DNA of 64,000 nucleotides, taken from the NCBI GenBank assembly GCA_963662405.2, contig CAXXKT010000001.1, positions 2,080,001 to 2,144,000 on the forward strand, read 5' to 3'. Below, piece after piece: positions 1 through 64,000 of the stretch. The stretch's first letter is position 1, and the number at the start of each line of letters is the position of its first letter. Source of the stretch: Syntrophales bacterium. GTDB taxonomy: Bacteria; Desulfobacterota; Syntrophia; Syntrophales; UBA2210. The translations under genes and the position numbers were made by a program. A model generated the notes under the pieces. The model saw nothing but the letters and a program-made list of their open reading frames with translations, was not told where the DNA came from and ran no database searches.

Positions 1-1
1 C

Positions 2-199
2 GACCTCTCCCCGAATGTTCAAGGCACGGCCTGGCGGGTGGATATATACGGCGATAGGCTGGAGCTTTATGACTGCACCACCTGGACGAAAGTGGCATCT
101 GCCACGGGAAATATGACCAATTGCCCGTCCTGTAACAAGACTAATGCTATGGTTTTCGGCGCTGGTACAGGACCGACGGAGACGCGCGGAACGGAGTAA
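2..199 (+). CDS. 3' end of an unknown ORF entering from the left edge (DLSPNVQG...TRGTE*)
   Basis: Frame 2 is open from the window edge to TAA at 197-199; no family recognised. Confidence 0.5.
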   Translation, partial: DLSPNVQGTAWRVDIYGDRLELYDCTTWTKVASATGNMTNCPSCNKTNAMVFGAGTGPTETRGTE

Positions 200-220
200 T
201 GGCGCCAGGAGTTCCGAGTT

Positions 221-970
221 CCGGAGTTCCGGGGACACCTTACTTAATTATTGACAAAAGCCAGCTAATTTGATTGATTTTTGACATGGCACGAATAGCA
301 AGAGCAGTAGCGCCGGGAATCCCGCATCACGTAACACAGCGAGGAAACAGGCGGCAGCTGACATTTTTCAACGATGAAGATTACCAATCCTATTTGGAGT
401 TAATGTCCGAATGGTGTGATACGTTTAGAGTGGAGACTTGGGCTTATTGTCTTATGCCAAACCACATTCACCTGATTGTTGTACCTGAAACAAAGGAAGG
501 TTTGAATCAGGCAATTGGTGAAGCGCACAAACGATACACACGACGGATCAATTTTCGTGAAGGATGGCGTGGGCATTTATGGCAGGGAAGGTTTTCATCT
601 TTTATCATGGATGAGGGGTATCTTTTGGCATGTACCAGATATGTAGAATTAAATCCGGTCAAGGCAGGCTTGGTAAAAAAGCCTGAAGACTGGCAATGGA
701 GTAGTGCCAGACCACATATGAAAGGTAAAGATGATATTCTTGTAAAAACAAAACCATTGCTGGAAATAGTAACCAAACCCTGGAAAGAATTTTTGTCTGT
801 TGCTGCTCAGGAACAGGAAATAACGTTATTGAGAAAACACGAACGAACCGGGCGGCCTTTAGGAACAGCTTCTTTTATTGGGACAATGGAACACCTTTTA
901 GGCCGAAGGCTTAAACCTCAAAAACCTGGACCTAAAAAGAGAGATAAGTAAGGTGTCCCCGGAATTCCGG
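221..970 (+). mobile_element. RAYT-type HUH (Y1) transposase element bounded by 26-bp terminal inverted repeats
   Basis: CCGGAGTTCCGGGGACACCTTACTTA (221-246) and TAAGTAAGGTGTCCCCGGAATTCCGG (945-970) are reverse complements with 1 mismatch; they enclose only the transposase. Confidence 0.8.
286..951 (+). CDS. REP-associated tyrosine transposase (RAYT / Y1_Tnp, HUH endonuclease)
   Basis: Motifs HHVTQRGNRR, YCLMPNHIHL (HUH), GHLWQGRF, RYVELNPVKAG, WQWSS; ATG at 286. Confidence 0.9.
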   Translation: MARIARAVAPGIPHHVTQRGNRRQLTFFNDEDYQSYLELMSEWCDTFRVETWAYCLMPNHIHLIVVPETKEGLNQAIGEAHKRYTRRINFREGWRGHLWQGRFSSFIMDEGYLLACTRYVELNPVKAGLVKKPEDWQWSSARPHMKGKDDILVKTKPLLEIVTKPWKEFLSVAAQEQEITLLRKHERTGRPLGTASFIGTMEHLLGRRLKPQKPGPKKRDK

Positions 971-980
971 AATTCGTCAT

Positions 981-1121
981 GGCTAACACACTATTGCACG
1001 GCGACCCCACCCGCGCTCGCCAATTTTGACATACGTGCCCGCCGTAAACGTTTGGGTAGTTGTGTCGGCTTTCTACTGCCGCACCCGGCGCGGGTAGGGC
1101 TCGTGAATAGAGGCATTAGAC
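981..1121 (+). repeat. Integron attC-like site 1
   Basis: GGCTAAC (R'') ... CTATT(G)CACG pairs with CGTGAATAG leaving an extrahelical G; long GC stem; ends ATTAGAC (R' with A instead of G). Confidence 0.7.
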
Positions 1122-1152
1122 TACACAAAAATATCAAATATAATGGGGAAAA

Positions 1153-1272
1153 ATGCTAGCCAGATATTTTATTGTTTCCATAGTTTTTCTTTTATTTAAT
1201 TTTTTTGTGTTTCGATTAGTTATTAGGAATGATTATCTAAAGAATCATAAATTATCTCCTTTAATTCCGTAA
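1153..1272 (+). pseudogene. Truncated 5' end of a membrane-protein cassette gene (MLARYFIVSIVFLLFNFFVFRLVIRNDYLK...)
   Basis: Starts about 30 nt after attC1, hydrophobic N-terminus, runs into the MITE left-end repeats and stops. Confidence 0.45.
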
Positions 1273-1288
1273 TTCCGGGGACATCCGT

Positions 1289-1436
1289 AATTCCGGGGAC
1301 ACCTTACTTAATTATTAACAAAAGTCAGCTAGGGGCGGCTTCTTTTATTGGAACAATGAAACATCTTTTGGACCGAAAACTTAAACCTCAAAAACCTGGA
1401 CCTAAAAAGAAAGATAAGGAAGGTGTCCCCGGAATT
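1289..1436 (+). mobile_element. MITE 1: internal-deletion derivative of the RAYT element
   Basis: About 45 bp of the element left end joined to about 105 bp homologous to the transposase 3' end plus right inverted repeat. Confidence 0.85.
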
Positions 1437-1829
1437 CGGAAAAGTATAGGAAGATGTACGATCTGTAATATCTTTCATAGAGGGTGATGCACTCCGGAAT
1501 CCCCGCGATATAATGACAGACAGCCCCTGACAACAGGAGATGCCCGGCAACGTATCGGAGTAAAGGCGGATATCCCGCTTATACGGGATTGCGGCATCCA
1601 TGAAACTCGTTGACACTTTTATTTACGAGTTAATAGAACCGTGAACCAAGAGGCAAAAGGCTAGACCTGACCCCTAAGACCCCCAACATATCGTACGTGT
1701 ATTTAGGAAGTGTGGGAAAAATCTGTTTGGTAAGGGAATTGACAAGTTTCTGGATTCTTCCTGCTTTGAAGCGGTTTTTTCCAAAGGGGACGTGCATATT
1801 GTCAGGGCAACATGTCTGGGAGAGAAAAC

Positions 1830-2792
1830 ATGAATACACCAACACCAAAGGTCATAGAATTCTTAATCCCTTGTTATAATGAGGAAGAGAATATAGAAAC
1901 TCTCATTTCCGAAATTCAGAAAGTAATGGCCCACACTCAATATGAGTATACGTTTTTGTTTGTTGACGATGGCAGTACCGATCAGACATTTCACGTGATA
2001 TCAACTCTCGCACATCGAAGCCATAACGTCTCCTGTGTTCGACTGACTCGTAATTTCGGTAAAGAAGCCGCCATTGCGGTTGGCCTTGATAGATCGAGAG
2101 GAGATGCGATGATCATTCTTGATGCCGATCTGCAGCACCCCCCCCATTTAATTCCGTCCATGCTGTCGGAATGGGAAAAGGGGGCCTCCATCGTTGATGC
2201 AGTAAAAGCCAGCGGGCATGAAGGAAATATCCTGAAACGGCTGACACAGTATCTCTTTAACAGGCTTTTCAGCAATATCACCCGTATGGATTTTGAGGGG
2301 GCCTCCGACTACAAATTACTGGATAAACAGGCCGTGGAAATCCTGAGAGGACTCGATGAAAAGAATCGTTTCTTCCGTGGGCTCACCAACTGGATCGGCA
2401 TGGAACACAGTAAAATTGAGTTTAAGGTTGAACGGCGTCGCATGGGAGAAACGAAATGGAATTGGTTAAAACTGTTTCAATTATCGGTGGATGCCATCAC
2501 GTCCTATTCTTCAAAGCCTTTGCACATTGTGACGTTCTTAGGGACTGTATCTCTTGGTTTTTCGATAATATTAGGGATTCAGACTTTGTACAATAAGTGG
2601 TTTGGAGATGCTGTCAGCGGTTTCACCACCGTTATCCTGGTCGTGTTGATCATGTCGAGCATCGTCATGATTAGCATGGGAATATTAGGAATATACTTAT
2701 CCAAAATTTATGATGAAGTCAAAAATCGTCCTATTTCAATTGTAAAGGAAGAAGTTAGTTCTTCAAAAAAAACTCAGGATCAGACTTTTTGA
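1830..2792 (+). CDS. GT2 polyprenol-phosphate glycosyltransferase (GtrB/ArnC-like)
   Basis: IPCYNEE, VDDGSTD, RNFGKEAA, DADLQHPP, RFFRGL motifs; two C-terminal TM helices. Confidence 0.9.
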   Translation: MNTPTPKVIEFLIPCYNEEENIETLISEIQKVMAHTQYEYTFLFVDDGSTDQTFHVISTLAHRSHNVSCVRLTRNFGKEAAIAVGLDRSRGDAMIILDADLQHPPHLIPSMLSEWEKGASIVDAVKASGHEGNILKRLTQYLFNRLFSNITRMDFEGASDYKLLDKQAVEILRGLDEKNRFFRGLTNWIGMEHSKIEFKVERRRMGETKWNWLKLFQLSVDAITSYSSKPLHIVTFLGTVSLGFSIILGIQTLYNKWFGDAVSGFTTVILVVLIMSSIVMISMGILGIYLSKIYDEVKNRPISIVKEEVSSSKKTQDQTF

Positions 2793-3163
2793 ACATTTTG
2801 CGGTAGTCGTAACATACAATAGTAAATTACTACTGTCCCAATGTTACCCGGATAGATTCAGATGGTTAGAAGAGGCAGGGGTTGGGTTTATGTAATCGTT
2901 ATTCGTACGGACTTGTAAAATTGGTTCTTTTTCAAAAAGCGTGACGCTCAAAACCTGTAAAATTGTGTAGAGACTTTGGTCCAGTTTCAAATCCTTGAGT
3001 TCCGGGGACACCTTACTTAATTATTGACAAAAGCCAGCTAGGGGCGGCTCCTTTTATTGGGACAATGAAACATCTTTTGGACCGAAAACTTAAACCTCAA
3101 AAACCTGGACCTAAAACGAAAGATAAGTAAGGTGATCTTCCCCCAGAAAAACGGACACCTAGG

Positions 3164-3985
3164 TTAGGGGACAACCCCGGCGTTTTCAAATGCCAGGGGG
3201 CTTCTGTACTTTAACGCAGAATGTCTGCGCGTGCGATTATAAAACAGCTCAATATAATCAAAAAGGCTCGTTCTAGCTTCCGATCGTGTTTTGTAATCCT
3301 CAAAACCAACCCACTCGGTCTTCAAAGAATGAAAGAAACTTTCCATCGGTGCGTTATCCCAACAGTTGCCTCTCCGGCTCATACTGCAGATGACACCCAA
3401 ATTGTTCAGTAGGTACTGATACGATGTCGAAGCATATTGCGCACCCTGATCGGAATGTAAAAGCACCCCCTGGATATCTCCCCGATGAGCAGCCGCCATC
3501 TTTAATGCGTCTACGGCGAGTTGTGCACTATTTCTGTCTCCCATCGACCAACCTACAATCATTCGGGAATACAGATCCATAATCGCTGACACATACAACC
3601 AGCCTTTGCGAGTGGGTCTAAAGGTCACATCGGATACCCACTTCTGATTCGGCTTCTCTGAAGAAAATATCCTTCCCAGTATGTTCTCAGCCGGTCTTTT
3701 CGTCCTCCTTGAATCGGTTGTAACGACAAAGCGCTTATGAACCTTCGATTGAATATCGGCTTTGCGCATCAAAAAAGCCACGGTGTTTCTACCGACTCTT
3801 TCGCCTTGATCAACCAACTCCCCATGAATCCGTGGCGAGCCGTATATCTTCCTGCTGGCTATATGCGCCCGCCTTATCTTCACCAGCAAATCCCGGTGTC
3901 GCTTTGTTCGTAAACTCTCCGGACGACCCAACCAACCATAATAGCCACTCCGGGATACCTCCAGAACCCGACACATCACCGCCAC
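3164..3985 (-). CDS. IS3 OrfB (DDE transposase domain), fused to OrfA by -1 frameshift
   Basis: WVSDVT, HSDQGAQY, CWDNAPMESFFHSLKTE; slippery A7G on the minus strand at 4056-4063. Confidence 0.92.
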   Translation of the reverse strand: MAVMCRVLEVSRSGYYGWLGRPESLRTKRHRDLLVKIRRAHIASRKIYGSPRIHGELVDQGERVGRNTVAFLMRKADIQSKVHKRFVVTTDSRRTKRPAENILGRIFSSEKPNQKWVSDVTFRPTRKGWLYVSAIMDLYSRMIVGWSMGDRNSAQLAVDALKMAAAHRGDIQGVLLHSDQGAQYASTSYQYLLNNLGVICSMSRRGNCWDNAPMESFFHSLKTEWVGFEDYKTRSEARTSLFDYIELFYNRTRRHSALKYRSPLAFENAGVVP

Positions 3986-4023
3986 ACTGAAATGCGTTCT
4001 CTGCGACCGAATAAACTGATACT

Positions 4024-4329
4024 TTACTTCAACTCGCGCGCAAAGAACGCTGCGGCTTTTTTTAAGATTTCATTCTCTTCCTTTACTTTGGCTAACTCAT
4101 GCCGTAATCGACGGGTCTCGTCCGCTGCGGTCCCGCTTGCTGGGCGTCGTCCGGATCCGGGAAACGCACCGCCACCCGCTCTATCCACCGTCTCTTTCCA
4201 CTTATACAACTGGTTCCTTCGTATCCCCAACTCACGGGCCAGTTCAGCAGGTGGCTTTTTCCCCTCGTCCATCAATCGCACTGCTTCAAGCTTAAACTCC
4301 CGGCTAAATGCCTGTCGCTTCCCTCTCAT
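4024..4329 (-). CDS. IS3 OrfA (HTH)
   Basis: FSREFKLEAVRL...ARELGI...ENEILKKAAAFFA. Confidence 0.92.
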   Translation of the reverse strand: MRGKRQAFSREFKLEAVRLMDEGKKPPAELARELGIRRNQLYKWKETVDRAGGGAFPGSGRRPASGTAADETRRLRHELAKVKEENEILKKAAAFFARELK

Positions 4330-4578
4330 CGGACACTCCTTTCTTCTCCATTGTATACGCATCCGGATACTTTTTGAAGTGTCCGTTAAACTGGGGAAGG
4401 TTCAAGGTGTCCCCGGAATTTCCGAGTGTTCGGAAAAGATTGTAAATTAATCCGGGAAGTGTCCCTGATTTTCCCTGGTGAGGAACCGAGGCGGGCAAAG
4501 CGGTCGGAAAAGAGATTCGTAAAATAATACGGGAAGTGTCCCTAGTTTTTGCGGTAAAAAGGCAATCCCTGAAACTCC

Positions 4579-4606
4579 TTGACAATTTTCATAAAAGTTA
4601 TATCAT
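4579..4606 (+). promoter_or_regulatory. sigma70-like promoter
   Basis: TTGACA-16 nt-TATCAT. Confidence 0.5.
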
Positions 4607-4695
4607 CCAGCCGTTGTGTTCATTCTGACAGATGTAAAAACCTGGTTTGCTTCTTTTAACAGTTGAAAGAGGGAACTATGAACGGATACCACTAG

Positions 4696-4733
4696 AGCCC
4701 CGTTTCTCATACAGAGACGGGGCTTTGTGTTTG
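4696..4733 (+). terminator. Intrinsic terminator-like hairpin
   Basis: AGCCCCGTTTCT...AGAGACGGGGCT followed by a T-rich tract. Confidence 0.6.
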
Positions 4734-4849
4734 TGGGGAGCAGACGATCAGGCATCTTGGAGCGTTCTAAAAAGATTACAATTTAATACGGGAAGTGCCC
4801 CCCCGTTTTTCGCATAGAGGAAAAGGAGGAATGATAAAAAGTCTTCATG

Positions 4850-5015
4850 AGCTGTGAATTGGGATACACTGTTTGAAACTTTATAGTTTTGGGCAGCAAG
4901 GCTACTGTTCGACATGTTTACTGGTCTTCGAGACCGCAAAGGAGAATGAAGAGCTGTAGCCGCAACATTCAATGATCTTCGAGATCGAATAGGAGATTGG
5001 GACCAATTCACCTGA
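4850..5015 (+). ncRNA. Putative IS110 bridge RNA (target- and donor-binding loops)
   Basis: Two guide-hairpin-guide modules matching the target and the element-end junction; closing stems GGCTAC/GTAGCC and GTGAATTGG/CCAATTCAC; ends approximate. Confidence 0.8.
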
Positions 5016-5047
5016 CAGGCGCTGTCCAAGATGTGAGGAGGCGTTCT

Positions 5048-6160
5048 ATGAAGATGAGTATCGGGGTTGACCTTCACAAGACGCAGTTTACCGTTTGTTG
5101 TTTGAGTGAAGATCGGAGTGTTCAGGAGTCGGGCATCTACCCGACGACTGATCGAGGTTACCGGGCATTTATCATGAAGGTGTCCAACTGGAATGAGGGC
5201 GGTTACGAGGTCACGGCAGCGGTGGAATCAACAGGGAACACCCGACACTTTCGCAACCGGTTTTTGAAGGCGGGGATTGAGGTCAAGATAGTGAACACCT
5301 TGAAATTCAAGGTTGTAAATGAGTCAGTAAAAAAGACTGACAAGCATGATTCCCGCACATTGGCTGAGTTTCTTGAGAAAGATATGCTTCCCGAGTCCAT
5401 TCTTTGTTCGCAGGAAAGCGAGGACATTCGAAGGCTTCTCAAGTCACGTTCTGTTCTGGTGAAAGCTTTGGTATCCTTGAAAAACCAGATACACGGTTTA
5501 TTGCTTGGATATGGGATAGAGAGTCGGCGGGGACAGCTGCAGAGCAAAAAAGAAAGGCAGCGAATCCTTGACGGTCTCGCGGACCATAGGAGTTACGGAA
5601 ACGCTGCCCGAGCGGTAAAACCGCTTCTTGGTACAATAGACCAAATTGCATCCGAGGTCAAAGGACTTGAGCGCGTATTATCTGATCTTGTTTCTGAAGA
5701 CGAGGATGTTGCTCTGTTGCAAACGATTCCTGGCGTTGGAATAATAACAGCAGCGACGATTCGGGCTTATACCGATGACATCAACCGATATGAGAGCGCC
5801 AAGCAGTATGCTGCTCATGCCGGTTTGGTACCATGGGTTCAAAACTCCAACAAGACCATTCGCCATGGTCATATTACCAAGCGAGGCCCCGTGGAACTGA
5901 GGACGGCTTTTGTGCAAATGGTAATGGGGATGCTACGGCTTCGGAATAAAACCGATGGATATTGGCTTATGTACAAATACAAAGCCATGAAAGAGAACAA
6001 GGGAACCGGGAAGAGCGTAATAGCGACGGCGCGAAAGATGAGCACTATTGTATATGCCATCTTGAAGAAGGGGGAGCCGTTTGATCCATCGAAAATGCTG
6101 CCAGACCCGAAATATGTAGAGATGAGTAAGGTTGCGAGGTGTTATGCTTTGGCCGTTTAA
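5048..6160 (+). CDS. IS110-family DEDD recombinase/transposase
   Basis: GVDLHK, AVEST, KTDKHDS (DEDD), IPGVG, GLVPWVQNS, ITKRG, ARKM; SD GAGGAGG before ATG 5048. Confidence 0.95.
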   Translation: MKMSIGVDLHKTQFTVCCLSEDRSVQESGIYPTTDRGYRAFIMKVSNWNEGGYEVTAAVESTGNTRHFRNRFLKAGIEVKIVNTLKFKVVNESVKKTDKHDSRTLAEFLEKDMLPESILCSQESEDIRRLLKSRSVLVKALVSLKNQIHGLLLGYGIESRRGQLQSKKERQRILDGLADHRSYGNAARAVKPLLGTIDQIASEVKGLERVLSDLVSEDEDVALLQTIPGVGIITAATIRAYTDDINRYESAKQYAAHAGLVPWVQNSNKTIRHGHITKRGPVELRTAFVQMVMGMLRLRNKTDGYWLMYKYKAMKENKGTGKSVIATARKMSTIVYAILKKGEPFDPSKMLPDPKYVEMSKVARCYALAV

Positions 6161-6220
6161 ATTTTAACCATGGGCCTGTTTGACAGGCTCTCCATGAATT
6201 GACTTTTTATAGGAGTAAAT

Positions 6221-6799
6221 ATGGCGACTACAAAATTGAGAATCGATTTGGATCAAGGAATCATTGAAGTTGAAGGTGAGGACTCCTTTGTCAAGGCGGT
6301 ATACGATGATTTCAAGGAAAGGTTATTATCCGATATGCCAGTTGAACAAAAGACTCGTACTGGCACAAAAGCTAATGCAAAAAAGAGATCCACTCCTAAG
6401 GCTAAATTGAAAACAGGAAACGCTTCTAAAAAGAAAAAGTCAAGCAAAGGAAGTGCATCTGGATCTATTGTTAAAGATCTTGATCTTTCGGGCGGGGGGA
6501 AGATTCAAAGATTGAAGGATTTTTTAGGGCAATATAAGGTTTCTTCAAATTTTGAACGAAATCTCATTTTCGTATATTACCTTCAGCATAAACTTAACAT
6601 CAAAGGTATAACCCTCGATCATATATTTACATGTTACCGTGATGTCGGCGCTAAAGTGCCTGCAGCACTTCAACAAAGCTTATGGGATACCACCAACCGA
6701 AGAGGTTGGCTTAATACTTCATCTTCTGAAAATATTCTAGTCACAGTGCCAGGCATGAACTTTATAGAGCATGACATGCCAAAATCGGGAGCTGAATAA
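6221..6799 (+). CDS. Hypothetical protein: short N-terminal domain, Lys-rich linker, C-terminal wHTH-like domain
   Basis: 192-aa ORF with SD AGGAG; AT-rich; fold is inferred. Confidence 0.75.
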   Translation: MATTKLRIDLDQGIIEVEGEDSFVKAVYDDFKERLLSDMPVEQKTRTGTKANAKKRSTPKAKLKTGNASKKKKSSKGSASGSIVKDLDLSGGGKIQRLKDFLGQYKVSSNFERNLIFVYYLQHKLNIKGITLDHIFTCYRDVGAKVPAALQQSLWDTTNRRGWLNTSSSENILVTVPGMNFIEHDMPKSGAE

Positions 6800-7569
6800 T
6801 GAATGATCAGTTAGAGGGCTTCTTGCAACAAATTCCTAATATCGGAGAACAATCATCCGCCTCATTGGTAGACTACTTCGTTTATTTTATAACTGTCATT
6901 CTGGGGGATGACACTGCCACACCTGCCGGTGTTGAGCGTTGTTTCGAGATAACCAAGATACAAAAATATTCAAATATTTCTTCTTATTTGTCTCGACAAT
7001 CAAAAAAATCCCGTGGAAAAACTGCAAAATACTTAAAATTAAAGACTGGTTACCATTTAGAACGCAACTCAGAACTCGAAATTCAAAAAAGCCTGCGCTC
7101 TGGACCCTCGAGGCAGGAAACAAGCCATTTACTCAGAGGAATGCTCCCCAAAATTAAAGATCCTAACAAAAAAGCATTTTTGCAAGAAGCTATAGATTGT
7201 TATGAAATTGGTGCAAGAAGGGCATCAATTGTCCTCACATGGATTCTAACGATCAACCACCTCTATGATTATATTATTGCGAAGGAGTTAGTTGCTTTCA
7301 ATACCGCTTTGGGGAAAAATACAGACAAGAGGATCAAGGTGTCTTCAATCACTAAGCTTGATGATTTTTCCGAGATTCCAGAAGGGAAATTTATTGAATT
7401 AATGAGGTCCGCAAATATTGTTTCTAATGATGTGAGGAAAATACTGGATGTAAAGCTCGGAATACGAAATTCCTCAGCTCACCCATCAGGGATTTCAATT
7501 TCTGAAGTCAAGGCTACTGATTTTATCATCGATCTTGTTGATAATGTAATCGCAAAATACCCGATTTGA
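6799..7569 (+). CDS. Hypothetical protein with a C-terminal HEPN/DUF4145-like domain
   Basis: FLQEAIDCYEIGARRASIVLTW helix and RNSSAH (R-x4-H); TAATG overlap with the upstream gene. Confidence 0.75.
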   Translation: MNDQLEGFLQQIPNIGEQSSASLVDYFVYFITVILGDDTATPAGVERCFEITKIQKYSNISSYLSRQSKKSRGKTAKYLKLKTGYHLERNSELEIQKSLRSGPSRQETSHLLRGMLPKIKDPNKKAFLQEAIDCYEIGARRASIVLTWILTINHLYDYIIAKELVAFNTALGKNTDKRIKVSSITKLDDFSEIPEGKFIELMRSANIVSNDVRKILDVKLGIRNSSAHPSGISISEVKATDFIIDLVDNVIAKYPI

Positions 7570-7581
7570 CGTTGCTTAAAA

Positions 7582-7634
7582 ATCTAACAATCATTTGGAG
7601 CGTATAGACCCGCCCGCTGAAAAGTACATTAGAA
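7582..7634 (+). repeat. Degenerate or shortened attC-like site 2
   Basis: ATCTAAC 12 nt after the stop codon ... GCCCGCTGAAAAGTAC-ATTAGAA; 3' arm resembles attC3. Confidence 0.55.
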
Positions 7635-7664
7635 TGAGCCCACAGCCTTAATGCGAGGTGCCTT

Positions 7665-8885
7665 GTGACAAAAGACAACGAAAATGCAATTATGATAGCG
7701 GCAAATCGAGAAATGGCCGTTGCTAGTGATGTCCAGGGTTTAATGCTCCAAATTAGACCTGAGTGGCAATCAAAAAATCTTGTTCAAAGAGTAGCAAAAT
7801 TGCTACCGGTCGATCCAAGTAGTGCATGTCAAAGGCTTTTTAATGCAGCTATTCACGACATCAAAAAGAAAATATTGGTGGCAGGCATCGACATCGCTAA
7901 AGAAGCAGCCACATCAAACAGGCTTCCTCAAATAAACCGTCCAGAGGATATAGAAGAATACAATGTCTCAAAGACAATAGATCTTGCGTATTATATGGGG
8001 TTATTATCCAGGCCCGAGTGGCGAAGAATTACACGCGTATATGATATACGAAGAGATTTAGAACACGAAGATGACGAATATGAGGCAACAATTGAAGATT
8101 GTTTTTACATCTTTAAAACATCCATTGAGGCTGTGCTGGCTAAAGACCCTATTGAGGTTATCAGATTAACCGATATCAAAGAAATTGTCGAACAACCAAC
8201 CGCTGTGACATTAGACCATACCGTCAGAGAAGAATATGGTGTTGCCCCTGCCGTTCGCCAAATTGAAATATACAAATTTCTCGTATCGACAGCTCTAAAC
8301 AGTAAGCATCCCGATATTGTGCGCCAGAATTGCTATATTTCTTTGGGTGTGCTTTCTCCACTAACGAAAGACCAGGTAAAAATTGAAGTTTCTCAGTTTT
8401 ATTCCGACAAAGTTAAAAGAAATGGGTTGGACTTATTTACAGCTCGTGTGTCATTCGCAGCTGGTATTCTACCTTACTTCAAGAAAAGCATATTAAAGAC
8501 ATTCTATGCCAGCTATTTGGAACATATGAAAACTGTTGGGTATGATTTCAAGAGAAATGATAAACATGGTACCCTCCTTCGTGAATTCAGGGAAATTGGC
8601 GGGCTCGAATTCTGCCATGATGAAGTCGTTCCGGGTATGATCGAGTGGCTCTGTCAATGCTATATCGGCGAGCGGAGTTTTGGTCGTTATTCAGAAAGCA
8701 GACCCGTTTTTTACTCTAATGTTGGTGCCCCGATTTCCAAAGAAATCCTTATAGACTCAAAGCACAAAGTCTCTCCATTGATTGAAAACATTATTAAAAA
8801 GAGTCAGCCGATTCAACGAGAATGCAAATGGAAACATTGTCAAAGAAGAGCACAGGATTTGATTGATGCTATGCTTCCAGTATAA
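7665..8885 (+). CDS. Hypothetical protein with an N-terminal HEPN-like domain
   Basis: 406-aa AT-rich ORF between attC-like sites; RRDLEH (R-x4-H) after a helical region. Confidence 0.7.
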   Translation: MTKDNENAIMIAANREMAVASDVQGLMLQIRPEWQSKNLVQRVAKLLPVDPSSACQRLFNAAIHDIKKKILVAGIDIAKEAATSNRLPQINRPEDIEEYNVSKTIDLAYYMGLLSRPEWRRITRVYDIRRDLEHEDDEYEATIEDCFYIFKTSIEAVLAKDPIEVIRLTDIKEIVEQPTAVTLDHTVREEYGVAPAVRQIEIYKFLVSTALNSKHPDIVRQNCYISLGVLSPLTKDQVKIEVSQFYSDKVKRNGLDLFTARVSFAAGILPYFKKSILKTFYASYLEHMKTVGYDFKRNDKHGTLLREFREIGGLEFCHDEVVPGMIEWLCQCYIGERSFGRYSESRPVFYSNVGAPISKEILIDSKHKVSPLIENIIKKSQPIQRECKWKHCQRRAQDLIDAMLPV

Positions 8886-8899
8886 GTTTGATAAAATCA

Positions 8900-8962
8900 T
8901 TTTAACAAGGCTTTTACAGCGGAGCGCAAAAAGCGGGCGCCCGCTGAAGAGTATGGTTGGAC
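8900..8962 (+). repeat. attC-like site 3
   Basis: TTTTAAC-AAGG-CTTTT(A)CAGCGG ... CCGCTGAAGAG-TATG-GTTGGAC, 14 nt after the stop codon. Confidence 0.7.
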
Positions 8963-9075
8963 TGGCATATAACATTGGTGGTATTCCGGCGACACCTCCC
9001 TTAATCATTTTTGCTATTGACAAGCCCCCTTTGTTCTGCTAGATAGAAACAAATTTTGGAGCAGTGGGTAGTATC

Positions 9076-9150
9076 ATGACACAGACAACCTCAGAACAAC
9101 ATAACTATTGGTGGTGGCGGATCTCGGAGGAGAGGTTCGTCTGCCGGTAG
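9076..9150 (+). CDS. trpL: trp operon leader peptide (MTQTTSEQHNYWWWRISEERFVCR)
   Basis: Three tandem TGG codons upstream of terminators and trpE. Confidence 0.88.
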   Translation: MTQTTSEQHNYWWWRISEERFVCR

Positions 9151-9172
9151 GTTCCTGAGTCATACAGATCGC

Positions 9173-9263
9173 AAGCCGCGGAGAATCTTTCCAGACTCCG
9201 CGGCTTTTTTGTTTTCAATACTGAATCCAGAAAGGCCGTGACCGATCACGGCCTTTTTTATTT
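9173..9263 (+). terminator. Two tandem attenuator terminator hairpins
   Basis: GCCGCGGAG...CTCCGCGGC-T6 and AAAGGCCGTGA...TCACGGCCTTT-TTT. Confidence 0.85.
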
Positions 9264-9283
9264 GAGAAACAGAGGTACCGCAT

Positions 9284-10792
9284 ATGTACAGTCCGTCTTT
9301 TGAGACATTTGAAAAACTGACCCGCGAAGGGAACCTGATCCCCGTTTACCGCGAGATCCTCGCTGACACGGAGACCCCTGTTTCGGTCCTGATGAAACTG
9401 CGTTCCCGGCGGCACGCCTTCCTCCTGGAGAGCGTCGAAGGGGGAGAGAAATGGGGGCGCTACACCTTCCTCGGGTCCGATCCCCGCGTGAAATTCCGCG
9501 TGAGAGGAGAAGAGGTCCTGATCCGGGAGAACGGAAGGGAAGAGAGCCGTGAACATAACGGCGATCCCATGCGTTTCCTGAGGGAACTGATGGCGCGCTA
9601 CCGCCCCGTCCAGGCGGAGGGCCTCCCGCGGTTCTACGGCGGGGCCGTGGGTTTCCTCGGTTACGATATGGTTCGCTACTTCGAGCGACTCCCCGCGCAG
9701 CCCGCGGACGACCTCGGCACCGACGACGCCGTCTTTCTTATCACGGACACACTGATCGTCTTCGATAACGTCCGGCACACGATCAAGGTTGTTGCCTGCG
9801 TCTGTACCGAGGGGGAAGAAGACCTCCGTGCTCTATACGAAGAGGGCCTGCGGGAGATCGAAGAGACGGTTGCCATGATCCAGGCGCCCCTCGAAGGACC
9901 GGATACTTCCCGTAAAAAAGCGGGCGATGCCACTCTCAGTTCGAATATGACGCCGGATGAGTACAAGGCCATGGTGGAGCGGGCGAAGGAGTACATCGTC
10001 GCCGGTGATATCATCCAGGCCGTCCTCTCGCAGCGGTTCGAGATGAAGAGCGACCGGGACCCCGTGGATCTCTACCGGGCCCTCCGGTACATCAATCCCT
10101 CTCCCTATCTCTTCTACCTCCAGTTCGACGATACGATCCTCATCGGTTCGTCCCCGGAGGTGATGGTCCGACACGAAGAGGGGGTCGTCGAACTCAGGCC
10201 CATCGCGGGGACACGGAAGAGGGGAAAAACCGAGCAGGAGGATCGTGCCCTTGCCGACGAACTCCTCCAGGACCCGAAGGAACGGGCGGAGCACGTCATG
10301 CTCGTCGATCTGGGGAGGAACGACCTGGGGCGGATCGCCCAGACCGGGAGCGTCCAGGTCAACCAGTTGATGACGGTGGAGCGGTACTCCCACGTCATGC
10401 ACCTCGTCTCCAACATCCAGGCCCACCTGGCACGGGGAAAGGACTGCTTCGATGTCCTGGCGGCCACTTTTCCGGCGGGGACCCTCTCGGGGGCGCCGAA
10501 GGTCCGGGCCATGGAGATCATCGACGAGTTGGAACCGACCCGGCGGGGGCCGTACGGCGGGGCCGTTGGCTACTTCAGCTACACGGGGAACATGGACCTG
10601 TGCATCACGATCAGGACCATGACCGTGAAGGATGGAAAGATCTACGTCCAGGTCGGCGCGGGGATCGTCGCCGACTCCGATCCGGACGCGGAATACCAGG
10701 AAACAGTCAACAAGGGCGCGGGGATGATGCAGGCCATCAGGCTGGTCGACTCCCGGTTCGAAATTCTACACAGCAATGGAGAAAAGAAATGA
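9284..10792 (+). CDS. trpE: Anthranilate synthase component I
   Basis: LLES, NPSPY, SSPE, PIAGT, EHVMLVDLGRND motifs. Confidence 0.97.
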   Translation: MYSPSFETFEKLTREGNLIPVYREILADTETPVSVLMKLRSRRHAFLLESVEGGEKWGRYTFLGSDPRVKFRVRGEEVLIRENGREESREHNGDPMRFLRELMARYRPVQAEGLPRFYGGAVGFLGYDMVRYFERLPAQPADDLGTDDAVFLITDTLIVFDNVRHTIKVVACVCTEGEEDLRALYEEGLREIEETVAMIQAPLEGPDTSRKKAGDATLSSNMTPDEYKAMVERAKEYIVAGDIIQAVLSQRFEMKSDRDPVDLYRALRYINPSPYLFYLQFDDTILIGSSPEVMVRHEEGVVELRPIAGTRKRGKTEQEDRALADELLQDPKERAEHVMLVDLGRNDLGRIAQTGSVQVNQLMTVERYSHVMHLVSNIQAHLARGKDCFDVLAATFPAGTLSGAPKVRAMEIIDELEPTRRGPYGGAVGYFSYTGNMDLCITIRTMTVKDGKIYVQVGAGIVADSDPDAEYQETVNKGAGMMQAIRLVDSRFEILHSNGEKK

Positions 10793-11370
10793 TTCTGATG
10801 ATCGACAACTATGATTCGTTTACCTACAACCTCGTCCAGTATCTCGAACAGATGGGCGAAGAGGTAATGGTCTATCGTAACGACGAGGTCACCCTCGACC
10901 AGATCGAGGAGATGCATCCCGACGCGATCTTCCTGTCCCCCGGTCCCGGTTCCCCCGAAGGGGCGGGGATCACCGTGGATGTGATCAGGCGCTTTCACGC
11001 CACGATCCCCATCATGGGGATCTGCCTGGGGCACCAGGCCATCGGCTACGCCTTCGGCGCCGATGTGGTCAGGGCCGGCAGGCTGATGCACGGCAAGACA
11101 TCGGGGATCATCAATGACGGCAAGACGATCTTCAAGGGAGTCCCCAGCCCCTTCGAGGCGGGGCGGTACCATTCGCTGATCCTGCGCAGGGAATCGATGC
11201 CTCCCTGTCTCGAAATCAGCGCCGAGACGGAGGAAGGGGAGATCATGGGCGTCCGGCACCATGAATACCCGGTGGAGGGAATCCAGTTTCACCCCGAATC
11301 GATCCTGACACCGAACGGGAAGAGAGTCATCAAAAATTTCATCACAATGAGGAGGGGGTACGTGTCATGA
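10789..11370 (+). CDS. trpG: Anthranilate synthase component II
   Basis: [29 protein letters not shown]. Confidence 0.96.
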
Positions 11371-12377
11371 TCAGAGAGGCGATCGGAAAGGTAGTCGGCG
11401 GGGAAAACCTCACGGAACGGGAGATGATGGCGGTGATGGACGAGGTGATGGAAGGGAAGGCGACGGACGCGCAGATCGCCTCATTCATGACGGCCCTGCG
11501 GCTTAAGGGGGAGACGGTCCAGGAGGTGACCGGGGCGGCCCGGGTCATGCGGCAGAAGGCGACGCGGATCGATGCCCGTTCGTCGGTTATCGTGGACACC
11601 TGCGGGACCGGGGGTGACGGGATGAATACCTTCAACATCTCCACCACGGCGGCGTTCGTCGTGGCGGCGGCGGGGATTACCGTGGCGAAACACGGCAACC
11701 GTGCCGTCTCCAGCGGTTGCGGGAGCGCGGATGTCCTCGAGGCCCTCGGCGTCAATATCGGTGTCGGCCCGGAGATCGTGGAGGAATGCGTCCAGCAGAT
11801 CGGGATCGGCTTTCTCTTCGCACCCCGGCTCCACGGCGCCATGAAGTACGCCATCGGACCGCGCCGGGAGATCGGGATACGGACCATATTCAATATGCTG
11901 GGACCGCTGACCAACCCGGCCGGGGCGACCTCCCAGTTGATCGGGGTCTACGATCCGTCGCTGACGGAGATGTTCGCCGGTGTCCTGAAGAACCTGGGAA
12001 CGAAGCGCGCCTTCGTGGTGCACGGCTCGGACGGCCTCGACGAGGCGACGGTGACGGGAGAGACGCGTGTTTCCGAACTGAAGGACGGTCTCATCACTAC
12101 CTACAACATCAATCCGATTGACTCTTTCGGCAATGTGTACACGGTCGAAGATCTTCGCGGAGGAGATGCCTCGGTAAACGCGCAGATCACGAAAGATATC
12201 CTGTCGGGTAAAAACGGGGCCCGCCGGAAGATCACGGTACTCAATGCCGGCCTTGCCATCGTGGCGGGGGAGAAGGCGGATACCGTTCAGGAGGGAATCA
12301 AACTGGCCGAGGAATGTATCGACAGCGGGGCGGCGATCAAGAAGCTGCAGGCCCTGATCGAGATGAGCAACAGTTGA
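11367..12377 (+). CDS. trpD: Anthranilate phosphoribosyltransferase
   Basis: [23 protein letters not shown]. Confidence 0.97.
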
Positions 12378-12385
12378 GCGGGGCT

Positions 12386-13159
12386 ATGATCTTAGACGAA
12401 ATAGTACAGGTGAAGCGGGCGGAGGTTGCGCGCCTGAGGGAGAAGACCTTCCTCGGTGCCATGCGGGAGGCGGCGCTGGATATGCCTCTTCCCCGGGACT
12501 TCAGGGGGGCGATCGAGGGCTCCCCCTGCGCCGTCATCGCGGAGGTGAAGCGGACCTCCCCGTCAAAGGGGAGGATCAGGGAGGATTTCGATCATCTCGC
12601 AATCGCCACCCTTTATGAGGAGAACGGTGCGGCGGCAATCTCCGTCCTGACGGACGAGACCTTTTTCGAGGGAAAAAGGGAATACCTTTCCGAGATCAAG
12701 GGGCGGGTCTCGCTCCCCATTCTCAGGAAGGATTTCATCATCGACCCGTATCAGGTCTGCGAAACGCGCATCATCGGCGCCGATGCCGTCCTTCTCATCG
12801 CCGCTATCCTGGACGGGCCGGATCTGGGGAATCTGATAGAACTGGCAGAGGAACTGGACCTCACCCCCCTGGTCGAGGTCCACTGTAGAGAGGAACTGAA
12901 GCGGGCGGTGGACGCCGGGGCGCAGGTCATCGGGATCAACAACCGGAATCTGCAGACCTTCGTGACGGATCTGGAGACCACACGGGAACTGGCTCCCCTC
13001 GTCCCCGAAGGACGGATCGTGATCAGCGAGAGCGGAATCGGGGGGCGGGGTGACATCGAACGGCTTATGCGGGGAGGTGTCCACGCATTTCTCGTCGGCG
13101 AGACGCTGATGCGGGCCCCCGATGTGGGGACCAAACTGAGAGAGCTTCTGGGAGAGTGA
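12386..13159 (+). CDS. trpC: Indole-3-glycerol phosphate synthase
   Basis: IAEVKRTSPSKG, LRKDFI, GINNRNL, SESGI. Confidence 0.97.
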   Translation: MILDEIVQVKRAEVARLREKTFLGAMREAALDMPLPRDFRGAIEGSPCAVIAEVKRTSPSKGRIREDFDHLAIATLYEENGAAAISVLTDETFFEGKREYLSEIKGRVSLPILRKDFIIDPYQVCETRIIGADAVLLIAAILDGPDLGNLIELAEELDLTPLVEVHCREELKRAVDAGAQVIGINNRNLQTFVTDLETTRELAPLVPEGRIVISESGIGGRGDIERLMRGGVHAFLVGETLMRAPDVGTKLRELLGE

Positions 13160-13169
13160 GGAACAACCG

Positions 13170-13844
13170 ATGACCGAAATAAAGATCTGCGGCATCACCA
13201 CCCTTGACGACGCCCTGACTGTCTATGAGGCAGGTGCCGATGCCCTGGGATTCATCTTCTACCCGAAGAGCCCTCGCTGCGTGCCGCCGAAGCCCGCACG
13301 GGAGATCATCACGGCCCTTCCTCGCGGTATCGCGAAGGTCGGGGTGTTCGTCAACGAGGACCCCGAGCGTGTCGTAAAGATCGCCCAATCGTGCGATCTC
13401 GATCTTCTCCAGTTTCACGGAACCGAGGCACCGAGCTACTGCCGCCAGTTTCCGGCATCGATGGTGATCAAGGCCTTTTTACCCCGAACCGCGGCCGACC
13501 TCGAAAGTGTGGCGGATTACCCGGTGCGGGCGATCCTCGTGGATGCCTTCGCGCCCGGTCTCTACGGCGGGACGGGAAAGGTGTCGAACTGGGAACTGGC
13601 CCGCGAGATCGGGGAGAAGTATCCCCTGATTCTCTCCGGCGGGCTGAATGAGCGGAACATAGAAGAGGCGATCGAATCGGTCTCGCCGGATGCCGTCGAC
13701 ATCAACAGCGGCGTCGAATTCGCACCGGGGAGGAAGGATCACGCAAAGATTATTAGAATCATAAGAACAATCCGCCAATGTGGTCGGAACGGCGGCGGAA
13801 AAGGAACACATATCTTTAGAATCGAGGACGGAACGATACAATGA
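13170..13844 (+). CDS. trpF: Phosphoribosylanthranilate isomerase
   Basis: IKICGIT, QFHG, GGTG, DINSGVE. Confidence 0.96.
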
Positions 13845-15037
13845 GAACCATGCCTGACAAAAACGGCCACTTCGGTCTCTTCGGGGGGCGCTACGCGGCG
13901 GAGACGCTGATGCCTGCCCTTCTGGAGCTGGAGGAGGCCTACCGCGACGCGAAGAAGGATCCGGCCTTCAAGAAGGAGCTTGCCTCTTATCTCCGTGAAT
14001 ACTCGGGCCGCCGGACCCCGCTCTACCTCGCGAAGGGGCTCATGGAAAAGACGGGGGGTGCCCGGGTTTACCTGAAGCGTGAAGACCTCAATCATACAGG
14101 GGCCCACAAGATCAACAACACCCTGGGGCAGGCCCTCCTCGCGAAGAGGATGGGGAAGACGAGGATCATGGCGGAGACGGGGGCCGGCCAGCACGGCGTG
14201 GCGACCGCGACCGCGGCGGCCCTCTTCGGGATGGAGTGCCGGGTCTTCATGGGCGAGGAGGATATCCACAGGCAGGCGCCCAATGTCATGCGGATGAAGA
14301 TCCTGGGCGCGGAGGTTATTCCCGTCTCGTCCGGGACCGGGACGCTCAAGGACGCCATGAACGAGGCGATGCGCCAGTGGGTCTCCCATGTGAAGGACAC
14401 CTTCTACATCATCGGCAGCACGGCGGGTCCCCACCCCTATCCGATGATGGTACGCGACTTCCAGACCGTGATCGGGAAAGAGACGAGGCGACAGATTCTG
14501 AAGGCGGAGGGGAGGCTTCCCGATGTCCTGATTGCCTGCGTGGGCGGCGGGAGCAACGCCATGGGCCTCTTCTGGCCCTTCCGGAATGATCCGGGCGTCG
14601 AGCTGATCGGCGTGGAGGCCGCGGGGTTTGGCATCGAGACGGGGAAACACGCGGCGAGCATATCGGCGGGGAGGCTCGGTGTCCTCCACGGGAACAAGAC
14701 GTATCTTCTCCAGGACGACGGCGGCCAGGTATGCGATGCCTCTTCCATCGCGGCGGGTCTCGATTATCCCGGCGTCGGTCCGGAGCACAGCCACTTCCAC
14801 GAGACGGGGCGGGCCCGGTACGTGACGATAGACGACGATGAGGCCCTTGACGCCTTCCTGACCCTGTCGCGGTGCGAGGGGATCATCCCCGCCATGGAGA
14901 GCGCGCACGCCGTCGCCTACGCGATGAAGCTCGCTCCCACGGTGGATCGTGACAAAATCATCATCGTCAACCTGTCGGGCAGAGGGGATAAGGACCTCGG
15001 CATCATCGAAGAGAGAGGGGAGGGTGGACTGGCGTGA
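13841..15037 (+). CDS. trpB: Tryptophan synthase beta chain
   Basis: [30 protein letters not shown]. Confidence 0.98.
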
Positions 15038-15837
15038 GCAGGATCGAAGAGAGATTCACAGAATTGAGGAAAGAGGGGTCGAAGGCCCTCATCGCCTACC
15101 TGACGGCAGGAGACCCGGACCTGGAGACGACACGGGAGATTATCCTCGCGCTGGACAGCGCGGGGGTCGATATCATCGAGATCGGCGTCCCCTTCTCCGA
15201 CCCGACGGCCGACGGTCCCATCATCCAGGCCGCCTCTTATCGCGCTCTCCAGGCGGGTGCGACCCTGACCGGCATACTGGAGATGATCGAAGCGGTCAGA
15301 CAGGTCAGCGAGATACCGGTTGTCCTCTTCGGGTATTACAACCCGATTCTCAGCTACGGGAACGAACGCTTCGCGAGGCGGGCGCGGGAGGCCGGCGTCG
15401 ACGGGATCCTGGTTGTCGATCTCCCCCCGGAGGAGGCCGGCGAACTGAGGCAATATACGGACCCGGCGGGGATTGATTTTATTTCACTCATCGCCCCGAC
15501 GACCACCGATGAGCGGATCAGGACGATCGCGAACAGTTCCGGCGGATTTTTGTACTACATCTCCATTACCGGCGTCACCGGGACGGCGAAGCCGAAAGTG
15601 TCTGATATCCAGAGAGATGTGAGGCGGATACGGGCCATCACGGATCTGCCGGTCGCGGTCGGGTTCGGGATATCCACCCCCGAACAGGCCCGCGATATCG
15701 CGCCCCACGCCGACGGGATCGTGATCGGGAGCGCCGTTGTGAGACTGATCGAGGAGGATGCCGGCGCGAATAACGGGGTGAATATCGTCGCCGGTTATGC
15801 TAGAGATATCAAGGCAGCCATTTCAGGCACACGCTAA
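15034..15837 (+). CDS. trpA: Tryptophan synthase alpha chain
   Basis: [26 protein letters not shown]. Confidence 0.98.
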
Positions 15838-15858
15838 AGCGCATCCGAGAGGGAACAG

Positions 15859-16623
15859 ATGGACACATTCGAGATAGGGATCATCGGCGGCACCGGCGGG
15901 ATCGGGCGGTGGTTCGCCGATTTCTTCCGGGGGGAGGGGTACACCGTCCACGTATCGGGACGGACGAGCGGGATGGGTCCGGATGATATGGCCCGGACCT
16001 GCGGGGTCGTGATCGTCAGCGTCCCGATCAATGCCACCGCCGCCACCATCGAAGAGATCGGCCTGCGGATGCCGGAGGGGTCCCTCTTGATGGACTTCAC
16101 CTCCCTGAAGGCGGAGCCGGTAAGGGCAATGCTGAAATCCTCCCGGTCGGAGGTGCTGGGGTGCCACCCTCTTTTCGGTCCGGATGTCCCCTCGATCAAC
16201 GAATTGAATGTTGTGATGTGCCCCGCGCGGGTCGATCGCTGGGCGGGCTGGCCGGATGAGCTCTTCCGGAAACGGGGTGCCCGTGTCTTCGAGACGACAC
16301 CGGAGCGGCACGACGAGGTGATGTCCGTCGTCCAGGTGCTGAACCACCTGGACACCATCGTCATGGCCCTTGCTTTGAAGCAGACCGGTATCGACCACGA
16401 AGATCTGAAGCGATTCTCCACCCCCATCTTCGACACGAAACTGGCCATCATCGAGAAGGTATGCGGGAACAACCCCCGGCTCTACGCCGACATCATCACG
16501 GGAAACCCGGATATCGCCACTATTATAACGACTTACGAACAAAGCCTCTCCCGCCTCAAAACACTGGTCGAGAAGGACGATGCCGAGGGGCTGGCGGAGC
16601 TGATCCGCGGCACACTCGCATAG
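15859..16623 (+). CDS. tyrA: Prephenate/arogenate dehydrogenase
   Basis: GIIGGTGGIG, DFTSLK, HPLFGP, HDEVMSVVQ. Confidence 0.9.
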   Translation: MDTFEIGIIGGTGGIGRWFADFFRGEGYTVHVSGRTSGMGPDDMARTCGVVIVSVPINATAATIEEIGLRMPEGSLLMDFTSLKAEPVRAMLKSSRSEVLGCHPLFGPDVPSINELNVVMCPARVDRWAGWPDELFRKRGARVFETTPERHDEVMSVVQVLNHLDTIVMALALKQTGIDHEDLKRFSTPIFDTKLAIIEKVCGNNPRLYADIITGNPDIATIITTYEQSLSRLKTLVEKDDAEGLAELIRGTLA

Positions 16624-16711
16624 TTATCCGGTTGCGAGGGGAAAGACCGGTACCGTTCACCGACAGTGACGGGAAGGCGAAGACCTTTTAGAAACAGATA
16701 GAGGAAACAGG

Positions 16712-17434
16712 ATGTCCAATCATATAACCGGTGTCACGCTCCTGCAGGAGAAATTCCCGACGGATGAACAGTATCCCTTTTCGCTGTCGACCTTTCAGCA
16801 GACAACGCACTTGCCCTTCGATACACCCGTCACGCTCTTTGTCGGTGAGAACGGCACGGGGAAATCGACATTGCTGGAGGCCTTGGCACGTGCCTGTAAT
16901 ATCCATATCTGGAACAGGTCGGAGCGTCCGAGGGCCCGGGCAAACCGGTACGAACAGCTCCTGTACGCGTGCCTTCGCGTCGATTGGGCAAACGGTCGCG
17001 TCCCCGGTGCGTTTTTTGGTTCGGAGACATTCAGAGACTTCGCCGATATCGTTGAGGAATGGACCGTCTCCGACCCCGGCCAGCTGAAGTATTTCGGCGG
17101 CAAGTCGCTGGTGACGCAGTCCCACGGTCAGTCCATCATGTCCTATTTTCGGGCGCGGTATAAGATACAGGGTCTGTACCTCCTTGATGAGCCGGAGACG
17201 GCCCTCTCTCCTCGCAGTCAGCTGGAACTCCTCGAGATCATCGGAGAGAACAGCCGGGCCGGGCACGCCCAGTTTATTATCGCCACGCACTCACCGATTC
17301 TCCTTTCATGCGATGGCGCGACCATCTACAGTTTTGATTCCGTGCCGGTCCGATCCATCGGATATGAGGAGACCGATCATTATGGGGTGTACCGGCAGTT
17401 TCTCCTTTGTCGGCGGAATGAGCTGAAGGGGTGA
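16712..17434 (+). CDS. ABC/AAA-type ATPase
   Basis: GENGTGKST, SHGQS, LLDEPE, ATHSP. Confidence 0.9.
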   Translation: MSNHITGVTLLQEKFPTDEQYPFSLSTFQQTTHLPFDTPVTLFVGENGTGKSTLLEALARACNIHIWNRSERPRARANRYEQLLYACLRVDWANGRVPGAFFGSETFRDFADIVEEWTVSDPGQLKYFGGKSLVTQSHGQSIMSYFRARYKIQGLYLLDEPETALSPRSQLELLEIIGENSRAGHAQFIIATHSPILLSCDGATIYSFDSVPVRSIGYEETDHYGVYRQFLLCRRNELKG

Positions 17435-17968
17435 AATGGAAACCCCTCGCTTGGGGCGGATCTATGGACGACATCGTGATTCTGATGATATCCGTTGCCG
17501 CTTTGAACATCGCGGGATATTCCGCTATGTTCACCTGTGGCCGAATACCTCCGGGCCGGGATCGTTGCTGTACCGGTCGAACATAGGGGTCGATGCCTTT
17601 GACTTCGGGAAGACTGTACTCATGGATGGAAGGGTGATTGTTCGCTCCGACGATCTCTTCCTGATTTTGAACAGGTCGATTTCTACGGCCCGATCGGGGG
17701 AGATCCGGAACAGTATCTCAGAAGTGCCCTTCTGGAACCGGCGCCGCACTACTCGGGAAATGACATTGCGGAGATCTCTTGCCTGGACGGCCTCGCCCTC
17801 TTTCCTCTCTATTCGCTGACCGGCACGCAGAGACCGGGCAACGTCCTGACGGACCCGGAACGGCCCCCTGTGACTTTCGTAAATTTGTCCAATGAATACT
17901 TGCGGTCTCAGGAGAGGGGAAGTACAATTAGCACCATTATATAACAAATCGAGGTGAAGGGGAGATTC

Positions 17969-18079
17969 ATGGCTAAGGGAAGAGATGCTCAAAAAACGGA
18001 AAAGAAAAAATCGGCAAAGACGTTGAAAGAAAAGCGCACCGAGAAAAAGGAAAAGAAGGCCCAGAAGGATAAGATTTGA
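17969..18079 (+). CDS. Small Lys-rich protein, 36 aa (MAKGRDAQKTEKKKSAKTLKEKR...)
   Basis: GGGGAG SD upstream; below the ORF-track length cutoff. Confidence 0.65.
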   Translation: MAKGRDAQKTEKKKSAKTLKEKRTEKKEKKAQKDKI

Positions 18080-18696
18080 TTGAAAGGGCGGGCACGGTGA
18101 TATCTTTCCTTATCGAAATCGAGGTATTACGTGCTATGGGATCATGTGAATCCGACGATATGCGAAGCTGGCAGGGCGCGGGGATGTTACCGGTTTCGGT
18201 GTTCCTATGATTATTGTGTGTCACCCGGTCTTGGATTCTTCCCATATTCTTTGACAGGCGTACGGGAGTGTGATAGAAGCGCCGCTCTGCTGAGTCGTCG
18301 CATAGACATATTCTGAACATACGCTTCATCATGGTACATTCGAATAATGCGATTATGGCGTTTTGGAGGAAGACGCATTGGTTGCGTGATGGTGTGCCGT
18401 CTGCTGCTTGAACACAAGACGATAATCTGACAGTTGCCGATACAGCCTGGGTTTTGAGAGAGGTTGCGTAAACGGATAGTCCGTGAAAATCGAGGGATCG
18501 GTGAAATATACCCTGGCGGCAAACGGTTGGAACTCCGAGGCCTGGCAGGACGTTACCTTCTGCCTGTATCGCATAGTGTGATCTGTTTCCAGGTATGATT
18601 CTCGCGCACATCATACGTCCATGAACGCATGGCGAGTTTAAAGACATATTGTCGAAATGACTACAGTAAGAATAAGAAACTATGGGGAGGAACAGA

Positions 18697-19245
18697 ATGA
18701 AAGACTGCTCGAGGATTAAATTTTTTAGCGGCGGACTAAAAGGTGCGGAAAACGCCTTTGGAGAAAATGCGGAGAAGTGGGGGATTCACGAAGAAACGTT
18801 TTCGTTCCCGGGACATATCCTCTCTCGTGAAAAGAATGTGACGATCTTACGGGATGAGGAATTGAGATTGGGTGATGTGAGCATGGAGATTGTTTTCAAA
18901 CGTATGGGGAGACGATATACCCATACCGACACCATCCGAAAGATAATTCAGGTTATTTTCCATATGGTCAATAACGGATTCCAGGTCATAGCGGTGGGTA
19001 CGATTATAGAAGACGGGACCGTTAAAGGCGGAACGGGCTGGGCCGTTGAGCTGGCAAAATTTTTCAACCGCCCGGTGAGTGTTTTCGATCAGGAAAGATC
19101 CGGCTGGTATACGTGGAAGAACGGCACCTGGGAAAAGGACACACCCCTCATCAGTTATGAATCATTTTGTGGGACGGGGACGCGCAATCTGACTGAAAAA
19201 GGGCGCAAGGCAATTGATGATCTTTTTGAGCGATCTTTTGCTTGA
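18697..19245 (+). CDS. Hypothetical protein (Gly-rich alpha/beta fold)
   Basis: FSGGLKGAE, VKGGTGWAVE, GTGTR motifs. Confidence 0.75.
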   Translation: MKDCSRIKFFSGGLKGAENAFGENAEKWGIHEETFSFPGHILSREKNVTILRDEELRLGDVSMEIVFKRMGRRYTHTDTIRKIIQVIFHMVNNGFQVIAVGTIIEDGTVKGGTGWAVELAKFFNRPVSVFDQERSGWYTWKNGTWEKDTPLISYESFCGTGTRNLTEKGRKAIDDLFERSFA

Positions 19246-19428
19246 ATACTGATCGCCTGACGCTACGGAGGTTGCTGCTCACTTTGAGAGAGGGTCTCTT
19301 TCTATGTGATGGCTGAGGGACGCGCTCGATGTTACAGAGTGCCCAACGGGGCACTACTCCCGACTCATGCTGGTTGGACTTGCTGACTTGGGTATACCGG
19401 CGATTCGCTGTCGATAGAGAGGGGAACC

Positions 19429-20109
19429 ATGAGATCGATTAAAGAGAACAATTCCGATATGGGGCCTGAAACGTACAAAGTTCCGATTCCAGTTACCCGC
19501 CAAGAGGCCTTTGTCAACGGCGTGTATGCTTCTGTGGACGAAGCGAGTGCTTGTGAACAGGATCGACTGAGAAGCGAGGAGGGAATTATCCCAACCTGTA
19601 AGATGGGGTGCTGTTACTGTTGCCGATATCATGTCCTTACGAACAGGGTAGAGGCACACACCTTGGCCCAATATGTGAGGCGGGTCCTATCGGACGACCA
19701 GATAGACGGTCTTCGCGAACGAACGCAGCGATGGCATGAATGGGATCATGCCAGGCGGGAGAGATATATGTCACCAGCGGTCGATGAGCAGAGCGATACT
19801 TCCAATGAAGAGTCGTGTCCGTGTCCTCTTTTGGTCGATGGCGCCTGTATCGCCTACCCGGTGAGGCCGGTCGTGTGCCGAACGCATTTTGTCTCTTCAC
19901 CTTCCCGGTTGTGCCGAGCACGTCTCGATCCTAAATCGACGAAGGAGGCTCCGGTGGTGCTTCTGTCCATTGTGACAGCGACACGCCCGGTTTCACGAGC
20001 GATAAGGGATCATATCGAAAAAACAGGAGTGGATTTTTCTCGGTCGCAGATGCTTCTCCCCCAGTGGTTGGCGGTTGAAATGAATTGGGATTTTGCCATA
20101 TCGGTGTGA
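19429..20109 (+). CDS. YkgJ-family cysteine-cluster protein
   Basis: CKMGCCYCC, CPLL...CIAYPVRPVVCR. Confidence 0.85.
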   Translation: MRSIKENNSDMGPETYKVPIPVTRQEAFVNGVYASVDEASACEQDRLRSEEGIIPTCKMGCCYCCRYHVLTNRVEAHTLAQYVRRVLSDDQIDGLRERTQRWHEWDHARRERYMSPAVDEQSDTSNEESCPCPLLVDGACIAYPVRPVVCRTHFVSSPSRLCRARLDPKSTKEAPVVLLSIVTATRPVSRAIRDHIEKTGVDFSRSQMLLPQWLAVEMNWDFAISV

Positions 20110-20260
20110 TCTCTCGTCCCGGTCTCGGCAGGAATGGGATCAACAGGATAATCACCCAAGCGGACGGTCATCACCGTCCGCTTGGGTGTGATTTGATCCA
20201 TGGCCCCTATGCCCTGCCGATACAGTTGCCATAAATTCCAAAAGGGTATACAAGCGCCCC

Positions 20261-22156
20261 ATGCCTCTTGTGACGTTACAGAATATTACCCTCAGCTTCG
20301 GCGGACCGCCCATACTGAAAGACGTCGGCCTTCAGATTGAGCCGGGGGAACGGGTCTGTCTGATCGGCCGCAATGGGGAAGGCAAGTCTTCGCTCATGAG
20401 ACTGATTGTCGGAGATCTCGAACCGGACGGCGGCACCGTGATGCGGCAGAGGGGACTCCGCATCGCCCATATCGCCCAGGATGTGGCGTTGGATATCCAG
20501 GGTTCGGTCTTTGATGTCGTTGCCGGCGGGCTTGGTGAGGCACAGGAACTCCTCAAGCGGTATCATGAGATTTCCGTACGTCTGAGTGCCGGTGGAGACG
20601 ACACGCTGCTGGCGGAGATGGAGTCGGTGCACCATCATCTGGAGATCTCCGGCGGCTGGCAGGCCCAGCAGCGGGTACAGACCGTGATCTCCCGCCTCCA
20701 GCTGGATGCGGAGTCCGACTATGCGCGACTTTCCGGAGGGATGAAGCGGCGGGTCCTGCTGGCTTCGGCACTGGTGAGCGATCCGGATCTGCTCCTCCTC
20801 GATGAGCCGACCAACCATCTCGATATCGATGCCATTACCTGGCTGGAAGAGTTCCTGCTGAGCGCGAACATCTCCCTTCTCTTTGTCACCCATGATCGGA
20901 TGCTCGTCGGAAAGATCGCGACCCGTATCATCGATCTCGACCGGGGGTGTCTGACAAGTTGGCCCGGTGATTATGATACCTATCTGAGGCGGCGGGCCGA
21001 GACCCTCGCGGCCGAGGCGTCCCAGCAGGCCCGTTTCGACAAGAGGCTTGCCCGGGAAGAGATATGGATACGCCGGGGGATTAAGGCCAGGCGGACCAGG
21101 AACGAGGGACGGGTACGGGAACTGGCGAAAATGCGTGAGGAACGCGAGGCCCGGCGAGGGGTTGTCGGTCGTGCCCACATGCGGATCCAGGATGCGGTCC
21201 CGTCGGGGAAGCTTGTCGCTCAGCTCAAAGGGGTCACCTTCGGCTATGGCGATGCAGTCGTGATCCGGGATCTTTCCACCACGATTCTCCGCGGCGACAG
21301 GGTCGGTATCATCGGGCCGAACGGTTCCGGCAAAACCACCCTGCTCCGGCTGCTCCTTGGCGACCTCGAGCCGCAGCAGGGTACGGTCAGACTCGGTGCC
21401 AACCTTGAGGCCGCCTATTTCGATCAGCACCGCGTCCTGCCGGATGAAGATGATACGGTCGCCCATTACGTGGGAGACGGCAACGATATGCTGACCATCA
21501 ACGGCAGGCCGAAACATATTATCGGATATCTCCAGGATTTTCTCTTTACCCCGGACCGGGCACGGTCTCCGGTCCGTCTCCTCTCCGGCGGCGAGCGAAA
21601 CCGGCTCCTCCTGGCGAAACTGTTTGCCAAGCCGGCCAACATCCTGGTCCTTGACGAACCGACGAACGACCTGGATATCGAGACCCTGGAGCTCCTGGAG
21701 GAACTGCTCTTCGAGTACCGGGGCACGGTCTTTCTCGTCAGTCACGAGCGCGCCTTCCTCAATAATGTCGTTACCTCCACCCTTGTCTTTGAAGAGGAAG
21801 GGATGGTGCGGGAATATGCCGGGGGCTACGATGACTGGCTGATACAGCGACCGATAGAGAGAGCGGAGACTGCATCTGCGCCTGAAAAAAAGGTAAAGAG
21901 AAAACCGCGCCCCGCGGGACCGAGAAAGATATCGTTCAAGGAAGCGCTCGAACTGGAAGGACTGCCGCAGAAGATCGAGGCGATGGAGGTCGAACAGAAA
22001 GAGCTGTATGCCTCCATGGCGGCCCCCTCATTCTACCAGCAGGAAGGCGCGGTCATCCGTCAGGCCACCGCGCGGGTTGAAGAGCTGGAACGGGCCCTGT
22101 CCCTCGCCTACGAGCGATGGGCGGAACTGGAGGCGATCGGCACGAATGGCGCATAA
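20261..22156 (+). CDS. uup: ABC-F family ATPase Uup
   Basis: Two ABC domains, KARRTRNEGRVR linker, C-terminal coiled coil. Confidence 0.92.
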   Translation: MPLVTLQNITLSFGGPPILKDVGLQIEPGERVCLIGRNGEGKSSLMRLIVGDLEPDGGTVMRQRGLRIAHIAQDVALDIQGSVFDVVAGGLGEAQELLKRYHEISVRLSAGGDDTLLAEMESVHHHLEISGGWQAQQRVQTVISRLQLDAESDYARLSGGMKRRVLLASALVSDPDLLLLDEPTNHLDIDAITWLEEFLLSANISLLFVTHDRMLVGKIATRIIDLDRGCLTSWPGDYDTYLRRRAETLAAEASQQARFDKRLAREEIWIRRGIKARRTRNEGRVRELAKMREEREARRGVVGRAHMRIQDAVPSGKLVAQLKGVTFGYGDAVVIRDLSTTILRGDRVGIIGPNGSGKTTLLRLLLGDLEPQQGTVRLGANLEAAYFDQHRVLPDEDDTVAHYVGDGNDMLTINGRPKHIIGYLQDFLFTPDRARSPVRLLSGGERNRLLLAKLFAKPANILVLDEPTNDLDIETLELLEELLFEYRGTVFLVSHERAFLNNVVTSTLVFEEEGMVREYAGGYDDWLIQRPIERAETASAPEKKVKRKPRPAGPRKISFKEALELEGLPQKIEAMEVEQKELYASMAAPSFYQQEGAVIRQATARVEELERALSLAYERWAELEAIGTNGA

Positions 22157-22260
22157 TTTTGTTCGAATGGTTGTGCCGTCGTGTACATCGGCAATGACAG
22201 GCGCCGTTTATTGCGAATCACGGCCGGCGATCGCCGGATCGAATCAGGGAGGATTGTGAG

Positions 22261-22728
22261 GTGCTGCACATCTTTGTCGATGCCGACGCGTGTCCGGTCA
22301 AGGAGGAGGTGTACCGCGTGGCCGACCGGTACGGTCTCGCTGTTACACTGGTGGCAAACTCGCGGATGCGGATTCCCCGTGGGCGGCGGATCTCGCTCGA
22401 GGTAGTGGAGGATAAACTCGACGCGGCCGATGACTGGATTGCCGAACACGTTCAGGCTGACGATATCGTGATCACCGCCGATATCCCCCTGGCGAGTCGC
22501 TGCCTGAAGAAAGGGGCGCATGTGATCGGCACAACCGGGAAGCCCTTCACGGAAGAAAATATCGGTCACGCCGTGGCGACCCGGGACCTCTTGTCGGGAC
22601 TCCGCGAGACAGGGGATATAACGGGTGGTCCTCCGCCGCTGCGGAGACGTGATCGGTCGCGGTTTCTCCAGCAGCTCGACGAGACGATCCAGTCAATCCG
22701 TCGCAGGCAGGCGTCCTATTCCGCCTGA
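22261..22728 (+). CDS. YaiI/YqxD (UPF0178) family protein
   Basis: IFVDADACPVK, ITADIPLA. Confidence 0.92.
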   Translation: MLHIFVDADACPVKEEVYRVADRYGLAVTLVANSRMRIPRGRRISLEVVEDKLDAADDWIAEHVQADDIVITADIPLASRCLKKGAHVIGTTGKPFTEENIGHAVATRDLLSGLRETGDITGGPPPLRRRDRSRFLQQLDETIQSIRRRQASYSA

Positions 22729-23008
22729 TGATGCCGATCTGCCCCGGTTTCACTGTAAGGGCCCCTCTCTCATGGTGACCAATCTTACACCGGAAAGAAG
22801 ACGGAAAAGCCTGTTTCTGGAGCTATCCCGTATTGCCCTGATACAAAACGGAAAAGAGAAAAAGATGCCACCTGGCGTGACCTGCCCCTGCAAACCGGAA
22901 AAGAATTCCGGCCGACCGATCAACACCGGTCCGGCCTCTTATGCTGAACTCTCATAATACATCTATAATAATAGTGAGTTATAAAAGAATCTCATTGCAA
23001 TCTCCCCC

Positions 23009-23023
23009 TGGCACGGTTCCTGC
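23009..23023 (+). promoter_or_regulatory. sigma54 -24/-12 promoter
   Basis: TGGCACGGTTCCTGC (GG-N10-GC), 45 nt upstream of motA. Confidence 0.65.
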
Positions 23024-23068
23024 CAATGAAAAACACTGAAAAGGAAATATTCTCTTGGGAGGCGTCTG

Positions 23069-23878
23069 ATGATCGTTCAGGTGATAGTGTCGTTCGGGTT
23101 GTTGCTCGGTATTTTTACCGTGGCCTTTCACATAGACGTCAAGACCCTGGGCCTGATGGCCAACATCAACGCCCTCATGATCGTCATCGGTGGCACCATC
23201 GCGGCATCGCTCCTGGCATATCCCGTTTCCAGGATTGTGCAGGCCGCCCAATACGTCATCCGGGCGTTTCGAAGCGAAGATGAACTGGGATGGACGATCA
23301 AGACACTCGTTAGGATGGCACGGGAAGCACGGAAAAAGGGTCTGCTGGCGCTCGATAAAGAAGAAAAGTCCCTTCACGACGAATTGATCAAGAGCGGCAT
23401 TGGTTTGATCTCATACCAGTTTGATCGGGAAAACATCGAACAGACCATGCGCCGGGAATCTCTTCTCGTATACAGCCGGTATGAAACCGCCTACAAGATT
23501 ATATACAGTATGGCCAGGGTCGCGCCGGCTATGGGGCTTGCGGGAACCGTTGTGAACCTGATCCGCATGTTCAGCCAGATCACCAATCCGCAACATCTCA
23601 TCGGTTTCATGGCAATCGCCCTGCTCAGCACCCTCTACGGGGTCATTCTTGCCAACCTGTGTTTTATGCCGCTGTGCAACAAACTCAGGGAATTCATGGA
23701 TCAGGACCTTCTGCGGATGGAAATCATCGAAGAAGGGATCCTGGATATCTACGACCAGGAACATCCCCGCGCCATGGAGTTTAAGCTGGAGAGGATAGCC
23801 GGAATCAGGACGGAACTCCTGCCGCCGGTCATCACCGCCCCGCAACCCCAGGTCCGCGTCGCGGGTCTCAATGGGTGA
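23069..23878 (+). CDS. motA: MotA/PomA-like stator subunit
   Basis: IVIGGT, RKKGLLALD, APAMGLAGT, ALLSTLYG. Confidence 0.85.
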   Translation: MIVQVIVSFGLLLGIFTVAFHIDVKTLGLMANINALMIVIGGTIAASLLAYPVSRIVQAAQYVIRAFRSEDELGWTIKTLVRMAREARKKGLLALDKEEKSLHDELIKSGIGLISYQFDRENIEQTMRRESLLVYSRYETAYKIIYSMARVAPAMGLAGTVVNLIRMFSQITNPQHLIGFMAIALLSTLYGVILANLCFMPLCNKLREFMDQDLLRMEIIEEGILDIYDQEHPRAMEFKLERIAGIRTELLPPVITAPQPQVRVAGLNG

Positions 23879-23884
23879 CGAGTC

Positions 23885-24628
23885 ATGCCGAAGCTTCCGC
23901 CGTCATACACGAATCTGTGTCTTCAAAAGGTCAACACACCGCTGCGCCGTCAAAAACAACAGCAGGAACAGGAAGGCTCCAATGAAATCTGGCTGTTGAC
24001 CATGAGTGACTTGATGATGCTGTTGATGATCTTCTTTATCCTCTTTTTTACCGTTTCCTACGCGCAACACGTCAACTCAGAACCGCCGCCGGTGACAATA
24101 AAGCCCCGGTTTGTTGAAACCACCGTCCAGGTCGTAGCACCCATTGTCCCCAAGGTTGCCGAACAGAAAAAGGCAATTTCCGAAATGGAGGCCGATCTGC
24201 AAAATACTGTGGAAGCAATGCCGGAACGGCAGGGTGTCCTCCTGGAGCGGCGGTTGAATCACGTGATCATGACCTTTCCCGAACAGATCATGTTCGACTC
24301 GGGCCGGTCCGAGCTGAAACGGTCGTCTCAAACCGTCCTGCAAACCGTCGCAGATTTCATCGATCAGCACCCCGGGCTGCTCCTGGAAATCCAGGGCCAC
24401 ACCGACAACCGTCCGATCAACACGAGTCGCTACCCTTCCAACTGGGAGCTTTCCGCGGACCGTGCCACCCGGGTAGCACGCGCGCTGGTGGCGCTGGGCG
24501 TCCGCCCTTTTCGGATTACCGCCAAGGGCTTCGGTGAATACCATCCCGTCGCTTCGAATAAGAGTGAAAAGGGACGTCTGAAAAATCGCCGTGTGGAAAT
24601 CCAGTTCTCCCTTCAACCATCCGCGTAG
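23885..24628 (+). CDS. motB: MotB/PomB-like stator subunit (OmpA domain)
   Basis: WLLTMSDLMMLL TM with conserved Asp; GHTD, NWELSADRA, NRRVEI. Confidence 0.88.
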   Translation: MPKLPPSYTNLCLQKVNTPLRRQKQQQEQEGSNEIWLLTMSDLMMLLMIFFILFFTVSYAQHVNSEPPPVTIKPRFVETTVQVVAPIVPKVAEQKKAISEMEADLQNTVEAMPERQGVLLERRLNHVIMTFPEQIMFDSGRSELKRSSQTVLQTVADFIDQHPGLLLEIQGHTDNRPINTSRYPSNWELSADRATRVARALVALGVRPFRITAKGFGEYHPVASNKSEKGRLKNRRVEIQFSLQPSA

Positions 24629-24976
24629 GTGTGGTTCGCGGCCCACGCGGGGAGATGTTATCTCTCGCACGTGGCACGGGTTTTCCCGTCTCGATCCATG
24701 GCGGCGGATGCCGCTGCCACTCCGATACAAACCTTGAGTTTTCCCGCAATGGAAGTGTTCGGTCCTTGTTACTCTGCCGGCAGGTGATGAATCCCAGGCT
24801 TCATGACCCCGTGCCCACCGACACGAGGGAACGGTGATCTGATTATACGACCCCGCTTCACATACCGTGACGGAGTTTCTGCGTTTGGTGGGTTACAGAG
24901 TATTGGGGGTTTCTTGTGGAAGAGAGGGTGGGGAAGAAAAATTAATTGGGCGCTGTCCCCAATAAAACCGTTTTTG

Positions 24977-25444
24977 TCACAGAGGCCTCGCCGATTCTCC
25001 GGGGACCTCTCTGAAAAACCCTCTGAAGGAACTCGTGAAGGGATGGAGGTGCCGTTTCAGCCGTTCAAGGATGTCCATCCGCGAGTGAGTGCCCTGCCGC
25101 TCGGTTCCTTCAGCGGGGGAATACGAGGCCTGGTAATCGTATGACGTGAGAATCGAGTAGATCCATTCATTCCGTTCCCGGACAAAGTGTTTCAGTGTCT
25201 GATACGCCTCGTTGATCTGCTGGCATTCCTTCGTTTTCAACCGGACCATGGAATCGGAAGCCGCCCCGAGACGGTCGGGATGATTTTTAAAGATCCTTGC
25301 CTTATAGGCGCGTCTCAGGAGATCGGTATTCAGGTTTCTCAGGAAATCATCATTGATTTCAGAAAACCGCTTTTCAGGGAAGAGACATCGGCAGCTTTTT
25401 TTCAGTTCGTGCAGTTCGTGAAATGAAAGTTCGGGAAAGGGCAT
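24977..25444 (-). CDS. J-domain protein
   Basis: LRRAYK...HPDR...INEAYQTL. Confidence 0.75.
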   Translation of the reverse strand: MPFPELSFHELHELKKSCRCLFPEKRFSEINDDFLRNLNTDLLRRAYKARIFKNHPDRLGAASDSMVRLKTKECQQINEAYQTLKHFVRERNEWIYSILTSYDYQASYSPAEGTERQGTHSRMDILERLKRHLHPFTSSFRGFFREVPGESARPL

Positions 25445-25459
25445 CGCTTCATATACCTC

Positions 25460-25705
25460 TCAGTTTGTAGTGTGAGCGCTGTCAAGGATATCTTTAATCT
25501 GGAGCAGGGAGTACCCGGTCTCTTTCAATTCTTTTATCTTTTCCAGTCGATTGAACACGTCTTCATCATACAGCCGATGACCCGACTCGGTGCGTTCGGT
25601 CTCCCTGATCAGACGCATCTGCGTATAGTTGTGGACGGTCTGCCGTGAGATTTCCCCATATTTCATGACCTCCCAGACCTTGAAAAGCTTTCTGTATGTT
25701 GCCAT
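25460..25705 (-). CDS. Short MerR-family HTH regulator
   Basis: ISRQTVHNY, RTESGHRLY, GYSLLQIK. Confidence 0.85.
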   Translation of the reverse strand: MATYRKLFKVWEVMKYGEISRQTVHNYTQMRLIRETERTESGHRLYDEDVFNRLEKIKELKETGYSLLQIKDILDSAHTTN

Positions 25706-25758
25706 GGGCTTTTCTCTCCCGCACGCATCAATCAAACACAATGTATATTATATGTTGC

Positions 25759-25788
25759 AATATATAAAATATATTTTACATATTGTCA
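25759..25788 (-). promoter_or_regulatory. Promoter with a palindromic spacer upstream of the MerR gene
   Basis: TTGACA-19 nt-TATATT overlapping the near-palindrome ATATGTAAAATATATTTTATATAT. Confidence 0.5.
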
Positions 25789-26177
25789 AGCAGTATAACG
25801 GTACTTTGCGCATACCTGAAAAAGGATCTGATAGTCTTTATGCTCCGCAGAGCATGACAGATGCCACGACGGCCTGGTCGGAAATGACTGCAGCGTACAT
25901 ATCTTTGACAACAATCTTTGATAAAAGTCTTGATTTTTGATGCGATACAGGTATTATCGGCTCGGAAGTGCGGGGTCCCCGCAACAGCTAATCGTGAATC
26001 AGTAGCAGTATCCCTATACGATCCGGCATGAGGAGTATGCTGTCAACAGCATGCCATGGTGGATGTATCCCTCGCGGGCACATGTATCATCTGAGGGAAA
26101 TGACCGTATCCGCCTCCCGTAAGACGATTGTTTATTGAAAAATAGGGTGTTTCAGAAACGAAGAGGTAAATCTTACA

Positions 26178-27134
26178 ATGCCCGCACGGATACCGGCACG
26201 TCACCCCATATTGAGGGGAGAGACGGTGAAAGGGTGGATCCAGCTGTCACGTCCCCCCTTTCATCTGGTGGGTCTCCTGCCGTTCATACTGGGGACGGTC
26301 ATGGCATGGCGGCTGTACGGGATCTTCAATGTTCCTGTCCTTATCTGGAGTATTCTGGCAGTTGTCCTGACCATGCTTTCAACCTACTACAGCGGAGAGT
26401 ATCACGACCTCGCGGTGGATACGCTTTCGGCCGGCATGGAGCGCAACGCCTTCTCCGGCGGGAGTCAGGTGATCGTACGGAACTTGCTGCCCCACAGGCA
26501 GGCCCGGTATGCCGGCTATGTAATGCTGCTCTTGGCGGGAGTGGTCGGGGTCGTTCTCCAATTCTATTACGATACCGGATTATGGACCATCCCTCTCGGC
26601 GTGACCGGTATGATCGCCGGATTCTTCTATTCCACTCCGCCGCTCCGCTGGGTGAAGAGAGGCGTCGGAGAACTGATCATCGGTTATTGTTACGGATGGC
26701 TTCCCGTGGCAACGGCATTTTATCTGCAGGTCGGCAGGATTGATGATATCGTGCACTGGGTCGCGATCCCCATTGCCTGTACGATCTTCAACGTGATTCT
26801 CATCAACGAGTTTCCCGATTATCCCGCCGATCTGATCGAAGGGAAGAGGAACCTGGTTGTCAGGCTGGGAAAGAGTACCTCGGCATATCTGTATATCGCA
26901 ATGCATGTCACCGCCTGGATCGCATTCGGGCTTTCGGTGAATCAGGGCGTGCCCGGAGTGGCGATTCTCCTTTACCTCCCTGTTTTTTTCGTTAGTCTTA
27001 TGCTCGTTGTTCTGGTATGGAGGTGCGGGTATCTCGACAGAAAACGACTGGCGTTGATTTGCGGACTGACCATATTCGTTAATCTCGGCACTTCTCTCTC
27101 ATACACCATAGCTGTCTGGCTGGAAAGCGTTTGA
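26178..27134 (+). CDS. UbiA/MenA-family prenyltransferase (start may be GTG 26226)
   Basis: EYHDLAVD, YSTPPLR, NEFPDYPAD..GKR; multiple TM helices. Confidence 0.88.
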   Translation: MPARIPARHPILRGETVKGWIQLSRPPFHLVGLLPFILGTVMAWRLYGIFNVPVLIWSILAVVLTMLSTYYSGEYHDLAVDTLSAGMERNAFSGGSQVIVRNLLPHRQARYAGYVMLLLAGVVGVVLQFYYDTGLWTIPLGVTGMIAGFFYSTPPLRWVKRGVGELIIGYCYGWLPVATAFYLQVGRIDDIVHWVAIPIACTIFNVILINEFPDYPADLIEGKRNLVVRLGKSTSAYLYIAMHVTAWIAFGLSVNQGVPGVAILLYLPVFFVSLMLVVLVWRCGYLDRKRLALICGLTIFVNLGTSLSYTIAVWLESV

Positions 27135-27143
27135 TCTCTCGTC

Positions 27144-28370
27144 ATGCATAAACCCCTTATCTGCGAAGTTCCTTTACGTTCCATGTGTGTCCCGCCGACC
27201 CTGATTGTAAAGCAGTTGACAAGCGTGCTCTATTTCGGGAGCCTGGTGGGGTGGAAGAAGTTCCCCAACTGGTTTTTCAAACACGGGTTCAGGTCGTTAC
27301 CGGTGGCAGCGGGCGCCATCGGTATGGGGTGCATCGGGTTCCCGGCGCATCCGGCCTGGGAAGTGACTTCGGCCTGCAATCTCCGGTGCATCCATTGCCA
27401 CGCATCGAGCAGTAAACCGGCGCCGGATGAGCTGACAACCGATGAGGCAAAACGGGTCATTGACGGCCTGGCCGGTATCGATGAATTCCGGATGCTTGTT
27501 TATACAGGGGGAGAACCCCTCGTTCGCCCCGATCTGATCGAGCTGTTGCACCATTCCAAGAAGGCCGGCCTGGCCAATGTCATCGCGACAAACGGAACGC
27601 TCATTACCGAAGAGGTGGCCTTCAAACTTCGGGAGGCCGGCGTCGTGGGCGTGGCGATCAGTCTCGATTCCTCTCAGCGGGAGGTTCATAATTACATCCG
27701 CCGAAACGATAGGGCATTTGACCTTGCCCTGCGGGGGATCCATTCCGTGAAGAAGGCCGGGATCCTCCTGCAGATCAACGTCACGGCCATGGACTACAAC
27801 TTCTCCACACTCGATGAACTGATCGGGATAGCCGATGGAGAGGGGTCGGGGATCATGCTCATGTATCAGTTGGTCCCCGTCGGGAGGGGGAGTGCCATCG
27901 AAGAGGCATCCCTGGGTGTGAACGAAAACGAGAAACTGCTCAAATCCCTGGCCGTCAAGCAGAGAGATGTTTCAACCATCATCGAGCCGGTAGCCGGCCC
28001 GCAATACTGGCCGTATCTGATGGAACAACGGGGTCGGTCCGACGGGATCTGGCTCAAACTTGCCGAACAGGTATTCCACGGCTGTTCGGCGGGGCGCGGT
28101 TTTGTGTATATCAAGCCGAACGGAGATGTCTGGCCCTGTCCCTTTGTTGAGGTGAACGCCGGGAATGTCAGGGAATTGCCCTTCGAAACCATCTGGCGGG
28201 AAAGCGAGGTCTTCACCAATTTGAGAAATCGGGAGAATACCCTCAAAGGCGCGTGCGGTGAGTGCAAGTATCGGACGATATGCGGTGGGTGCCGGGGACG
28301 CGCTGTCAGCTATCATGGAGATTATCTGGCAGAAGATCCTTCCTGTTTTCTCCATCCCGGCAATAAATAA
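27144..28370 (+). CDS. Radical SAM / SPASM protein (NirJ/Ahb-like)
   Basis: CNLRCIHC, TGGEP, GCSAG...PCP...CGEC....CGGC. Confidence 0.92.
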   Translation: MHKPLICEVPLRSMCVPPTLIVKQLTSVLYFGSLVGWKKFPNWFFKHGFRSLPVAAGAIGMGCIGFPAHPAWEVTSACNLRCIHCHASSSKPAPDELTTDEAKRVIDGLAGIDEFRMLVYTGGEPLVRPDLIELLHHSKKAGLANVIATNGTLITEEVAFKLREAGVVGVAISLDSSQREVHNYIRRNDRAFDLALRGIHSVKKAGILLQINVTAMDYNFSTLDELIGIADGEGSGIMLMYQLVPVGRGSAIEEASLGVNENEKLLKSLAVKQRDVSTIIEPVAGPQYWPYLMEQRGRSDGIWLKLAEQVFHGCSAGRGFVYIKPNGDVWPCPFVEVNAGNVRELPFETIWRESEVFTNLRNRENTLKGACGECKYRTICGGCRGRAVSYHGDYLAEDPSCFLHPGNK

Positions 28371-28529
28371 GAACGGGATGTCCCTTATGCACTAGTTGGG
28401 TGTTGAACCGGCCTCAGCCGATTCAGTCTCAGTCGGTGTACAACAATTCCAGGATTCACGGGTTTTCGTGTCGGGTCGCTTGATGTATGATAATCAGTAG
28501 AACTTATCGTACATGAACCAGGCGGAGAT

Positions 28530-29300
28530 ATGATGAAAGACTGTATGCACCAGTTGTTTCGGTGGCGGTTTTCACGCAGGACGGTGGTGGCTTTCGTTGC
28601 GGGCTTTGGTATTATCGGCCTGTCGGTGGCGATGCGGCCCTTCTCCACCCATTGGCACTGGGTCGGTATTGCGATTCGGGATATCGGTCAGATCTTTCTT
28701 GTCGGGACTCTTTTCCCCCTCGCATATATCGCGCGGTCCCGCAAAGGATGGGCCGGATTTGGTTTCACTTTCAGAAAGTGGCCGCTTTTCCTCGCGATCG
28801 ACCTTGTCCTTGGCATATTGCTGTTCTGGATGTTTTCGCTCGAGAGTCCACCTCCGGAGGGTTTTCACCTCGACGCGCCGATGGTATGGTCGGCGGCGTA
28901 TATCACGCTGGCGTTGTGTTTCGAGGTGGTCTTTTTTTACGCCTTTCTGAGGACCCTCTTTGAAGAGGCCTTCGGCATCGTCCCGGCGATCATCCTGACC
29001 GCCCTTTTCTATGCCTTCCATCATATCGGGTTTCAACCGGAATACGGAAAACTGCTTTTCGTCGGTCTCCTGTACGCCGCCGTGTATCGGCTCGGAAACA
29101 GCGTTTTTCTGATCTTCCCGTTTTTCCTCGGAGTAGGGGGGCTGTACGATGTCCTGATCCAATCCCAGGTGGTTTCGCCCCTCATGCACCCGGAGGTCCG
29201 CGCGGTGTGCCTGACAGTGGCGTTTCTGGTGGTGGTTGTTGTGGGGTTCCGACAGAAGGTGCAGGCAGATAAAAAATCGCCCCCTATTCATTCTCGTTGA
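28530..29300 (+). CDS. CPBP (CAAX protease-like) membrane protein
   Basis: Multi-TM; EVVFFYAFL, FYAFHH; motifs partly degenerate. Confidence 0.7.
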   Translation: MMKDCMHQLFRWRFSRRTVVAFVAGFGIIGLSVAMRPFSTHWHWVGIAIRDIGQIFLVGTLFPLAYIARSRKGWAGFGFTFRKWPLFLAIDLVLGILLFWMFSLESPPPEGFHLDAPMVWSAAYITLALCFEVVFFYAFLRTLFEEAFGIVPAIILTALFYAFHHIGFQPEYGKLLFVGLLYAAVYRLGNSVFLIFPFFLGVGGLYDVLIQSQVVSPLMHPEVRAVCLTVAFLVVVVVGFRQKVQADKKSPPIHSR

Positions 29301-29568
29301 TTTCGGACGCAAGGTCCGGGTAGTGGGGCGTAAAATACCATTCAACGAACGGTTACACGGTTACTTTTACCTTGGGGTTTCCATTTTCAGCGGGTTTTTG
29401 ACCCGATGAGCGGCGGTTGTAATCCTCTGGAATCATAAATACTATACACGACCATAGAGGCCCTGCTCTATGATCAATAAACCGGTAACACCCTCTGATG
29501 AGCAGGTCCGCTAGCAGATATTGACCGTGCCCGTTGAGTGTGTTTGGGGTTGGCATGATTCCACTCTG

Positions 29569-31053
29569 TTAGTGCGGTTTTTCCCATGGCGGGAAAAAGG
29601 CGGGGCGCAGGGGGTCCCACCTCCCCACCAGCCGGTCGAAGGATCGATCGGGGAAGGTCTCCTTGAATATACGATAGTAGTACAGCTCCTCAACGGAGGC
29701 GAGGAGGGGATTGCCGGGCTGGCGGTTGAACGCCGCAAGGTCGGCCTCGGAGAAACGCCCTTCCGCCTCCCGGCGCATCACGTAGGCGACCCCGGAACCC
29801 TGAGAAAAGAAACGCTTTGTCTGGTAGATGATGTGTTCCGGCAGATCGCCTTCAAAGGCCTGCCGCAGGACCCATTTCCCGACCTGACCCTCGCCGTGGA
29901 TCTTGTGTTCGAGGGGGATCTTGAGGGAGAAGTTCATGACCTCGGTGTCGAGGAAGGGCGTGCGGCTCTCGTATCCGTTGGCCGCGTTGAGCCGGTCGAG
30001 GCGCTGGAGGGCCGTATTGTGGGCCACCCTGATGACGAAATCGATGATACCGGCGATCTCCTCCCGGTTGTCTCCCTGCTTATACTGGCCGTCATACCCG
30101 GCAAAGAACTCATCGGCCCCCTCGCCGGTGAGGACGCACATGGCCTTTTCTTTGATGAACTGCCCCGCGATAAAGTTCGCGATGGCCCCGTGGACGCAAC
30201 TCTCCTCGTACATCTCCTGGTGATGGATTGCCGTTGGAAGGATCTGCGCGATCTCTTCCTCGCCGAACATGCGAACATGGTGCTTGAGCCCCAGGGCCTC
30301 GGTTACGTCCCGGGCGAGGGGGAGGTCTTCCCCCCCCTCCATGCTCACGGTGAAACATTCGATGCCCGGTCGTATCCGCGTGGCCATGGAGGCGATCAGA
30401 CTGCTGTCGAGCCCTCCGCTGAGGAGGACCCCCGTCACGGCCCCGTCCCTCATTCGCTTGTCCGTGGCCTTCTCAAGCAGTCCCCGAACAACCTCCTTGG
30501 CCCGTTCGTAGTTTTCAAAGTCCGGTGTCTCGATGGCGCAGGCATATTTCTGGAAACCTGTCTCTCGTGAGTACACATACCCGGGGGGAAATTCGCGCGC
30601 ATCGCCGGCAATGCCGACCAGGGCCTTCGCCTCTGAGGCGAAACAGAGATTTCCCTCCGTGTCATGACCGTAGTAGAGCGGTTTGATCCCGGACTCATCG
30701 CGGGCGAGGAGCAGCGACCCGTCGCAGGAGAGGGCGCAGGCGAAGTCTCCGTCTATCTGTTCCGTGAAGCGTGAACCGTGGCGATCATACAGTTCCAACG
30801 CGGCCTGTGCGTCGGTTTGTGCCGCCAGTCCATCATTGTAGATGCGTCCGTCCATGACCACCGACCGTTTCCCGTCCCTGGCGTAGTGGGAGCCGTCCGG
30901 GCATCCGCCACCGATATTCAGTTCGTTACACCCCAGATGGATCGGGCCGTCATCAAACCGTACCGTTTCATGAGGCCCCCGGTGTCTGATCCGTTCGAGC
31001 ATCAGATCAAGATTCCCGTGTTCATTTCCCAGAACGCCCGCGATGCCAGCCAT
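29569..31053 (-). CDS. Asparagine synthase-like amidotransferase lacking the N-terminal Cys
   Basis: HRGP, GIKPLYY, LSGGLDSS, TGEGADE, RTPFLD; starts MAGIAG. Confidence 0.88.
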   Translation of the reverse strand: MAGIAGVLGNEHGNLDLMLERIRHRGPHETVRFDDGPIHLGCNELNIGGGCPDGSHYARDGKRSVVMDGRIYNDGLAAQTDAQAALELYDRHGSRFTEQIDGDFACALSCDGSLLLARDESGIKPLYYGHDTEGNLCFASEAKALVGIAGDAREFPPGYVYSRETGFQKYACAIETPDFENYERAKEVVRGLLEKATDKRMRDGAVTGVLLSGGLDSSLIASMATRIRPGIECFTVSMEGGEDLPLARDVTEALGLKHHVRMFGEEEIAQILPTAIHHQEMYEESCVHGAIANFIAGQFIKEKAMCVLTGEGADEFFAGYDGQYKQGDNREEIAGIIDFVIRVAHNTALQRLDRLNAANGYESRTPFLDTEVMNFSLKIPLEHKIHGEGQVGKWVLRQAFEGDLPEHIIYQTKRFFSQGSGVAYVMRREAEGRFSEADLAAFNRQPGNPLLASVEELYYYRIFKETFPDRSFDRLVGRWDPLRPAFFPPWEKPH

Positions 31054-31074
31054 TTTCCTTCCCTTTCCTTTTGT

Positions 31075-31755
31075 TTATGCCCGTGCCATCGAATCGAGTA
31101 TCCTCACTGCCTCGAATCCGTCCACACAGTACACATCCGCGCCGATCTCATCGGCGTATTCCTTTGAGACGGCGGCTCCTCCGACAAAAATCTTCACTTT
31201 CTCTCTCAGGCCCGCCGCGGTAATCGCCTGGATGACCTCGTCCATGACGAGCATGGTCGTTGTCAGGAGGGCCGACAGACCGAGGTAGGAGGTGTTGTTT
31301 TCCCTCACATAGTCGACGATTCGCTCCGTGGGGACATCGATCCCCAGATCGACCACCTCGAACCCCGCACCCTTGACGAGGATGGATACGATATTTTTCC
31401 CGATATCATGGATGTCACCCTTGACCGTGGCGATGGCGAAGGTCCCTTTGGCCTCGACGTTTGCCTGTTCGAGGTGTGGTCTCAGGATGTCCATAGCCGC
31501 GCTCACCGCCTCCGCCGAGGCGAGCATGTCGGGGACATAGTACTCCTTCGCGTCGAATTTCTTCCTTACCACCTCCATCCCCGCCGTCAGGCCATGGGTG
31601 ATGATGTCCTGCACGGGGATGGACCGATCGAGGGCGGCCTGTGTCAGTTCAAGGACGGCGGGACCGGTGAGGGAATCGTCGATCCCCTCGTCCTCTTCCG
31701 TCATCCTCCCCTGGATGACATTCTCTTTCAGCAGCGCTATCACATCTTCACTCAT
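31075..31755 (-). CDS. Corrinoid (B12-binding) methyl-carrier protein
   Basis: GDIHDIGKN, SALLTTT, VGGA. Confidence 0.94.
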   Translation of the reverse strand: MSEDVIALLKENVIQGRMTEEDEGIDDSLTGPAVLELTQAALDRSIPVQDIITHGLTAGMEVVRKKFDAKEYYVPDMLASAEAVSAAMDILRPHLEQANVEAKGTFAIATVKGDIHDIGKNIVSILVKGAGFEVVDLGIDVPTERIVDYVRENNTSYLGLSALLTTTMLVMDEVIQAITAAGLREKVKIFVGGAAVSKEYADEIGADVYCVDGFEAVRILDSMARA

Positions 31756-32891
31756 GGGTCTCCTCCCTTGTGGTATAACGGTTCAGCCGCGGCAGCATGC
31801 CGGGGATCTCCCTGAATACCTGCGCTGTTGTTTCTTCGTCGATATGTCGCGCGGGCCGTGCCAGCAGTTTGTTCATACGGTCGAAGGCCCGGGCGAAGAC
31901 CTCATCGGTGTCCCCTTCTCCTTCGAAGGGGTACGGGGGAGAGAGGAGGCCGCTCCGCAGGACCTTGCGGATGTGGCGAATGTACAGTTTCTGGGTGGTG
32001 GCGGAGACGTCCCTGATCTGTTCCAGGGTCTCAGCGATCTCGTGGTCATCGATATGAGCCGGGCGCAGGAAGAATTTGATCATCTGGAAGTGGGCGTCGT
32101 CGAGGACCGCCTGGAGGGGGCAGAAGACGGAATTGCAGTCGAGGAGCCCATAGGCACAGTGGAGATACTGGGGGCCACTCAACGTCACCAGGATGTTCGA
32201 GAAAAGCCGTTCGATGGATGATTGCTGGCCGGGGACCTTCGGGTCGCAGACCCCCGAAGTGGAGTAGTTGGGAATTTTGTAGAAACGGGCAAGCTGGACG
32301 CAGTCGATGTTGAACTGACTCGTTTCCACCGCTCCGTATGAATCCGCCAGGGAGTCCATCCGGGTCATGACGGGGACGCTCCCGTACATGATCGGTGTTC
32401 CCCGCCTGACGAGCTGGCCGAGGGTGATCCCCGCGAGTACCTCCGCGTTGATCTGCGCGATGATCCCCGCTTCTTTAACGGGGGCCGTGGTCCCCGCCTG
32501 CGGTGACGAGGAGACGACGACCGGCAGACCCTTCCGGCAGATCTCGATGAATGACTGCGTCGTGTCAGCGACGAACTGAAGGGGGCTTTTGACCAGACAG
32601 GTGATAAAGGAGAGGAGGGGATTTTTCCTCAGTCGGCCGGGACCGCCCGCTATAATCGTTGCCATTCGGAGGACATTTTCGAGCTGACCGATGTTGGTCA
32701 GTCCGATCATGACGTGCTTCGTCGTGTTGTCGAGGGAGGCGAAGACCTTGTTGACATCTTTGTTCTCCTCCGTGATGTCCGGGTCCTGTATATTGACGTT
32801 TCTGATAAAGGCGTCGAGTGTCTCAAGGTGCTCGCAGAGGTGCGCCGCCCGGCAGAGATCCTCAATAGTCCCCCGGCGCGGCGTAAAGGAG

Positions 32892-34278
32892 GAATGATAA
32901 AAAGTCTTCATGAGCTGTGAATTGGGATACACTGTTTGAAACTTTATAGTTTTGGGCAGCAAGGCTACTGTTCGACATGTTTACTGGTCTTCGAGACCGC
33001 AAAGGAGAATGAAGAGCTGTAGCCGCAACATTCAATGATCTTCGAGATCGAATAGGAGATTGGGACCAATTCACCTGACAGGCGCTGTCCAAGATGTGAG
33101 GAGGCGTTCTATGAAGATGAGTATCGGGGTTGACCTTCACAAGACGCAGTTTACCGTTTGTTGTTTGAGTGAAGATCGGAGTGTTCAGGAGTCGGGCATC
33201 TACCCGACGACTGATCGAGGTTACCGGGCATTTATCATGAAGGTGTCCAACTGGAATGAGGGCGGTTACGAGGTCACGGCAGCGGTGGAATCAACAGGGA
33301 ACACCCGACACTTTCGCAACCGGTTTTTGAAGGCGGGGATTGAGGTCAAGATAGTGAACACCTTGAAATTCAAGGTTGTAAATGAGTCAGTAAAAAAGAC
33401 TGACAAGCATGATTCCCGCACATTGGCTGAGTTTCTTGAGAAAGATATGCTTCCCGAGTCCATTCTTTGTTCGCAGGAAAGCGAGGACATTCGAAGGCTT
33501 CTCAAGTCACGTTCTGTTCTGGTGAAAGCTTTGGTATCCTTGAAAAACCAGATACACGGTTTATTGCTTGGATATGGGATAGAGAGTCGGCGGGGACAGC
33601 TGCAGAGCAAAAAAGAAAGGCAGCGAATCCTTGACGGTCTCGCGGACCATAGGAGTTACGGAAACGCTGCCCGAGCGGTAAAACCGCTTCTTGGTACAAT
33701 AGACCAAATTGCATCCGAGGTCAAAGGACTTGAGCGCGTATTATCTGATCTTGTTTCTGAAGACGAGGATGTTGCTCTGTTGCAAACGATTCCTGGCGTT
33801 GGAATAATAACAGCAGCGACGATTCGGGCTTATACCGATGACATCAACCGATATGAGAGCGCCAAGCAGTATGCTGCTCATGCCGGTTTGGTACCATGGG
33901 TTCAAAACTCCAACAAGACCATTCGCCATGGTCATATTACCAAGCGAGGCCCCGTGGAACTGAGGACGGCTTTTGTGCAAATGGTAATGGGGATGCTACG
34001 GCTTCGGAATAAAACCGATGGATATTGGCTTATGTACAAATACAAAGCCATGAAAGAGAACAAGGGAACCGGGAAGAGCGTAATAGCGACGGCGCGAAAG
34101 ATGAGCACTATTGTATATGCCATCTTGAAGAAGGGGGAGCCGTTTGATCCATCGAAAATGCTGCCAGACCCGAAATATGTAGAGATGAGTAAGGTTGCGA
34201 GGTGTTATGCTTTGGCCGTTTAAATTTTAACCATGGGCCTGTTTGACAGGCTCTCCATGAATTGACTTTTTATAGGAG
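32892..34278 (+). mobile_element. IS110-family element, copy 2 (apparently identical to copy 1; bridge-RNA region about 32913-33078)
   Basis: Constant 28063-bp offset; identical protein translation and end sequences on inspection. Confidence 0.95.
33111..34223 (+). CDS. IS110-family recombinase/transposase
   Basis: Same translation as 5048-6160. Confidence 0.95.
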   Translation: MKMSIGVDLHKTQFTVCCLSEDRSVQESGIYPTTDRGYRAFIMKVSNWNEGGYEVTAAVESTGNTRHFRNRFLKAGIEVKIVNTLKFKVVNESVKKTDKHDSRTLAEFLEKDMLPESILCSQESEDIRRLLKSRSVLVKALVSLKNQIHGLLLGYGIESRRGQLQSKKERQRILDGLADHRSYGNAARAVKPLLGTIDQIASEVKGLERVLSDLVSEDEDVALLQTIPGVGIITAATIRAYTDDINRYESAKQYAAHAGLVPWVQNSNKTIRHGHITKRGPVELRTAFVQMVMGMLRLRNKTDGYWLMYKYKAMKENKGTGKSVIATARKMSTIVYAILKKGEPFDPSKMLPDPKYVEMSKVARCYALAV

Positions 34279-34718
34279 GGAACTATGATCTCCGTTGCGG
34301 GGTCCGATTTCTTCGTATAGGTCTCAACGTCGACATCAAGCCAGGTATTGGTCTCGGAACCGGAGACGAAGTAGACCCGCGGCTCGTCGCCGTGCATGAC
34401 GAGGGTATTCGCGGGGTCCCGGGCGCCGAGGGTAATCGAAGAAGGGGTACTGTCCAGGGCGTCGAGGACGACCCGTTCCGGGATCCTGACGATCCGATGG
34501 GGGGGCGCGGCGGCATCGGTGGCCGAGGAAACATAGGCGCCGCCGTCGGCGAATATGGCCGCGGCCTCCTCGTTGAAACAGATGAGCCCCGGGTTTTTGA
34601 GCATTTCCAGCGATGCCCGGTGGATCTTCCCGATCTGATCTTCTGTCAGGCGTTCAAGGGGATTATCTATGAGCAGGCCTTCTCTGTGCATGAATGTCTT
34701 TTCTCCTCTTCATGATGA

Positions 34719-35528
34719 TTATTCTTCCAACAGACCCTTACGGTAGGCCCGTGTGTATTTCCGGCAGAGGGAATCTCTGCCGGTCAGCATATCGGCCGCC
34801 CGCACCAGCCCCATCATCCGGGTGTCGAGGGGATTGAGGATGGCCGCATCGAGCCCGGCCGCGGCCGCCATGAGCATGAAGGAGCGGTTGACGATTCCCC
34901 GCCCCGGCAGACCGTAGGAGATGTTGCTGAGTCCCATAACGGTCTTGGCCTCGGGATAACGCTCCTTGAGGGCTTCGATCGTCTTCAGTGTGATGAGCCC
35001 CCGGGTGGTGTCGACGGAGATAGGGAGGACGAGGGGATCGAAATAGACCCGCTGTGGGGGGACTCCCGCCCCGCCGAGATGGTCCATGATGATGTCGGCC
35101 GCCTCGATCCGCTCCTCGACGTTCCGGGGAACCCCGGCACCCTTCATCACCAGGGCGATAATGCGAGCGCCTGCTTCGGCCACGATCTTCCCGATCGGGC
35201 CGAGGCGGTCCGCCTCGGCGGTGACCGAGTTGATCATCGCCTCTTCGCCGCGGTACGCGGTAAGGGCCGCCTCCAGGACGGCCGGATCGTCACTATCGAT
35301 ACAGAGGGGCTTGTCCGTTGCCTCCTGCACGACCTCCATGAGCCACCGCATGATCTCGACAGGGGTGCTCCCCGCGCCCCGGCCATCACCGGCGTTCACA
35401 TCGATATAATCAGCTCCGGCCGCCGCCTGATCGCAGGCAAGGGATACCAGTGATTCCCGGTCCTGTGCGGCAATGGCCTTTCCCGTCGACGGGATGGACG
35501 CGTTGATCTTCTCTCCGATTATCAGCAT
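34719..35528 (-). CDS. Methyltetrahydrofolate:corrinoid methyltransferase (AcsE-like, pterin-binding)
   Basis: IIGEKIN, IDVNAG, CIDS, INSV, FDPLV, GLSNISYGLP. Confidence 0.9.
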   Translation of the reverse strand: MLIIGEKINASIPSTGKAIAAQDRESLVSLACDQAAAGADYIDVNAGDGRGAGSTPVEIMRWLMEVVQEATDKPLCIDSDDPAVLEAALTAYRGEEAMINSVTAEADRLGPIGKIVAEAGARIIALVMKGAGVPRNVEERIEAADIIMDHLGGAGVPPQRVYFDPLVLPISVDTTRGLITLKTIEALKERYPEAKTVMGLSNISYGLPGRGIVNRSFMLMAAAAGLDAAILNPLDTRMMGLVRAADMLTGRDSLCRKYTRAYRKGLLEE

Positions 35529-35537
35529 AGGGATCTC

Positions 35538-36983
35538 CTATATCTCCCGCAACCCCGGTATGGACGAAAGCATCCGCCGGTACACCTCATCGGGGATGAA
35601 GTTTTGGGGAGGCGCCCCCAGCACCTCCCGGACTTGCCCGGCCGCCCGGTCCCTGATTTCCCGGGAGCCGGCCTTTTCCCACGAAACGCGATCGTCCCGG
35701 TCACTCAAGCCGGGAACGAATTGTTGCGTGCGCATGTACTTGCGGGTATGGGCCTGGGCCAGGTAATGGCCGCCGGGGCCGACCTTCCTGATGGTGTCGA
35801 AGCCAAGGGTCTCGTCGCTGACCTCGATCCCCTCGACGGCGCGCATCACCATCCCGATGATCTCGTTGTCGATGACCAGCTTGTCATAGGAGGCGGTCAT
35901 GCAGAACTCGATGAATCCCGCCGCGTCGTGGATAAAATTCCCCCCCGCCAGGGCGACCATCAGATTGGTCAGGGCCGATTCGTACCCCGCCTGCGCATCG
36001 GGTATCTTCGCATCGGTCATCCCGGCTGTCGCGTAGTAGGGGAGTCTGTAGTATTGAGCCATCTGGGCCGCCGCCGCGTTGAGGAGGCCCATCTCGACGG
36101 CACCGCAGATGTATTTCATGCTGTGGAGATCGGCGATGGAGGCGACGCTGCCGTACAGGGTAGGGGTGCCCGGGTTGGCCATCTGGGCGAGCATGACCCC
36201 GGCCAGCGTGTCCACGTTCTGGATCACCAGTGTCCCGGCGAGGGTGACCGGCGCGGTTGTCCCCGACAGCGGCTCCGCGGGGACGACGACGGGAATTCCC
36301 TGCCGGGCGACCTCGATGGTCAGACCGGAATAGTGTTCGTCCAGCCTCAGGGGGCTGACGACGCAGGTGACCATGGAGATGATGGGGCGTTCCCGCAGTC
36401 GCTCCGGACCACCGGAAATCATCTCGGCTATCTGGATGACGTTGCGGATACCGTCGACCGTGTAGACGCCCCCCATGATGTGCTTGCGCGTATACCTCAA
36501 CGCGGCCCCGAACCGGTTGACATCCACCTCGCCGGCATCAAGTTCGTTGGGATAGACATTCAGCATATAGAAGTGGATATTTTCAAGCGATTCGACGAGA
36601 CGTGCCATCTGCACTATATCCGCCAGCGTAGCTCGCCGTGAATCGGTGGACCCGCTCTCCTGGACGTTCAGGGCCGTTCCCCCGGTCCCCATGTACACCC
36701 GCCGCCCCCCGATCTCGCAGTCGAGTTCGCCTTTATCCCCCCGTCCGCAGAGGGTCACTACCGGCGGCGCCTGGGCGATCAGTTCCTCAACCCGTTTCGC
36801 GGGGATCCGGACGATACCGTGTTCATCATCGATTGCGGCACCGGCCCGGCGGAAGAGCCCGCGCGCCTCGGGGAGGCGGGCCTCGATCCCCACCTCTTCA
36901 AATACCCGGAGAGTGGTCTCGTGGATTTTTTCGATATCTGGTTCCCCGAGAGGCCGGTAGGCCCCTCCTTCCGGTCCTTTCAT
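35538..36983 (-). CDS. MttB-superfamily methyltransferase, non-pyrrolysine
   Basis: SPL, GTTAPVTLAG, DAKIPDAQAGYE, VGPGGHYL; no internal TAG. Confidence 0.92.
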   Translation of the reverse strand: MKGPEGGAYRPLGEPDIEKIHETTLRVFEEVGIEARLPEARGLFRRAGAAIDDEHGIVRIPAKRVEELIAQAPPVVTLCGRGDKGELDCEIGGRRVYMGTGGTALNVQESGSTDSRRATLADIVQMARLVESLENIHFYMLNVYPNELDAGEVDVNRFGAALRYTRKHIMGGVYTVDGIRNVIQIAEMISGGPERLRERPIISMVTCVVSPLRLDEHYSGLTIEVARQGIPVVVPAEPLSGTTAPVTLAGTLVIQNVDTLAGVMLAQMANPGTPTLYGSVASIADLHSMKYICGAVEMGLLNAAAAQMAQYYRLPYYATAGMTDAKIPDAQAGYESALTNLMVALAGGNFIHDAAGFIEFCMTASYDKLVIDNEIIGMVMRAVEGIEVSDETLGFDTIRKVGPGGHYLAQAHTRKYMRTQQFVPGLSDRDDRVSWEKAGSREIRDRAAGQVREVLGAPPQNFIPDEVYRRMLSSIPGLREI

Positions 36984-37861
36984 GCGTCGTATCCTCGTTC
37001 CAAAGGAAGGGCGCGGACGATCCGTTCCACATGACGGCACCGGTTCATACTGTAAAAGTGGATTCCCGGGACGCCGTTTCTGAGGAGATCCTCGCTCTGC
37101 GCGGTCGCGTATTCGATGCCGTACTGTTCAACGAGATCGTCTCTGTCCTCTGCGTCACGGATCTTCCGTTCCAGTGATACGGGGAGACGAGCCCCGCAGA
37201 GTGACGCGATCTTCTGTATCTGCCGGTAACTGAAGAAAGGGAATATTCCCGGAATAATCGGAATGTCGATCCCGGCCTTTGTCGCGTAATCCCGGAACCG
37301 GTAAAAATCCGCGTTGTTATAAAAAAGCTGTGTAATGACAAAATCAGCCCCGGCATCGATCTTTTTCTTGAGATGGTCGATGTCCGCCGCCAGAGAAGGT
37401 GCCTCGATGTGACCCTCGGGATACCCGGCTACCCCGATGCAGAAGTGGTTGTCCCGCTGGATAAAGGTGACCAACTCATGGGCGAAACCGAATCCACCTT
37501 CAGACTTGACATAGGAATCCTGCCCCGCCGGCGGATCTCCCCTGAGGGCCAGAATATTCTTGATGTTCGATCTTTTTAATTCATCGAGAACCGACGCGAT
37601 ATCATCCTTCGATGCCTCCACGCAGGTCAGGTGTGCCAGGACCTCAGCCGTGCCGGTTCCTTTCAGGGCCGAGGCTATCTCGACGGACATGTCATGGGTG
37701 CTGCCGCCGGCGCCGTACGTGACGGAAATAAAGTCGGGATTGAGCCGTGCCAGTCTGTCGATGACGGGGAAAAGGCGATCCGCCGTACCGTCCCTGACAG
37801 GTGGGAAGACCTCGAAGGAGAGAGAAAAGTCGTTGTTTTGTAGGATATCTTTAATCTTCAT
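36980..37861 (-). CDS. metF: Methylenetetrahydrofolate reductase
   Basis: SFEVFPP, SVTYGAGG, AHLTC, LRGDPP, ITQLF. Confidence 0.95.
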   Translation of the reverse strand: MKIKDILQNNDFSLSFEVFPPVRDGTADRLFPVIDRLARLNPDFISVTYGAGGSTHDMSVEIASALKGTGTAEVLAHLTCVEASKDDIASVLDELKRSNIKNILALRGDPPAGQDSYVKSEGGFGFAHELVTFIQRDNHFCIGVAGYPEGHIEAPSLAADIDHLKKKIDAGADFVITQLFYNNADFYRFRDYATKAGIDIPIIPGIFPFFSYRQIQKIASLCGARLPVSLERKIRDAEDRDDLVEQYGIEYATAQSEDLLRNGVPGIHFYSMNRCRHVERIVRALPLERGYDA

Positions 37862-37932
37862 AAGCCTCTGCCAGGAATAAAACACTTCTCGGACGTCGAA
37901 CCGTATGAAGAAACAACACGTCAGTCCCTACG

Positions 37933-38616
37933 TCAGTCCCTTCTCGCCGGGCAATCAGGCCGGCGACAATGGGAGCAGGGGTTATAGGAAGAATTGTGGG
38001 CGTCGGCGCCGACGCCGAATACGCCTGAGATCGATTTTCGGGGTGTCATGAGAAGGGACGATGTCAGGGTAACGCCGATCCTGCCGGCGTCTATGAGGGG
38101 AAAGAGTTTTCTCTGCTCGGTGATCGGCCAGTCACAGTAGCCGGGGCTGAAACGAAGGGTCACCCCTTTCCCCGTCATATGAGCCTTTTCCCTCATCATG
38201 TCCTGGAACGTCTCGACCACCTCTTCGATCATGATTGAGCCGATCGTATCGAGGGTGTATCCATCGGTAAGGCGGTACTGCTGTGGAAGCCTCTGTACGG
38301 CGTTCTCGATTCCGGGGCCGATCGTAGCAATAAAGCAGAGGAGACGGGAACATCCGCGGACGGTCCTTGTCAGCCGTGGGCTCTCGAGGATCGTCCCATC
38401 GGAAAGCATGACCCGTCCGCCCTCTGTGGATGCAATTTCCTTGACCGTGTAACTCAGACGCGGGTTGATCCACCTCCGGAGCATCTGTCCGAGGTTTCCG
38501 CCTTCTTTTTCGAGGGACCGCCGGAGACGGCGTCCATGTCGTTGATGCAAGATGCTCGCCAATACCCCCTCGTCAGGGGAAGGGATATATGCGCCTATCC
38601 CGGAGATAGACCCCAT
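37933..38616 (-). CDS. Stand-alone MetH activation-domain-like protein
   Basis: ATIG, RFSPGYCDW, PRKSISG, C-terminal CxxCxxxxCxxR. Confidence 0.85.
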   Translation of the reverse strand: MGSISGIGAYIPSPDEGVLASILHQRHGRRLRRSLEKEGGNLGQMLRRWINPRLSYTVKEIASTEGGRVMLSDGTILESPRLTRTVRGCSRLLCFIATIGPGIENAVQRLPQQYRLTDGYTLDTIGSIMIEEVVETFQDMMREKAHMTGKGVTLRFSPGYCDWPITEQRKLFPLIDAGRIGVTLTSSLLMTPRKSISGVFGVGADAHNSSYNPCSHCRRPDCPARRD

Positions 38617-38832
38617 AAAACACCCCCGCTCGACCGGTGGGTCGTGAAATACAAGATTGGATATTTATAGTTGAAATGATTCCTACAGGAACGAACCTAC
38701 CGTAAAATATGTCGGCTGTCAACCCATTTTCCGCTTCAGGTATCCCCCTGCGAGAGGATCGCGTGAAAGGGGATAAATGATATTTCCAGTATTCTGATAC
38801 GAAAGGTTTGTGTTTTTAAAAGAGGCGCATGC

Positions 38833-39339
38833 TCAGAGGGGAGCGGGGGAGTCCCCGTTCGAAAGATCAATCTCCAGTTCTTCTGCGTCGAGCATTTCGA
38901 TGAGGAGGCTCAGATTGCGGCGGATCTGTTCTCTCTGTTCCGTGGACCGTCTTCCGAGACCGTCCACGATCTTCTGCTGAATCGGGGGCGGGGCGTTCCG
39001 GGTGAGGCTCTCGCCCGCCTCGGTCAATTCGATCGTGATCACCCGACGGTCGCGGGAATTGCGGACCCTCCGCGCCAGTCCCTTCTGCTCCAGTCTGTCG
39101 ATGACACCCGTCACCGTACTGGATTTAACCATGATGTGCTTGGCTATCTGTGATGGGGGAAGGGGGCCGTTTTCCGAGAGGGCGATCAGGCAGTTGAGCT
39201 GCGGCGCGCTGACATTGTACTTTTTGTTGAGTTCCTTGGTGTAGAGATACCCCGCCTGCATCAGGCGCCTGATCAGATAAATGATATCCCTGATGCTGTC
39301 ATGAGGGGGTGTTATCCCGGTTGTTGACTGCTTATCCAT
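38833..39339 (-). CDS. MarR-family regulator
   Basis: STVTGVIDRLEQKGL, DRRVITIELTEAG. Confidence 0.92.
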   Translation of the reverse strand: MDKQSTTGITPPHDSIRDIIYLIRRLMQAGYLYTKELNKKYNVSAPQLNCLIALSENGPLPPSQIAKHIMVKSSTVTGVIDRLEQKGLARRVRNSRDRRVITIELTEAGESLTRNAPPPIQQKIVDGLGRRSTEQREQIRRNLSLLIEMLDAEELEIDLSNGDSPAPL

Positions 39340-39430
39340 TATTTCCGTCCATCCTGCAGAAAGCAGCAAGTCATTTTAGGAAACCGCTTTTATCACGGCC
39401 TTTTTGAAAGGGCAACCGCTTTTTGTTTCT

Positions 39431-40498
39431 TTATCCTTTCTGTCGGCAGGAAACGCCTCTGTGTCTCAGGAGGTGGTCCGCCAGGGTGATTGCGACCATG
39501 GCCTCGCAGACGGGGATGATGCGGGGGATCACGCAGAGGTCATGTCGTCCCCTTACCCTTATGGTTACGGGTCTACCCTGTACATCGATAGTCTGCTGCC
39601 CTTGCTCGACGGTAGGGATCGGTTTGCAGGCCACCCGGATGACGATCCGGTCGCCGTTGGTAATGCCCCCCAGGATTCCTCCGGCATTGTTCGTCGTGAA
39701 CCCCTCCGGCCTGATGGGATCGTTGCACAGGGAACCGGTCATCCGCGCTGCCTCAAACCCGGCGCCGATCTCCACCCCCTTCACCGTCCCGATACCCATC
39801 AAGGCCTTCGCCAGGTCGGCGTCGATCTTGTCGAATACCGGTTCTCCCAGACCCGCGGGGCACCCCCTGACGAGGATCTCCACGATCCCGCCGAGGGAAT
39901 CGCCCGTCGCCCGCGCCTCTTCGATTCGGGTCTCCATCCGCCGGGCCGCTTCGTCATCGGGGCAGAGAAGTGGGCTTTGAACAATGCGGTCTGTTGGTGT
40001 GCCCTGAGCCTGGATGCCCCCCAATTCTCTGGTAAAGGCGACGATGGCGATTCCCTCCCGGTCCAGGATTTTCCGGGCAATGGCCCCCGCTGCAACGCGC
40101 GCCGCCGTCTCGCGGCCGGAGGCGCGGCCGCCCCCCCGGTAATCACGAATGCCGTATTTCTTCTGGTAGGTGATATCGGCGTGTCCCGGCCTGAAGAGGT
40201 CACGGATCTCGTCGTAGTCACTGCTGGCGGAGTCTTTATTCTTTATAACCAATGAGATGGGTGTCCCCGTCGTTTGTCCCTTGAAGGTCCCGGAGAGGAC
40301 CTCCACCCGGTCTGTTTCGCGACGTGGCGATTGTCCCCCTCCGCCACCCGGTCTCCTCCGGTCCAGTTCCACCTGTATGTCCTCTTTGGTGATAGGGATG
40401 TGTGGTGGACAGCCGTCAACGACCGCGCCGATAGCGGTGCCGTGGGATTCTCCCCAGGTCGTTACCCTGAAGACCGTTCCAATGGTATTTCCCGACAT
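39431..40498 (-). CDS. aroC: Chorismate synthase
   Basis: GESHG, RPGHAD, GGGRASGRET, GRHD. Confidence 0.97.
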   Translation of the reverse strand: MSGNTIGTVFRVTTWGESHGTAIGAVVDGCPPHIPITKEDIQVELDRRRPGGGGGQSPRRETDRVEVLSGTFKGQTTGTPISLVIKNKDSASSDYDEIRDLFRPGHADITYQKKYGIRDYRGGGRASGRETAARVAAGAIARKILDREGIAIVAFTRELGGIQAQGTPTDRIVQSPLLCPDDEAARRMETRIEEARATGDSLGGIVEILVRGCPAGLGEPVFDKIDADLAKALMGIGTVKGVEIGAGFEAARMTGSLCNDPIRPEGFTTNNAGGILGGITNGDRIVIRVACKPIPTVEQGQQTIDVQGRPVTIRVRGRHDLCVIPRIIPVCEAMVAITLADHLLRHRGVSCRQKG

Positions 40499-40500
40499 AT

Positions 40501-41022
40501 TCACTCCTTGCTCAAAAAAAGACAGATTTCATCGGTAATTTCGTTAATCCCCTTGTTCGAGGTATCGATGGTCAGGGCGGCCAGTTCGCGGTAGACGGGC
40601 TCTCTTTCCTGTGTCATCTCAATCACTTCCGCTTTGATGTCGTTTCCTGACAGGGAGGGGCGCTGGTCGGTGTTCTTCAGATCGGAACGCATTCGCTCCA
40701 CGATTGTCTCAACGTCGGCGGTGAGCCGGATGAAAAGGCCGTTTTTCCGCAGTGCCGCTCGGTTCCGAGGATCTTCGAGTGCCCCCCCGCCCGGCGCGAT
40801 GATGGTTCTCTCCGTAGATACGAGCCCCTCGATCACCTCACGTTCCTTCCGCCGGAAGAGTGGCCACCCCCCCTCCCGGACGATTTCGTCGATCGACATG
40901 CCCGCATCCAGTATGACCAGTCCGTCGGTGTCGATGAAGGGGAGACCGAACCGCTCCGCCAGTTTCGTGCCGACGGTCGTCTTCCCCGTGCAGCGGTAGC
41001 CGATCAGTATGATATTCTTCAT
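40501..41022 (-). CDS. aroK: Shikimate kinase
   Basis: GYRCTGKTT, FRRKE, GGG, RP. Confidence 0.93.
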   Translation of the reverse strand: MKNIILIGYRCTGKTTVGTKLAERFGLPFIDTDGLVILDAGMSIDEIVREGGWPLFRRKEREVIEGLVSTERTIIAPGGGALEDPRNRAALRKNGLFIRLTADVETIVERMRSDLKNTDQRPSLSGNDIKAEVIEMTQEREPVYRELAALTIDTSNKGINEITDEICLFLSKE

Positions 41023-42284
41023 GGGTAGAGCCGCTCCATCTCATCCCAGAATTCCGGGAACGATTTGCCGACGCACGCCTCGTTTTCGATTGCCATCCCC
41101 TCCGCTGCGAGTCCTGCCACGGCGAAACTCATGGCGATCCGGTGATCGTTATACGTCTCAATCCGGGCGCCGTGCGGATTACCCCCTTCGATGACAAGGC
41201 CGTCTTCGCGCTCCCTGGCGTCGATCCCGATCCGATTCAATTCAGTGACGAGGGCGGCGATTCGGTCGCTCTCCTTGAGGCGCAGGTGCGAGGCGCCCGT
41301 GATCACGGTTCGTCCGGGTCTGAATGCCGACAGGACGGCGAGCGTCGGTACCAGGTCGGGCATTTTACCCATATCGAACTGGAAGTCGCCCGCATGGAGG
41401 GAATCCCCCCTGACCTCCACCCAGTCCTTCCCCTTTTTGACAACACAGCCGAGGCGTTTCACGATCTCCAGGAGACCGATATCTCCCTGCATCGTGTCGG
41501 GGTTGATATTGAGGATTCGAACCTTTCCCCGGCACAGGGCCGCCGCCAGGAAGAAATACGAGGCGCTCGATACATCCCCTTCGATTGCGTACTCGCGCCC
41601 GGCGTATCGCTGTCCCGCCCGCACGAGGTACGCCCCGCCCGTCCCCGTCGTAACCTCCACACCGAAGTCACGCATAGCCGCCGCGGTCATGTCGATGTAG
41701 GGGAGGGAAACGGTTTCTCCCCGCAGTTCAACGACCACGTCCTCCTGCGCATAGGGGGCGCCGATCAGGAGGGAAGAGATATACTGGCTGCTCCGGGTGT
41801 CGGTAAAGACCGCCCTTCCTCCCCGGAACTCACCGCCTTCGATCACGACGGGGGGACAGCCGTTGCCGTTCGTGCTGTGGCAGGAGACCCCCAGCCCCCG
41901 GAGGGCGTCGATGAGTGGTTCCAGCGGTCGCTCCCTGAGGCGGTCGCTGCCGTCCAGCGTGACCCCGCCCTCGGAGAGAGACACCAGCGTCGTGAGAAAC
42001 CGCAGGGCGGTGCCGTTGTTCCCCAGGAACAGTGTCTTCCCGGGATTTTGAACGGCTCCACCCGTGCCGATGACCCTGATATCGCTGTCGCAGGCGAGAA
42101 TGCCGGCGCCAAGGGATCGGAGGGCCTCCATCAGATAGGCGGTGTCCTCGGAGATCAGGGCATGGCGCAGGAGGGATCTTCCCTCTGCCAGCGAGGCGAT
42201 GATAAGGGCCCGCTGGGTATAACTCTTCGAGCCGGGAACGCTCACCGTCGCGTCCAGTTTGTTCACTGTCCTAATCCGTCTCAT
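41019..42284 (-). CDS. aroA: EPSP synthase
   Basis: PGSKS, SSQY, RLKESDR, DHRIAM. Confidence 0.97.
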   Translation of the reverse strand: MRRIRTVNKLDATVSVPGSKSYTQRALIIASLAEGRSLLRHALISEDTAYLMEALRSLGAGILACDSDIRVIGTGGAVQNPGKTLFLGNNGTALRFLTTLVSLSEGGVTLDGSDRLRERPLEPLIDALRGLGVSCHSTNGNGCPPVVIEGGEFRGGRAVFTDTRSSQYISSLLIGAPYAQEDVVVELRGETVSLPYIDMTAAAMRDFGVEVTTGTGGAYLVRAGQRYAGREYAIEGDVSSASYFFLAAALCRGKVRILNINPDTMQGDIGLLEIVKRLGCVVKKGKDWVEVRGDSLHAGDFQFDMGKMPDLVPTLAVLSAFRPGRTVITGASHLRLKESDRIAALVTELNRIGIDAREREDGLVIEGGNPHGARIETYNDHRIAMSFAVAGLAAEGMAIENEACVGKSFPEFWDEMERLYP

Positions 42285-43089
42285 TTCTCAGCTTCTCCCG
42301 GACCACCTGTTCCATGAGTTCCGTGGGAGGCTCCGCTCCCATCCACGTGCGTATCTGCTCGGTCCCCTGATGGACGAACATGGCGACCCCCGATATGGTC
42401 CGGCACCCCGCCTCGGTTGCTTCTCGCAGGAGACGCGTTTCCAAGGGATTGTAGATCATATCCATGACGCAGCTGAAATGCGGCAGGATCTCTCCGGCCA
42501 CGGGGGAAACGTCCGTATAGGGGAACATCCCCACCGGCGTCGTATTGATGAGACCGTCGGCAATGAACGTTCCCACCTGATCGATGGGATAAAAATCGCA
42601 CCCGAATTCTTGTGCGATCTCTTTCCCCCTCTCCGGTGTCCGGTTCATGACAACGGGGATACCCCTTTCGTGCTGGATGCCGTAGACGGCCGCCCGAGCG
42701 GCCCCTCCCGCTCCCAGGATGACGATCCGTTTCCCCGCGATGTCGATCTTTTCTTTCAGGGCATGGATCAGGCCGGTCCAGTCGGTGTTGTCTCCCCGGA
42801 GCCTGTCGTTCTCCCGCGTGACGGTGTTTATCGCCCCGATTCGCTCTGCGCTGGCGCTGATTGTATCGAGGTACGGCATGACGGCGGTCTTGTGGGGGAT
42901 CGTGATGCTTGCCCCCGTGATGTCCCGTTTTTTCATCTCCTCCGGTATCTCTCGGGCGTTTTCCACCCGGATTGCCCGATAGGAGGCGTCGAGACCCATT
43001 TCCCGGAACGCCGCGCCGTGCATCAGAGGTGAAAGACTATGCCCCACCGGATTGCCGAAGAGGGCGAATCTGAGTGAATTATGCACCAT
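42271..43089 (-). CDS. aroE: Shikimate dehydrogenase
   Basis: HSLSP, TIPHK, NTD, GAGGAA. Confidence 0.96.
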   Translation of the reverse strand: MVHNSLRFALFGNPVGHSLSPLMHGAAFREMGLDASYRAIRVENAREIPEEMKKRDITGASITIPHKTAVMPYLDTISASAERIGAINTVTRENDRLRGDNTDWTGLIHALKEKIDIAGKRIVILGAGGAARAAVYGIQHERGIPVVMNRTPERGKEIAQEFGCDFYPIDQVGTFIADGLINTTPVGMFPYTDVSPVAGEILPHFSCVMDMIYNPLETRLLREATEAGCRTISGVAMFVHQGTEQIRTWMGAEPPTELMEQVVREKLRNETD

Positions 43090-43765
43090 TTCCCAGTATC
43101 CTCAATATCTCCTGCATCTCGGGGGCGGTCAGTTGCCCCGGTGCGGACTCTTCCCCTTCTCCGAGGGCAGCAAAGGTCAGGTACGACCCGATAAGGGGCG
43201 CCATGACCCGGCTTATCGCTCCCCTTTCCCTCATGCAGAGGGCAATGATGTCATGGCCGTTTTCCCGCGCCCAGGCGATCAGTCGCAGGATTATCAGGTT
43301 GTCTTCCATCGAATCGGCACTGGTGACGATCTTGACGATGTCTGCACCCCGTGCGGCGCACCGGGTGCAGAGGTCCTGCAACGTCCGAAACGGAGGTGTC
43401 CCGGTGAAATCGTGTGAGGAAACGATCAGTTTCGTGCGGTTCCCCTCCCGGAGTATCTCTTCCACGAGCATTGCCGTAAGGGCCTCATCGGTGCCGAGTT
43501 CCACATCGACCAGGTCCGCCCCCATCCGGACGGCCTGGCGCAGGAGGGCAATCCGCTCCGTCTCGCTCCCTCTGAAGTGCCCCCCCTCCGCCTTGCTGCG
43601 CGCGGTGACGAGGAACCGTCCCTTCTTGACGGAGAGGAGCTTCTCCAAGTCGACTTCCTCGATGAAGTCAATCCTGAGTTCCACGAGATCGGCCTGCGGA
43701 AGGGCGACGGCCATCCGTTCCAGGGCACGTTCATTCGTTGTCGCAACGATCGGTATGCAGATCAT
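43079..43765 (-). CDS. aroD: Type I 3-dehydroquinate dehydratase
   Basis: ELRID, EGG, SSHDF, DIVK, SAPGQ. Confidence 0.95.
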   Translation of the reverse strand: MICIPIVATTNERALERMAVALPQADLVELRIDFIEEVDLEKLLSVKKGRFLVTARSKAEGGHFRGSETERIALLRQAVRMGADLVDVELGTDEALTAMLVEEILREGNRTKLIVSSHDFTGTPPFRTLQDLCTRCAARGADIVKIVTSADSMEDNLIILRLIAWARENGHDIIALCMRERGAISRVMAPLIGSYLTFAALGEGEESAPGQLTAPEMQEILRILGNGA

Positions 43766-44844
43766 GGCTGTGGATCTCCGATCGGGTATGAACCCAGTAT
43801 CTTGATAAAGGTGGCATGCCGTTCGAGATCCTCAAGACATTCCCGGATCTTTGTTTCCCGGACATGGCCTTTGAAGTCGACGAAGAAGAGATATTCCCAC
43901 ATCCGTCCCTTGATGGGGTATGACTCGATCTTCATCAGGTTGATCTCCTTTTCGGCAAAGGGTTGCAGCGAATTATGCAACGCGCCCGGCATATGCCGGG
44001 TTCCCATCAAAATGGATGTCTTGTCCTTCCCCGTCGGCTCGTTTGTTCCCCTCCCGATGATGAGAAACCGGGTGGCGTTCGAAGGGTTGTCTTCAATCCC
44101 TTCGGCGATGACGGTCAGCCCATACAACTCCGCGGCGCCGCTGCTGCCGATAGCGGCGGCCTCATCATCTTCCATCACCTTCCGGGCCGCATTGGCCGTA
44201 CTGTCCGTTTCGTGGAGGGAACAGCGGGGAAGATGCTTCCTGATCCATTCCTGACACTGGGCGAGGGCCTGGGGGTGGGAATAGATCCGTTTGAGCCCGT
44301 CCGCTTCGGATCGCTTTGCCAGGAGCGCATGGCTGACCCGAAGATATACCTCCCCCATGATATGGAGTGGGGTTTCAAGGAGTCTGTCCAGTGTCAGCTT
44401 GACGGTTCCTTCCAGCGAATTCTCGACGGGGACAACCCCGCAGTTAGCCTTTCCCCGTTCCACCTGATCGAAGACCTCACGAATCGTCGGTTGAGGAGAA
44501 AGCCCCGTGCTTTTCCCGAAATGTGATTCGGCCGCCGCATGGGTGAATGATCCCTCAGGCCCCAGATATGCCGCCGTCAGGGGAGCCTGAAGGGCGCGTG
44601 AAGCGGACAGTATCTCGGTGAAAATCCCCCGCAGTGCTCTTTCCGTCAGGGGGCCTCCATTGATCTCCCCCAGTCGGGCATAGATACGGCTCTCCTGTGA
44701 CGGGTCGTATACCGACCGTCCCTCTCTCTGTTTTGTCTCCCCGATCGCAAGCGATATGCGGGCCCGTTCGTTCAGGAGCCCGACGATCTCTTCATCTTTG
44801 ACCTTCAGGTGATCCCTCAGGCTGTCGAGCGATTCGGATGTCAT
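43762..44844 (-). CDS. pheA: Chorismate mutase / prephenate dehydratase
   Basis: YLGPEGSF, PVENS, SHPQALAQC, TRF, ACT domain. Confidence 0.95.
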   Translation of the reverse strand: MTSESLDSLRDHLKVKDEEIVGLLNERARISLAIGETKQREGRSVYDPSQESRIYARLGEINGGPLTERALRGIFTEILSASRALQAPLTAAYLGPEGSFTHAAAESHFGKSTGLSPQPTIREVFDQVERGKANCGVVPVENSLEGTVKLTLDRLLETPLHIMGEVYLRVSHALLAKRSEADGLKRIYSHPQALAQCQEWIRKHLPRCSLHETDSTANAARKVMEDDEAAAIGSSGAAELYGLTVIAEGIEDNPSNATRFLIIGRGTNEPTGKDKTSILMGTRHMPGALHNSLQPFAEKEINLMKIESYPIKGRMWEYLFFVDFKGHVRETKIRECLEDLERHATFIKILGSYPIGDPQP

Positions 44845-45935
44845 TGTTTCAGTTCCTCGATGGTTTCGCGGATAAGCGTGTCATCTACCGAGCCGTTGAT
44901 AAAGGGCGTCCCGATCTTTTTTAATAGAACGAAGTGGACGGTCTCTCCCTCCTTTTTCTTGTCCGTCCCGATCTTCGCGAGGATCCCCTCGGTGTCGATC
45001 GACTCGGGGATGTGATCGGCAAGACCGACGGATCGGACAAGGCCCCGTATCCGCTCCGCCTCCCGGGCCGGGAGATATTTCATCCGCTGAGATATACGGG
45101 CCACGGCGATCATTCCCGTCGCGACGGCATTCCCGTGGGAGATTGTATATCCCGACACCGCCTCGACGGCGTGTCCGATGGTGTGGCCGAAGTTGAGGAT
45201 ACGGCGTACTCCGATATCCTTTTCGTCGATCTCGACGATCCCTTTTTTGATCTTGCATGACCGCTCGATGATCATCTGGAGCAGGTCGGGATCCCGGGTT
45301 TTGATGGCGTCATATTTTTCTTCCAGGAGGGTGAAGAGTTCGGCGTCATCGATGATCCCGTACTTGATGATCTCCGCCAGCCCATTGGTGAACTCTTCCT
45401 CCGGAAGGGTCTCCAGGAACCGGAGGTCTATGAAGATCGCCTGCGGCTGAAAGAAGCTCCCCAGGAGATTTTTACCCTCCGGGAGATCGACACCCGTCTT
45501 GCCGCCGATGCCGCTGTCCACCTGAGCCATGAGGGTGGTCGGCACCTGTATGAAGGGTATCCCCCGCATGTATATGGAGGCGATGAATCCGGTCATGTCG
45601 CCGGTGACGCCCCCCCCGAGTGCGATCAATCCCGAGCTCCTGTCGACACCCCGGGTGATCAGTTCCCTGATGATGGTGAAGGCCGTTTCCATATTCTTGG
45701 ACGCCTCCCCGGCCGGGAACTCGATCAGGTCGGCCTTGACCCCTACCTCTTTCAACAGGCCGAGGAATTCTTCCCCGTACAGCGCTGATACGGTGGAATC
45801 GGTGATGACGGTATACCGATCGGCTATCTTTCCCTTCGCGATGACGAGTCCGATGCGATCGAGGATCCCGTGACCGATACGGATCTCGTGAGATGAGAGC
45901 ATCTGCTTGTCGAGATTGACCTTGATCTTTTTCAT
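44841..45935 (-). CDS. aroB: 3-dehydroquinate synthase
   Basis: GGGVTGD, PTTL, GGKTG, LNFGHTIGHA. Confidence 0.97.
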   Translation of the reverse strand: MKKIKVNLDKQMLSSHEIRIGHGILDRIGLVIAKGKIADRYTVITDSTVSALYGEEFLGLLKEVGVKADLIEFPAGEASKNMETAFTIIRELITRGVDRSSGLIALGGGVTGDMTGFIASIYMRGIPFIQVPTTLMAQVDSGIGGKTGVDLPEGKNLLGSFFQPQAIFIDLRFLETLPEEEFTNGLAEIIKYGIIDDAELFTLLEEKYDAIKTRDPDLLQMIIERSCKIKKGIVEIDEKDIGVRRILNFGHTIGHAVEAVSGYTISHGNAVATGMIAVARISQRMKYLPAREAERIRGLVRSVGLADHIPESIDTEGILAKIGTDKKKEGETVHFVLLKKIGTPFINGSVDDTLIRETIEELKQ

Positions 45936-46960
45936 GCCGACGCCGGTGCCCCTTTCCGTATGAGTTGTTCGAGTGCCCGTATATCTTCCATCAACTGGTA
46001 GAACTTTTCCGGTTTCAGTGACTGATTTCCATCGGAGACGGCCTTCCCCGGGTCGGGATGTACCTCGATCATGACGCCGTCCGCCCCCACCGCGAGGGCT
46101 CCTCTCGTCAGGGGGAGTATATATTTCCAGTTCCCCGCCGCATGGCTGGGGTCGACGATCACCGGGAGGTGCGAAAGCTCCTTCAGGACCGGGACGGCGC
46201 TGATGTCGAGGGTATTCCTCGTTGCCGTCTCAAAGGTCCGGATCCCCCGCTCGCACAGGATGACGTCGTCATTCCCCGATGAGAGGATGTATTCCGCCGA
46301 CATGAGGAACTCTTCGATGGTTGTCATCATCCCCCGCTTGAGGAGAACCGGTTTCTTCGCTTTTCCCACCTTCTTCAGGAGGGCGAAGTTCTGGACGTTT
46401 CGCGCCCCGATCTGGAGGATATCGACGTACTCTTCGACGAGATCCACATCGGTGGTATTGATCACCTCGGTGATGACGGGGATCCCCGTCTTATCCCCCG
46501 CCTTTCTCAGGAGCTTCAGACCCTCTTCCTCCATTCCCTGGAAACTGTATGGTGACGTCCGCGGCTTGAAGGCCCCGCCCCTGATGATGTTCGCGCCTCC
46601 CTTTTGGGCGATGAAGGCGCTCTCCATCATCTGCTCCGGGCTCTCGATCGAGCAGGGGCCCGCCATGACGACAAACTCCGGACCACCGATTTCCAGGGGA
46701 CCGACACGGATAACGGTTCTCCCCTCGCGCGACTCGCGGCTGGCCAGCTTGTAAGGTTTCAAGATGGGGATCGTTTTGTCAACTCCCGAGAGGGATTCGA
46801 CAAAACGCAGATTTTCCTTGCCCCGGTTGTCTCCCACGGCCCCGATAATGGTCCGTTCAATCCCGTGGGAGGGGTGGGTCGTGTAGCCGACCGATTCAAC
46901 CCAGTCGATCGTATTCTTGATCTGTTCCTCTGTTGCGTTTTTCTTCATCACGATAATCAC
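45932..46960 (-). CDS. aroF: DAHP synthase, class I-beta
   Basis: AGPCS, KPRTSPY, IGARN, ERG, DPSH. Confidence 0.95.
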   Translation of the reverse strand: MIIVMKKNATEEQIKNTIDWVESVGYTTHPSHGIERTIIGAVGDNRGKENLRFVESLSGVDKTIPILKPYKLASRESREGRTVIRVGPLEIGGPEFVVMAGPCSIESPEQMMESAFIAQKGGANIIRGGAFKPRTSPYSFQGMEEEGLKLLRKAGDKTGIPVITEVINTTDVDLVEEYVDILQIGARNVQNFALLKKVGKAKKPVLLKRGMMTTIEEFLMSAEYILSSGNDDVILCERGIRTFETATRNTLDISAVPVLKELSHLPVIVDPSHAAGNWKYILPLTRGALAVGADGVMIEVHPDPGKAVSDGNQSLKPEKFYQLMEDIRALEQLIRKGAPASA

Positions 46961-46978
46961 TCTTCGTATCCTCCTGTG

Positions 46979-47069
46979 AAAAATAAAAGGGCCATGGTGA
47001 AGCCGATTTCACCATGGCCCTGGAAACAAAAAAGCCACGGTGCAGACCTTCGGTCTGCCCATGGCTTTC
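46979..47069 (-). terminator. Two tandem attenuator terminators of the aro operon
   Basis: Minus strand AAAGCCATGGGCAGACC-GAA-GGTCTGCACCGTGGCTTTTTT and GGGCCATGGTGAA...TTCACCATGGCCC-TTTT. Confidence 0.85.
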
Positions 47070-47089
47070 GCTTTTGTATGTTCTGAAGG

Positions 47090-47176
47090 TTAGCTACTCA
47101 TAAGCGATGGGCACACCGATCCGCCGAAATAAAAATAGCTAAACCAATAAGTAAGATTCATTGTACCGCCCATCAT
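47090..47176 (-). CDS. aro operon leader peptide (MMGGTMNLTYWFSYFYFGGSVCPSLMSS)
   Basis: 7 aromatic codons in 8 positions; lies just upstream of the terminators. Confidence 0.85.
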   Translation of the reverse strand: MMGGTMNLTYWFSYFYFGGSVCPSLMSS

Positions 47177-47269
47177 GAAACAACCTTTCAAGATTCGTCA
47201 CAGCTATATTTCATACTTTCAAATGATTGTCAAGAGAAAAATCATGATTATCGGGAACACCGAAACCGT

Positions 47270-47690
47270 CCGGGTTTGGAGCACGTAATCTGTGTTTTGA
47301 TAGGCAGTGCCCTGGATGCGGCTGAAGCAGGGATTCACGCGATTTGTTGATATGCAGGATGTGAAGTGATGGTGTTAAGCGTACCACGTGATCATATACA
47401 TATCGGCGTGATGATCCCCTCAAAGGTGTCGATGTGGAGTTTGACAGGGCCGGTTAAGGGACAGATATCGATGAAATTTTCGATAATTGAGAAAACCCTC
47501 TTGGGCGTGCCATTTTTTGGTGAAGGGATATTGTGTTGATACGGTTGGTTGACATGCCGAGATGATTCGGCAAGATGCCCGGTATCAGGAGAAGAAAGAG
47601 AGGGAAGGGGAGCAACTGAGCTTAAATAACTATAAGTCGCACGATGCGGTACGACTCGTTGGTCCCGTTTCCCGGGGACCGGGGCATATT
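47270..47690 (+). pseudogene. Decayed IS200/IS605 TnpA
   Basis: Fragments DHIHI..MIP and KGYCVDTVG*..EMIR...YQEK with stops and frameshifts; GC hairpin near 47661; ends approximate. Confidence 0.7.
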
Positions 47691-47951
47691 GTCCCCAGTC
47701 TGATAAACACAATAGATTGTCGATGCTTTTTTGCCCAACCGGTTGGCCAGCTCTCTTTGTCCCGAACAATGACGGGCTCTTTCGGATCCCGTGGCATGTA
47801 CCATTGCTTTTTCCGTAAAGAGTACTGTACCTCTGAACGAGTTCATAATCGATAGTCAGGAGATAATATGTGCTTCTGACGGTTTATATAATTTTGTTGA
47901 CACCGACGAATGTGCTAAGGGGAAGGGATATATATGAGAAAGGAGAAAGGT

Positions 47952-49256
47952 ATGAGCCATAGCACTGAATACCGGAAAAAACTGACCACGGCACAGGATG
48001 CCGTTGCTCCTATCAAAAACGGCGACACCATCGTTCATGGACTGACTATTGCGGAGCCGCCCGCGCTCCTTGCGGCCGTTGCCGACCGGGCACGGGCCGG
48101 TGACCTCACGGGAATCAAGGTCTATTCGCTGCTTCCCCTCGCGCATGCCGCGAAGACGGTGCTGGCGCCGGATCTCAGCGATTGCATTGATGCCTATACC
48201 TGGTTTGTCAGTGCCCAGGACCGGGGAATGGTGCGAGTGGGACTTGACAATTTTGTTCCCAATTACTTTCATCAGGTCCCCCGGCTCTGCCGCGAGTTCA
48301 TGGAGATCGACTGGATGGTGACGACGGTTTCTCCCATGGACAAGGCGGGGTTTTTCAGCTTCGGGACGGCAAACGATTTTACCTCGACGGCGGCCCGACA
48401 CTGCAGACACCTTGTCGTGGAGGTCAATGAACTGATGCCCCGTGTCTTTGGTGATTCTCTCCTCCATATCTCCGAGGTCGATGCCATCGTCGAAAACACG
48501 CATCCCCTTCTGGAAATGGGCCTCGGTGAACCGAAGCCCGAGGCGGAGACGATCGGACGCATCATCACCGAGATGGTTCCGGACGGGGCAACACTTCAGC
48601 TCGGCTTCGGGGCGATTCCCAATGCCGTCGCGGCGTATCTTTCAGATCACAAGGATCTGGGTATTCACACGGAACTCTTTGTCCCGGGCATGGTGAACCT
48701 GATCGAGGCGGGAGTGGTAACGGGGCGGAAAAAGACCCTCCATCCGCTGAAGCATGTCTTTACCGTGGCTCAGGGGGACACCCGTATGTACGAGTTCATG
48801 GACGACAACCCCAGTATGGAGAGCTATCCGGTTTCCTATACCAACGATCCGGCCGTGATCGCACGAAACGACCGTATGATTTCCATTAATTCCATATTGG
48901 AAGTGGATCTGCTGGGACAGGCCAACGCGGAATTCCTGGAAGGGGCACAGTACAGCGGCACGGGAGGGCAGCTTGATTTCGTTCGGGGAGCGTTTAATTC
49001 CAGGAATGGAAAATCGATTCTCGCTTTCTATTCGACGGCGGAGAATGGGGCTATTTCACGCATTGTTCCGCGGTTCGCGTCCGGAACGGTGGTCACCACG
49101 CCGCGGATGGATGTCCATTACCTGGTGACCGAATACGGGGCCGTCAACCTGAAGGGAAAATCCATCCGGGAGCGTGCCCTTGCCATTATCGGTATCGCCC
49201 ACCCCGATTTCCGGGATGATCTCCTGCGCCAGGCGGAGGACCTCTATCTCGTCTAG
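47952..49256 (+). CDS. Acetyl-CoA hydrolase / 4-hydroxybutyrate CoA-transferase family
   Basis: LQLGFGAIP, HTE, SGTGGQLDF, VTEYG, IAHPDFR. Confidence 0.93.
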   Translation: MSHSTEYRKKLTTAQDAVAPIKNGDTIVHGLTIAEPPALLAAVADRARAGDLTGIKVYSLLPLAHAAKTVLAPDLSDCIDAYTWFVSAQDRGMVRVGLDNFVPNYFHQVPRLCREFMEIDWMVTTVSPMDKAGFFSFGTANDFTSTAARHCRHLVVEVNELMPRVFGDSLLHISEVDAIVENTHPLLEMGLGEPKPEAETIGRIITEMVPDGATLQLGFGAIPNAVAAYLSDHKDLGIHTELFVPGMVNLIEAGVVTGRKKTLHPLKHVFTVAQGDTRMYEFMDDNPSMESYPVSYTNDPAVIARNDRMISINSILEVDLLGQANAEFLEGAQYSGTGGQLDFVRGAFNSRNGKSILAFYSTAENGAISRIVPRFASGTVVTTPRMDVHYLVTEYGAVNLKGKSIRERALAIIGIAHPDFRDDLLRQAEDLYLV

Positions 49257-49529
49257 GCGTCCGCAGAGCTCGCAATTCTTGTGGTGCCTTTTGAAGAGGT
49301 GACAGTGATCCTCCCTGGAGACAGCGCAGGGAGGTGATTCTGTTTCAACCAATGGAGGAATCGCCGGGTCCGATATTTTTGTGTCCAATATTTTCTTGAC
49401 ATGCGAGGGAGGAGCCGCTTACACTGCCTCTGTTTGTTTTGTCGGGGGACGATCATCAACAGGGAAAAACCGATACATAATCAAAAGCGAGTCCGGCTTA
49501 GTCAATCGAACTGAAAGGGAGGCACAGTT

Positions 49530-51017
49530 ATGAGCCAACTGGAAACCGAGGTACTAATTATCGGAGGCGGGATAGGTGGTGCTGCCATAGCCAGGGAGCT
49601 GTCCAGGTACAATGTTGACGCGATCCTGGTTGAAAAGGGGGTGGATGTTGGCCAGGGGATTACCAAGTACAGTTCCACCATCATGTGTCAGGGGGCGAAT
49701 GTCCTCGAATTCAGATCGGAGTATCATAACAGCCGGCTGGTCTGGGCCGGTATGCCTATGATGGAGCCGCTCTGCCGGGAGCTCGGTGTTCCGTTTAAAC
49801 GGATCGGGTCGCTGGAAATGGTGGAAAACCAGGCGGGGATGCGTCATCCCGAGAAGATGATGCGACGGTTCAACAAATGGCACGGCACGCATCTGCCGGC
49901 CGACATAGCGCCACTCCAGTTTATCGACAGGGATACCCTTCGAAGCTGGGAGCCCAACGTGAATAAGAAGTACATCGGAGCCGTTTATGATCCGAATATA
50001 GCGATCAACGACCCTGTTCGACTGACCATTGCACTGGTTGATAATGCCAAAAAAAATGGGATCAACGTCCTCATGGAGACCGAGGTACTGGACATATCGG
50101 TGGGAACCGATGACTTTGAGGTGCAGACAAATAACGGCACCATCAAGTGCCGGTATCTCATCAATGCGGCGGGGGAATATGTAAACGACGTTGCGAAAAT
50201 GGCCAACGCCGATGACTTCGCCATGTACCCGGTCAAGAGCTACCAGGCCGTCCTGGATAAGAAGGTGGGCGGATTGGTCAATAGCATGGTCCTGACAACG
50301 GGAAACGGTATGGTCTCCCCGACGATCCACGGCAACCTGTTCTTCGGTATATCACCCGGGACACAGCGGCTGGGGAAGGCGCATGATCACTCCACCGACA
50401 AAAAGCTTGCCGATGCCGCGCTGAGGCACGCCCAGACACTGGTGCCGACCATATCAGAGAAGGACATCATCAATTCCTTTGTCGGGTTCATTGTCTTCCG
50501 CAACTTTGAGGTCGGCTGGCACGAGTGTACGGTCGGCGTATCCCGGTGGGTGCCCCGTTTTATCAATGCCAGCATCGGATTCCCCGGGATCTGTGCCTCA
50601 CCGGCGGTCGCCAAGGAGATGATAGAGATACTCGCCAGCGAGGGATTGACACTGAAAGAGAATTCCCAGTTCGATCCCTATCAGAAAGCGATGCCCGACT
50701 TCAGTGAACTTTCCGATGAGGAAAAGAGTCGGCTCATTGCCGAGGACCCCCGGTACGGGCATGTGGTCTGCCGCTGCGAGACGGTGACCGAAGGTGAGAT
50801 CGTCGAGGCCATCAGGCGGGGGGCCAGGACCTTGGATGGGGTAAAGTTCAGGTGCAGGCCGGGCATGGGACGTTGTCAGGGCGGGTTTTGCGGCCCTCGC
50901 GTGACCAAGATCCTGGCACGGGAACTGGGGATCCCTGAGGAAGAGGTAACAAAAAAGGGCGGAGAATCCCGGAATCTCAAGTACAAAAGCAAGGAACTAC
51001 TGGAGGCGCAAGCATGA
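49530..51017 (+). CDS. FAD-dependent oxidoreductase with BFD-like [2Fe-2S] domain (GlpA/LhgO-like)
   Basis: IIGGGIGG; CRCETV...GMGRCQGGFC. Confidence 0.9.
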   Translation: MSQLETEVLIIGGGIGGAAIARELSRYNVDAILVEKGVDVGQGITKYSSTIMCQGANVLEFRSEYHNSRLVWAGMPMMEPLCRELGVPFKRIGSLEMVENQAGMRHPEKMMRRFNKWHGTHLPADIAPLQFIDRDTLRSWEPNVNKKYIGAVYDPNIAINDPVRLTIALVDNAKKNGINVLMETEVLDISVGTDDFEVQTNNGTIKCRYLINAAGEYVNDVAKMANADDFAMYPVKSYQAVLDKKVGGLVNSMVLTTGNGMVSPTIHGNLFFGISPGTQRLGKAHDHSTDKKLADAALRHAQTLVPTISEKDIINSFVGFIVFRNFEVGWHECTVGVSRWVPRFINASIGFPGICASPAVAKEMIEILASEGLTLKENSQFDPYQKAMPDFSELSDEEKSRLIAEDPRYGHVVCRCETVTEGEIVEAIRRGARTLDGVKFRCRPGMGRCQGGFCGPRVTKILARELGIPEEEVTKKGGESRNLKYKSKELLEAQA

Positions 51018-52273
51018 AGCTGCAAGATATCGATGTAGCCGTGATAGGGGCCGGACCGGCGGGAATGGCCGCCGCGATCAGGGCCAGGGAAGCGGGGGCG
51101 GAGCGTGTTGTTCTGATGGAACGAGCGGAAGAGTTGGGGGGGCTCTTGCATCAGTGTGTGCACAACGGATTTGGCCTGCTCTATTTCAACGAGGATCTCA
51201 CCGGACCGGAATACGGGCATCGCTTTATCGAAAAGGTGATGGACACCGGCGTCACACCGCTCCTGGAAACGATGGTTGTCAGGCTTGGTGAGGACCGGCA
51301 GATCGGCGCGGTCAATACCCGAGAGGGATTTGTCAGCTTCAGGCCCAAGTCGGTCGTGCTGGCCATGGGGTGTCGGGAGCGGAGCCGAGGGGCGCTGAAT
51401 ATCCCCGGATCGAGGCCGGGCGGCGTGCTGACCGCCGGAACCGCCCAGCGGTTTGTTAACGTGGAAGGTTTTATCCCGGGAAAGAAGGTGGTGATTCTGG
51501 GTTCGGGTGATATCGGGATGATCATGGCCCGCCGCATGACCCTGGAGGGGGCTCGGGTGGAAGCAGTGGTCGAGATACTCCCCTACATCGGCGGTTTGAT
51601 CAGAAATGAGGTGCAGTGTATCCATGATTTTGACATACCTTTGTTTCTGAATCACACCGTTACACAGATCCATGGGGAAGAACGGGTCGAGGCCGTGACC
51701 GTGGCTCAGGTGAACGGTAACCGAGAGCCGATTGACGGAACCCGAAGAACCATAGAATGCGACACGCTTCTCCTGTCGGTCGGTCTTATTCCGGAAAACG
51801 AGCTGTCGATCATGGCGGGCGTACAATTAGATCCGGTAACCGGCGGGGCCCGTGTCGATGAGACGAGACAGACGACTATCCCCGGCGTCTTTGCCGGAGG
51901 GAATGTCCTGCATGTCCACGACCTTGTTGATAACGTTTCCTGGGAGAGTGAACTGGCGGGGGAGAGCGCCGCCCGGTTCGCCGTTGAAAAAAAACAGGAG
52001 ACGAGAGGTGGTGTCAGGGTTACGGCGGGGAGAAACATTAGATACGTTGTCCCCCAGACCATTACCGGACAGAAGGATGCTACCCTCTATATGAGGGTTT
52101 CAGAGCCGGAAGAGACGGTCAGGATCCGGATAGGCGACATTATGACCAAAGCGGTGAGAGCGGTTAAGCCCAGCGAGATGCTGAAGATTGAGCTTTCCGC
52201 CGAGAAGCTGAAGACGCTGGGTGAGGGAACACAGGAACTGGTCGTAGACTGTGAAAAGAGGGGAGGGAAATAA
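51014..52273 (+). CDS. FAD/NAD(P)-dependent oxidoreductase
   Basis: GAGPAG, QCVHNGFG, GSGDIG, GNVLHVHDLVD. Confidence 0.9.
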   Translation: MKLQDIDVAVIGAGPAGMAAAIRAREAGAERVVLMERAEELGGLLHQCVHNGFGLLYFNEDLTGPEYGHRFIEKVMDTGVTPLLETMVVRLGEDRQIGAVNTREGFVSFRPKSVVLAMGCRERSRGALNIPGSRPGGVLTAGTAQRFVNVEGFIPGKKVVILGSGDIGMIMARRMTLEGARVEAVVEILPYIGGLIRNEVQCIHDFDIPLFLNHTVTQIHGEERVEAVTVAQVNGNREPIDGTRRTIECDTLLLSVGLIPENELSIMAGVQLDPVTGGARVDETRQTTIPGVFAGGNVLHVHDLVDNVSWESELAGESAARFAVEKKQETRGGVRVTAGRNIRYVVPQTITGQKDATLYMRVSEPEETVRIRIGDIMTKAVRAVKPSEMLKIELSAEKLKTLGEGTQELVVDCEKRGGK

Positions 52274-52274
52274 G

Positions 52275-52643
52275 ATGGCACAGGAGAAGACATTCATCTG
52301 CATCGGTTGTCCCTTGGGGTGTGCGGTCACACTGACCATTGACGATGCCGGTGAAGTGCAGGAATTCGCCGGCAATAAGTGTAAGGAAGGGAAGAAGTAT
52401 GTCCTGGAAGAATATAAAAATCCGGTTCGTGCCCTGACGGCCACTGTTCTGACCGAAGGCAGTACCCAGCCTCTCTTGGCGGTCAGGACCAACAGGCCGA
52501 TCTTGAAGACGAAGCAGCTGCCCGGCATGCAGGTGATAGCCGGAGTGAGGGCGAAGCCTCCCCTGAAGATGGGTGATGTCGTCGTTTCCAATCTGCTCGG
52601 TACGGGTGTCGATGTTGTGGCGAGTGCCGATCTTTTGTCATAG
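52275..52643 (+). CDS. DUF1667-like small Cys protein
   Basis: CIGCPLGC...GNKC..G..Y. Confidence 0.85.
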   Translation: MAQEKTFICIGCPLGCAVTLTIDDAGEVQEFAGNKCKEGKKYVLEEYKNPVRALTATVLTEGSTQPLLAVRTNRPILKTKQLPGMQVIAGVRAKPPLKMGDVVVSNLLGTGVDVVASADLLS

Positions 52644-52779
52644 GTGCGCGGAGAGAATCCGGACCTGCGAAGGATATGCTGATAACAGAGAGGATGTCGG
52701 CACCGGGACCGATGTCCTGAACTGGTAATGATACGGAACACATGTGACAATCCCGATACGATGAGGGGGTAATGATCTC

Positions 52780-53232
52780 ATGGAAGAAGTAACTCTGGAA
52801 ATGGCTGAGAAGATGCTCGAGGCTGCCGAGCGGTGGGCGGCCCTCTCCGGTTTTCCGAGCAGTATCGCGGTCGTTGATAATGCGGGGGCGGTGATTGCCG
52901 TCCATCGGATGGATGGTGCCGGACCGATGACCACCGATATTTCGATCAATAAGGCCTTTTCAGCCGTGTATTCGACTGCGCCTACCCTGATGCTGGCTCG
53001 GATGATCGACCCACGTATGGCAGGTGAAATACCCGGCAGCGGGGGGCTGGGGCTCCTGACTCAGGCGAAGCTTCGCCTAATGTTCATACCCGGCGGCAAT
53101 CCGATCAGGGATGAGGAGATGGGAGTAATCGGTGGCATCGGTTGTAGCGGTGTCCCTGACGGCGTTGGTGAGATAAGCGATACCACCGTTGTGCAGGCCG
53201 GATACGCTGCCATTTACGAAGAACACGATTAG
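52780..53232 (+). CDS. GlcG/HbpS-family heme-binding protein
   Basis: IAVVD, RMDGA, KA, GGIGCSG. Confidence 0.85.
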   Translation: MEEVTLEMAEKMLEAAERWAALSGFPSSIAVVDNAGAVIAVHRMDGAGPMTTDISINKAFSAVYSTAPTLMLARMIDPRMAGEIPGSGGLGLLTQAKLRLMFIPGGNPIRDEEMGVIGGIGCSGVPDGVGEISDTTVVQAGYAAIYEEHD

Positions 53233-53268
53233 CCAAGTGAAAAGCGAGATACCGAGGGGGCCAGTACT

Positions 53269-53682
53269 ATGGTGATGAATATAGCGTTAGCCAAAAAGAT
53301 AATTAAGACCGCGATACGGCAAGCCCGGGAGATGGACAAGCTGTGCAGCGTTGCCGTTGTTGATGACAGGGGATTTCTCGTTGCCCTCCACCGAATGGAT
53401 CATGCCCCGATACCGACCGTTGATATCGCCCGGGATAAGGCATGGACGGCATCCACTTTCAGGATGCCGAGTTCTGATATCGGGCAGTTCGGTGACCCGA
53501 AGGCACCGGGGTTCGGATTCAATACCCAGAACTGGAATGATCGAATCACAACCATCCCCGGCGGGCTGCCGATCACGGATGGCGATCAGGTGATCGGGGG
53601 GGTCGGAGTCAGCGGGGGAACACCCGAAGAGGATGTGGCCGTGTGCCGGGCGGCCCTCGCTACGGCCTTCGCATCGGAGTGA
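53269..53682 (+). CDS. GlcG/HbpS-family heme-binding protein
   Basis: VAVVD, KAWTA, GGLP, GGVGVSGG..EED. Confidence 0.9.
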   Translation: MVMNIALAKKIIKTAIRQAREMDKLCSVAVVDDRGFLVALHRMDHAPIPTVDIARDKAWTASTFRMPSSDIGQFGDPKAPGFGFNTQNWNDRITTIPGGLPITDGDQVIGGVGVSGGTPEEDVAVCRAALATAFASE

Positions 53683-53842
53683 TCAGGGAAACCGATCCCC
53701 CTGATGCCCCTCTTCAATATGAGCATGAATAATGGAGGAGAAAAGGCTTTTCCTTCTCCTTGTGTACCATCTCGCTGCAGAGGGAACGGGATTCATGCGA
53801 TTGGAGGATTTCCGATGGGGGTGGGATTTTTCCTGTCGTACA

Positions 53843-54043
53843 CTAGAGGGGCTCTTTTGAGCCCCTTTTTCCGAATAGATACCGTATCAGTCGTCCGACG
53901 ATGACAAGACCGAAAAAGATCCCGACGCCGATGGCTATCGGTATCGCTATCACGATGCTTACATGGAACAAAAAAATCGTCAGGGGAATAACGATAAGGA
54001 TTAACAAAACGGTCACGAACCCGATTAAAAAATCAATCAACAT
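53843..54043 (-). CDS. Small two-TM membrane protein
   Basis: Hydrophobic 66-aa ORF with GGAGG SD. Confidence 0.65.
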   Translation of the reverse strand: MLIDFLIGFVTVLLILIVIPLTIFLFHVSIVIAIPIAIGVGIFFGLVIVGRLIRYLFGKRGSKEPL

Positions 54044-54136
54044 GAGTTGCCTCCTGAACAAAAGGGTGCCAGGGATTTTTGTCATTGTTGCCAAGGCGCC
54101 CCCCCCCATACTCCTGTAAAAGGGGGGCAGATGGAA

Positions 54137-54532
54137 TCATCGTACCTCGCGTTTTTTCAGCCAACGGTCCAGTTTCTTGAAGGCCTCTTCGACCGCTTCG
54201 AGCATCAGATCAAGTTTGATCGGTTTTGTAAAGAAGTCGTCAAATCCCGCTTCTCTGCACTCCTCGATCTCGAAAAGACCCGCCCAACCTGTTATTGCGT
54301 AAATAATCGCAATAGGGTTCTTGCTGCGTATCTGACGGCACAGTTGTATCCCGTCCATGCCGAAGAGCTTGAGGTCGAAGAACATGACCATGATGTTCTC
54401 ATCATCCAGGATGCTGAGCGCCTCTTCCGCATTTGTCGCCAGTGATACCGTGTAGCCGGCATCAGAAAAAAAATCGCGGAACAGAGTCCGGATGGATGAT
54501 TCATCATCCACAATCAGTATCTGTTTCTTCAT
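54137..54532 (-). CDS. Single-domain response regulator
   Basis: ILIVDDE, FFD, ITG, KP. Confidence 0.9.
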   Translation of the reverse strand: MKKQILIVDDESSIRTLFRDFFSDAGYTVSLATNAEEALSILDDENIMVMFFDLKLFGMDGIQLCRQIRSKNPIAIIYAITGWAGLFEIEECREAGFDDFFTKPIKLDLMLEAVEEAFKKLDRWLKKREVR

Positions 54533-54776
54533 CTTCGAACCTTTCGACCATTGTGGATCATAGACAGCATGTTTTATGCAATAGTTATCTTCAAAAAGCG
54601 CCGCACCATATTTCAAGAGTAAGTCCGACAGCGTGGTTGAGAAGACAACCCCCGGTGAAACTCCTTATGGGGAACGGCATACCTCCCTTCGCTGACGGTA
54701 TCTCATAGCAGGACATGGAAGGGCACCGATGGCGAATGATCTCACGCTGTAATTTCAGCTAGATGCAATACGATTG

Positions 54777-56777
54777 TTATCCATAGGTCTCTCCCGTGGA
54801 AGGATTTGCCTCCTTTCCCATAATCGTTTTAATCTTTTCCGACAGATCCTGCAGGGCATAGGGTTTTTGGATAAAACCGTCCGCTCCCCGATCCAGAATC
54901 TCGTTTGCCTGGGTATCGATATCATACCCGCTCGAGAGAAGAACCTTGACATTCGGATTGAGTTTTTTAAGCCGGTCATACGTCTCTCTTCCGCTCATGC
55001 CCGGCATCACGATATCGAGAAAAACCATATCGATCGAGCCGGTGTCCCTTTTGAAAAGGTCGATCGCATCCACGCCGTTCCGTGCCTTGATTGTGGTATA
55101 CCCCAGTGAACCGAGCAGCTGCGCGCCGACATCCAACACCATCTCTTCGTCATCGATGAGGAGAATCGTTCCGGTACCTCGTTCAGCGGTGCTTTCGCTT
55201 CGTTCAACAATCTCTTCACCCGTACCTTCCGCTGCAGGAAGGTAGAGAAAAAAGGTGGTTCCCTTTCCTTTTTGGGACTCTACGTCGATGTATCCGTCGT
55301 GGTTTTTGATAATACCGTATGCCGAGGACAGCCCAAGCCCCGCGCTTTTGCCGAGCCCTTTGGTCGAAAAGAAGGGATCAAAAATGCAAGACATGGTTTT
55401 CCTGTCCATCCCGGCTCCCGTATCTCGTATTGAGAAGAGAACGTACCGGCCGGGGCGCACGGTAAAGGGCTTAACGCCGATATCACGGTGGCTGATGTTG
55501 GCTGTATGTATGAACAATTCGCCGCCTTCCGGCATGGCCTCGGCGGCATTGATATGGAGATTGAGCAGCACCTGTTCTATCTGGTTCCGATCAGCCCTGG
55601 TCTCCGCGAGATCCCTCGTGAGGTCCTGATGGACAATGATATCTTTGTGTGTCATACTGAAGACCTCGCAGGTTTCCTCTGTCAGTCTGTTCAGGTTGAG
55701 GGCTTTGACCTCATATTTTCCCCCCCGTGCATACCCGAGAAGCTGACCGGTCAGCTTTGCCCCGTTTTGGGCTGCCTGCTTAATGTTTCTGAGATATTTG
55801 GAGCCGGCATGATCAGGGGTGGTCTCCAGGGACATGAGAGAGACGTTTCCCGTGATCGCCATCAGCAGATTATTAAAGTTATGGGCAATACCACCGGCGA
55901 GAGTCCCGATCGCCTCCATCTTCTTCGCCTGCTGGAGTTGGGATTCGAGTTTCTTCTTCTCCGTCGTATCGGTAATGCTGAAGCGGAGCCCGATAAGCTG
56001 CTCATCTCTGTAAATGGGGGCCCCGTCTGTGAGACCGATGATCTCGGAGCCGTCTTTCTTCAGGAGACGGTATTCCTCGGGACCATGCCTTCCCCCTGAT
56101 GAAATCTGTGTGATGCGCCTCAAGGCGATCGCAAGGTCATCGGGGTGGATCAGATCTGTTATGAGCAGTCCGGCATCGAGATCCACCTTAGAATAACCGA
56201 ATGTCTCAAATCCCACCCGGTTGGCGTATGTAATTCGGTTATCCGGATCTACTTCACACACGATGGTCGGCAGGAGGTCAGCCATTTCTCTGAACCGACG
56301 TTCGCTCTGTTTCAATTCCTCTTCTGCCTGTTTCCGTTCGGTGATATCGTACGCAGTGATCTGAACCCCTTTTACGTTTCCTCCTTCATCCTTGACCGGG
56401 TAAACAGTTGATGAGACCCACGTTCTGCCGATGGGAAGGTCAAAAAGATCTTCGAAGGTGGCACCCCGTCCACGATCCATCACCTGGTTGATTCTTTTTA
56501 TGTGAAGATCAAAGGTCCCGGGCAATACCTCGTGCCAGGATTTTCCCGTAAGGTCTCTCTTCGTCCCCCCGAAGATTCTTGCCCCCCGTCTGTTGAGGAG
56601 AAGAAGCTTTCCCTCGGTATCGTAGTAGAATACGGCGGCACCGCTATTTTCAAAGAGCAACCGGTAGCGTTTCTCGCTTTCGCCCAGTGCCTCCTCTGCC
56701 TGCCGACGCTTGGCCGATTCTTTCTCTAATTGATTGACAAGGGTTTCCAGTTCTTCGTAGGTCGGTTTTAGGGTCAT
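54777..56777 (-). CDS. PAS-PAS hybrid sensor histidine kinase
   Basis: AGGIAHNFNN H-box, N/G boxes, C-terminal receiver domain. Confidence 0.93.
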   Translation of the reverse strand: MTLKPTYEELETLVNQLEKESAKRRQAEEALGESEKRYRLLFENSGAAVFYYDTEGKLLLLNRRGARIFGGTKRDLTGKSWHEVLPGTFDLHIKRINQVMDRGRGATFEDLFDLPIGRTWVSSTVYPVKDEGGNVKGVQITAYDITERKQAEEELKQSERRFREMADLLPTIVCEVDPDNRITYANRVGFETFGYSKVDLDAGLLITDLIHPDDLAIALRRITQISSGGRHGPEEYRLLKKDGSEIIGLTDGAPIYRDEQLIGLRFSITDTTEKKKLESQLQQAKKMEAIGTLAGGIAHNFNNLLMAITGNVSLMSLETTPDHAGSKYLRNIKQAAQNGAKLTGQLLGYARGGKYEVKALNLNRLTEETCEVFSMTHKDIIVHQDLTRDLAETRADRNQIEQVLLNLHINAAEAMPEGGELFIHTANISHRDIGVKPFTVRPGRYVLFSIRDTGAGMDRKTMSCIFDPFFSTKGLGKSAGLGLSSAYGIIKNHDGYIDVESQKGKGTTFFLYLPAAEGTGEEIVERSESTAERGTGTILLIDDEEMVLDVGAQLLGSLGYTTIKARNGVDAIDLFKRDTGSIDMVFLDIVMPGMSGRETYDRLKKLNPNVKVLLSSGYDIDTQANEILDRGADGFIQKPYALQDLSEKIKTIMGKEANPSTGETYG

Positions 56778-57695
56778 GACGCAGAAATCCCTCCGGCACT
56801 GTAGGCCTTTTCTTGAATCATGTTTTCTTGATCAGTATCGAGCATTGTCTCATCCTCTGCAAAACGGACCGGGTATACCTCACTCAACGCACCGTGCTAT
56901 AACAATTGCCGAGGACAAAATCTGTTTTTCTCCGGATTCTACATAATGCTCTGGATCTCTGGATGATTGAGGTGCGATCAGGCAGCCTCGGCGTATGCCT
57001 GCGGGGCCATGCGAATCCCCGATAAATGGATGATTTAGCAACGGCCACGCCAAACCGCCATGTCACCGAACACCTGGCCCGCGAGAGTGTTCGGGTAATG
57101 TCTCCATACTTGCAAGCATTCCTCATTGCAAGGGAAAGTAATACAGTCGCAACGGGATTACCCTTAATTCGATTACCGATTATACTGAAGGTTACGCTTC
57201 GTATAAGAAGAAAAAAATGAAAAATCAAGGAAAATATCAGGAGCTCTAGCCTTCTTCGCGAGTGCTAACGCCCATTTCACTCATGGTAATTCACGAGGGG
57301 GGGTGTCGTGTGGCCTGTGTCCGGATAGCTCATCTGCTTCCCGGAGTCTGAGTCCGGATTGGTTCCGAGTACGGAACCGTATGGTTCTCCTTGGCGTTGG
57401 CGATCAGATCAGACGGACCGGAGAGGACCCCTTCGCCTTATCGGAACTGGCGATGTCTTCATCCTGAAAACGAGGGGGGAACGGTTTCCCGATACCATTG
57501 CATCGGTATTCCGTGCCACCTGTCGTGGGGAGTTAGCCTTGTGCACCCAGGGGCTCTCTCGAACTCGTTGCGGGCTCAGGTGCCGCCCTTTGTTACCGTA
57601 TGGCAGGCAGCACCCCTCCTCGCCGGTTACAATGGACACATTTGCAAAGAGCCATAAAAACAAACCGCTTCCCGCGGAAAAACGGCTGATGGCAC

Positions 57696-57787
57696 GGTAC
57701 CTTGCAACCCCGCTGTCGTATCTGCTCATGCAGACGTAAACCGGTGGTTTTGCGTCCCAACCTTTCGGAAGGTTTGCCCTTCGGTAA
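57696..57787 (-). ncRNA. c-di-GMP-I (GEMM) riboswitch
   Basis: Minus strand AGGGCAAACC-TTCCGAAAGGTT-GGGACGCAAAACCACCGG...GACAGCGGGGTTGC; terminator-like hairpin follows (about 57655-57690). Confidence 0.88.
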
Positions 57788-57811
57788 CAAAAATCTCTTT
57801 CTTGATATTTT

Positions 57812-57838
57812 CTATCGGTAGTGAGATCTCAAACTTTA
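57812..57838 (-). promoter_or_regulatory. sigma28 (FliA)-type promoter
   Basis: TAAA-N15-ACCGATAG directly upstream of the riboswitch. Confidence 0.7.
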
Positions 57839-58087
57839 AGAAAAAATCCGATAGAATGACGATGCATTGTTCCCCCGGATCGTTGGGAAAGCGAACCCGA
57901 ACGTGAGATACGGTAAGGTCAGCTAGGTAAGATCGAGGGTCTCCCGGATTCCATGAATTCTGGAGATCCCATATCGGGGAGTTGACGGGATGTCCATGGC
58001 GAATGACATCCCGTCAACGATATGTCCGACAGGAACCGAGAATATGAGCACCGAACACCTCACAACGTTCCTGCGTGATAGATACAC

Positions 58088-59566
58088 CTACGAGGCCGTG
58101 TGTTCGGGAATCATATTCCAATCGTTGGATTGCTCAGCTATTCGACTGTTCGCCGGATTTTTACCAAGACGAACGCCACGCTTTTCCTTCTCTCTTATGG
58201 TGCCGCTGAAGTCATGCTGATTCCCACCGATAGTGACACCCTTCCCATGGGTGCCGCCGACGAGGGCGATCAGTTCGACCACCATTTTTTTCATACTGGT
58301 TGCCTGCGCTTTCATTTCATTGGAGGTGCCGGCCGACTCCTCCGCATTCGCGGCATTCTGCTGTACTCCCTTCTCCATCTCCGCCATGCCTTTGTTGATT
58401 TCTTCGATCCCTTGGGCTTGTTCATTCGATGCCTGAGAAATTTCACTGATCAGGCAGCCCACTTTCTCCGAAGAATCGGCGACGGCCTTGAATCCGGCCT
58501 TGCTTCTGTCCACCAGTTCCGTTCCTTCCTTGATCCGCTTTATCGTGTCTTCCACGAGGTCTTGAGTGCTCTTTGCCGCTCCCGCGGCCCTCATGGCAAG
58601 GTTGCGTACCTCGTCGGCAACCACGGCAAATCCGGCTCCGGCCTCTCCCGCACGGGCCGCTTCAACGGCGGCGTTCAGGGCCAGGAGGTTTGTCTGGAAG
58701 GCGATCTCATCGATGGACTTGACAATTTTACTGATCTCCTGACCGGCATCGGAAATCTTTGACATGGCCTTCTCCATCTTGTCCATGTCTTCCCCGGCGG
58801 TATCCACGGATTGGTTTCCCTCCTTCATCAGGGCATCGGCTTGCTCCGCATTATCGGCGGTGGCCTTGGTCATGGAGGACATCTCCTCCAGGGAAGAGGC
58901 TATTTCCTCGAGATTGGCAGCCTGTTCGGATGACGCTTCGGCCAGGAGCTGGCCTGTCGCCGACATCTCGTTTGATGCAGAGGCGACCTGATCTGCTGAC
59001 GCGTCCAACCGATTGCTGAGAAGGTCGATCGGTTTGATTGCCAGTTGTTTGATCAGGAGGATCAAGGCAATTACGATAATAAGGTTGAGAGCCACGGCAC
59101 CCAGGATCAGCTTGATAATGAAAGTCGTCAGGGCCGCCTCCATATACTTCTTTGTCATAAAGACCTCGACCGAACCGAGCGGTGTTTCTTCTCGGGCAAG
59201 ATCAACCTTTTTCGTCACAAGGCCACTGGATGGGATCCCGTCCAGCTCGACGATTTTCCCGGAACCGTCGCGTTGCCTGCCGTGAGTCACTTTTCCCCCG
59301 TCGGCGTCGTTGATCACGATGGCAAAGATGCGTTTGTCTTCCATCTCCGATGCGAGCATCTCATAAATGAGTGCGTCGTTCATATTCCACAGCGGCTCGA
59401 TCAGGTTGATCGACAGACGGCTGATGGCCATCTTTGCCGAGCCTTCGAGCTCACCGAGCAGTGACGATTTGGTCTGCAGGTACCCGTACAGGCCAAAGAG
59501 GATCACAACGAGTGTGGTCACCGCAATTACGCCCATACTGACCCGTTTTGTCAGATTTCCGTGCAT
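58088..59566 (-). CDS. Methyl-accepting chemotaxis protein
   Basis: Two TM helices; [34 protein letters not shown]. Confidence 0.95.
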
Positions 59567-59667
59567 ATCACCGTACCTCCCCCATCGATTCTTTAAACAT
59601 TATTGAAAACTTTTTGTGGCCGCGCCCCATGAGAGTTGCCGGGCGCGGCCTGTTGTTTCTTTTCTGT

Positions 59668-60411
59668 TTATTTGTCCGGTTTGGGAGCTGGAACGCCGAC
59701 CACCTTCTCGTAGGTTCCGTCATCCATCCTTGCCTTCATCGTGGCGGCTATCTTGTCCGCCAATGCCGCATGCTTCTTGTTTAGCCACGTGTAGAGGTTC
59801 ACCAGGAGCAGGGGCTTTTTTACCATGGTGATCTTGTCCTCGATCCCCAGATTCTTCATGTGATAGAAGGCACGTGATTTGTCGGATACGACAACGTCAG
59901 CACGTCCGGCGGCCAGCATCTTGAATGCCTGCTCATAGGATGCTACCATCGTAATTTTATCCTTCGGTATTAAGGGCATAATAACCTTTTCCATAATGGT
60001 TTCCCCCCTGAGAAGGATGACCTGGTGTGACGAGAGACTCTTCAATCCGTCGATCTGAATGGTCGGATTGTTGGAAAATGCGTACAGGGGATAGTACGAT
60101 GTCGGACAATCTACCCTAACCAGATTCGGATATTTAGCTTGGTCTATCTCGCTCTGTCGAAGGAAATCTCCGTCTGTTTGCCCCGTGTTGGCAGCCTCAA
60201 GCGAGCGAAGCGCAGGCATTGTCTTGACAGTGAGATCATAACCGTGTGTCTTGAAGACTTCTTCCAGAAAGGCGACGCGAACCTTCACCAGGGGAGTATC
60301 GGTGTTTGCAATGGTTCCCAGAACGAACTCCTTGGCGATGACGGGTGAACTGAACAGAACGAGACACGAAACAACAAACAGGATTGCCACTACAGTAATA
60401 CGTTTTTTCAT
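59668..60411 (-). CDS. Periplasmic substrate-binding protein (family 3-like)
   Basis: Signal peptide; MLAAGRAD, DGTYEK. Confidence 0.85.
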   Translation of the reverse strand: MKKRITVVAILFVVSCLVLFSSPVIAKEFVLGTIANTDTPLVKVRVAFLEEVFKTHGYDLTVKTMPALRSLEAANTGQTDGDFLRQSEIDQAKYPNLVRVDCPTSYYPLYAFSNNPTIQIDGLKSLSSHQVILLRGETIMEKVIMPLIPKDKITMVASYEQAFKMLAAGRADVVVSDKSRAFYHMKNLGIEDKITMVKKPLLLVNLYTWLNKKHAALADKIAATMKARMDDGTYEKVVGVPAPKPDK

Positions 60412-60442
60412 CGAAACCCTCCTAAGCTGATTTTGACCCTCA

Positions 60443-60476
60443 TTTCGGACGTTGCATTGGTTTTCTTTAGTGCATA
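60443..60476 (-). promoter_or_regulatory. sigma28-like promoter, identical 34-bp block copy 1
   Basis: Minus strand TAAAGAAAACCAATGCAACGTCCGAAA; exact copy at 63441-63474. Confidence 0.6.
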
Positions 60477-60858
60477 ATTTTGAGTGTGATATGTTTTATG
60501 AAGATATTTAATTATACAACTGAATGCTCAATTTCAGTTGCGTCATACGGATGTCGCCACCGGGACGTAGAATCCTCCGCTCGGTTCCTTCCTATCGAAC
60601 CGGACAGAGAGGGGGCGGTGTTTCCCTGGTGTGTACCCGATCTGTGTGGCCGGACCATCAACAATCAGGTAGACAAGGCCGATCAGTGGTATGGAGGCGA
60701 TCAACTACGGTCAGATCACGTCTGTTTCTCGGACCCCCGCGGAAAAAGGAAAAGTATTCTGTGGAGTACGGATACGGACTCGAGATAAAACAAAGGTACG
60801 GTCGAGGCATACGAGAAGCGGTGCCTCCGCTCCCCGCATGCCTCTTTTCGTTAATCTG

Positions 60859-61359
60859 TCACACGGTTTCTTCCAGGAGTGTCACCTCGTCCCGGCTCAG
60901 GATACGGTCGATGTCGAGGAGGATCTTGACCGACCCCTCGATCTTCGCCATCCCCAGGATAAAGTCGCTGTCGAAGCGCGTCCCGAAGGTCGGCGTCTCT
61001 TCGATATCGCCCGCCTTGATGTTCAGGACCTCCGAAACACCATCCACGATGATCCCGATCTGGATCCGGCCCCGCCGGTTCGTTACCTCAACCACGATGA
61101 TGCAGGTCCGCTCCGTGTAGGCCAACTCCTCCATCCCGAACTTCAACCTGAGGTCCACCACGGGGATCACCTTCCCCCGAAGATTGATCACACCCTTGAT
61201 AAAGGACGGGGTCTGCGGTACCGAGGTCACCGTCATCATCCCGATAATCTCCTTCACCTTCAGGATACCGATCCCATATTCCTCGCCGGACAAGGAGAAG
61301 GTGAGGTATTTCCCTTCCTGTGCCATCTCTTTCCGGGTCGTTTCCGTCTGTTCGCTCAT
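60859..61359 (-). CDS. cheW: Chemotaxis adaptor CheW
   Basis: YLTF, GVINLRGKVIPVVDLR, VDGVSEV. Confidence 0.96.
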   Translation of the reverse strand: MSEQTETTRKEMAQEGKYLTFSLSGEEYGIGILKVKEIIGMMTVTSVPQTPSFIKGVINLRGKVIPVVDLRLKFGMEELAYTERTCIIVVEVTNRRGRIQIGIIVDGVSEVLNIKAGDIEETPTFGTRFDSDFILGMAKIEGSVKILLDIDRILSRDEVTLLEETV

Positions 61360-61374
61360 CAGGTCACCTCCTCT

Positions 61375-63318
61375 CTAAAAGTCACGGAACTCGCCGTCAT
61401 CCAGGGGAATGACCTGATTCGGGCTCACCTCTCGCTTCCGCGCGGAGAGGGCAACATCCCGCACCGAGGTGGGGAGGGGCTTCGCCGCGGATCGCGAGGA
61501 TCGCTGCACCCGCCGCATCTCGACGCCACCGTCGCCGTTGTGGCCGCCCGCACCGTCGCCACCGATGGCCGCCAGGAGCTGAGCGGCAATATCCTTCAGC
61601 TGGGCCGCCTGGGCATTCATCTCTTCCGAGGCGGAGGCGCTCTCTTCCGCGTTCGCGGCATTCTGCTGGGTCACCTTGTCCATCTCGCCGATCGCCTTGT
61701 TCACCTGGTCGATCCCCTGCGCCTGCTCAGACGACGCCGCGGCAATCTCTCCCACCAGTTGCCCCACCTTGGCGCTGCTCTTCGTCACCTCTTCGAAGGC
61801 CGTATTGGTCTTCTCCACCAGCTCCGAGCCTTCCTTGATCTTCTTCACCGACCCTTCGATCAGGTCCGCCGTGTTCTTCGCCGCCTCGGCCGCCCGCATC
61901 GCCAGGTTCCGTACCTCGTCGGCCACCACCGCGAATCCCGCGCCCGCCTCGCCCGCCCGGGCCGCCTCAACCGCCGCGTTCAGGGCCAGAAGGTTCGTCT
62001 GGAAGGCAATCTCGTCGATCGTCTTGATGATCTTCGAGGTCTCCTCGCTCGCGTGGGAGATCTCTCCCATAGAGCCGGTCAGTTCCGTCATCGACTGGTC
62101 GGCCCGGATCACCACCTGGTTGGCCTCCTTCATCAGACCGTCCGCCTGACCGGCGTTGTCCGCGTTCTGACGCGTCATGGACGATATCTCCTCCAGGGAT
62201 GACGAGGTCTCTTCGATCGCCGAGGCGGACTCCGCCGACCCCTCCGCCAGGGACTGACTCGCCGACGAGACCTGGGTCGAGGCCGCGGCCACCTGGTCAG
62301 CCGCGCTGTTCAGCATCGCCACCGCCTCCGTGATCGGACGGGTGAGGCTCCGGGAAAAGTAGAACACGGCGAGGATGGTCAACGCCAGAAAGATCCCGCC
62401 GATAAGCAGGATGAAGTCCCGCATGGAACGCGCCGCGGCGAGAAACTCCGCCTCGTCCTGCGTGGCGCAGACGGACCAGCCCGTCAGTTTCACCGGGGCA
62501 AAGGCAGATATCTTATCGACCCCCTTGAAGGTATACGATTCGGTACCGGTCTGCTGCGCCAGCGCCCGTTCCGCAATTATTTCCATCCCTTTCATGTCCT
62601 TCATGTTTGTTTTCAAAACGAGATCTTTATTGGGATGAGCAATAACCCAACCTTCCTTGTTGACCAGGAACGGGTATCCGGTCTCACCAAGCTTGATGTT
62701 CGTGATATTCTCGGACAAGAAATTGATACTCATGGTCGCTCCAGTGGCACCGATTATCTTCCCGTCTTGAGAATACACAGGAGCACAGATGGGAACCACG
62801 GGATTACCAGTTGACTTTGAAATGATCACATTACCGATATTTATCTTTCCCGCCAGCGCCGTCTGGACATAACCCCGGCTCGCCAGTGAGAGGCCGATAA
62901 GGCTCTTTTCGCTCGATCCGGCAAGGACGACACCACTCGTGTCGACGAGGTAAAGATTTTCGTAATCACTTCCCAGTTTCTTTATCGTAGTTCGCAGGGT
63001 ATTCCCCGCTCTTACCATTTCATCAAACTCAGCCGCATCGGTGGCGGTGACACCCCGATCGGCAATCGTGGTCGCTGCTTCAACCAATACCTCATTAAGG
63101 GACAGTTGCGAGATGACCTTGATTTCCTCCGCCATGACCAGCTCAGCCATGGCGGCGGTATCCGTGGCGACATTCACCGCCCGTTCCTTCGAAATAGTTT
63201 CGAGGGCGCCCGATGACTTCATAATCGAAAACAACCCGACAACCAGGAGGGGAATCAGCACAACGACGATTCCTCCCGTAACAAGCTTGAAACCCAGTGA
63301 TTTTCTCTTCATACCCAT
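61375..63318 (-). CDS. Methyl-accepting chemotaxis protein with Cache domain
   Basis: GETGYPFLV...IAHP Cache motif; MCP signalling hairpin. Confidence 0.95.
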
Positions 63319-63440
63319 GTGTCTCTGTTCCCCTATTCTACTCTATATTCTCCACCCATATGACAGATCGTGCTCCGGAGCCAACCGATATGGAATGCAG
63401 TTTCAATGGAGATCTGGTCTGATGACATTCCCATTCCTCT

Positions 63441-63474
63441 TTTCGGACGTTGCATTGGTTTTCTTTAGTGCATA
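63441..63474 (-). promoter_or_regulatory. sigma28-like promoter, identical 34-bp block copy 2
   Basis: Exact repeat of 60443-60476, upstream of MCP-cheW. Confidence 0.6.
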
Positions 63475-63635
63475 GCGCTGAGCGCGACATGTCTTTGAAT
63501 AACTAGCCGATTAGAAAGGTAAATAACGGGTGTGAGCCGTGTCATTCCGATGTCGTTGCCGGGGATGGGTGTGTTGTCTCCATGGAGTATAGAAGCAGAT
63601 CTATGTGGTCGAATCCAGGAGGCGATGAAATCAGG

Positions 63636-64000
63636 TCACACGATGGAGGGAATCACCGAATAGAAGATTGAGAAAAAGTGAAAGATGCTACCGGTAAGGA
63701 CGAAACCATGCCAGATCGCATGGTGATAGGGGAGTCTCTTCCATGCGTAAAAGACGATGCCGAGGGTGTAGGCGAGACCGCCCAGGATCAGATAGACGAG
63801 ACCGATTGGTGGGATGGTCGAAATCAGGGGCTTGATAACGGGAACAATCAGCCATCCCATCGCGATGTAGAGGAGGACCGTCAGTGTGTGATGATTACGG
63901 GTCAGCAGAAAGAGCTGGAGAATGGGCCCGATGAGTGTCAGCCCCCAGATCATCACAAAAAAAGACCACCCCAGCGGGCCACGCATGCTGATTATCAGAA
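63636..64000 (-). CDS. Hemolysin III / PAQR-family membrane protein (5' end outside window)
   Basis: LYIAMGW, GGLAYTLG, HAIWHGFV...H. Confidence 0.9.
   Translation of the reverse strand, partial: LIISMRGPLGWSFFVMIWGLTLIGPILQLFLLTRNHHTLTVLLYIAMGWLIVPVIKPLISTIPPIGLVYLILGGLAYTLGIVFYAWKRLPYHHAIWHGFVLTGSIFHFFSIFYSVIPSIV

What the first reader, a model, noticed from the sequence alone, without database searches (positions are those of the whole stretch)
4829..6223. IS110 bridge RNA apparently programmed to insert at Shine-Dalgarno/start-codon sites
Seen: the non-coding left end has two parallel guide-hairpin-guide modules. Module 1 is ATGTTTACT (4914-4922), hairpin GGTCTTCGAGACC, AAAGGAG (4938-4944), closed by GGCTAC/GTAGCC. 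Module 2 is AACATTC (4964-4970), hairpin GATCTTCGAGATC, ATAGGAG (4989-4995). The reconstructed empty site of copy 1 is AAAGGAG|TAAATATG: AAAGGAG matches 7/7 and the bottom strand ATATTTACT matches the first guide 8/9 with a G:T wobble. The circle junction ATAGGAG|GAATGAT matches module 2 (7/7 and 6/7). Known: IS110 elements such as IS621 use a bridge RNA with target and donor loops around a 2-nt CT core; here the two target guides overlap at CT on the bottom strand. Inferred: the encoded 14-nt target AAAGGAGTAAACAT is a ribosome-binding site plus the start codon. The right end restores AGGAG, so the downstream gene keeps its SD but is cut off from its own promoter. The element also has IS1111-like subterminal IRs with an upstream non-coding region, and its guide polarity looks reversed relative to IS621. 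The circle junction would form TTGACT-17 nt-TAAAAA.
Basis: partly seen in the sequence, partly recalled or inferred. Interest (0 to 1): 0.9.

Follow-up and report, generated by a model that had tools for sequence, protein, structure and literature searches.

The report
RNA-guided insertion sequence targeting gene starts
This is an active jumping gene whose own guide RNA spells a ribosome-binding site plus a start codon, so it lands just in front of host genes and leaves a replacement ribosome-binding site behind it.

Summary
In detail: every motif is at the stated coordinates. The element is window 4829-6215, 1387 bp, present in 9 near-identical copies in this genome. It encodes an IS110-family DEDD recombinase and a structured left-end RNA of about 180 nt with two guide loops.

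Across about 100 relatives, all four guide segments covary with the DNA they should read:
- Target loop, 3' strand: equals the left flank, [A/T]AAGGAG.
- Target loop, 5' strand (CAT+N6+T): matches the start codon and the 3 nt before it.
- Donor loop: reads both element ends.

A subclade with different guides sits at different, non-SD sites, which is natural reprogramming. Of 90 distinct right flanks, 81 have ATG 5-9 nt after GGAG.

The SD half is read strictly. The start-codon half is read loosely and at variable spacing. The right end, ATAGGAG, rebuilds the SD.

Ends and guide order are IS1111-like, but the RNA gene lies upstream, as in the IS110 group. IS900 has a similar target motif, so this is a new variant of a known kind, not a new kind. 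No RNA or circle-junction data were available.

The parts
4822..4828 (+). Left target half (host Shine-Dalgarno AAAGGAG); its last two bases AG are the inferred core
   Evidence: All 9 copies have [A/T]AAGGAG here. It is identical to the module-1 3' strand. Covariation across relatives.
4829..6215 (+). Insertion sequence, copy 1 (1387 bp). The boundary could shift by up to 5 nt within the repeated AGGAG
   Evidence: 9 copies in the genome: 8 identical and 1 with one substitution.
4834..4843 (+). Left subterminal inverted repeat ATAAAAAGTC
   Evidence: Reverse complement of 6201-6210. Conserved in relatives.
4835..4840 (+). -10-like hexamer TAAAAA, preceded by TGA, of the inferred circle-junction promoter
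   Evidence: Read from sequence. Lies 17 nt from TTGACT 6199-6204 once the ends are joined. Not tested.
4854..4862 (+). 5' strand of the long-range closing stem P1 (GTGAATTGG)
   Evidence: Pairs with 5003-5011. Compensatory changes in relatives. Also in the single-sequence fold.
4869..4896 (+). 5' stem-loop SL1
   Evidence: Single-sequence fold. Stem-forming in relatives by eye in alignment A1.
4900..4961 (+). Target-binding stem-loop (outer stem 4900-4905 / 4956-4961)
   Evidence: Consensus structure with compensatory pairs.
4913..4922 (+). Target loop 5' strand CATGTTTACT, the right-target guide. [quoted passage not shown]
   Evidence: Always 10 nt ending in T. CAT in 50 of 62 distinct sequences. 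ATG-anchored covariation. Reprogrammed relatives.
4923..4935 (+). Inner hairpin of the target loop
   Evidence: Compensatory changes: GC to AU in 5 sequences and UA to CG in 7 sequences.
4938..4944 (+). Target loop 3' strand AAAGGAG, the left-target guide. It is identical to the top strand, so it pairs with the bottom strand
   Evidence: 61 of 89 distinct left flanks match 7/7. Positions -7..-5 covary, z 4.4.
4964..4973 (+). Donor loop 5' strand AACATTCAAT. CATTC (4966-4970) is the reverse complement of element bases 1-5, GAATG
   Evidence: Covariation with the element's first bases (GAATG, GCACG, GCATG, GTATG, GAACG, GAGTG): z 7.3, 0 of 10000 permutations.
4974..4986 (+). Inner hairpin of the donor loop
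   Evidence: Compensatory changes at two pairs, in 13 and 10 sequences.
4989..4995 (+). Donor loop 3' strand ATAGGAG, identical to the right end of the element
   Evidence: 101 of 102 loci. 5 loci have ATAGAAG in both places.
5003..5011 (+). 3' strand of P1 (CCAATTCAC)
5014..5026 (+). Terminal hairpin GACAGGCGCTGTC, before the recombinase ribosome-binding site
5048..6160 (+). Recombinase gene, 370 aa
   Evidence: Pfam DEDD_Tnp_IS110 (E 8e-19) and Transposase_20 (E 3e-20).
6199..6204 (+). -35-like TTGACT of the inferred circle-junction promoter; overlaps the right subterminal repeat
   Evidence: Read from sequence. Conserved in relatives.
6201..6210 (+). Right subterminal inverted repeat GACTTTTTAT
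6209..6215 (+). Right end ATAGGAG, which gives the downstream gene a new Shine-Dalgarno at the original spacing
   Evidence: Empty orthologous sites show the same SD-to-ATG spacing.
6216..6223 (+). Right target half of copy 1: spacer TAAAT and the ATG of ORF 6221-6799
32892..34278 (+). Second copy in the window. It splits a minus-strand MTTB-family gene at a fortuitous AAAGGAG-N6-ATG

Best explanation
This is an active RNA-guided insertion sequence of the IS110 family.

The RNA. The 219-nt left end encodes a bridge (seek) RNA of about 180 nt. It has a closing stem, a 5' stem-loop, a target-binding loop and a donor-binding loop.

The target loop.
[quoted passage not shown] This half is read strictly.
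[quoted passage not shown] The modal register is GGAG-N6-ATG.
- This second half is read loosely. Only the ATG and the 3 nt before it show covariation, and the distance to the SD can vary by a few nt.

The donor loop. It reads the joined ends of the excised circle: ATAGGAG from the right end and GAATG from the left end.

Recombination. Exchange occurs at a 2-nt core. The core is AG on the recombinase-sense strand, which is CT on the other strand.

Outcome of insertion. The element lands immediately 3' of the SD, always co-oriented with the gene. Its right end, ATAGGAG, gives the gene a new SD at the old spacing.

Shown versus inferred.
- Shown here: copy number, flanks, RNA structure covariation, and guide/DNA covariation for all four guide segments.
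- Inferred: RNA expression from a circle-junction promoter or from host read-through, binding of the RNA to the recombinase, the circular intermediate, and the claim that the downstream gene stays expressed.
For: Copies and flanks.
- There are 9 copies, 8 identical.
- All 9 have [A/T]AAGGAG on the left.
- 7 of 9 lie 5-9 nt upstream of an ATG that opens an ORF of 71 aa or more. 5 of 6 such ORFs tested have Pfam domains starting near residue 1.
- Background: 206 of 917 free AAAGGAG sites are such starts. P(7 or more of 9) = 7e-4.

Recombinase. Pfam DEDD_Tnp_IS110 and Transposase_20.

RNA structure. 12 of 26 consensus pairs have compensatory changes.

Guide/DNA matches.
- Left target: 61 of 89 distinct flanks match 7/7, 25 match 6/7 and 3 match 5/7. 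Covariation z 4.4, 1 of 10000 permutations.
- Left end of the donor: z 7.3, 0 of 10000 permutations.
- Right end of the donor: 101 of 102 loci, and ATAGAAG paired with ATAGAAG in 5 loci.
- Right target: 81 of 90 distinct right flanks have ATG 5-9 nt after GGAG. ATG-anchored covariation at -3..-1 gives z 4.6, 0 of 5000 permutations. It holds for spacing 5, 6 and 7-10, and is absent at shifts of 1 or 3 nt.

Natural reprogramming. 12 loci of a subclade have non-CAT 5' strands and non-SD 3' strands.
- 9 of the 10 with a usable left flank match their own 3' guide 7/7.
- 0 of 12 have ATG at spacing 5-7.
- L166 matches its own 5' guide 7/9.

The core. Relatives with target CGCGGAG or CACAAAG and donor ATAGAAG share only the final AG or AAG.

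Other support.
- Window copy 2 sits inside a minus-strand MTTB gene, yet still at AAAGGAG-N6-ATG.
- Empty orthologous sites in 3 genomes of the same genus have SD + 7 nt + ATG, the same spacing as behind the element.
Against: - No RNA data exist for this organism in the runs offered. No circle junction or exact empty site was seen.
- Pairing of the 5' guide with real sites is poor. The mean is 1.48 of 3 matches at -3..-1 against 1.01 for shuffled pairs. There is no covariation at -4..-6.
- Variable spacing between the two half-sites has no precedent in the passages of the IS621 paper that I read. There, both guides abut the core.
- One of the 9 copies (contig 2) has no ATG nearby.
- Purifying selection against intragenic insertions would also enrich gene starts.
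- The CA of CAT could instead form two invariant pairs with UG in the 3' strand.
- The permutation tests treat guide families as independent although they are related.
- 42 of 157 relatives' loci did not fit the loose pattern used to extract guides and were left out.
Confidence: 0.8

Rival explanations
1. Only the Shine-Dalgarno half is RNA-specified. The element inserts at any [A/T]AAGGAG. Copies in front of genes survive because the rebuilt SD makes them harmless, while intragenic copies are purged. On this view the CAT of the 5' strand is structural.
For: - Spacing to ATG varies from 5 to 9 nt in this genome.
- SD-anchored covariation is weak: best z 2.5.
- RNAalifold pairs the CA of CAT with an invariant UG.
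- One copy lacks any ATG.
- For IS900 the paper reports that insertion within coding sequences is rare, which selection could also produce.
Against: - ATG-anchored, register-specific covariation: z 4.6.
- Relatives without CAT have targets without ATG, and their 5' strands match their own right flanks, for example 7/9 in L166 and 6/9 in L152. So the strand is a guide and CAT is not structurally required.
- Copy 2 disrupts a gene yet still has ATG at spacing 6. Only 27 of 711 non-start AAAGGAG sites have an ATG at spacing 5-7.
Confidence: 0.15
2. The recombinase protein itself recognises GGAG-containing DNA. The left-end hairpins are only regulatory or protein-binding sites, not guides.
For: [quoted passage not shown]
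Against: Variable positions covary between RNA-coding DNA and flank or end at all four segments. The subclade with non-GGAG targets is included (CACAAAG, CGCAAAG).
Confidence: 0.03
3. AGGAG at both junctions is a 5-bp target-site duplication made by a non-specific transposase. The resemblance to the hairpin flanks is then chance.
For: A 5-nt direct repeat does flank every copy.
Against: - The same repeat flanks all 9 copies and about 90 relatives' insertions.
- The base before it differs consistently: T in the element end, and A or T in the flank.
- Orthologous empty sites have one SD at unchanged spacing.
Confidence: 0.01

Closest known systems
IS621 and other IS110-group bridge-RNA elements (Durrant et al. 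2024, PMC11208160; passages read)
   Same: - A DEDD recombinase.
- An RNA of about 180 nt in the upstream non-coding end, with a 5' stem-loop and then two loops.
- One loop reads both strands of the target and the other reads the joined element ends.
- A 2-nt CT core (AG on this element's sense strand).
- A promoter-like site formed across the joined ends.
   Different: - Guide order within each loop is the reverse of IS621: the top-strand match comes first.
- The subterminal inverted repeats are 10 bp, against 2-3 bp in the IS110 group.
- The strict half of the target is the 7-nt strand on the 3' side.
- The other half is read loosely and at variable spacing.
- The donor end copies the target (AGGAG). 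In the IS621 passages I read, only the core is described as conserved between donor and target.
- No Rfam family matched.
IS1111-family seekRNA elements such as ISEc11, ISKpn4 and ISPa11 (Siddiquee et al. 2024, bioRxiv 10.1101/2024.04.26.591405; passages read)
   Same: - Subterminal inverted repeats.
- If the core AG is counted on the left, the terminal extensions are 7 bp (left) and 3 bp (right), as described for IS1111.
- The top-strand match precedes the bottom-strand match in the RNA.
- No target duplication.
   Different: - The non-coding region and RNA gene are upstream of the recombinase gene, not downstream. The paper names only rare exceptions of this kind, such as ISMtsp17.
- The repeats are 10 bp rather than the usual 11-13 bp.
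- Whether the recombinase groups with IS1111 in a tree was not tested.
IS900 of Mycobacterium avium subsp. paratuberculosis (PMC8141618; passages read)
   Same: - It belongs to the IS110 family.
- Its reported target motif is CATGNNNNNNTCTCCTT. The reverse complement is AAGGAGA-N6-CATG, an SD-spacer-start-codon motif like the one read here.
- Insertions are rarely inside coding sequences.
   Different: - The passages I read give no bridge-RNA account of the IS900 target.
- From memory of older literature (not from any call), IS900's recombinase gene is antisense to the targeted gene and a complementary-strand ORF (hed) uses the host signals. Here the recombinase is co-oriented with the gene.
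- The sequence relationship to IS900 was not tested, because no IS900 sequence could be fetched.

Membership tests
IS110 family (sensu lato) | [quoted passage not shown] | tested here: met
   PF01548 E 8e-19 (residues 5-155) and PF02371 E 3e-20 (residues 222-302).
IS110 family (sensu lato) | Sequence-specific insertion without a true target duplication | tested here: met
   Same flanks at 9 of 9 copies. Empty orthologous sites keep the same SD-ATG spacing.
Bridge/seek RNA system | Structured RNA gene in a non-coding end, with two loops separated by conserved hairpins | tested here: met
   Consensus structure with 12 of 26 covarying pairs. Fold z -3.0.
Bridge/seek RNA system | Target-loop strands complementary to both strands of the target and meeting at the core | tested here: met
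   Left half. Right half: where the match is weaker and the spacing variable.
Bridge/seek RNA system | Donor-loop strands complementary to the joined element ends | tested here: met
Bridge/seek RNA system | The RNA is expressed and bound by the recombinase; a circular intermediate forms | not testable with these tools
   No RNA run was listed. No joints were seen in contigs.
IS110 group (IS621-like) | Long non-coding end and RNA gene upstream of the recombinase gene | tested here: met
   The left end is 219 nt and the right end 55 nt.
IS110 group (IS621-like) | Subterminal repeats absent or only 2-3 bp; bottom-strand match 5' of the top-strand match | tested here: not met
   The repeats are 10 bp. 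The top-strand match (4913-4922) lies 5' of the bottom-strand match (4938-4944).
IS1111 group | Subterminal inverted repeats of about 7-17 bp with 7-bp left and 3-bp right extensions | tested here: met
   ATAAAAAGTC / GACTTTTTAT. The extensions are AGGAATG and AGG if the core is counted on the left.
IS1111 group | Top-strand match precedes the bottom-strand match in the RNA | tested here: met
   with the criterion.
IS1111 group | Long non-coding region downstream of the recombinase gene | tested here: not met
   The RNA gene is upstream. The paper lists rare exceptions, such as ISMtsp17.
IS1111 group | The recombinase clusters with IS1111 recombinases in a tree | not tested
   tblastn against plasmids gave ISLin1 at 30% and IS4321 at 27% over 77% of the query. 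That is not decisive.
IS900 group | Target motif of SD-like sequence, spacer and CATG | tested here: met
IS900 group | Sequence relationship of the recombinase and ends to IS900 | not tested

The most novel reading that the evidence does not exclude
The bridge RNA reads a translation-initiation region as two separate half-sites with elastic spacing. One is a strict SD match at the crossover point. The other is a looser NNN-ATG match 5-9 nt away. On this reading the element is built as a 'stealth operon insert'. It always enters a 5' UTR in the sense orientation, borrows the host promoter to make its guide RNA and recombinase, and hands the gene a fresh SD so that the insertion is nearly neutral. 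An elastic spacer between guide segments would be a new rule for bridge-RNA targeting.
Probability: 0.4. Interest if true: 0.75.

Novelty: new variant of a known kind. Interest (0 to 1): 0.6.

Why it matters
- It gives an RNA-level explanation for an old observation, namely that some IS110-family elements (IS900) sit between the ribosome-binding site and the start codon.
- It shows this habit in a separate clade. By the record titles, relatives come from Desulfobacterales, Spirochaetia, Dehalococcoidales, Lentisphaeria and other groups.
- The clade mixes features used to separate the IS110 and IS1111 groups: an upstream RNA gene, but IS1111-type ends and guide order.
- It offers a natural series of reprogrammed guides.
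- If the variable spacing of the start-codon half is real, it bears on design rules and off-target prediction for bridge recombinases.
- The SD-restoring right end is a neat example of a mobile element that reduces its own cost.

Tried and rejected
- **Rfam scan of 4000-7000:** no match at E up to 1.
- **Sequencing runs:** no RNA holder was listed. Contigs of 4 runs laid on 4500-6600 showed no joint, so neither a circle junction nor an exact empty site was seen.
- **SD-anchored pairing of the 5' guide:** tested at ten offsets. It is weak, with best z 2.5 at the spacing-6 register.
- **Permutation inside the reprogrammed subclade:** little power, because those guides resemble each other (z 2.3 and z 1.6).
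- **AAUG as a 'handshake' guide:** AAUG follows GGAG in both loops, and I considered that it might read the left end. Rejected, because relatives whose left end starts with GCACG or GCATG keep AATG in the target loop.
- **Subgroup assignment:** tblastn against plasmids did not settle IS110 versus IS1111.
- **Independent annotation of a targeted gene start:** the 75%-identical copy on a Thiospirochaeta perfilievii plasmid lies 6 nt before an ATG of a 41-codon ORF. The table I saw does not annotate that ORF, so this gave no independent check.
- **Internal promoter:** a promoter-like site inside the left end (4859-4887, 9 of 12) lies in a poorly conserved stretch and would start inside the RNA, so I did not adopt it.
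- **Literature:** searches that linked IS110, bridge or seekRNA with Shine-Dalgarno, RBS or start codon found no paper making the link. In one search only the top 25 of 1,495 were seen.
- **Supplements:** bioRxiv supplements are closed, and I did not open the supplementary tables of Durrant et al. They may list this clade.
- **Earlier notes of this scan:** look-ups by place and by sequence gave nothing.
- one search failed on a term that was too long and was re-sent. One search timed out and was repeated.
Full report
**1. What is there**

The unit is window 4829-6215 (1387 bp). It carries one ORF, 5048-6160. The product is 370 aa and has the two Pfam domains of IS110-family recombinases. The left non-coding end is 219 nt and the right end is 55 nt.

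The genome is 3.80 Mb in 3 contigs. It holds 9 copies. Eight are identical and one has a single substitution. A second copy lies in the window at 32892-34278.

The left end was not found in 7 genomes of the same genus or in 11 more of the same family. It was found twice, at 84% identity, in 1 of 12 genomes of other families of the same order. This patchy spread, with near-identical copies, points to recent arrival and a burst of transposition.

**2. Where the copies sit**

- All 9 copies have [A/T]AAGGAG immediately to the left. The right flanks differ from the first base onward.
- The element itself ends in ATAGGAG. AGGAG is therefore present at both junctions, and the boundary is ambiguous by up to 5 nt.
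- Seven of 9 copies lie 5-9 nt upstream of an ATG that opens an ORF of 71-239 aa.
- Five of 6 of these ORFs that I scanned have Pfam domains beginning near residue 1. They are a nitroreductase, DUF6680, SIMPL, an OmpA-like barrel and a flagellar rod protein. The seventh, window 6221-6799, has no Pfam match.
- Free AAAGGAG sites number 917. Only 206 of them are followed by such a start, so 7 of 9 is unexpected (P = 7e-4).
- Orthologous flagellar-rod loci in three genomes of the same genus lack the element. They show one SD, then 7 nt, then ATG. That is the same spacing as between the element's terminal GGAG and the ATG in this genome.

**3. The two exceptions**

- Window copy 2 splits a minus-strand MTTB-family gene. 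Pfam profile positions 29-122 lie on one side of it and 133-422 on the other. The plus-strand site is nevertheless AAAGGAG-GGAACT-ATG. Among 711 free AAAGGAG sites that are not gene starts, only 27 have an ATG at spacing 5-7.
- The copy on contig 2 is intergenic and has no nearby ATG.

**4. Relatives**

- A protein-seeded scan of species genomes gave 77 loci. A scan of metagenomes gave the best 80 of 260.
- Identities run from 91% to 31%. The record titles name Desulfobacterales, Spirochaetia and Treponema, Leptospira, Dehalococcoidales, Dysgonamonadaceae, Clostridia and Lentisphaeria.
- Of these 157 loci, 102 fit a strict pattern for the first loop and 115 fit a looser one.
- The other 42 were left out. 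They are truncated contigs, decayed copies, or the Lentisphaeria-type relatives, whose left end is built differently.
- Even those distant relatives end in ...ATCATAGGAG. By my reading of the listed flanks, 12 of 13 with an identifiable right end have an ATG within 5-10 nt of it.

**5. RNA structure**

An alignment of 27 distinct left ends gives a consensus structure with four parts:
- a long-range closing stem (4854-4862 with 5003-5011);
- the outer stem of the first loop (4900-4905 with 4956-4961);
- two inner hairpins.

Twelve of 26 pairs keep pairing through changes on both sides. The single sequence folds the same way for the closing stem, a 5' stem-loop (4869-4896) and the first loop (z = -3.0). 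[quoted passage not shown] No Rfam family matches.

**6. Guides: three clear cases**

- *Target loop, 3' strand (4938-4944).* Among 89 distinct left flanks, 61 match their own element's heptamer 7/7, 25 match 6/7 and 3 match 5/7. The variable positions -7..-5 track the guide. The score is 2.49 of 3 against 1.41 for shuffled pairs, and 1 of 10000 permutations does as well. Examples are TTAGGAG guides with [A/T]TAGGAG flanks in a Spirochaetia genome with 16 copies, and CAAGGAG or AGAGGAG guides with matching flanks.
- *Donor loop, 5' strand.* Its pentamer is the reverse complement of the first five bases of the element. It changes with them (GAATG, GCACG, GCATG, GTATG, GAACG, GAGTG). The result is z 7.3, with 0 of 10000 permutations as good.
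- *Donor loop, 3' strand.* It equals the right end in 101 of 102 loci. In five loci both read ATAGAAG instead.

**7. The start-codon half**

- The 5' strand of the target loop is always 10 nt and ends in T. It begins with CAT in 50 of 62 distinct sequences taken with a pattern that does not require CAT.
- Of 90 distinct right flanks, 45 have ATG at spacing 6, 17 at spacing 5, 9 at 7, 7 at 8 and 3 at 9. That is 81 of 90 within 5-9 nt. Three have none.
- Complementarity anchored at the SD is weak. The best offset is the spacing-6 register (z 2.5).
- Anchored at the ATG, the three bases before it covary with guide positions 4-6. The score is 1.48 against 1.01 of 3 (z 4.6, 0 of 5000 permutations).
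- Shifts of 1 or 3 nt give no signal. A shift of -2 gives z 2.7. The signal holds separately for spacing 5, 6 and 7-10.
- Positions -4..-6 show nothing.

**8. Natural reprogramming**

Twelve metagenome loci at about 55% identity have other guides. Their 3' strands are CACGGAG, CACAAAG, CGCGGAG, CGCAAAG, CGCAGAG or AGGGGAG, and their 5' strands do not start with CAT.

- Nine of the 10 with a usable left flank match their own heptamer 7/7, and one matches 6/7.
- None of the 12 has an ATG at spacing 5-7.
- Their right flanks resemble the reverse complement of their own 5' strand. L166 matches 7/9 and L152 6/9 in the spacing-6 register. Others match best at shifts of -1 to +3.
- So the 5' strand is a guide, CAT is not a structural requirement, and loss of CAT goes with loss of the ATG in the target.
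- Targets such as CGCGGAG or CACAAAG, paired with donor ATAGAAG, share only the terminal AG or AAG. That places the core at AG on the sense strand, which is CT on the other strand, the core reported for IS621.

**9. How it most likely works**

- The RNA holds a host SD (bottom strand) and the adjacent spacer with start codon (top strand) in one loop. It holds the joined element ends in the other loop.
- Exchange at the AG/CT core places the element directly after the SD, co-oriented with the gene.
- The right end then supplies ATAGGAG at the original distance from the ATG.
- Joined ends would read TTGACT, then 17 nt, then TAAAAA with a TGn just before it. This resembles the junction promoter described for IS621. 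It overlaps the inverted repeats, so its conservation is not independent evidence.
- In the inserted state the element lies in a 5' UTR in the sense direction, so host transcription should run into the RNA gene and the recombinase gene.
- No terminator-like site was found in the right end, so the downstream gene may still be transcribed.
- These last three points are inference.

**10. Comparison with known systems**

- The recombinase domains, two-loop RNA, core and circle logic are those of bridge-RNA elements.
- Guide order (top-strand match first), 10-bp subterminal repeats and the 7-bp/3-bp end geometry fit the IS1111 family as described by Siddiquee et al. (passages).
- The upstream RNA gene fits the IS110 group. 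That paper names only rare exceptions of this kind.
- IS900 has the target motif CATGNNNNNNTCTCCTT, which is the reverse complement of AAGGAGA-N6-CATG. Aiming at SD plus start codon is therefore not new for the family.
- I recall older papers that state IS900 inserts between the RBS and the start codon, with its recombinase gene antisense to the target gene. That is recalled and comes from no call.
- None of five full-text searches found a paper that explains such a target by a bridge or seek RNA.
- Seven earlier notes of this scan describe the same habit in other genomes. They agree with this reading but are not independent evidence.

**11. Verdict**

Three corrections apply:
- The start-codon half is loose and elastically spaced, with a modal spacing of 6.
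- The 'reversed polarity' is the known IS1111 order.
- Isolation of the downstream gene from its promoter is not shown.

This is a new variant of a known kind.

Noticed in passing
window 31748-34691, around the second copy at 32892-34278: The second copy splits a minus-strand MTTB-family (trimethylamine methyltransferase-like) gene into two parts. A pterin-binding-domain gene lies next to it at 34719-35528 (minus strand).
   Followed up: yes
L142, L143, L149, L150, L152, L157, L159, L161, L162, L164, L165, L166: This is a subclade with non-SD guides. Its targets look like short tandem repeats. Examples are CACACAAAG | ATCACAAAGAAG and CACACGGAG | ACACGGAGGAG, where the left-target heptamer recurs just to the right of the insertion point. 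What these repeats are was not worked out.
   Followed up: partly
L065:1330-1520 compared with L027; run X4 at window 4937/4938: L065 is a 5'-truncated, decayed copy. Its homology to L027 begins exactly at the AGGAG of the DNA that encodes the target-loop guide. A metagenome contig follows the left end up to 4937 and then continues with TAAGGAG + 7 nt + ATG. Both would fit recombination that uses the guide-encoding DNA itself as a pseudo-site.
   Followed up: partly
L149 right junction; L048 right end: In L149 the right flank of one copy is the left junction of another copy, so the two are in tandem. L048 carries a tandem duplication of the last ~30 nt of the right end.
   Followed up: no
window 4579-4727: A strong promoter-like site (TTGACA, 16 nt, TATCAT; 11 of 12) lies at 4579-4606. 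A 15-pair terminator-like hairpin lies at 4693-4727. Both are about 100-250 nt upstream of copy 1. This may be a short transcript or a leader.
   Followed up: no
window 4024-4362 (minus strand): An ORF with an HTH_Tnp_1 domain (IS3-type transposase ORF A) lies upstream of copy 1. The neighbourhood therefore holds other mobile DNA.
   Followed up: no
window 6221-7569: The two genes downstream of copy 1 (192 aa and 256 aa, with overlapping stop and start) have no Pfam family.
   Followed up: no
run X1/X3 contigs at window 6175-6217: A contig of about 1 kb carries a right-end-like 43-nt piece with a 2-nt deletion, in a different context. No such piece (up to 1 substitution in the last 17 nt) is in the assembled genome outside the 9 copies.
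   Followed up: partly
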